Virus record (IMG/VR): IMGVR_UViG_648276671_000015 | DNA from: a virus | Lineage: Duplodnaviria; Heunggongvirae; Uroviricota; Caudoviricetes | Direction: 5' to 3' (one strand) | DNA length: 11,195 bases | Shown: piece by piece, positions 1 to 11,195 of the stretch | Layout: every line of letters starts with the position of its first letter | Position numbering within the stretch: position 1 is the stretch's first letter | Made by a program: the position numbers and the translations under genes | The notes under the pieces: model-generated | Told to the model about the DNA's origin: nothing | What the model saw: only the letters and a program-made list of their open reading frames with translations | Databases searched by the model: none

Positions 1-417
1 TTGTTTATATGTTTTAAAGGTTCCATAATCCGGGGCTGGTAATCCGGCATCGTTTGTGTTTCCTCTTTTGATAATGTCAGTGCCACTATTTACCCAGCTT
101 TCATCAAAATAGAAATTAATCGTTGCATCAGTCACAATCGTGGATCTTGACGGTAATCCATGAGCATGATCCTCCGTTGCATACCCCTGAATACTTAAAA
201 TAGAGCGACCTGTATCAATCCCCCGCCCGTCATCCCAGCCACGAATAAATTCACCGCGTAAATCAGGCAATTTATTAGTCGGGTAAGCCTTTGTCAGTTC
301 CGGGTATTCTTCAGCAGAAAAAGCCGCACCATTGCATTTCAGCCAGCCTGTTGGCGGAGTGGCTGAAGGCCACGGAACAGGCACCCCAACGGGTAATGCC
401 GAACCTTCTCCCAAACC
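1..417 (-). CDS. Partial tail-fibre variable (receptor-binding) cassette in silent inverted orientation; reads leftward from the crossover site and runs off the window start
   Basis: Minus-strand frame is open for about 139 codons from the gix-like site to position 1. Translation (...INVGLGEGSALPVGVPVPWPSATPPTGWLKCNGAAFSAEEYPELTKAYPTNKLPDLRGEFIRGWDDGRG...EDHAHG...) carries the tail-collar/tail-fibre motifs (GWLxCNG, YPEL, LPDLRGxF, HxH) seen in Mu S, P1 S and e14 StfE variable parts. It is opposite in strand to the tail operon and abuts the invertase, as for Mu Sv'. Confidence 0.6.
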
Positions 418-431
418 AACGTTTATGAAAA
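406..431. promoter_or_regulatory. gix/hix/pix-type 26-bp recombination (crossover) site for the adjacent serine invertase
   Basis: TTCTCCCAAACC-AA-CGTTTATGAAAA: two imperfect 12-bp inverted half-sites around a central AA, matching about 9/12 per half to the recalled hixL/gix consensus (TTCTTGAAAACC-AA-GGTTTTTGATAA). It lies 56 bp upstream of the invertase start and inside the tail-fibre cassette reading frame. Confidence 0.55.
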
Positions 432-486
432 TGCAGAGATAATGGCTAACTGGCATCATCCCCGGTTTTTATTCAGGGGATTGATC

Positions 487-1053
487 ATGCTTATTGGCTA
501 TGTACGCGTGTCAACAAATGACCAGAACACCGATTTGCAACGTAATGCACTGAACTGCGCGGGATGTGAGCGGATTTTTGAGGATAAAATCAGTGGCACT
601 AAGTCCGACAGACCGGGGCTTAAAAAACTGCTCAGGACACTATCGGCAGGAGACACTCTGGTTGTCTGGAAGCTGGACAGGTTGGGGCGCAGTATGCGGC
701 ATCTTGTTACGCTGATAGAAGAGTTGCGCCAGCGTGGCGTGAATTTCCGAAGCCTGACTGACAGTATTGATACCAGTACCCCAATGGGCCGTTTCTTTTT
801 TCATGTTATGGGTGCTCTGGCTGAAATGGAACGCGAACTGATAGTTGAACGTACCAGGGCAGGGCTGGCTGCAGCTCGTGCCAAAGGCAGAGTAGGTGGA
901 CGCCGTCCTAAGTTGACCACCGAACAGTGGGCACAGATTGGGCGTTTACTTGAGGCCGGAGAATCAAGACAGCGTATTGCACTGATTTTTGATGTAGGCG
1001 TTTCTACTATTTATAGAAAATTTCCGGCAAATAAGAGCAATGAATCTCCCTGA
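487..1053 (+). CDS. pin: Serine DNA invertase of the Pin/Gin/Hin/Cin family (188 aa)
   Basis: Starts MLIGYVRVSTNDQNTDLQ with the catalytic serine in the YVRVSTxDQ motif, then LVVWKLDRLGRS and GRFFFHVMGALAEMERELI, and a C-terminal helix-turn-helix; near-identical in motif layout to e14 PinE / Mu Gin. GGGGA Shine-Dalgarno 8 nt upstream of the ATG at 487. The tracked ORF start at 442 is an upstream in-frame extension. Confidence 0.92.
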   Translation: MLIGYVRVSTNDQNTDLQRNALNCAGCERIFEDKISGTKSDRPGLKKLLRTLSAGDTLVVWKLDRLGRSMRHLVTLIEELRQRGVNFRSLTDSIDTSTPMGRFFFHVMGALAEMERELIVERTRAGLAAARAKGRVGGRRPKLTTEQWAQIGRLLEAGESRQRIALIFDVGVSTIYRKFPANKSNESP

Positions 1054-1101
1054 ATCAGCATTATTTTGATTATCCCTGCAAGCAGACAAATACCGTCATT
1101 T

Positions 1102-1119
1102 TGTGTGAATAACGGCACA
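1102..1119 (+). promoter_or_regulatory. Candidate Ogr-dependent late promoter element (TGT-N12-ACA) for the FI tail operon
   Basis: TGTgtgaataacggcACA has the exact TGT-N12-ACA dyad of P2 late promoters and sits about 75-95 bp upstream of the FI start at 1196, consistent with a position near -55. The -10 element is not clearly identifiable. Confidence 0.4.
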
Positions 1120-1195
1120 ACTGCGCTTAGCTGTTTGTCAGGCACAATCACTTCAACATAGGGCGAAGCCTAATCCAATCAGGAGGTTCGCCACT

Positions 1196-2355
1196 ATGGC
1201 TCAGGATTACCACCACGGGGTGCGCGTTGTTGAAGTCAACGAAGGCACCCGATCCATTACCACGGTGAGCACCGCCATCGTGGGTATGGTCTGCACGGGC
1301 GATGATGCCGATGCAAAAATGTTTCCTCTTAATAAACCCGTGCTGATCACTGATGTGCTGACTGCCAGCGGTAAAGCGGGTGAGTCAGGCACGCTGGCCC
1401 GTTCGCTGGATGCCATCGCTGACCAGGCAAAACCCGTGACCGTTGTTGTGCGTGTGCCGCAGGGTGAAACGGAAGAAGAAACCACGACCAATATCATCGG
1501 CGCAGTGACTGCTGAAGGTAAAAAACAGGCATGAAAGCTCTGTTATCTGCCCAGTCACAGCTCGGCGTTAAACCGCGCATTCTCGGCGTGCCAGGCCATG
1601 ATAACAAAGCCGTTGCGACTGAGTTGCTGAGCGTGGCGCAAAGCCTGCGTGGGTTTGCTTACCTGTCAGCGTATGGCTGCAAGACAGTGCAGGAGGCGAT
1701 CACTTACCGTGAAAACTTCAGTCAGCGTGAAGGAATGCTGATCTGGCCCGACTTTACTGGCTGGGACACGGTGCTGAATGCCGAAGCAACGGCTTATGCC
1801 ACCGCCCGTGCGCTTGGTCTGCGCGCCAAAATTGACGAGCAGACCGGATGGCACAAAAGCCTGTCCAACGTGGGCGTTAACGGTGTCACCGGAATTTCTG
1901 CTGATGTGTTCTGGGATCTGCAGGACCCGGCAACCGATGCAGGTCTGCTGAACCAGAACGACGTCACCACGCTTGTGCGTAAAGACGGTTTCCGCTTCTG
2001 GGGTTCCCGCTGCCTGAGTGATGACCCGCTCTTTGCCTTCGAAAACTACACCCGCACGGCACAGGTGCTGGCGGACACAATGGCAGAAGCGCACATGTGG
2101 GCGGTGGACAAACCGCTGAACCCGTCGCTGGCCCGCGACATTATCGAAGGTATCCGCGCCAAAATGCGCAGCCTGGTCAGTCAGGGCTATCTCATTGGGG
2201 GTGATTGCTGGCTGGACGAGTCGGTGAACGATAAAGACACCCTGAAAGCCGGAAAACTCACCATCGACTACGACTACACGCCAGTGCCGCCACTTGAAAA
2301 TCTGATGCTGCGCCAGCGCATCACCGATCAGTACCTGGTGAATTTCGCCAGCTAG
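1196..2355 (+). pseudogene. P2 gpFI-like contractile tail sheath protein, frame broken by an apparent 1-bp loss in an A6 run (1520-1525); two ORFs 1196-1534 and 1531-2355
   Basis: N-terminal ORF (MAQDYHHGV...) and C-terminal ORF (...KPRILGVPG...GFRFWG...[13 protein letters not shown]) together span a P2 FI-like sheath. Adding one A to the run restores ...[10 protein letters not shown]..., which lines up with the P2 FI junction as I recall it (...GQYTGLKAML...). AGGAGG Shine-Dalgarno at 1181-1186. Confidence 0.8.
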
Positions 2356-2376
2356 GTCAGCGCGTAAGGGGACAAC

Positions 2377-2892
2377 ATGGCTTTACCACGTAAATTAAAA
2401 CATCTGAACTTGTTTAACGACGGGAACAACTGGCAGGGGATCGTTGAGTCGCTGACGCTGCCGAAATTCACCCGCAAATATGAGAAGTATCGCGGCGGCG
2501 GTATGCCGGGGGCGGTGGATGTGGATCTGGGACTGGATAACAGTGCATTGGATACAGAATTTTCCATTGGTGGTACTGAAGTGCTGCTGTTTAAGCAGAT
2601 GGGCAAAGCCACGGTGGATGGCATCCAGTTGCGCTTTACCGGCTCTATCCAGCGTGACGATACCGGAGAAGTGCAGGCCGTGGAGCTTGTGGTGCGTGGA
2701 CGTCACAAAGAAGTGGATTCCGGCGAGTGGAAGACGGGCGAAAGCAACACCACCAAAGTGACCAGTACCAACAGCTACGCGAAGCTGACCATCAATGGTG
2801 AGGTGCTCTATGAAGTGGACCTTATCAACATGGTGGAAATTGTGGACGGTGTGGACCTGATGGAAGCGCACCGCAACGCCCTCGGCCTCTGA
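2377..2892 (+). CDS. P2 gpFII-like tail tube protein (171 aa)
   Basis: Size and position immediately after the sheath gene match P2 FII (about 172 aa); Shine-Dalgarno AAGGGGA upstream; sequence has the conserved tube-protein character (MALPRKLKHLNLFNDGNNWQG...). Confidence 0.85.
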   Translation: MALPRKLKHLNLFNDGNNWQGIVESLTLPKFTRKYEKYRGGGMPGAVDVDLGLDNSALDTEFSIGGTEVLLFKQMGKATVDGIQLRFTGSIQRDDTGEVQAVELVVRGRHKEVDSGEWKTGESNTTKVTSTNSYAKLTINGEVLYEVDLINMVEIVDGVDLMEAHRNALGL

Positions 2893-2903
2893 TATATCTG
2901 AAC

Positions 2904-2921
2904 GGCGCGGGATACCGCGCC
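2904..2921 (+). other. GC-rich stem-loop in the FII-E intergenic region (7-bp stem GGCGCGG/CCGCGCC, loop GATA), no U-tract
   Basis: Perfect inverted repeat read directly from the sequence, 12 nt after the FII stop codon and 26 nt before the E start. Confidence 0.5.
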
Positions 2922-2946
2922 AGAACCCAATTTACAGGACAGCAAA

Positions 2947-3249
2947 ATGAGCGATAAACAGACTGAAAAGACCATTCAACTGGATACCCCCATCAAGCGC
3001 GGTAAAACAGAAATCACCGAAATTGTGCTGCGTAAACCGCAGTCCGGTGCGCTGCGCGGTACACGCCTGCAGGCGATTATGGATATGGATGTGAACGCGA
3101 TGATGACCGTGATCCCCCGCATCTCCAGCCCGGCACTGACTGCACAGGAAATTGCAGAGATGGACCCGGCAGATCTCACTGCCATGTCGGTTGAGGTTGT
3201 CACTTTTTTGTTGAAGAAGTCGGTGCTTGCCGGTTTACCGACAGCCTGA
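2947..3249 (+). CDS. P2 gpE-like tail assembly chaperone (100 aa)
   Basis: Small acidic ORF between tube and tape-measure genes with a TTTTTTG slippery heptamer near its 3' end, as in P2 E and the lambda G analogue; AGGA Shine-Dalgarno 8 nt upstream. Confidence 0.85.
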   Translation: MSDKQTEKTIQLDTPIKRGKTEITEIVLRKPQSGALRGTRLQAIMDMDVNAMMTVIPRISSPALTAQEIAEMDPADLTAMSVEVVTFLLKKSVLAGLPTA

Positions 3250-3383
3250 CGGTTGACGATCTGGTGGCAGATATCGCCACCATTTTTCACTGGCCGCCAT
3301 CCGTTACTGACGTTATGCCGCTGACCGAAGTGCTGGAATGGCGGTATAAAGCGATTCAGAGAAGCGGGGCCAACGATGAGTGA
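2947..3383 (+). CDS. E+E' frameshift fusion product (about 145 aa) made by -1 slippage at 3204-3210
   Basis: The -1 frame after the heptamer reads ...VEEVGACRFTDSLTVDDLVADIATIFHWPPSVTDVMPLTEVLEWRYKAIQRSGANDE and ends overlapping the tape-measure start, the same layout and size as P2 E+E' (about 142 aa). Confidence 0.65.
3204..3210 (+). other. Programmed -1 ribosomal frameshift slippery heptamer T-TTT-TTG (E to E+E')
   Basis: Heptamer is in the X-XXY-YYZ register of the E frame (codons ACT-TTT-TTG = T-F-L); the -1 frame is open from here to a TGA at 3381-3383. Confidence 0.65.
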
Positions 3384-6300
3384 TAACAACCTGCGCCTGC
3401 AGGTCATTCTTAATGCGGTTGACAAACTCACCCGCCCATTCCGTGCTGCACAGGTCAGTTCGAAAGAGCTGGCTGGCGCAATCAGAAACTCCCGTGACGC
3501 ATTAAAGCAACTCAATCAGGCGGGTAACAGCCTGGAAAAATTTCGCAAGCTGCAGGCCGATAACAAGAAGTTAGGCGACAGGCTGAACTATGCCAGACAG
3601 AAGGCTAATTTGCTTAGCTCTGAGCTGGAGGCGATGGAACAACCATCACAACGGCACCTTGTGGCTTTAGGTCGGCAAACACTGGCAGTCCAACGCCTGG
3701 AAGAGCAACAAAAATATTTGCAGAAGCAAACGGCGCTTGTGCGTGCAGAACTGTACCGGGCGGGAATTTCTGCGAAAGATGATGCGGGAGCAACTGCCCG
3801 TTTAGCCCGTGAAACATCACGTTATAACCAGGAATTGTCGAAACAGGAGGTGCGGCTGAAGCGACTGGGGGAAGCTCAGCGCAGGATGAATGCAGCGCGT
3901 GCCAGTTATGCCCGTTCGCTGGAGGTGCGCGATCGTATTGCAGGAGCCGGAGCCACTACCACGGCTGCAGGGTTGGCAATGGGGACGCCAGTGATGGCGG
4001 CAGTAAAAAGCTATACCAGCATAGAAGATGCCATGAAAGGTGTGGCAAAGCAGGTCAATGGTCTGCGTGACGATAATGGCAACCGCACTGCACGTTTTTA
4101 TGAAATGCAGGATGCCATCAAGGCTGCCAGCGAACAGTTGCCGATGGAAAACGGTGCTGTGGACTTCGCTGCACTGGTTGAAGGTGGTGCGCGCATGAAC
4201 GTCGCAAACCCTGACGACAGCTGGGAAGACCAGAAACGTGATCTGCTGGCCTTCGCCAGCACAGCAGCAAAGGCGGCAACAGCCTTTGAGCTGCCAGCGG
4301 ATGAACTGTCAGAAAGTCTGGGGAAAATCGCCCAGCTCTACAAAATCCCTACCCGCAATATTGAACAGCTCGGTGATGCGCTGAACTATCTGGATGATAA
4401 CGCCATGTCGAAAGGGGCAGACATTATTGATGTTATGCAACGTCTGGGCGGTGTGGCGGACCGTCTGGATTATCGTAAAGCGGCGGCGCTGGGTTCCACC
4501 TTTCTGACACTGGGCGCTGCGCCGGAGGTTGCAGCCAGTGCAGCAAACGCGATGGTGCGTGAATTGTCCATTGCCACCATGCAGAGCAAGAGTTTCTTTG
4601 AAGGGATGAATCTGCTGAAACTCAATCCTGAAGTGATTGAAAAGCAGATGACGAAGGATGCGATGGGAACCATCCAGCGCGTGCTGGAGAAGGTGAACGC
4701 ACTGCCGCAGGACAAGCGTCTGTCTGCCATGACCATGTTGTTTGGTAAAGAGTTTGGCGATGACGCGGCGAAACTGGCAAACAACCTGCCGGAACTGCAG
4801 CGCCAGTTAAAGCTGACAGCGGGCAATGATGCGCTCGGTTCCATGCAGAAAGAATCCGACATCAACAAGGACTCACTTTCTGCTCAGTGGTTGCTGGTCA
4901 AAACCGGAGCGCAGAACACCTTCAGCAGCCTGGGCGAAACGCTGCGCCAGCCGCTGATGGATATTCTGTACACGGTGAAAAGCGTCACGGGGGCGTTGCG
5001 TCGCTGGGTGGAAGCTAACCCGGAACTGACGGGCACACTGATGAAAGCGGCGGCTGTTGTGGCTGCGGTTACCGTGGGCCTCGGCACCTTAGCGGTGGTG
5101 TTAGCTGCAGTGCTGGGGCCGCTGGCAGTCATCCGTCTGGGGTTCTCTGTGCTGGGTATCAAAACGTTACCTTCCGTTACGGCAGCAGTAACTCGAACCA
5201 GCAGCGCGTTGTCCTGGCTGGCTGGCGCACCACTGGCACTGCTGCGACGCGGGCTTGCTTCATCCGGCAACGCCGCAGGTTTACTTACTGCGCCGTTGTC
5301 GTCTTTGCGCCGCACGGCATCACTGACGGGAAATGTCCTGAAAACTGTAGCAGGTGCGCAGGTTGCACTTTTGCGGTCTGGATTATCCGGTTTACGTGCT
5401 GTTGCTGTGATGTTTATGAATCCTCTGGCGGTACTGCGCGGTGGACTGGCCGCCGCAGGCACGGTGCTGCGAGTACTGGCATCTGGTCCACTGGCGATGC
5501 TGCGCGTTGCCCTGTATGCCGTATCTGGTCTGTTAGGTGCTCTGCTCAGTCCGATAGGTCTTGTGGTTACTGCACTGGCGGGCGTGGCGCTGGTTGTCTG
5601 GAAATACTGGCAACCCATCACCGCATTTCTTGGTGGCGTGGTGGAAGGATTCAAAGCGGCGGCAGGTCCCGTCAGTGCAGCATTCGAACCGCTTATGCCC
5701 GTGTTCCAGTGGATTGGCGACAAAGTACAGGCGTTGTGGGGCTGGTTTACTGATCTGCTGACGCCCGTTAAGTCGACCTCTGCCGAACTGCAGAGTGCAG
5801 CGGCAATGGGGCGGCGATTCGGGGAGGCACTGGCGGAAGGGCTGAATATGGTCATGCATCCGCTGGACTCCCTGAAATCCGGCGTTTCCTGGTTGCTGGA
5901 GAAGCTCGGCATTGTCAGTAAAGAGGTCGCAAAGGCAAAACTGCCGGAAAGCGTGACGCGTCAGCAACCTGCGACGGTGAATGCAGACGGTAAAGTGATG
6001 ATGCCATCGGGTGGTTTTCCATCATGGGGATATGGCTTTGCGGGGATGTATGGCAGCGGCGGGTATATCCCGCGCGGGCAGTTTGGCATCGTCGGTGAAA
6101 ACGGGCCGGAAATTGTTAACGGCCCGGCAAATGTGACCAGCCGGAGAAATACAGCTGCACTGGCTGCCGTTGTTGCCGGAATGATGGGCGTTGCTGCCGC
6201 GCCAGCAGAGCTTCCACCGTTGCACCCTTTGGCACTTCCCGCGAAAGGTGGAGAAGCAATTGTGAGTCGCGCAGCCACTGTGCCGCTCGTTCAACGGATT

Positions 6301-6453
6301 GAGGCACCGACGCAGATCATCATTCAGACGCAGCCAGGACAAAGTGCGCAGGATATTGCGCGGGAGGTGGCACGCCAGCTTGATGAACGTGAACGCAGGC
6401 TGAAGGCAAAAGCCAGGAGTAACTACAGCGATCAGGGGGGATACGACGCATGA
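3376..6453 (+). CDS. Tail tape measure protein, P2 gpT-like (1025 aa)
   Basis: Very long ORF right after E/E'; coiled-coil-rich N-terminal half, central hydrophobic periodic repeats, Gly-rich C-terminal region; follows the chaperone gene as tape-measure genes always do. Confidence 0.9.
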   Translation: MSDNNLRLQVILNAVDKLTRPFRAAQVSSKELAGAIRNSRDALKQLNQAGNSLEKFRKLQADNKKLGDRLNYARQKANLLSSELEAMEQPSQRHLVALGRQTLAVQRLEEQQKYLQKQTALVRAELYRAGISAKDDAGATARLARETSRYNQELSKQEVRLKRLGEAQRRMNAARASYARSLEVRDRIAGAGATTTAAGLAMGTPVMAAVKSYTSIEDAMKGVAKQVNGLRDDNGNRTARFYEMQDAIKAASEQLPMENGAVDFAALVEGGARMNVANPDDSWEDQKRDLLAFASTAAKAATAFELPADELSESLGKIAQLYKIPTRNIEQLGDALNYLDDNAMSKGADIIDVMQRLGGVADRLDYRKAAALGSTFLTLGAAPEVAASAANAMVRELSIATMQSKSFFEGMNLLKLNPEVIEKQMTKDAMGTIQRVLEKVNALPQDKRLSAMTMLFGKEFGDDAAKLANNLPELQRQLKLTAGNDALGSMQKESDINKDSLSAQWLLVKTGAQNTFSSLGETLRQPLMDILYTVKSVTGALRRWVEANPELTGTLMKAAAVVAAVTVGLGTLAVVLAAVLGPLAVIRLGFSVLGIKTLPSVTAAVTRTSSALSWLAGAPLALLRRGLASSGNAAGLLTAPLSSLRRTASLTGNVLKTVAGAQVALLRSGLSGLRAVAVMFMNPLAVLRGGLAAAGTVLRVLASGPLAMLRVALYAVSGLLGALLSPIGLVVTALAGVALVVWKYWQPITAFLGGVVEGFKAAAGPVSAAFEPLMPVFQWIGDKVQALWGWFTDLLTPVKSTSAELQSAAAMGRRFGEALAEGLNMVMHPLDSLKSGVSWLLEKLGIVSKEVAKAKLPESVTRQQPATVNADGKVMMPSGGFPSWGYGFAGMYGSGGYIPRGQFGIVGENGPEIVNGPANVTSRRNTAALAAVVAGMMGVAAAPAELPPLHPLALPAKGGEAIVSRAATVPLVQRIEAPTQIIIQTQPGQSAQDIAREVARQLDERERRLKAKARSNYSDQGGYDA

Positions 6454-6935
6454 TGATGGTGCTGGGATTGTACGTGTTTATGCTGCGCACCGTTCCGTAT
6501 CAGGAACTGCAGTATCAACGCAGCTGGCGACATGCGGCAAACAGTCGGGTAAACCGACGTCCGTCCACGCAGTTTCTGGGACCGGAAAACGACATGCTGA
6601 CGCTTTCCGGTGTTCTTATGCCGGAGATAACAGGCGGCAGGCTGTCGTTGCTGGCACTGGAGCAGATGGCAGAACAGGGGAAAGCATGGCCCCTGATTGA
6701 AGGCAGCGGCACGATTTACGGCATGTATGTGATTGAGGGACTGAATCAGACTAAAACGGAGTTTTTCCGCGACGGTATGCCGCGCCGGATTGAGTTCACC
6801 CTGTCGCTCAAACGAGTGGATGAATCCCTGTCCGATATGTTCGGTGATCTCAGTGCGCAACTGAATAATCTGCAGGACACGGCAACGTCTGCCTTAAGCG
6901 ATATCAGTAAAACGGTGGGAGGGCTGCTGTCGTGA
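6450..6935 (+). CDS. P2 gpU-like tail protein (161 aa)
   Basis: ATGA overlap with the T stop; GGGGGG Shine-Dalgarno 9 nt upstream; begins MMMVLGLYVFMLRT..., resembling the P2 U N-terminus as recalled (MMLALGMFVF...); size matches P2 U (about 159 aa). Confidence 0.85.
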   Translation: MMMVLGLYVFMLRTVPYQELQYQRSWRHAANSRVNRRPSTQFLGPENDMLTLSGVLMPEITGGRLSLLALEQMAEQGKAWPLIEGSGTIYGMYVIEGLNQTKTEFFRDGMPRRIEFTLSLKRVDESLSDMFGDLSAQLNNLQDTATSALSDISKTVGGLLS

Positions 6936-8032
6936 ATTTCAGCTCTGAACTGCTTAACAAAGGCAACAAAACTCCCGCATTCAGCATCAGTATTGAGGGC
7001 AGGGATATCACCACTGTGCTGGATAACCGCCTGATGAGTTTGACGCTGACGGATAACCGGGGCTTTGAAGCGGACCAGCTTGATCTGGAGCTGGATGACG
7101 CTGACGGAAAAATCGTGCTGCCGCGCCGTGGTGCGGTTATTACGCTGGCGCTGGGCTGGAAGGGGCAGCCGCTTTTCCCGAAAGGGGCATTCACGGTGGA
7201 CGAGATTGAACACACTGGCGCACCGGACCGCCTGACTATCCGGGCGCGAAGTGCTGATTTTCGGGAAACGCTGAATACTCGCCGTGAAAAATCGTGGCAC
7301 AAGACCACTGTCGGGGAAGTGGTGAAGGAAATAGCCGCGCGTCACAAGCTGAAGATGGCACTGGGTAAAGACCTGTCGGATAAGCCCGTGGAACATATAG
7401 ACCAGACTAATGAGAGTGACGGCAGTTTTCTGATGCGGCTGGCGCGCCAGTACGGTGCTATTGCGTCGGTGAAAAATGGCAATCTGTTATTCATTCGGCA
7501 GGGACAGGGTAAAAGCGCCAGCGGTAAACCACTGCCGGTTATCACTATCACACGTAAGGACGGCGACAGTCACCGCTTTACCCTGGCAGATCGCGGAGCT
7601 TACACGGGCGTAATTGCCAGCTGGTTGCATACCCGCGAACCCGCGAAGAAAGAAAGCACCACGGTGAAGCGTAAGCGCAGGACTAAGAAGCAGAAGAAAG
7701 AGCCGGAAGCGAAGCAGGGCGATTACCTGGTGGGTACGGATGAAAACGTGCTGGTACTTAATCGCACCTATGCCAATCGGAGTAACGCCGAACGGGCAGC
7801 GAAAATGCAGTGGGAACGCCTGCAACGCGGCGTTGCGTCATTCTCGCTACAACTGGCGGAAGGTCGGGCAGATCTCTACACGGAAATGCCAGTGAAAGTC
7901 AGTGGTTTTAAACAGCCGATAGATGATGCGGAATGGACCATTACGACTCTGACACATACCGTCAGCCCGGATAACGGTTTTACAACCAGTCTGGAGCTTG
8001 AAGTGAGGATTGATGATTTCGAAATGGAATGA
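6932..8032 (+). CDS. P2 gpD-like tail protein (366 aa), GTG start
   Basis: GTGA start/stop overlap with U; GGAGGG Shine-Dalgarno; motifs (TLTDNRGFEADQLDLELDD, IRARSADFRETLNTRREKSWH, Lys-rich linker, WTIT..H) typical of P2 D. Confidence 0.85.
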   Translation: MNFSSELLNKGNKTPAFSISIEGRDITTVLDNRLMSLTLTDNRGFEADQLDLELDDADGKIVLPRRGAVITLALGWKGQPLFPKGAFTVDEIEHTGAPDRLTIRARSADFRETLNTRREKSWHKTTVGEVVKEIAARHKLKMALGKDLSDKPVEHIDQTNESDGSFLMRLARQYGAIASVKNGNLLFIRQGQGKSASGKPLPVITITRKDGDSHRFTLADRGAYTGVIASWLHTREPAKKESTTVKRKRRTKKQKKEPEAKQGDYLVGTDENVLVLNRTYANRSNAERAAKMQWERLQRGVASFSLQLAEGRADLYTEMPVKVSGFKQPIDDAEWTITTLTHTVSPDNGFTTSLELEVRIDDFEME

Positions 8033-8122
8033 TTCTTCGCAATGGAGAACTTTTAAGTTTGCAAAATGGAATAATGCGGTATCATTATTGTGAATTTAGC
8101 AAAAATGGGGAGAACTCGAAAA

Positions 8123-8341
8123 ATGATGATTTGCCCACTATGTGGAAGTGCCGCCCATACTCGCAGCAGTTTTCAGGTATCTTCATTGACCAAAGAGCGT
8201 TACAACCAGTGCCAGAACATTAACTGCAGCCATACTTTTGTTACCCATGAAACTTTTGTTCGTTCGATTGCAACGCCAAAAGAGTCAAATCCGGTTCAGC
8301 CGCATCCAATGAAATCAGGACAGGTGGCGCTCTCTCTTTGA
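8123..8341 (+). CDS. ogr: Ogr-type zinc-finger late-gene transcriptional activator (72 aa)
   Basis: MMICPLCGSAAHTR...YNQCQNINCSHTF has the C-x2-C...C-x4-C zinc-binding pattern and the size of P2 Ogr (72 aa). The tracked ORF start at 8090 is an upstream extension; the ATG at 8123 has GGGGA about 11 nt upstream. Confidence 0.85.
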   Translation: MMICPLCGSAAHTRSSFQVSSLTKERYNQCQNINCSHTFVTHETFVRSIATPKESNPVQPHPMKSGQVALSL

Positions 8342-8576
8342 CGCTGCCGCCATTTTGTCGCCATCGTTAAAAAACAGTGCTTCTAACATCATGATTTTAA
8401 AAGGCATAAATTTTAGGCAACAAAAAACCCACCAACCTTGAACCGAAATGGCGGGGTTGATGGGCTCCACAAAATGGGGACATCAAAGAAAAGCAGTGGC
8501 ATTAATTAAGACTGATGCCCTGCGGAAAAGTTCTGCGGTTGTGCAAAAAAATTTCATTTTCAGGGCAACTTCAGTT

Positions 8577-10262
8577 TTATCCTAATCCTGGCCATACCAT
8601 GACGATGATTGTCCCTGCCAGCGTCAGCAGGACGTTGGCGATTGCGTAAGTGCCCGCATAGCCCAACGCCGGGATGTTACTGCGAGCTGTATCACTGATG
8701 ATCTCCATTGCCGGCGCGCAGGTGCGTGCGCCCATCATTGCGCCGAACAACAGTGCGCGGTTCATTCGCAATACATAAGCACCGAACAAGAAACAGATAA
8801 CCACGGGCACCAGACTGACAATCAATCCGGCAATCAACATTTGACCGCCAATCGCGCCCAGGCCGTTATTAATACCGCTACCAGCGCTCAGACCAACGCC
8901 TGCCATAAACACCATCAAGCCGAACTCCTTCACCATGCTTAATGCACCCTGCGGAATGTAACCGAAGGTCGGGTGGTTAGCACGCATAAAGCCCAGCATA
9001 ATTCCGGCGAATAACAACCCGGCAGCGTTCCCCATACCGAAACTGAATGTGCTGAACTGGAAGGTGATCATCCCGATCATTAGCCCAATCACAAAGAAGG
9101 CGCAGAATGCCAGCAAGTCAGTGACCTGGCTGTGAATCGAGATAAAGCCGATGCGATCGGCGATGGTTTTTACGCGGCGGGCATCGCCGCTGACTTGTAA
9201 AACGTCACCTTTGTTAAGCACGACGTTGTCATCAATCGGCATCTCAATCTGGCTACGTATGACGCGGTTAAGGAAGCAACCGTGATCGGTCAACTTCAGT
9301 TGTGCCAGGCGTTTGCCAACAGCGTTATGGTTTTTAACGACCACTTCTTCAGTGACGATACGCATGTCGAGAAGGTCACGATCGAAAACTTCTTTGCCAT
9401 TACGGAAACTGGGATCGAGTCGGGCGTGGGCGTCGGGGTAGCCTACCAACGCTATTTCATCGCCCATTTGTAGCACGGCATCACCGTCTGGATTTGCCAG
9501 AATCCCGTTACGCCGAATACGTTCAATGTAGCAGCCGGTTTGTCGATAAATACCCAGTTCACGCAGATTTTTGCCGTCGGTCCAGGCTACCAGCTCCGGG
9601 CCGACGCGGTAGGCGCGGATCACCGGCAAATAAACTTTACGGTTGGCATCTGTGTCCAGGCCACGTTCGCGGGCGATTTGCTGGGCGCTGGTCTGTAAGT
9701 CCTGATGCTGCAATTTCGGCAAGTAACGCGCACCAACAATCAAACTCACCAGACCGATTAAATAGGTTAAGGCATACCCGAGGCTCAGATTATCCAGTGC
9801 CAGTGAGAGCTGCCTGCTTTCCATGCCGGAATGACGCAGTGTATCGCCAGCACCGACCAAAACCGGTGTTGACGTCATAGAGCCTGCTAACATACCGGCC
9901 GTCAGGCCAATATCCCAGCCAAACAGCTTACCTAACCCTAAGGCGATCACCAGCGCACTGCCAACCATCACCAGTGCTAACATTAGGTAATTTTTCCCAT
10001 CGCGAAAAAAAATGGAAAAAAAGTTCGGTCCGGCTTCGACCCCGACGCAGAAAATAAACAGCATAAAGCCAAGATTAAGCGCGTCGGTGTTAATGCTGAA
10101 ATGTTGTTGGCCTAATAACAGCGATACGACTAAAACGCCAATGGAATTACCCAGTTGGATCGAACCAAGTCGTAATTTCCCGAGACATAGCCCAAGCGCG
10201 AGGACCACAAATAATAACAGAATGTAATTCCCATTTAACAATTCGGCGACGTTTATATTCAC
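8577..10262 (-). CDS. ybjL: YbjL, putative AAE-family transporter (561 aa; two transmembrane halves flanking cytoplasmic TrkA-C-like domains), GTG start
   Basis: Full-length 561-aa membrane protein matching E. coli YbjL in length and sequence as I recall it; gene neighbourhood (ybjL-ybjM-grxA) is the conserved E. coli arrangement. Confidence 0.9.
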
Positions 10263-10531
10263 GGAGGCTAACTTCTTGTTTACTAGTAAGCTGTTGAAAG
10301 AAATGGTAATTTACGATAATGTTTTTTACCAGAATTCAGGGCGCAGATTCATTCAGCGCACCTAAACGATAGTAAAGTAACAATATATTTTACTAGTGTA
10401 ATCACATTAGGTATCAACGGCTATATGAATTGCGTTGGCCTATATTAGCATGGAATGCGAAGCGGCTTTATCTTACTGAACGCCACACTGGCGAAAAATG
10501 TGTTCGATAGACGCAGTGTCAGGAGGAACGA

Positions 10532-10908
10532 GTGAAACATAAACAACGTTGGGCGGGGGCAATCTGCTGTTTTGTCCTCTTCATTGTGGTGTGCCTTTTT
10601 CTGGCGACGCATATGAAAGGCGCTTTTCGGGCTGCCGGGCATCCTGAAATCGGCTTGCTGTTTTTCATTCTTCCTGGAGCAGTTGCCAGCTTCTTTTCAC
10701 AGCGTAGAGAAGTCCTGAAACCTCTGTTTGGCGCAATGCTGGCGGCACCCTGTTCAATGCTTATTATGCGGCTGTTTTTTCACCGACGCGCTCATTCTGG
10801 CAAGAGCTGGCATGGTTATTAAGTGCGGTGTTCTGGTGTGCGCTGGGGGCACTGTGTTTCTTATTTATCAGTAGTTTGTTTAAACCACAGCACAGAAAAA
10901 ATCAATAA
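10532..10908 (+). pseudogene. ybjM: ybjM inner-membrane protein, frame broken by an apparent 1-bp loss in a T6 run (10775-10780); tracked ORF ends early at 10822 (96 aa)
   Basis: GTG start with AGGAGGA Shine-Dalgarno. After the T-run, the +1 frame reads SPTRSFWQELAWLLSAVFWCALGALCFLFISSLFKPQHRKNQ* and ends at 10906-10908 directly before the terminator hairpin. Adding one T gives exactly 125 aa plus stop, the length I recall for E. coli YbjM. Confidence 0.7.
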
Positions 10909-10927
10909 AGCCCTCAACGCGAGGGCT
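10909..10927 (-). terminator. Rho-independent terminator hairpin for grxA, shared by convergent ybjM
   Basis: AGCCCTC-AACGC-GAGGGCT, a 7-bp stem with 5-nt loop, 10 nt past the grxA stop; on the minus strand it is followed by a U-rich tract (plus 10895-10908 is A-rich). Confidence 0.65.
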
Positions 10928-10937
10928 TGTCAGACGA

Positions 10938-11195
10938 TCAGGCGTCCAGATTCTCTTTCACCCATGCAGCAAAATCGGTATAGCCGCCGATATGTTGCTG
11001 ATCGACAAAAATCTGCGGCACGGTTTCTACGGGTTTACCTGCCTTTTGTTGTAGATCTTCTTTAGTGATCCCTTCCGCACGAATATCAACATACTGATAC
11101 TGAAAATCATCGCGTTCATTGCTCAATTTCTCAGCCAGATCTTTTGCACGCACACAGTAAGGGCAACCCGGACGACCAAAAATAACGGTTTGCAT
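10938..11195 (-). CDS. grxA: Glutaredoxin 1 (85 aa), complete; the window ends on its start codon
   Basis: MQTVIFGRPGCPYCVRAKDLAEKL... has the CPYC glutaredoxin active site and the exact length of E. coli GrxA. Confidence 0.95.
   Translation of the reverse strand: MQTVIFGRPGCPYCVRAKDLAEKLSNERDDFQYQYVDIRAEGITKEDLQQKAGKPVETVPQIFVDQQHIGGYTDFAAWVKENLDA

What the first reader, a model, noticed from the sequence alone, without database searches (positions are those of the whole stretch)
1..1053. Mu-G-segment-like invertible tail-fibre switch (silent cassette, gix-like site, Pin invertase) inside a P2-type tail module
The sequence shows a minus-strand tail-fibre variable cassette with no start codon of its own, reading directly out of a 26-bp site (406-431) that resembles gix/hix crossover sites, followed 56 bp later by an intact serine invertase. 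This is the layout of the Mu G and P1 C host-range switches. Canonical P2 has tail-fibre assembly and Z/fun genes at this position and no invertase. The second crossover site and the expressed cassette should lie to the left, outside the window.
Basis: partly seen in the sequence, partly recalled or inferred. Interest (0 to 1): 0.6.

Follow-up and report, generated by a model that had tools for sequence, protein, structure and literature searches.

The report
Pin-type invertible tail-fibre switch, P2-like prophage
This is the right-hand end of a well-known DNA-flipping switch (the E. coli e14 Pin type, a relative of the phage Mu G segment) that lets a P2-like prophage swap the tip of its tail fibre; it is real but ordinary and already described.

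Summary
Window 1-405 (minus strand) encodes a tail-fibre C-terminal cassette with a Collar domain. It is 95.5% identical to e14 StfE. Bases 406-431 match the e14 crossover site next to pinE at 26 of 26 positions. Bases 487-1053 encode an intact 188-aa serine invertase, 87% identical to PinE and 75% to Gin, with Ser9 present.

The window is a slice of a draft E. coli scaffold (GCA_000176655.2). On that scaffold the predicted second site lies to the left, inverted, inside the P2 H-type fibre gene. The H gene reads through it into the same cassette, so the assembly holds both junctions.

All 11 related loci have the same pair of sites, and near relatives carry the interior in opposite orientations. 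Complete E. coli genomes show the cassette joined to the invertase side (194) or to the H gene (37). An EPEC P2-like locus with a 25/26 site and the same cassette has been shown experimentally to flip (Goldberg 2014).

One detail is wrong. An in-frame ATG-ATG (454-459) lies just beyond the site, as in e14 stfE.

The exact invertase protein is indexed in 9692 blocks of the public assembly collection. Verdict: already known, low interest.

The parts
1..405 (-). Pin-proximal ('silent') tail-fibre C-terminal cassette, StfE-like with a Collar domain. It is incomplete in the window. The true sequence continues about 80 bp further left to ...RPRNIAFNYIVRAA-stop.
   Evidence: Pfam Collar E = 3.7e-15. 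95.5% protein identity to e14 StfE and 97.8% to the E. coli E6 homologue. Left extension recovered from L012 6150-6239.
406..431 (+). Right crossover site (pix/gix/hix type). Two imperfect 12-bp half-sites, TTCTCCCAAACC and CGTTTATGAAAA, flank the central dinucleotide AA (418-419). The inner half-site encodes the shared GLGE junction of the fibre.
   Evidence: 26/26 identical to the e14 site next to pinE and 17/26 to Mu gixR. Unique in the window, 0 expected by chance. An inverted partner, TTCTC(A/G)CATACC-TT-GGTTTGGGAGAA, is present in all 12 loci. Flip breakpoints between relatives fall within the sites.
432..486 (.). Spacer between the site and the invertase gene. It presumably holds the invertase promoter and ribosome-binding site (GGGG, about 476-479). 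On the minus strand it contains an in-frame ATG-ATG (459-454) that extends the cassette ORF, homologous to the annotated start of e14 stfE.
   Evidence: Translation. Alignment with e14 and Mu shows the conserved block TGGCAT(C/G)AT and the Shine-Dalgarno region. Gene callers start the ORF here. The consensus scan found no sigma-70 promoter in this spacer.
487..1053 (+). Pin-type small serine DNA invertase, 188 aa, intact. It has catalytic Ser9 and a C-terminal HTH_7 domain.
   Evidence: Pfam Resolvase 2.2e-53 and HTH_7 1.4e-15. 87% identical to PinE and 75% to Gin. Best solved-structure hit is the Gin catalytic domain, 3uj3, E = 8e-93. The exact protein is indexed in 9692 blocks of public assemblies.
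509..571 (.). Candidate recombinational (Fis) enhancer inside the 5' end of the invertase gene. Two Fis-consensus-like 15-mers (509-523 and 557-571) have centres 48 bp apart. The first lies about 98 bp from the centre of the site.
   Evidence: My own consensus scan. The same two positions score in e14 pinE and Mu gin. Spacing compares with the 47 bp reported for hin (PMC3798978). This is only a candidate, because conservation here is confounded by coding constraint.
1196..8341 (+). Context: P2-type late tail operon. Sheath FI (1196-2355, split by a 1-base frameshift), tube FII, E/E', tape measure T, U, D, then ogr (8123-8341).
   Evidence: Pfam hits. Gene calls on L012. Colinear with P2 FI-FII-E-T-U-D.

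Best explanation
Window 1-1053 is the right-hand end of a Pin-type (e14 P-segment / Mu G-segment class) invertible tail-fibre switch. It is carried by a P2-like (Peduoviridae) prophage integrated next to ybjL in E. coli.

Proposed mechanism:
- The invertase (487-1053) binds as dimers to two 26-bp sites in inverted orientation. One is at 406-431. Its partner lies inside the P2 H-type fibre gene, to the left of the window.
- With a Fis-bound enhancer in the 5' end of its own gene, the invertase cuts both sites at the central AA/TT dinucleotide and rotates the strands, flipping the DNA between the sites.
- The sites lie inside the coding sequence and encode the shared ...GLGE... junction. Each flip therefore fuses the constant N-terminal part of the fibre to one or the other C-terminal receptor-binding cassette, and brings that cassette's assembly chaperone gene into the transcribed orientation.
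- In the orientation captured by the window, the StfE-like Collar cassette faces the invertase and is unfused (silent).

Shown here: the parts, their identity to e14, the partner site, the in-frame read-through, both junctions in the source assembly, and both orientations among genomes.

Inferred from established knowledge of Hin, Gin, Cin and Pin: the chemistry, Fis dependence, and the host-range consequence.
For: - Site is 26/26 identical to the e14 site.
- Invertase is 87% identical to PinE and 75% to Gin, with Ser9 present.
- The residues reported as unique to Fis/enhancer-dependent invertases are present. Hin K47/R48/K51 correspond to K46/K47/R50 here, and Hin Q151/R154/L155 to Q150/R153/L154 (sequence, numbering checked on the Gin alignments, criteria from PMC3798978).
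- Cassette is 95.5% identical to StfE.
- The source scaffold L012 has the H gene (from 2578) reading through the inverted left site (3614-3639) into the same cassette. There are no substitutions outside the outer half-site, and all 8 indels lie in homopolymer runs.
- All 12 loci have the inverted site pair 1.5-3.4 kb apart.
- L005 versus L011, and L004, L001 and L003 versus L008, are colinear outside the sites and inverted between them.
- In complete E. coli genomes, 194 carry the cassette-site-invertase junction and 37 carry the H-site-cassette junction.
- The EPEC E2348/69 P2-like locus 2977580-2979467 was shown by sequencing to coexist in both orientations. It has a 25/26 site and this cassette at 96.4% identity.
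- Named phages carry the same module, for example Escherichia phage Cartapus, annotated 'Mu phage Gin invertase homolog'.
Against: - No read-level or experimental evidence for this particular strain was available.
- On the source scaffold the segment is interrupted by an IS3-family element directly after the cassette, where the chaperone gene should be, and by an 866-N gap. The second cassette and both chaperone genes could not be seen. The switch may no longer yield two functional fibres there.
- The sheath gene carries a 1-base deletion in an A-run. The prophage may be defective, or this may be a sequencing error.
- The Fis enhancer is only a candidate.
- The two junctions in the assembly could reflect a real inverted duplication of the cassette rather than a mixed population.
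Confidence: 0.9

Rival explanations
1. Decayed relic. The parts are those of a Pin switch, but in this strain it no longer does its job. An IS element has replaced the chaperone gene and perhaps the second cassette, and the prophage is defective (sheath frameshift). Flipping may still occur, but it has no effect on host range.
For: - An IS3-family element sits directly after the cassette stop codon, where relatives have tfaE.
- No H gene was called on L012.
- The sheath is split at an A6 run where a relative has A7.
- L010 also carries an IS inside its segment.
Against: - The invertase and both sites are intact.
- The sheath frameshift and all eight indels at the contig end lie in homopolymer runs (the H-cassette copy shows 8 such indels). 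This is typical of sequencing error in this draft.
- The assembly holds both junctions, which suggests the segment still flips.
Confidence: 0.35
2. The cassette next to the invertase is not silent. It is translated from its own ATG (459 or 456) as a short free receptor-binding protein, as claimed for e14 StfE/StfE2. It would act on the cell surface, for example by blocking adsorption of other phages. The switch would then toggle a defence phenotype as well as, or instead of, virion host range.
For: - An in-frame ATG-ATG lies 22-27 nt beyond the site and is conserved with e14 stfE. Mu also has an in-frame ATG there.
- Kirigo et al. 2025 report that StfE2, produced from a plasmid, blocks T2 adsorption, and that P-segment inversion confers T2 resistance (PMC12529663).
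- The window cassette is 95.5% identical to StfE.
Against: - In that paper StfE itself, which is the form present in the window's orientation, was 'not effective'.
- No promoter was found reading leftward into the ORF.
- The only ribosome-binding-like sequence (GGGG) abuts the ATG.
- The 9-codon leader is not conserved at protein level between the window and e14 (MMPVSHYLC versus MMPFACYFF).
- The conserved ATG can be explained as the reverse complement of the conserved TGGCAT block upstream of the invertase gene.
- Nine codons without a stop is expected by chance about 65% of the time (own estimate).
Confidence: 0.12
3. Assembly artefact reading. The apparent 'both orientations' on the source scaffold comes from scaffolding errors or a true inverted duplication of the cassette, so it says nothing about activity in this strain.
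For: - The scaffold shows clear artefacts. A 319-bp exact duplicate spans a 67-N gap, and there is an 866-N gap.
- The H-side copy sits at a contig end and has 8 homopolymer errors.
Against: - The two copies differ only in the outer half-site. The switch point lies at the centre of the 26-bp site, as expected for site-specific exchange.
- Relatives carry two different cassettes, not two copies of one.
- Even if this reading is right, it removes only one line of evidence. The comparative and published evidence for the system remains.
Confidence: 0.3

Closest known systems
e14 P segment with PinE (E. coli K-12 cryptic prophage e14: stfP-tfaP / tfaE-stfE, pinE)
   Same: - The right crossover site is identical at 26/26.
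- The left site matches at 23/26 (by eye, from the sequences).
- The invertase is 87% identical.
- The invertase-proximal cassette is 95.5% identical to StfE.
- Order and spacing are the same: cassette, site, about 55 bp, invertase.
- The in-frame ATG-ATG beyond the site is the same.
- DNA identity is 87% over window 1-960.
   Different: - The carrier is a P2-like myovirus prophage. The constant part is a P2 H-type fibre with Phage_tail_fib, and the sheath operon lies downstream. e14 is a lambdoid remnant with mcrA downstream.
- The invertase has a different C-terminal tail (…PANKSNESP versus …PAGDK).
Invertible tail-fibre loci of P2-like prophages of EPEC E2348/69 (Goldberg et al. 2014), and P2-like phages such as Escherichia phage Cartapus, 500465-1 and pro483
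   Same: - Same architecture in the same genomic position, between the H/G fibre genes and sheath FI.
- The EPEC locus 2977580-2979467 has a 25/26 site and this cassette at 96.4% identity, and was shown to coexist in both orientations.
- Cartapus is 97.5% identical over window 405-1200.
   Different: - The EPEC invertases are only 80-83% identical.
- That EPEC locus is a remnant lacking the H constant part.
- The other EPEC locus has three repeats and four variants.
- Cassette content differs between phages.
Phage Mu G segment with Gin (and P1 C segment with Cin)
   Same: - Same logic. The constant fibre part lies outside the segment. Two opposed cassette-plus-chaperone pairs lie inside. The 26-bp sites are inside the coding sequence. 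The invertase gene sits just outside the right site on the same strand.
- Gin is 75% identical and the site matches at 17/26.
   Different: - The cassettes are unrelated at BLASTP level (no hit to Mu S or S').
- The segment is shorter, about 1.5-1.9 kb in most relatives versus 3 kb.
- The host phage family differs.
- P1 was not examined here.
Salmonella Hin / hix flagellar switch
   Same: Same invertase family and the same site design (26 bp, AA core). The residues reported to contact Fis and the enhancer are conserved.
   Different: Hin lies inside its segment and switches a promoter, not a coding-sequence fusion. No Hin sequence was available in the collections, so the comparison rests on the paper and on my own recollection of the Hin sequence.

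Membership tests
Fis/enhancer-dependent small serine DNA invertases (Hin/Gin/Cin/Pin) | N-terminal resolvase-type catalytic domain with the serine nucleophile at position 9/10 | tested here: met
   Pfam Resolvase E = 2.2e-53. Ser9 lies in MLIGYVRVST and aligns with Gin residue 9, which is Ala in the 3uj3 mutant and Ser in 4m6f.
Fis/enhancer-dependent small serine DNA invertases (Hin/Gin/Cin/Pin) | C-terminal helix-turn-helix DNA-binding domain, total length about 185-195 aa | tested here: met
   HTH_7 E = 1.4e-15 at residues 138-181. The protein is 188 aa.
Fis/enhancer-dependent small serine DNA invertases (Hin/Gin/Cin/Pin) | Residues conserved in invertases but not resolvases: basic residues at Hin 47/48/51, and Gln151/Arg154/Leu155 | tested here: met
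   K46, K47, R50 and Q150, R153, L154 in the window protein (numbering is Hin minus 1). Sequence, numbering checked on the Gin alignments, criteria from PMC3798978.
Fis/enhancer-dependent small serine DNA invertases (Hin/Gin/Cin/Pin) | Two 26-bp crossover sites in inverted orientation with the same central dinucleotide | tested here: met
   Right site at 406-431 with AA core. Left site at L012 3614-3639 with TT core on the + strand, which is AA when inverted. The same pair is present in 11/11 relatives.
Fis/enhancer-dependent small serine DNA invertases (Hin/Gin/Cin/Pin) | Cis-acting enhancer with two Fis sites about 47-48 bp apart in the 5' part of the invertase gene | tested here: inconclusive
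   Fis-like 15-mers at 509-523 and 557-571 have centres 48 bp apart, at the same positions as in e14 pinE and Mu gin. The Fis consensus is weak and the region is coding, so this cannot be distinguished from protein-level conservation.
Fis/enhancer-dependent small serine DNA invertases (Hin/Gin/Cin/Pin) | Catalyses inversion of the segment between the sites | not testable with these tools
   Only indirect evidence is available. Both junctions occur in the source assembly. Opposite orientations occur in relatives carrying the identical invertase protein. Both junction types occur in complete genomes. A homologous EPEC locus flips experimentally.
Invertible tail-fibre host-range switch (Mu G / P1 C / e14 P type) | Constant N-terminal fibre part outside the segment that reads in frame through a crossover site | tested here: met
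   The L012 H ORF from 2578 reads through ...GLLTYLGLGE... into the cassette. Full-length fused fibres of 463-507 aa are called in L003-L005 and L007-L011.
Invertible tail-fibre host-range switch (Mu G / P1 C / e14 P type) | Two alternative C-terminal cassettes in opposite orientation, each followed by its own fibre-assembly (Caudo_TAP) gene | tested here: inconclusive
   Met in relatives. For example, L004 and L008 carry Gp53-like_C and Collar cassettes with opposed Caudo_TAP genes, and so does E. coli E6. On the source scaffold an IS element and an 866-N gap hide or replace this part.
Invertible tail-fibre host-range switch (Mu G / P1 C / e14 P type) | The two orientations give virions with different host range | not testable with these tools
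   Inferred from Mu and P1 (established knowledge, and the introduction of PMC12529663).
P2-like phages (Peduoviridae) tail module | Gene order V-W-J-I-H-(G), then FI-FII-E/E'-T-U-D-ogr | tested here: met
   Pfam hits for sheath, tube, TAC_7, tape measure, GpU and GPD. L012 and its relatives show V, W, J and I upstream and GpE and Ogr_Delta downstream. The order is colinear with P2, where fun(Z) occupies the invertase position.

The most novel reading that the evidence does not exclude
The invertase-proximal cassette ORF (459 to beyond base 1, 179 aa when reconstructed) is translated from its own conserved ATG as a free receptor-binding-domain protein. Flipping would then toggle not only the virion fibre tip but also a lysogen surface or defence phenotype, such as blocking adsorption of competing phages, as recently claimed for e14 StfE2. 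The site is identical to that of e14, so this invertase and e14 PinE (and PinQ/PinR) would also cross-flip each other's segments within one cell.
Probability: 0.12. Interest if true: 0.45.

Novelty: already known. Interest (0 to 1): 0.12.

Why it matters
It matters little as a discovery. Invertible tail-fibre segments driven by Pin/Gin-type invertases have been textbook cases since the 1980s. Their presence in P2-like prophages is annotated in named phages and has been measured experimentally.

It has three practical uses:
- Annotation. The 'phage tail protein' called next to the invertase is the unfused alternative fibre tip, not an independent gene.
- Assembly. Such loci break draft assemblies, as this scaffold shows.
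- Phage host-range engineering and prophage typing.

The only open biological angle is whether the invertase-proximal cassette is ever expressed on its own.

Tried and rejected
- Fis enhancer. I tried to settle it by a consensus scan and by looking for published site lists. The scan gives a plausible conserved pair of sites but is not decisive.\n- Papers not held. The Hengen 1997 Fis-site paper, a PMC id I tried from memory for R. C. Johnson's review of serine invertases (PMC4384473), the Kutsukake 2006 Fels-2 Fin paper and the Mehta 2004 e14 paper are not held in the library. Several other calls failed only because a search term was too short.\n- Promoters. A sigma-70 consensus scan found no promoter between the site and the invertase gene, and none reading into the cassette. 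The terminator-like hairpin at 448-467 is not above chance.\n- Site search. A regular-expression search for sites in the loci found nothing because the pattern was too strict. A Hamming-distance search replaced it.\n- Mu cassettes. I considered whether the cassette is related to Mu S or S'. There was no BLASTP hit at E < 1e-3, so 'Mu-G-segment-like' holds for the logic and the invertase but not for the cassette.\n- Resolvase reading. I considered a resolvase or transposon-associated recombinase. I rejected it because of 75-87% identity to Gin and PinE, the invertase-specific residues, and the absence of any res-type site or transposon context.\n- Host species. I considered that the window was not E. 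coli, because the best prophage identity was 96.8%. The chromosomal flank (ybjL-ybjM-grxA) is 99.7% identical to E. coli.

Full report
**What is in the window**

On the minus strand, one reading frame is open from base 468 down to base 1.

The part encoded by 432-1 carries a phage tail Collar domain (PF07484, E = 3.7e-15).

Bases 406-431 read TTCTCCCAAACCAACGTTTATGAAAA. This sequence occurs once in the window, with none expected in shuffled sequence.

From 487 to 1053 on the plus strand lies an intact 188-aa protein. It has a resolvase-type catalytic domain (E = 2.2e-53) and an HTH_7 domain. The mechanical ORF list starts it at ATG 442.

Downstream lie P2-type sheath, tube, E, tape measure, U and D genes and ogr. 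Beyond them are the E. coli chromosomal genes ybjL-ybjM-grxA, at 99.7% identity to E. coli.

**Where the window comes from, and what lies to its left**

The exact tape-measure protein occurs on one public contig, GL884339.1 of assembly GCA_000176655.2. The window is bases 6626-17820 of the stretch fetched from it, locus L012.

Window base 1 follows a 67-N scaffold gap. The 319 bp on each side of that gap are identical (L012 6238-6556 = 6624-6942). The gap is therefore an overlap artefact, and the true left continuation of the window is L012 6239 downwards.

Read that way, the cassette ORF ends 27 codons further on, at ...ETRPRNIAFNYIVRAA-stop. The whole 179-aa ORF is 95.5% identical to e14 StfE.

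Immediately after the stop comes an IS3-family element, in the place where relatives have the chaperone gene tfaE. An 866-N gap follows.

**The predicted second site exists**

At L012 3614-3639 lies TTCTCACATACCTTGGTTTGGGAGAA, the inverted partner of the window site.

A P2 H-type fibre gene starts at L012 2578. It reads in frame through this site (...GLLTYLGLGE...) into the same StfE-like cassette.

I aligned this H-side copy to the reverse complement of window 26-431. The only substitutions lie in the outer half of the site. The cassette itself shows no substitutions and 8 single-base indels, all in homopolymer runs.

So one cassette sequence is joined, exactly at the centre of the 26-bp site, either to the fibre gene or to the invertase side. 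That is what a culture containing both orientations would give. A real inverted duplication or a scaffolding error cannot be excluded without the reads.

**Relatives**

The exact invertase protein is indexed in 9692 blocks of the public assembly collection.

The ten loci fetched with it, plus E. coli E6, all show the same layout: V-W-J-I, H, then the segment, then the invertase, then sheath FI.

All of them have the inverted site pair, 1.5-3.4 kb apart. The inner half-site GGTTTGGGAGAA is near-invariant across them.

Most relatives carry two different cassettes (for example Collar and Gp53-like_C), each followed by its own Caudo_TAP chaperone gene, arranged head to head.

L005 versus L011, and L004, L001 and L003 versus L008, are colinear outside the sites and reverse-complemented between them. 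The breakpoints lie within the sites.

Homology of many other phages and loci to the window starts at base 405, the edge of the site.

In complete E. coli genomes, the window's junction (cassette-site-invertase) is covered at 80% or more in 194 genomes. A constructed flipped junction (H constant part-site-cassette) is covered in 37, where it is annotated as one 'tail-collar fiber' gene.

**Comparison with known systems**

- **e14 of E. coli K-12.** This is the closest relative. Window 1-960 aligns at 87% to stfE-site-pinE. The right site is identical at 26/26. The invertase is 87% identical.
- **Phage Mu.** Mu shares the logic. Gin is 75% identical and the site matches at 17/26. Its cassettes are unrelated.
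- **Solved structures.** The best match is the Gin catalytic domain.
- **Invertase-specific residues.** The residues that McLean et al. 2013 report as specific to Fis/enhancer-dependent invertases are all present (checked against the alignments).
- **Possible enhancer.** Two Fis-like 15-mers at 509-523 and 557-571, 48 bp apart, lie at the same positions in e14 pinE and Mu gin. This is only a candidate enhancer.
- **Phage P2.**

**It is not new**

Named Peduoviridae phages carry the same module. Escherichia phage Cartapus is 97.5% identical over 405-1200 and is annotated 'Mu phage Gin invertase homolog'. Others include 500465-1, pro483 and a series of Klebsiella phages.

Goldberg et al. 2014 showed by sequencing that invertible loci in two P2-like prophages of EPEC E2348/69 coexist in both orientations within clonal cultures, and confirmed the four variants of the three-repeat locus by PCR.

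One of those loci (2977580-2979467) has a site differing at one base from the window's. It carries the window's cassette at 96.4% identity, at the far end of the segment.

The cassette frame does not stop at the site. It runs 9 more codons to an in-frame ATG-ATG at 459-454. This is homologous to the annotated start of e14 stfE, and gene callers use it.

Kirigo et al. 2025 claim that the e14 ORF starting at this ATG, after inversion (StfE2), blocks adsorption of phage T2. That leaves a minority reading in which the invertase-proximal cassette is not fully silent.

Against that reading:
- StfE, the form present in the window's orientation, was not effective in that study.
- No promoter was found reading into the ORF.
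- The short leader is not conserved at protein level.
- The conserved ATG can be explained as the reverse complement of a conserved TGGCAT block upstream of the invertase gene.

**Verdict**

The element is a Pin-type invertible tail-fibre switch in a P2-like prophage. In the source strain it is possibly damaged by an IS element. The element is already known, and interest is low.

Noticed in passing
window 1 (L012 6557-6623 and 6238-6556): The window starts just after a 67-N scaffold gap. Window 1-317 is an exact duplicate of the sequence on the other side of the gap, so this is an overlap artefact of the draft assembly. The true left neighbour of window base 1 is L012 6239.
   Followed up: yes
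window 1519-1525 (sheath gene FI, 1196-2355): The sheath gene is split into ORFs of 112 and 274 aa by a 1-base deletion in an A-run (A6 here, A7 in relative L005). This is either a sequencing error of the draft or a real inactivating mutation of the prophage.
   Followed up: partly
L012 4887-6100 (left of the window): An IS3-family insertion sequence (HTH_Tnp_1 plus rve ORFs) sits inside the invertible segment, directly after the StfE-like cassette where relatives have tfaE. L010 also has an IS inside its segment, at a different place.
   Followed up: partly
window 454-459, minus strand: An in-frame ATG-ATG lies just outside the crossover site and extends the 'silent' cassette ORF. It is conserved in e14 (the stfE start), and an in-frame ATG is also present beyond gixR in Mu. 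It may simply be the reverse complement of a conserved TGGCAT block upstream of the invertase gene.
   Followed up: partly
window 1102-1119: TGTGTGAATAACGGCACA fits the TGT-N12-ACA motif I recall as the Ogr/Delta activator binding site of P2-family late promoters. It lies about 80 bp upstream of the sheath start, at the position where P2 has its annotated pF activator site.
   Followed up: partly
L002 4538-4563 and 4618-4643: This relative has two site-like sequences in the same orientation 80 bp apart on the left side, the second being TTCGCTTCTACCTTGGTTTAGGAGAA. It also has a longer segment of 3.4 kb. It could be a multi-site (shufflon-like) variant like the three-repeat EPEC locus.
   Followed up: no
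L001 5200-5330 (E. coli E6): The H fibre gene of this complete genome is frameshifted about 180 bp before the left site. It is annotated as two genes, a 285-aa tail protein plus a 'gp53-like domain' protein.
   Followed up: no
L018 3744-4580 (EPEC E2348/69): In this locus, which has been shown experimentally to flip, the left end of the segment abuts a truncated integrase pseudogene instead of an H constant part. The StfE-like cassette there has no fibre gene to fuse to, yet the segment still inverts.
   Followed up: no
L005 880-2761 and L011 924-2806: Some relatives carry an inserted minus-strand gene pair between the tail genes S and V: an AAA_15/AAA_21 (SMC_N-type) ATPase plus an HNH-domain protein. 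L004 has a DUF6216 gene there. This looks like a cargo or defence hotspot.
   Followed up: no
window 8342-8576: The prophage ends after ogr and directly abuts the chromosomal ybjL gene (8577-10262, minus strand). The attachment-site core was not mapped.
   Followed up: no

Follow-up and report, generated by a model that had tools for sequence, protein, structure and literature searches.

A P2-like prophage of Escherichia coli TA280 with its tail sheath gene split at a run of six adenines that is probably a miscalled run of seven

The DNA analyzed here, referred to as the window, is a stretch of 11,195 nucleotides that is wholly contained in scaffold GL884339.1 of the 2010 Broad Institute draft genome of E. 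coli TA280 (GCA_000176655.2) and starts 2 nt past an N gap in that scaffold. The exact FII and T proteins of the window were found only in this scaffold of GCA_000176655.2. TA280 was isolated from an animal and belongs to the "Escherichia antibiotic resistance" genomes of the Broad Institute (PMC4422515), and it has been listed among mammalian commensals (bioRxiv 10.1101/2020.05.25.114553). The host flank in the window consisted of ybjL, ybjM, and grxA of E. coli and showed 99.7% identity with strain E300010. Judged from its sequence, the prophage is P2-like (Peduoviridae) and integrated beside ybjL. The sheath segment matched 982 of 5426 complete E. coli genomes at a coverage of at least 80%; the sheath gene, the prophage type, and the integration beside ybjL are all common. 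Among RefSeq complete E. coli genomes there was no near-identical copy of the TA280 prophage, the best match being 97.8%.

The sheath gene occupied the same position in the F operon as in P2 (FI, FII, E/E', T, U, D, ogr) and was present as two open reading frames, with the following features.

1196-1534, + strand: 5' sheath fragment of 112 aa, consisting of residues 1-110 of the intact protein and then Q, A, and a stop codon (ends AEGKKQA-stop)
1520-1525, + strand: A6 homopolymer, A7 in intact relatives; the single base that splits the gene
1531-2355, + strand: 3' sheath fragment of 274 aa, residues 113-386 of the intact protein (MKALLSAQ to NFAS-stop)
2353-2355, + strand: premature stop codon TAG, private to the window; CAG (Gln387) in 13 of 13 relatives, so that the last four residues, QVSA, are lost
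2365-2367, + strand: ancestral stop codon TAA, the end of the 390-aa sheath

A preliminary description of this DNA had placed the A6 run at 1520-1525 and an overlap of the two frames at 1531-1534, and both were confirmed in the sequence. The overlap is an ATGA, in which the ATG of the 3' fragment overlaps the TGA of the 5' fragment. A Shine-Dalgarno sequence, CAGGAGG, was located at 1181-1187, and a TGT-N12-ACA dyad, TGTGTGAATAACGGCACA, at 1102-1119, approximately 77-94 nt upstream of the sheath ATG. The dyad was nearly the same in phage Cartapus and has the form of the Ogr-dependent activator sites of P2 late promoters, and so it was regarded as a putative site of this kind. Because the dyad and the Shine-Dalgarno sequence were both present, the expression signals of the F operon look intact.

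Megablast of positions 1196-2355 against phage records gave 56 matches, none with a query coverage below 80%. The best matches, Escherichia phage Cartapus (97.2%), phage 500465-1 (96.7%), and Klebsiella phage KP12 (96.3%), were each one base longer than the query and each contained a single CDS of 1173 nt encoding 390 aa, annotated as tail sheath or P2 gpFI-like. Compared with these three phages (96-97% identity), the window lacked one A of the A7 run, and this was the sole gap in the stretch. When one A was inserted into the window sequence, a stretch of 12 residues at the junction became the same as in the relatives, and the repaired sheath differed from those of Cartapus and of E. coli WAT, in which a prophage of this type also adjoins ybjL, at 2 residues plus the early stop. 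The repaired protein showed three Pfam domains: Gp18_domIII_N (residues 27-87; 43.4 bits against a cut-off of 27), Phage_sheath_1 (108-273; 113.4 against 31.4), and Phage_sheath_1C (275-377; 83.7 against 26.9). The first was on the 5' fragment and the other two were on the 3' fragment. By these sequence comparisons, the split gene is a P2-gpFI-type contractile tail sheath gene, and the resemblance is not by chance.

The A7 run of the relatives and the Pfam domains of the repaired protein thus bore out the earlier view that a gpFI-type sheath gene is split by a one-base homopolymer difference. As deposited, the locus encoded 112 + 274 aa, and an uninterrupted frame of approximately 390 aa was obtained only with one A added. 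The fused sheath of about 386 aa given in the preliminary description was correct in that one additional A fuses the two frames; the length of 386 aa arises only through the TAG at 2353, and the ancestral length is 390 aa. A ten-residue junction that had been described as matching P2 FI instead matched the Cartapus-type 390-aa sheaths, P2 reading GQYTGLKAML at this point.

The relatives compared at codon 387 comprised the three phage records with A7 and ten loci with A6, and the TAG was one of five window-private sites in the sheath gene. In exact look-ups, neither the repaired 386-aa nor the 390-aa window allele was found in the sequence collection, which thus offered no second assembly of this allele for comparison. 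A Logan contig assembled from the raw run SRR024214 was the same as window positions 427-2352 exactly, including the A6 run and four of the five private SNPs, and we therefore consider that this run came from TA280. The last base of the contig was 2352, directly in front of the T of the TAG, suggesting that the reads were ambiguous or thin at base 2353. No intact FII or T product of the window sequence was found in Logan; the Logan assembly of this run appears fragmented here, which is indirect evidence of noisy or shallow reads.

A6 is thus the majority call in SRR024214 as well as the call in the deposited scaffold. Such agreement would be expected if the A7 run had suffered a real, recent slipped-strand deletion, which would leave the sheath fragmented or absent and the prophage defective, with no contractile tail; FI is an essential tail gene in established P2 genetics. 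The run and the deposited assembly probably share the same reads, so the agreement of the two calls is weak evidence. A real deletion would also be in keeping with the TAG at 2353, a private truncating change in the same gene that is a substitution and not a typical homopolymer error, and two lesions in one gene could mean relaxed selection. When the repaired sheath was compared with those of Cartapus and WAT, however, 30 changes were synonymous and 2 non-synonymous (dN/dS 0.02), the 5' fragment having no non-synonymous change. The invertase, FII, E, T, U, D, and ogr genes were full length, as in the relatives, and free of internal stops, and the 39-aa GpE/E' open reading frame was called in the source scaffold. 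These data agreed with the preliminary description, in which the neighboring genes had been considered intact and the lesion recent if real. From the low dN/dS and the intact neighbors, the lesion, if real, would be very recent at most, and nothing else in the sequence marks the tail module as decaying, a point in favor of a miscall.

Several features were observed around the prophage. Just left of the window, the TA280 scaffold contained N gaps at 5020-5885 and 7556-7622 (scaffold coordinates) and an IS3-family element with an rve transposase (5886-6563) and an HTH_Tnp_1 domain (6752-7099). The element and both gaps sat between the tail-fibre gene and the invertase gene, and the tail-fibre region of TA280 may be disrupted or mis-scaffolded. 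Directly upstream of the invertase gene, at window positions 406-431, the sequence TTCTCCCAAACCAACGTTTATGAAAA resembles a Hin/Gin-type crossover site (putative). The SRR024214 contig began at window position 427, inside this site; the contig break and the N gap before the window are both compatible with inversion of a tail-fibre segment, both orientations being present, or with a repeat of the site. In E. coli E300010, a P2-like remnant was located at the same ybjL-adjacent site (locus positions 4513-12042), where the head genes, a truncated lysozyme gene, and ogr were kept and the whole tail module was absent; a retron St85 system and IS100 adjoined the remnant.

To the extent that a real deletion is considered, the IS3-family element with the two scaffold gaps in the upstream tail-fibre region and the decayed P2-like remnant at the same chromosomal site in another strain are points in its favor. 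It would, however, require a second independent event within the same 11 kb. For an indel census, window positions 221-11195 were aligned with the syntenic stretch of the WAT genome. In approximately 10,975 aligned columns there were 239 substitutions and two internal indels only. Both were contractions of a single-base run from seven to six, and each broke a reading frame. The one other than the sheath A-run was in ybjM, approximately 9 kb away.

10532-10822, + strand: ybjM truncated by the T6 run to 96 aa; normally 125 aa, with the ancestral stop codon at 10906-10908
10775-10780, + strand: T6 homopolymer in ybjM, where the compared E. coli genomes have T7; apart from the sheath A-run, no further internal indel is present

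The ybjM gene, a core gene for a host inner-membrane protein, was found in 5420 of the 5426 complete E. coli genomes. With WAT as the reference, two of the four seven-base runs were contracted, and the A8 run, the two other A7 runs, and eight 6-base runs were unchanged. Scanning a further 5.2 kb of the TA280 scaffold revealed no run of seven or more bases, so this segment added no power to the homopolymer census. Outside the window, at approximately 19039 of the scaffold, ybjC had a deletion of 15 nt relative to the other E. coli genomes compared (90 versus 95 aa); since it keeps the frame, unlike both homopolymer changes, it looks like a natural polymorphism. In a non-mutator strain, it is very unlikely that two private deletions from seven to six bases, each breaking a frame, would really have occurred in 11 kb that show no other indel; in a flow-chemistry draft, two such contractions are unremarkable. 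The second contraction, in a host gene of the same window, was therefore one of the grounds on which we favored a miscall of A7 as A6 as the probable explanation of the sheath split.

According to this explanation, early draft chemistry would have undercounted long single-base runs, and the same type of miscall would have shortened the T7 run in ybjM. The DNA of the strain would then have no split; the prophage would encode an uninterrupted sheath of 386 or 390 aa and would have an intact tail module. The TA280 assembly, like the other 2010 Broad E. coli drafts, was probably made from 454 reads with Newbler. The one-base difference, the ybjM contraction, the recurrence of both on unrelated backgrounds, and the absence of decay are observations; we infer that the cause was base-calling rather than mutation, in a 454-based assembly.

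Another ground was the distribution of A6 in other assemblies. Outside TA280, 69 contigs and 111 blocks carried the exact 112-aa fragment, and the 3' fragment of other A6-bearing assemblies was 278 aa. In ten A6 loci that were fetched, the sheath alleles were 31-48 nt from the window and up to 55 nt from each other. A6 was present in two assemblies with accessions close to that of TA280, GCA_000176615.2 (GL884207.1) and GCA_000190835.1 (GL871807.1), whose sheath alleles were 38 and 34 nt, respectively, from the window and 35 nt from each other. As the alleles of these carriers were 34-38 nt apart, A6 did not follow the relatedness of the alleles. Further carriers among drafts of 2010-2012 were ADUK (strain 1827-70), which also had T6 changed to T5 in the invertase gene, AFDV, and AIGO. 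Two GenBank-only complete genomes carried A6 as well: CP042645, with 6 one-base indels in 4 kb, and CP121673, with several split tail genes. The recurrence of A6 on unrelated alleles, in assemblies of neighboring accession and in error-prone assemblies, argued for a miscall and against a real frameshift. One A6 locus (L014) was the same as the Cartapus A7 allele over 1173 nt. Whether L014 and Cartapus represented the same prophage was considered and rejected, because there were 23 mismatches over 4.1 kb of the locus.

The T6 run of ybjM was distributed similarly. In other assemblies, 139 contigs and 178 blocks encoded the 96-aa product, and the carriers were 24-55 substitutions from the window across 3.3 kb. 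Inheritance of T6 from these relatives was ruled against, since they were that distant and the nearest host flank, that of E300010 (14 substitutions in 3.3 kb), had T7. Further homopolymer indels occurred within the 3.3 kb in 6 of 10 T6 ybjM assemblies fetched. LB226692, an Ion Torrent assembly (PMC3140518), carried the same 96-aa product.

In cleaner data sets, both short runs were rare, in line with a miscall. A 91-mer containing A6 had no exact match in any of the 875 RefSeq complete-genome records holding the junction, which counted against a real frameshift, and a 91-mer containing T6 had none among 5422 matching RefSeq complete-genome records, this exact test being blind to records that combine A6 or T6 with an extra SNP. 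The best RefSeq matches to the junction differed from the A6 91-mer only by a one-base gap. In IMG/VR there were 2 A6 loci versus at least 119 A7 loci, the latter counted with a gapped pattern derived from the window. The exact A6 junction had no match in a contig collection of one genome per species, a result that was uninformative. The cluster of the intact 390-aa sheath held 5230 member sequences, and single alleles were present in at least 1000 contigs. Sheath homologues that are naturally two proteins with this breakpoint, which the preliminary description had raised as a case against its reading, did not emerge; an unsplit sheath of 390 aa overwhelmingly predominates.

Not all carriers were of poor quality, and a few (loci L008, L011, L140, and L143) looked like accurate assemblies. 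L008, a Logan contig of 78 kb assembled from a run of 2025, had A6; T6 in ybjM occurred without other indels in Logan contigs of 60-94 kb. AFDV01000032 (L010), deposited in 2011, and JBRSWZ010000017 (L011), deposited in 2025, both had A6 in prophages that were 99.0% identical, without gaps, over 4.1 kb. Such near-identical A6 prophages, deposited 14 years apart, suggest that the frameshift may be genuine and inherited in at least this one lineage. Real A7-to-A6 mutations probably exist in nature, and because A6 and T6 are present in accurate-looking data, the A7 sheath run and the T7 run of ybjM are probably natural slippage hotspots as well. As a plausible natural hotspot, the A7 run lends some weight to a deletion in TA280 itself. 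Across the assemblies compared, A6 and T6 calls appear to recur independently of phylogeny and to track assembly batch or quality, though not exclusively. Considering both sides, we regard a real slipped-strand deletion in TA280 as unlikely, though to be taken seriously, and a miscalled A7 as the probable cause of the split. Of the two outcomes that the preliminary description had left side by side, the defective prophage is therefore not secure, and the homopolymer error is the better supported, by the ybjM contraction and by the recurrence of A6.

The presence of A6 in 111 blocks of the collection is also a point for a split that would be real and yet tolerated or functional, through a two-piece sheath reinitiated at the ATGA and resembling TssB/TssC of T6SS, through -1 ribosomal or transcriptional slippage, or through a phase-variable A-run. 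The two fragments are joined by the ATGA stop/start overlap and together lack only T111 and G112, and the break is located between Pfam domains. As read from the sequence, slippage by -1 at AAA AAA C would restore exactly GKKTGMK. Indel rescue by frameshifting or slippage has been documented in general (PMC5009743). At a site like the sheath A-run, such rescue would be low-level, and this would be insufficient because the sheath is needed stoichiometrically and its N- and C-terminal strands interlock the subunits (PMC6088184). The reading frame is GGT AAA AAA CAG, in which a T precedes AAA AAA and there is no in-frame canonical X XXY YYZ heptamer. In a test of downstream RNA structure, none was stable (z = +0.73; 152 of 200 shuffles folded at least as well). 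The features of a programmed -1 frameshift were thus missing, and the gene of the relatives is unsplit. Seven bases are short for a contingency tract, and the IMG/VR counts given above differ from the phase-variable situation, in which both tract lengths are common. A6 was rare and tracked assembly quality, not lineage. A tolerated or functional split of any of these kinds in TA280 is accordingly extremely improbable in our estimation. We also considered, and find very doubtful, a more general form in which A7 would be a recurrent frameshift hotspot in a widespread allele and the ATGA-coupled pair of 112 + 274/278 aa would be tolerated, either in a TssB/TssC-like manner or by -1 slippage. If that were true, tail production in lysogens would be switched on and off, or kept up, although the gene is "broken".

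Under the favored explanation, a miscalled run, the split is probably not a real feature of the strain; if instead the deletion were real, it would represent an ordinary, very recent inactivation of a tail gene in a P2-like prophage. For annotation, caution is needed in that a prophage could be scored as defective, and the core gene ybjM as a pseudogene, from run lengths in an old draft. Because each of the two calls is found in more than 100 public assemblies, counts of pseudogenes and of "defective prophages" are inflated at these sites.

The locus was compared with known systems. The sheaths of Cartapus (YP_010663996.1, "P2 gpFI-like") and WAT (WP_000046134.1) have 97.1-97.2% nucleotide identity to the window and share its gene order of invertase, FI, FII, E, E', T, U, D, and ogr; unlike the window with its A6 run and its TAG in codon 387, they have A7 and one 390-aa frame ending in QVSA. 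P2 gpFI (NP_046778.1, 396 aa) resembles the window sheath in family, operon position, and homology along the whole length. It differs in a 6-residue insertion before the junction, in having no A-run at the GQYTGLKAML junction, and in its C-terminus, LVTSVNSN. The closest solved structure was the R-type pyocin sheath PA0622 (PDB 3j9q and others; E = 1e-67, residues 5-383). In the assembled pyocin sheath, the N- and C-terminal strands of neighboring subunits extend the beta-sheet of domain I to form an interwoven mesh (PMC6088184). PA0622, unlike the TA280 sheath, belongs to a bacteriocin particle and not to a phage tail, and the sequence identity is only moderate.

A programmed -1 frameshift is known in the same operon, that of P2 E/E', which is conserved in all relatives and gives two products by design. 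In the window, a conserved T6-G run (TTTTTTG) at 3204-3210, near the end of gene E, matched the annotated P2 E/E' -1 site and was followed by the GpE frame.

3264-3383: GpE frame of 39 aa, located after the T6-G run

Unlike the E/E' frameshift, the sheath split was not conserved and was without stimulatory signals. The remaining comparison was with the errors of 454, Ion Torrent, and unpolished nanopore or PacBio sequencing. The window departed from a uniform platform error in that its A8 run and two other A7 runs were called correctly. It resembled these errors in that the changes were one-base contractions at runs of seven that frameshifted conserved genes, and, as with platform errors, the contractions were several per short region and recurred at the same runs in unrelated assemblies.

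What the first reader, a model, noticed from the sequence alone, without database searches (positions are those of the whole stretch)
8342..8576. Prophage-host junction between ogr and the 3' end of ybjL; candidate P2-type integration site
ogr is the last phage gene before attR in an integrated P2-type phage, and ybjL is a conserved chromosomal gene converging on it. The att core and exact boundary must lie in this 235-bp AT-rich gap. I could not find a tRNA-like sequence here, so integration appears to be intergenic or at the 3' end of ybjL rather than in a tRNA. I do not recognise this as one of the classical P2 loci, but cannot rule that out from memory.
Basis: inference. Interest (0 to 1): 0.5.

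Follow-up and report, generated by a model that had tools for sequence, protein, structure and literature searches.

The report
Prophage junction inside the rybB gene
The gap between the phage gene ogr and the host gene ybjL is the right-hand end of an integrated P2/186-family prophage, but the phage sits in the tail of the small regulatory RNA gene rybB, a well-documented and very common E. coli integration hotspot, so the finding is real but ordinary.

Summary
The prophage/host boundary lies inside that gap.

The sigma-E-dependent sRNA gene rybB (8500->~8421, minus strand; Rfam RF00110, 104 bits) and its promoter fill the host part.

Phage-specific DNA ends at 8405. A 27-bp att core (8406-8432, ATAAATTTTAGGCAACAAAAAACCCAC) overlaps the last 5 bp of the rybB terminator stem and its U-tract.

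Four lines of evidence define the core:
- empty sites in near-isogenic E. coli;
- attL/attR pairs in E. coli W and K_EC180;
- an uninterrupted attP in Klebsiella phage KP12;
- a probe of all complete E. coli genomes, where about 78% are empty and about 22% are split with a 25-26 nt duplication.

The recombination module is of the coliphage 186 type, not the P2 type. Two tandem arm sites (TGCCGCCATTT/TGTCGCCATCG) start 3 nt after the ogr stop. The linked integrase is about 55% identical to 186-like integrases and about 38% to P2/Wphi-type ones.

Integration at rybB is already published (Archer 2011, "Rybb*W/B/Cr"; Hochhauser 2023, hotspot #29).

Verdict: correct junction, wrong target description, already known.

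The parts
1..8405 (+). Right-hand part of a P2/186-family prophage: invertible tail-fibre segment end, Din-type invertase, tail sheath, tube, E/E', tape measure, U, D, ogr and the P arm.
   Evidence: Pfam hits. Positions 215-11195 are 97.3% identical and collinear with the E. coli W prophage between rcdA and ybjL.
8123..8341 (+). ogr, the late-gene activator and last phage gene before attR.
   Evidence: PF04606 Ogr_Delta, E=5e-22. Translation. P2 (ogr) and 186 (gene B) have the same layout, with this gene directly before attP.
8342..8405 (.). Phage-derived P arm of attR. It is absent from empty sites and present in attP of Klebsiella phage KP12.
   Evidence: Alignments. About 98% identical to Klebsiella phages 4LV2017 and KP12.
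8345..8366 (+). Two tandem 11-bp integrase arm-type sites of the 186 type (TGCCGCCATTT at 8345, TGTCGCCATCG at 8356).
   Evidence: Regex and consensus scan. They match the 186 consensus YAYCGCCAYTY annotated in NC_001317 and tgccGCCActt in PMC3448106. The same tandem recurs in the P' arm, inside the 3' end of int, in K_EC180, W and KP12 (family D4).
8384..8396 (-). Weak IHF-like site (AATCATGATGTTA, 1 mismatch to WATCAANNNNTTR) between the arm sites and the core.
   Evidence: This is a consensus match only and is an inference. The position is analogous to the IHF sites annotated in P2 and 186 attP.
8406..8432 (.). 27-bp att core (ATAAATTTTAGGCAACAAAAAACCCAC), shared by attB, attP, attL and attR. 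Strand exchange must occur within it.
   Evidence: It is a direct repeat at both prophage ends (family D3). It is flanked by P and P' arms in KP12 attP. It is identical in the empty sites of strains 1190 and ST70. In split genomes the attL and attR matches overlap by 25-26 nt.
8419..8500 (-). rybB, a sigma-E-dependent Hfq-binding sRNA gene. The +1 G is at 8500, the terminator hairpin spans 8466-8428 and the U-tract spans 8427-8422.
   Evidence: Rfam RF00110, 104.1 bits, full length 1-79. The fold is identical to K-12 RybB, -24.6 against -25.2 kcal/mol.
8507..8533 (-). Sigma-E-type promoter of rybB: -35 GAACTT at 8533-8528, a 16-nt spacer, -10 TCTTA at 8511-8507, and +1 at 8500.
   Evidence: Read directly from the sequence. 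Identical in K-12 except one SNP at 8502. Sigma-E dependence of RybB is taken from the literature (PMC3333887). The motif assignment is an inference.
8577..10262 (-). ybjL, a host aspartate:alanine antiporter-family gene. It is not touched by the integration.
   Evidence: Pfam hits. Annotations.

Best explanation
The gap 8342-8576 is the attR junction of a temperate P2/186-family (Peduoviridae) phage. The phage integrated by tyrosine-integrase site-specific recombination into the 3' end of the chromosomal sRNA gene rybB, which lies between rcdA (ybjK) and ybjL.

The phage attP has three parts:
- a P arm (here 8342-8405) with two 186-type Int arm sites starting 3 nt after the ogr stop;
- a 27-bp core;
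- a P' arm next to int.

The core copies the last 5 bp of the rybB terminator stem, its U-tract and about 15 nt of trailer.

Recombination within the core places the whole prophage downstream of rybB. It rebuilds a complete rybB at attR (8500->~8421) with the same fold. A promoterless 3' fragment of rybB is left at attL. There it completes a phage hairpin plus U-run that probably terminates the int operon.

Shown:
- the position of the boundary;
- the identity of the core in attB, attP, attL and attR;
- an intact RybB sequence and fold;
- the type of the arm sites;
- the occupancy frequency.

Inferred:
- catalysis by the linked integrase, with IHF and an Apl-like excisionase;
- the exact strand-exchange points;
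- that RybB expression is unaffected.
For: 1. Prophage-free E. coli match only from 8406 rightwards. The closest host backbones, strains 1190 and ST70 (99.7% identical over 8433-11195), have rcdA directly next to rybB-ybjL. Their attB is identical to the window from 8406 on.

2. In E. coli W and K_EC180 the same prophage type is bounded by a 26-27 nt direct repeat. The copy next to int/rcdA is attL and the copy next to ogr/rybB is attR.

3. Klebsiella phage KP12 carries the uninterrupted ogr - P arm - core - P' arm - int arrangement, that is, attP.

4. A 107-nt empty-site probe is uninterrupted in 4225 of 5422 E. coli genomes. In the rest it is split into parts 1-66 and 41/42-107, so 25-26 nt are duplicated. 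In 1115 genomes ogr lies next to ybjL exactly as here.

5. rybB is confirmed by Rfam at 104 bits. Its fold is unchanged; the single stem change (T to C at 8432) gives a U.G wobble.

6. The arm sites match the 186 consensus and not the P2 TGTGGACA type. The integrase of the W prophage has Int_N and Phage_integrase domains. It is about 55% identical to 186-like integrases and about 38% to L-413C/P2-type ones.

7. Published: rybB is listed as an insertion site of P2-like prophages in E. coli W, B and Crooks (PMC3032704). It is also hotspot #29, occupied by Felsduovirus prophages (PMC10121019).
Against: - The window does not contain attL or the integrase of this particular prophage. The direct repeat and the enzyme are demonstrated only in closely related prophages (97-99% identical junctions).
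- Strand-exchange positions were not mapped.
- The tail sheath gene in the window has a 1-nt frameshift. This copy may therefore be defective, or the assembly may contain homopolymer errors.
- RybB expression from the rebuilt gene was not measured.
- The IHF site is only a one-mismatch consensus match.
Confidence: 0.93

Rival explanations
1. One reading: the phage integrated in plain intergenic DNA or at the 3' end of ybjL, with no RNA gene involved.
For: No tRNA or tmRNA is found. ybjL is the nearest protein-coding host gene. The RefSeq feature tables returned for this region list only protein-coding genes here.
Against: The core is 144 nt beyond the ybjL stop codon. A full-length RybB gene (104 bits) lies between them, and the core overlaps its terminator stem and U-tract.
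Confidence: 0.03
2. It is a genuine P2-type system (P2 Int/Cox, TGTGGACA arm sites) using one of the classical P2 attachment loci.
For: The late gene order and ogr are P2-like. The literature calls these elements 'P2-like'.
Against: - The P2 attP core is absent from the window at up to 3 mismatches.
- There are no TGTGGACA-type arm repeats; the repeats present are 186-type CGCCA repeats.
- The linked integrase is closer to 186-type integrases (55% against 38%).
- The regulatory genes in E. coli W are CI/CII type, not C/Cox.
Confidence: 0.03
3. The phage genes are ancestral and 'empty' strains have lost them by deletion, so the boundary is a deletion scar and not an att site.
For: Degraded remnants exist at this locus, for example the 12-kb remnant in K_EC180.
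Against: - The boundary is precise and identical in thousands of genomes.
- The core is duplicated at both ends.
- An attP with the P and P' arms joined across the same core exists in a phage record.
- The same junction occurs in Klebsiella and in another Escherichia species.
Confidence: 0.01

Closest known systems
P2-like prophages 'Rybb*W', 'Rybb*B' (carrier of retron Ec86) and 'Rybb*Cr' at the rybB ncRNA site (Archer et al. 2011, PMC3032704); hotspot #29 Felsduovirus prophages (Hochhauser et al. 2023, PMC10121019)
   Same: Same chromosomal site, same gene order and same junction. The window is 97.3% identical and collinear with the E. coli W element from the invertase to grxA.
   Different: There are only allelic differences: the tail-fibre segment at 1-214, SNPs, and a 1-nt frameshift in the sheath gene. 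Nothing differs in kind.
Coliphage 186 attP / attB in the 3' end of tRNA-Ile gene ileY (NC_001317 annotation)
   Same: - The ogr homologue (B) is the last gene before attP.
- Tandem Int arm-type sites of consensus YAYCGCCAYTY lie on both arms.
- The core copies the 3' end of a structured RNA gene, so the gene is rebuilt after integration.
- The integrase is about 55% identical to 186-like integrases.

   Different: - The target is an sRNA terminator, not a tRNA.
- The core sequence is unrelated (27 bp against 36 bp shared).
- No terminator is seen directly after ogr here, whereas 186 has tB.
Phage P2 attP and its E. coli attachment loci (NC_001895 annotation; cyaR/ryeE-associated P2 site and K-12 ogr-D' remnant, PMC3032704 Table 2, PMC3603311)
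   Same: The layout is ogr - P arm - IHF - 27-bp core - P' arm - int. Some P2-family phages also target the 3' end of an sRNA gene (cyaR/ryeE).
   Different: - The core differs (AAAAAATAAGCCCGTGTAAGGGAGATT).
- The arm repeats differ (TGTGGACA).
- The integrase belongs to a different lineage (about 38% identity).
- The excisionase/repressor is Cox/C in P2, against a 186-type CI/CII regulatory region here.
Klebsiella phages 4LV2017 (Elveevirus) and KP12
   Same: ogr, P arm and core are about 98% identical. 4LV2017 has an annotated attR inside the same core, followed by Klebsiella rybB. KP12 shows the joined attP.
   Different: The host genus is different. There are three single-base differences within the core.

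Membership tests
RybB sRNA (Rfam RF00110) | Sequence and structure match to the covariance model above the gathering score. | tested here: met
   104.1 bits against a gathering score of 40, E=4e-21, model positions 1-79 of 79, at 8497-8419 on the minus strand.
RybB sRNA (Rfam RF00110) | Conserved position between rcdA (ybjK) and ybjL, with a rho-independent terminator. | tested here: met
   It lies downstream of ybjL on the same strand, and rcdA is adjacent in empty-site strains. The terminator hairpin plus U6 folds as in K-12.
RybB sRNA (Rfam RF00110) | Sigma-E-dependent promoter. | tested here: inconclusive
   GAACTT-N16-TCTTA lies 6 nt upstream of +1 and is identical to K-12. Sigma-E dependence is known from the literature but was not tested for this allele, which has a SNP at -2.
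Tyrosine-integrase attachment site (attR of an integrated prophage) | A prophage-free allele (attB) exists whose homology starts inside a short core. | tested here: met
   Strains 1190, ST70 and K-12 have empty sites. 4225 of 5422 genomes are uninterrupted.
Tyrosine-integrase attachment site (attR of an integrated prophage) | The core is duplicated as a direct repeat at the other prophage end, next to an integrase gene. | tested here: met
   Met in related genomes (E. coli W, K_EC180) and at population level. It is not testable for this exact genome, because attL lies outside the window.
Tyrosine-integrase attachment site (attR of an integrated prophage) | A joined attP (P arm - core - P' arm) exists in a phage genome. 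| tested here: met
   Klebsiella phage KP12, L004 2813-2977.
Tyrosine-integrase attachment site (attR of an integrated prophage) | Integrase-catalysed exchange at defined positions in the core. | not testable with these tools
   This needs in vitro or in vivo recombination assays.
Phage 186-type recombination module | Arm-type sites of consensus YAYCGCCAYTY / tgccGCCActt as tandem repeats on both arms. | tested here: met
   8345 TGCCGCCATTT has 1 mismatch. 8356 TGTCGCCATCG has 3 mismatches to the consensus and so fell outside the 2-mismatch scan; it was found by the TG[CT]CGCCA regex. The P' arm has TGCCGCCACTT/TGTCGCCACTT in KP12. Consensus.
Phage 186-type recombination module | Integrase of the 186 lineage. 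| tested here: met
   The integrase of the W prophage is about 55% identical to 186-like integrases and about 38% to L-413C/P2-type ones. It has Int_N and Phage_integrase domains. The gene is not in the window.
Phage 186-type recombination module | Target is the ileY tRNA 3' end (the specific 186 attB). | tested here: not met
   The core is unrelated to the 186 common sequence and there is no tRNA. It is therefore the same type of module with a different specificity, not phage 186 itself.
Phage P2 attachment system | P2 27-bp core and TGTGGACA arm repeats. | tested here: not met
   The P2 core has no match at up to 3 mismatches. The best local alignments to P2 attP are at noise level.
P2-family (Peduoviridae) prophage, late region | Gene order FI-FII-E-T-U-D-ogr. 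| tested here: met
   Pfam families Phage_sheath, Phage_tube, Phage_TAC_7, PhageMin_Tail, Phage_P2_GpU, Phage_GPD and Ogr_Delta occur in that order.

The most novel reading that the evidence does not exclude
The 27-bp core may be more than a landing pad. It may be a shared terminator tail (UGGG + U6 + trailer) that completes two different hairpins. At attR it completes the rybB terminator. At attP and attL it completes a phage hairpin (AACCCGUUU-ACAU-AAAUGGGUU + U run) at the end of the int operon. Both junctions would then keep working terminators.

Repeated integration and excision may also have rewritten the 3' end of this core sRNA gene. All four differences between K-12 and the strain 1190-type empty site within a 107-nt probe fall in the 27-bp core, at or next to the positions where attP variants differ.
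Probability: 0.25. Interest if true: 0.3.

Novelty: already known. Interest (0 to 1): 0.12.

Why it matters
It matters mainly for correct annotation. The 'gap' is not empty. It holds rybB, a core envelope-stress regulator. The prophage boundary can be set at 8405/8406, with the core at 8406-8432.

It is a clear example of a temperate phage using the terminator of an sRNA gene the way others use tRNA 3' ends, rebuilding the gene on integration.

The site is occupied in roughly one in five complete E. coli genomes. It is already catalogued as a carrier site for retron Ec86 and other defence systems. Nothing here changes current understanding.

Tried and rejected
- The simple terminator and promoter scan of 8250-8650 found nothing. 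It misses the rybB terminator because the hairpin loop exceeds its 8-nt limit, and it does not model sigma-E promoters. I relied instead on Rfam and folding.
- Escherichia phage vB_EcoM-813R9 looked like a source of an E. coli attP. Its record contains rcdA and ybjJ, so it is a prophage excerpt showing attL, not attP.
- Karlsson et al. 2006 (PMC1482927), on integration sites of P2-like coliphages, is not held. I therefore could not check whether the rybB site is one of their four sites.
It gave no useful view of taxonomic breadth.
- The P2 core search was negative.
- An IHF consensus scan gave only one one-mismatch site, which is too weak to build on.
- I asked whether the core polymorphisms (8410, 8414, 8417-18, 8432) locate the crossover. 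They do not. The closest empty-site relatives already carry the window's core allele. attL/attR allele patterns in W and K_EC180 are inconsistent with a single exchange point.

Full report
**1. What is at the coordinates**

The window carries the late-gene end of a P2-family prophage. Pfam identifies, in order, a resolvase/invertase, tail sheath, tail tube, gpE-type chaperone, tape measure, gpU, gpD and a 72-aa Ogr/Delta zinc-finger protein at 8123-8341 (translation).

A host gene for an Asp-Al_Ex/TrkA_C transporter (8577-10262, minus strand) converges on ogr. It is annotated ybjL in every matching E. coli genome. ybjM and grxA follow it.

The gap 8342-8576 is 235 bp with 42.1% GC, against 52.6% for the window. 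ARAGORN finds no tRNA or tmRNA in the window.

**2.

A scan of the window against Rfam gives one hit: RybB (RF00110), 104.1 bits against a gathering score of 40, full length, at 8497-8419 on the minus strand.

Read on the minus strand, the transcript starts at G8500 (GCCACUGCUUUUC...). It ends in a long hairpin followed by UUUUUU at 8427-8422.

Upstream lies GAACTT (8533-8528), a 16-nt spacer and TCTTA (8511-8507). This is the geometry of sigma-E promoters, and it is identical in K-12 apart from one SNP at 8502. RybB is a sigma-E-activated, Hfq-dependent repressor of outer-membrane protein mRNAs (PMC3333887).

The host part of the 'gap' is thus a complete gene with its promoter.

**3. Where the boundary is**

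- *Prophage-free genomes.* A probe covering 8000-8900 matches 5419 of 5426 complete E. coli genomes. In prophage-free genomes the match begins at window position 8406. Alignment with K-12 DH1 confirms this.
- *Closest host backbones.* Strains 1190 and ST70 are 99.7% identical to the window over 8433-11195. Both have rcdA directly next to rybB-ybjL. Their sequence is identical to the window from A8406 onward and unrelated to the left of it. Phage-specific DNA therefore ends at 8405.
- *Both ends of related prophages.* In E. coli W a complete prophage of about 36.6 kb sits between rcdA and ybjL, with int at the rcdA end and ogr at the rybB end. In K_EC180 a 12-kb remnant has the same ends. In both, a 26-27 nt direct repeat bounds the element (family D3).
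- *attP.* Klebsiella phage KP12 has ogr and int adjacent. Between them lie the P arm (equivalent to window 8342-8405), the core ATAAATTTCAGACAACAAAAAACCCAT and the P' arm seen at attL.
- *The core.* The tract shared by attB, attP, attL and attR is window 8406-8432, ATAAATTTTAGGCAACAAAAAACCCAC.
- *Population check.* A 107-nt probe across an empty site is uninterrupted in 4225 of 5422 genomes. Elsewhere it splits into positions 1-66 and 41/42-107, a duplication of 25-26 nt that coincides with the core. Consistently, 1115 genomes have ogr next to ybjL as here.

**4. Relation of the core to rybB**

The core covers three elements:
- the last five base pairs of the 3' half of the RybB terminator stem (8432-8428, GUGGG on the RNA strand);
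- the U-tract (8427-8422);
- about 15 nt of trailer.

Integration therefore occurs within the 3' end of rybB, and attR carries a complete gene. The window's RybB folds exactly like the K-12 RybB, at -24.6 against -25.2 kcal/mol. The one stem difference (8432 C instead of T, that is A to G in the RNA) gives a U.G wobble.

ybjL is not involved. Its stop codon is 144 nt from the core.

**5. The recombination machinery**

Three nucleotides after the ogr stop codon come two tandem 11-bp repeats, TGCCGCCATTT (8345) and TGTCGCCATCG (8356). The same tandem lies in the P' arm, inside the 3' end of int, in K_EC180, W and KP12 (family D4).

They fit the phage 186 Int arm-type consensus. That consensus is YAYCGCCAYTY in the annotated 186 record and tgccGCCActt in PMC3448106. 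They do not fit the P2 repeat TGTGGACA.

The integrase next to attL in E. coli W has Int_N and Phage_integrase domains. It is 98% identical in the Klebsiella and E. coli relatives, about 55% to 186-like integrases and about 38% to the L-413C/P2 type. The neighbouring regulators are CI and CII, as in 186.

The P2 attP core is absent from the window. The 186 core, the 3' end of ileY, is unrelated.

The element is thus P2-like in its late genes. Its integration module is of the 186 type, with its own specificity for rybB.

A one-mismatch IHF-like site lies between the arm sites and the core (8396-8384, minus strand). This is only a consensus match.

**6. A detail that may be new but is minor**

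On the int-sense strand, attP and attL carry a 9-bp hairpin followed by a U run (AACCCGUUU-ACAU-AAAUGGGUU-UUUUGUU; centroid -9 kcal/mol). Its 3' half lies in the core and equals the 3' half of the rybB terminator.

The core may therefore act as a common terminator tail, so that both the int operon (at attL) and rybB (at attR) stay terminated after integration. This is an inference from folding only. The z-score of the whole 91-nt region against shuffles is not significant.

**7. Is it known?**

Yes.
- Archer et al. 2011 (PMC3032704, Table 2) list 'rybB ncRNA' as the insertion site of P2-like prophages Rybb*W, Rybb*B (which carries retron Ec86) and Rybb*Cr.
- Hochhauser et al. 2023 (PMC10121019) describe hotspot #29. 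It is occupied only by Felsduovirus prophages integrated within rybB, in 109 genomes of their set.
- Bobay et al. 2013 (PMC3603311) discuss sRNA genes such as ryeE/cyaR and ryeB as phage targets.
- The record of Klebsiella phage 4LV2017 annotates an attR inside the same core.

The window is collinear with, and 97.3% identical to, the E. coli W element.

**8. Verdict**

The phenomenon is already documented and very common, with about 21-22% of complete E. coli genomes occupied.

Limits:
- attL and int of this particular prophage lie outside the window;
- the strand-exchange points are unmapped;
- the prophage may be defective, given a sheath frameshift that could also be a homopolymer sequencing error.

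Noticed in passing
window 1196-2355 (A-run at about 1520-1525): The tail sheath gene is split into two ORFs (1196-1534 and 1531-2355). The cause is a 1-nt shorter A-run (A6 against A7) relative to the intact 390-aa gene in E. coli W. Either the prophage is defective or this is a homopolymer sequencing error.
   Followed up: partly
window 10532-11065 (T-run at about 10775-10780): The host gene ybjM is also frameshifted by a 1-nt shorter T-run (T6 against T7), giving ORFs 10532-10822 and 10823-11065. Two homopolymer frameshifts in 11 kb, one of them in a core gene, suggest assembly errors rather than biology.
   Followed up: partly
window 405-431 and 487-1053; L003 27818-27844 / 30644-30670: A Din/Hin-type invertase (the likely start is ATG 487, giving 188 aa) is preceded by a 27-bp crossover-site-like sequence, CTTCTCCCAAACCAACGTTTATGAAAA. 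In E. coli W this sequence pairs as an inverted repeat with a copy 2.8 kb upstream, bounding an invertible tail-fibre segment. Window 1-214 is not homologous to the W copy, so it is a different tail-fibre tip.
   Followed up: partly
window 8502: There is a SNP (T instead of C) at -2 relative to the rybB transcription start, between the -10 element and +1. It is absent from K-12, W, 1190 and ST70 and present in the Klebsiella 4LV2017 flank. Its effect on the promoter is unknown.
   Followed up: no
window 8342-8405: No terminator hairpin follows ogr, and the arm sites begin 3 nt after the stop codon. The annotated P2 and 186 records both have a rho-independent terminator directly after ogr/B. 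Late or ogr transcripts may therefore read antisense into rybB and the 3' end of ybjL during lytic growth.
   Followed up: no
L010 (phage 186) about 3926-3944, compared with window 8415-8432: Phage 186 has AGGCAACAAAAAGGCCAC, overlapping its annotated 'predicted terminator of lysogenic operon' in the P arm. This matches the rybB-phage core AGGCAACAAAAAACCCAC at 16 of 18 positions. It could be a relic of common ancestry or chance similarity between two terminators.
   Followed up: no
L003 about 2110-2150 and L004 about 2920-2950 (P' arm, outside the window): A tandem direct repeat AAAACAATAAGTT (two copies, about 19 nt apart) lies between the core and int. These are candidate excisionase (Apl-like) or IHF binding sites.
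   Followed up: no
L002 (E. coli K_EC180) 2162-14116: The same att site holds only a 12-kb degraded remnant, with truncated D, frameshifted CI, int, an acyltransferase and an FRG-domain gene. The site therefore also accumulates decaying prophages.
   Followed up: no
one search hit H32 (NZ_CM132251.1): A related prophage at this site matches the window in two pieces spanning 12.4 kb instead of 11.2 kb. It is annotated with a reverse-transcriptase-domain protein. This is probably a retron or defence cargo insertion like Ec86 in E. coli B.
   Followed up: no
L006 (Escherichia phage vB_EcoM-813R9, ON470620.1): This 'phage' GenBank record contains the host genes rcdA and ybjJ beyond the integrase. 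It is therefore a prophage excerpt with host flank, not a packaged genome.
   Followed up: partly
(attB core haplotypes): Empty sites fall into a graded series, from 100% to 96.3% identity to the strain 1190 type over 107 nt. All four K-12 differences lie inside the 27-bp core. This could reflect relaxed constraint on the trailer or phage-mediated conversion of the site.
   Followed up: partly

What the first reader, a model, noticed from the sequence alone, without database searches (positions are those of the whole stretch)
10532..10908. Host ybjM broken by a 1-bp change in a T6 homopolymer; second homopolymer frameshift in the window
The tracked ybjM ORF stops at 96 aa, but the +1 frame after the T-run at 10775-10780 encodes a hydrophobic helix-like tail and ends just before the terminator; one extra T restores a 125-aa protein. 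Two independent single-base homopolymer losses in 11 kb (here and in FI) are more economically explained by systematic homopolymer under-calling than by two real pseudogenes, which affects how much weight the FI lesion deserves.
Basis: partly seen in the sequence, partly recalled or inferred. Interest (0 to 1): 0.45.

Follow-up and report, generated by a model that had tools for sequence, protein, structure and literature searches.

The report
Probable sequencing error breaking ybjM
The "broken" ybjM gene is real in this sequence, but it is almost certainly a one-base homopolymer miscall in an old draft assembly of E. coli TA280 rather than a true pseudogene, so it is ordinary and should be treated as an artefact.

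Summary
ybjM (10532-10822) stops at 96 aa because the T-run at 10775-10780 has 6 T. K-12, the closest relatives and the finished O104:H4 genome all have 7 T and a 125-aa YbjM. Adding one T gives a protein 100% identical to the canonical YbjM.

The window is an exact substring of the E. coli TA280 draft (GCA_000176655.2, Broad Institute). Against the nearest complete genome it has only two indels in 11.2 kb. Both are -1 changes in 7-base runs: A7->A6 in tail sheath FI and T7->T6 in ybjM.

The T6 allele is absent from 5,426 complete RefSeq E. coli genomes and from 113 metagenome contigs. It recurs in error-prone assemblies:
- 8 of 10 other carriers inspected have 1-10 further single-base deletions within 12 kb, mostly in runs of 5-8.
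- The Ion Torrent draft of O104:H4 LB226692 carries it, while the finished genome of that outbreak clone does not.
- The FI lesion recurs in 2010-2012 drafts, including a sibling Broad assembly.

Verdict: most likely a homopolymer under-call (about 0.85). A real recent frameshift cannot be excluded without reads or Sanger data. Interest is low.

The parts
10532..10822 (+). ybjM as it reads in the window: GTG start, 96-aa truncated product (81+2 native residues, then HRRAHSGKSWHGY*)
   Evidence: Pfam PF11045 YbjM covers profile positions 1-83 of 117.
10775..10780 (+). T6 homopolymer. It is T7 in K-12, E300010, WP4-S18-ESBL-08, strain WAT, O104:H4 2011C-3493 and 113 metagenome contigs.
10780..10908 (+). 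Out-of-frame 3' part of ybjM: 42 codons plus stop, identical at protein level to the wild-type YbjM C-terminus, which contains the last hydrophobic helix
   Evidence: The repaired protein matches PF11045 over positions 1-116 of 117.
10908..10928 (.). GC-rich hairpin between convergent ybjM and grxA. The T-tail is on the minus (grxA) side.
1520..1525 (+). A6 homopolymer in tail sheath gene FI (A7 in relatives); the companion lesion
1196..1534 (+). FI N-terminal fragment, 112 aa. The exact product is seen on 69 contigs (111 blocks) elsewhere.
1531..2355 (+). FI C-terminal fragment, 274 aa. Adding one A restores a 386-aa sheath protein.
10005..10022 (+). A8 and A7 runs inside ybjL. They are intact here but shortened in other error-prone assemblies, where ybjL is split into 468 + 92/110 aa.
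8545..8551 (+). A7 run (intergenic, at the ybjL 3' end), intact here

Best explanation
The T6 run in ybjM is a one-base homopolymer under-call in the consensus of the E. coli TA280 draft assembly (GCA_000176655.2, scaffold GL884339.1). The strain most likely carries the normal T7 allele and makes the normal 125-aa inner-membrane protein YbjM. The A6 run in the P2-like tail sheath gene FI is most likely the same kind of error. Shown here: the source of the window, the nature and uniqueness of the two indels, the absence of both alleles from finished genomes, and their recurrence in error-prone assemblies. Inferred: that TA280's own consensus is wrong at these two sites, and (from my own knowledge, not verified here) that the Broad E. 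coli drafts of that date were 454/Newbler assemblies.
For: 1. The window is an exact substring of L013 (6626-17820), which is TA280. TA280 is a Broad Institute project genome (PMC4422515).
2. Against the nearest complete genome the only indels in 11.2 kb are A7->A6 and T7->T6. No run of 5 or 6 is affected. A further 5 kb of host DNA downstream shows no other frameshift.
3. The repaired YbjM is 100% identical to WP_000681108.1, with no change in the 43 out-of-frame codons.
4. A T6-specific 39-mer finds nothing in 5,426 complete RefSeq E. coli genomes. The same query finds all 11 T6 loci locally with BLAST's low-complexity (DUST) filter on. All 113 metagenome contigs have T7.
5. The exact 96-aa product still occurs on 139 contigs. 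Of 10 inspected, 8 carry 1-10 further 1-bp deletions in 12 kb, mostly in runs of 5-8.
6. Natural control: the Ion Torrent PGM draft of O104:H4 LB226692 has this 96-aa product (EGR75243.1). Its authors had to correct homopolymers in 51 of 1,144 core genes (PMC3140518). The finished genome of the same outbreak clone has T7 and an intact ybjM.
7. The FI A6 allele is absent from complete RefSeq genomes (sensitivity checked). It recurs on diverse prophages. Five of the 10 places shown are 2010-2012 drafts. One is the sibling Broad assembly GCA_000176615.2, which also has A8->A7 in ybjL.
8. Ten modern assemblies with the identical D protein have a full-length YbjM, and all nine in which FI was called have the 390-aa form.
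Against: - No reads, quality values or platform record for TA280 could be inspected.
- Only 2 of the 5 runs of 7 or more are shortened, and the A8 is intact. The error, if any, is stochastic rather than systematic.
- Two T6 carriers (GCA_005399445.1, Logan ERR3650463) have otherwise clean surroundings and are seen in 2-3 samples each. Genuine T6 alleles therefore probably exist in nature.
- The TA280 prophage shows signs of real decay: an IS3-family element in the tail-fibre region and a CAG->TAG substitution near the end of FI. This makes a real FI frameshift less implausible.
Confidence: 0.85

Rival explanations
1. The T6 allele is real. A recent slipped-strand deletion in the T7 tract truncated YbjM to 96 aa in TA280, removing the last transmembrane helix and making ybjM a young pseudogene. 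The FI lesion would then be a separate real event in a decaying prophage.
For: Runs of seven are natural slippage hotspots (established knowledge). T6 occurs in two assemblies with no other lesion nearby, each seen in more than one sample (L003, L005). It sits on at least two ybjM haplotypes, so it arises repeatedly. The prophage carries an IS element and a nonsense substitution, so it may be truly defective. ybjM is a non-essential gene of unknown function.
Against: T6 is found in 0 of 5,426 finished genomes and 0 of 113 metagenome contigs, so the prior for a real allele in any one strain is below about 0.1%. There is no downstream decay at all. It coincides with a second -1 lesion in a run of 7 only 9 kb away, in an old draft. 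The same lesion is demonstrably produced by Ion Torrent in the O104:H4 clone.
Confidence: 0.12
2. The T tract is a functional switch. Either it is a phase-variable (contingency) homopolymer toggling ybjM on and off, or full-length YbjM is made from the T6 allele by ribosomal or transcriptional slippage.
For: The site is a homopolymer within a coding region, and the full C-terminal reading frame is preserved after the shift.
Against: The population is essentially monomorphic for T7. Contingency loci show both states commonly. The in-frame T7 arrangement is the conserved one, so no recoding is needed. T6 is shorter than the tracts known to support efficient transcriptional slippage (established knowledge, 9 or more A/T).
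Confidence: 0.02

Closest known systems
Homopolymer indel errors of flow-based (454, Ion Torrent) and long-read consensus assemblies
   Same: A -1 length error confined to runs of 7 or more. It produces apparent frameshifts in otherwise perfectly conserved genes. The same sites recur in unrelated assemblies. The documented case for this very site is Ion Torrent LB226692 versus finished 2011C-3493.
   Different: The platform of TA280 was not verifiable here. The lesion density in the 22 kb available is modest (2 events), and the longest run (A8) is correct.
E. coli K-12 ybjM (b0848, NP_415369.1; Pfam PF11045), putative inner membrane protein
   Same: Same locus between ybjL and grxA. Same GTG start. 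125-aa product after repair, identical to WP_000681108.1.
   Different: As written in the window it is one T short and encodes 96 aa.
Genuine slipped-strand pseudogenes in host-restricted E. coli/Shigella lineages
   Same: A single-base change in a homopolymer causing a frameshift.
   Different: Real pseudogenes are shared by clonal relatives and are usually accompanied by further decay. Here no relative shares it, and the downstream frame is pristine.

Membership tests
YbjM family (PF11045) | Significant match to the Pfam YbjM profile | tested here: met
   Truncated product: 117.8 bits, profile positions 1-83 of 117. Repaired product: 178.4 bits, positions 1-116 of 117. Cut-off is 25 bits.
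YbjM family (PF11045) | Conserved position between ybjL and grxA | tested here: met
   Same order as in K-12 and all annotated relatives.
YbjM family (PF11045) | Intact 125-aa reading frame | tested here: not met
   96 aa as written. The frame is met only after adding one T.
Homopolymer under-call artefact | The indel is one base within a long homopolymer, and the flanks are otherwise identical to relatives | tested here: met
   T7->T6. There is 1 nt difference in 378 versus E300010.
Homopolymer under-call artefact | Other lesions of the same type in the same assembly | tested here: met
   A7->A6 in FI is the only other indel in the window. Only about 22 kb of the assembly could be examined.
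Homopolymer under-call artefact | The same lesion recurs in unrelated error-prone assemblies and is absent from finished genomes | tested here: met
   Absent from 5,426 complete genomes and 113 metagenome contigs. 8 of 10 carriers have further 1-bp deletions, mostly in homopolymer runs. LB226692 (Ion Torrent) carries it while 2011C-3493 (finished) does not.
Homopolymer under-call artefact | The assembly was made on a homopolymer-error-prone platform | not testable with these tools
   No assembly metadata was available, and paper searches gave no platform. From my own knowledge, Broad E. coli drafts of 2010 were 454/Newbler; this is unverified.
Homopolymer under-call artefact | Reads or an orthogonal method show the true length is 7 | not testable with these tools
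   No read access. No second TA280 assembly is in the collection: the tape-measure exact look-up found one contig only.
Genuine pseudogene | Allele shared by clonal relatives or independent assemblies of the lineage | tested here: inconclusive
   No close relative of TA280 was found. The best host match is 99.5-99.7% identical and has T7.
Genuine pseudogene | Secondary decay downstream of the lesion | tested here: not met
   All 43 downstream codons encode the wild-type residues.
Phase-variable contingency locus | Both tract lengths common in the population | tested here: not met
   T7 is effectively fixed.

The most novel reading that the evidence does not exclude
The T7 tract of ybjM is a genuine recurrent slippage hotspot. 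TA280, like the otherwise clean assemblies GCA_005399445.1 and ERR3650463, would then truly carry a young loss-of-function allele that removes YbjM's last transmembrane helix. That would hint at occasional selection against, or neutrality of, this uncharacterised membrane protein.
Probability: 0.1. Interest if true: 0.2.

Novelty: not a real feature. Interest (0 to 1): 0.07.

Why it matters
It matters mainly for housekeeping. ybjM, and probably the prophage sheath gene FI, should not be scored as pseudogenes in TA280. The FI lesion should not be used as evidence that this P2-like prophage is defective. Frameshifts at runs of 7 or more in this and sibling 2010-era drafts should be treated as suspect. 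It also shows that exact-product look-ups across assemblies can flag recurrent platform artefacts at specific sites.

Tried and rejected
- I looked for the TA280 sequencing platform by searching papers for the assembly or scaffold accession, for TA280, for the Broad project URL with '454', and for sibling strain names. This established only the strain's origin and the Broad source.\n- I looked for a second TA280 assembly or a clonal relative. The exact tape-measure look-up gave one contig only. The exact D-protein look-up gave common, non-clonal carriers, all intact. YbjL is not distinctive.\n- The 72-mer search could not separate T6-plus-SNP from T7, so I replaced it with a 39-mer design that T7 genomes cannot seed and validated that design locally.\n- A T7 positive control failed locally, probably because of DUST masking of the T7 run. 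It was not used.\n- I considered a programmed frameshift or phase variation at the T tract. I rejected both because T7 in frame is the conserved state.\n- I considered ybjN and grxA as further lesions, because they are missing from the TA280 gene list. I rejected this because there are no indels there and grxA is intact in the window.

Full report
**What is in the sequence.** The window holds the right end of a P2-like prophage followed by host genes. The prophage part comprises:
- invertase, 442-1053
- tail sheath FI, split at 1196-1534 and 1531-2355
- tube FII, 2377-2892
- E, 2947-3249
- tape measure, 3376-6453
- U, 6450-6935
- D, 6932-8032
- ogr, about 8123-8341

The host part comprises rybB (8419-8497, minus strand), ybjL (8577-10262, minus strand), ybjM (from 10532) and grxA (10938-11195, minus strand).

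The ybjM ORF starts at GTG 10532 and stops at 10822 after 96 codons. The run at 10775-10780 is T6. Read from 10780, the sequence encodes SPTRSFWQELAWLLSAVFWCALGALCFLFISSLFKPQHRKNQ and stops at 10906-10908. A hairpin at 10908-10928 follows directly; its T-tail is on the grxA strand.

**Comparison with references.** K-12 MG1655 (NP_415369.1), strain E300010, WP4-S18-ESBL-08, strain WAT and O104:H4 2011C-3493 all have T7 and a 378-nt gene. Adding one T to the window gives a 125-aa protein 100% identical to WP_000681108.1, with only 1 nucleotide difference from E300010. Pfam PF11045 covers profile positions 1-83 of 117 in the truncated product and 1-116 of 117 in the repaired one. The last strongly hydrophobic segment, centred on residues 101-110, is what the truncation removes.

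**Indels across the window.** Against the nearest complete genome (NZ_AP022095.1: 97% identity, 339 mismatches) there are exactly two indels in 11,195 bases: A7->A6 at 1520-1525 in FI and T7->T6 in ybjM. The reference has five runs of 7 or more in this stretch. Two are shortened here, and three (A7 at 8545, A8 at 10005, A7 at 10016) are intact. None of the runs of 5 or 6 differs.

**Source of the window.** An exact look-up of the tape-measure protein found a single contig, GCA_000176655.2 scaffold GL884339.1. The window is an exact substring of it (L013 6626-17820), beginning just after an N gap. The protein record names the strain as E. coli TA280. TA280 is an Australian animal isolate whose genome came from the Broad Institute E. 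coli project (PMC4422515). I could not retrieve the sequencing platform. From my own knowledge the Broad drafts of that date were 454/Newbler assemblies, but this is unverified. A further 5 kb of TA280 host DNA downstream shows no other frameshift, only a 15-bp in-frame ybjC indel.

**Is T6 found in good genomes?** I used a 39-mer centred on the run, designed so that T7 genomes cannot provide the 28-base seed. It finds nothing in 5,426 complete RefSeq E. coli genomes. Locally, with the same program and filter, it recovers all eleven T6-bearing loci and none of the T7 loci. A metagenome scan with a pattern accepting either T6 or T7 returned 113 contigs, all T7. The analogous FI A6 39-mer also finds nothing in the complete genomes, although locally it detects 8 of 10 independent A6 loci.

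**Where the lesions do occur.** The exact 96-aa product is on 139 contigs (178 index blocks). Of ten loci shown, eight carry 1-10 further 1-bp deletions within 12 kb, mostly in runs of 5-8. A typical example is ybjL split at its A8 run. Two loci (GCA_005399445.1 and Logan ERR3650463) are otherwise clean.

One named carrier is O104:H4 LB226692 (EGR75243.1). It was sequenced on the Ion Torrent PGM, and its authors corrected homopolymers by hand in 51 of 1,144 core genes (PMC3140518; see also PMC3320906). The finished genome of the same outbreak clone, 2011C-3493, has T7 and an intact ybjM. This is a natural control showing that this exact lesion is produced by a flow-based platform.

The FI 112-aa fragment is on 69 contigs (111 blocks). 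The prophages carrying it are diverse and sit at two integration sites. Five of the ten places shown are 2010-2012 drafts:
- GCA_000176615.2, a Broad sibling that also has A8->A7 in ybjL
- GCA_000190835.1
- GCA_000165655.2
- GCA_000225125.2
- GCA_000249975.2

At least two of the remaining five are assemblies with several other small indels. In contrast, ten modern assemblies with the identical D protein all have a full-length YbjM (125 aa, or 127 aa in one divergent locus), and all nine in which FI was called have the 390-aa form.

**Weighing the explanations.** A real T6 allele in any given strain has a prior well below 0.1%, given its absence from finished genomes and metagenomes. An under-call at a run of 7 in an old flow-based draft is common. 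The lack of any change in the 43 out-of-frame codons fits either an error or a very recent event. The companion -1 lesion 9 kb away favours an error.

Against the artefact reading:
- The A8 run is correct.
- The reads and the platform are unseen.
- T6 does appear in two clean assemblies on a different ybjM haplotype, so real slippage at this site probably happens sometimes.
- The TA280 prophage has an IS3-family element in its tail-fibre region and a CAG->TAG substitution four codons before the FI stop. A genuine FI frameshift is therefore somewhat more plausible than a genuine ybjM one.

I put the artefact at about 0.85 for ybjM and somewhat lower, about 0.75, for FI. Phase variation or recoding is rejected because T7 in frame is the fixed, conserved state.

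**Verdict.** The feature is most likely not biological. Interest is low, and the useful outcome is a caution about homopolymer frameshifts in this assembly.

Noticed in passing
window 8406-8497: A complete RybB sRNA gene (Rfam RF00110, 104 bits) lies at 8419-8497 on the minus strand. Homology to K-12 begins at 8406, 13 nt beyond the rybB 3' end. The P2-like prophage is therefore inserted between rcdA and rybB, right at the rybB terminator. 768 of 5,426 complete E. coli genomes have a match covering at least 80% of the window, i.e. a similar P2-like prophage end joined to ybjL.
   Followed up: partly
window 2353-2355: FI carries a CAG->TAG substitution four codons before the normal stop, removing the last 4 residues (QVSA). 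None of the seven other prophages compared has it. Because it is a substitution, it is unlikely to be a homopolymer artefact.
   Followed up: partly
window 3204-3210 and 3264-3383: A T6G sequence (CACTTTTTTGTTG) lies near the end of gene E, with the short GpE ORF downstream. This matches the known programmed -1 frameshift site of the P2 E/E+E' tail chaperone genes (my own knowledge). It is a genuine, functional T-run in the same window, and its length is unchanged relative to relatives.
   Followed up: no
L013 4021-6623 (upstream of the window): In TA280 the tail-fibre region holds an IS3-family element (rve and HTH_Tnp_1 genes at 4887-6100) flanked by two N gaps (4021-4886 and 6557-6623). The window starts immediately after the second gap. 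The prophage may be truly disrupted here.
   Followed up: no
window 1-1053: A serine-recombinase (invertase) ORF lies at 442-1053: 203 aa from this ATG, versus 188 aa annotated in relatives. Next to it is a minus-strand tail-fibre C-terminal cassette. Most relatives lose homology left of about 206-230, consistent with an invertible, variable tail-fibre segment.
   Followed up: no
window 10005-10022 (ybjL): The A8 and A7 runs inside ybjL are a second recurrent error site. Several long-read assemblies and the Broad sibling GCA_000176615.2 shorten them and split ybjL into 468 + 92/110 aa. TA280 has them correct.
   Followed up: yes
L013 18041 (ybjC, downstream of the window): A 15-bp in-frame deletion in ybjC relative to E300010 gives 90 rather than 95 aa. 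It looks like ordinary natural variation.
   Followed up: no
L003 and L005, position 10244: Two T6 ybjM carriers (GCA_005399445.1 and Logan ERR3650463) have no other homopolymer deletion within 12 kb and are seen in 2-3 samples each. They sit on two different ybjM haplotypes. They may be genuine natural T6 alleles.
   Followed up: partly
protein cluster of the truncated YbjM: The 90% cluster contains a 177-aa member (P0030) on 79 contigs and a second 96-aa variant (P0029) on 160 contigs. The origin of the 177-aa form, perhaps a fusion or a different frameshift, was not examined.
   Followed up: no
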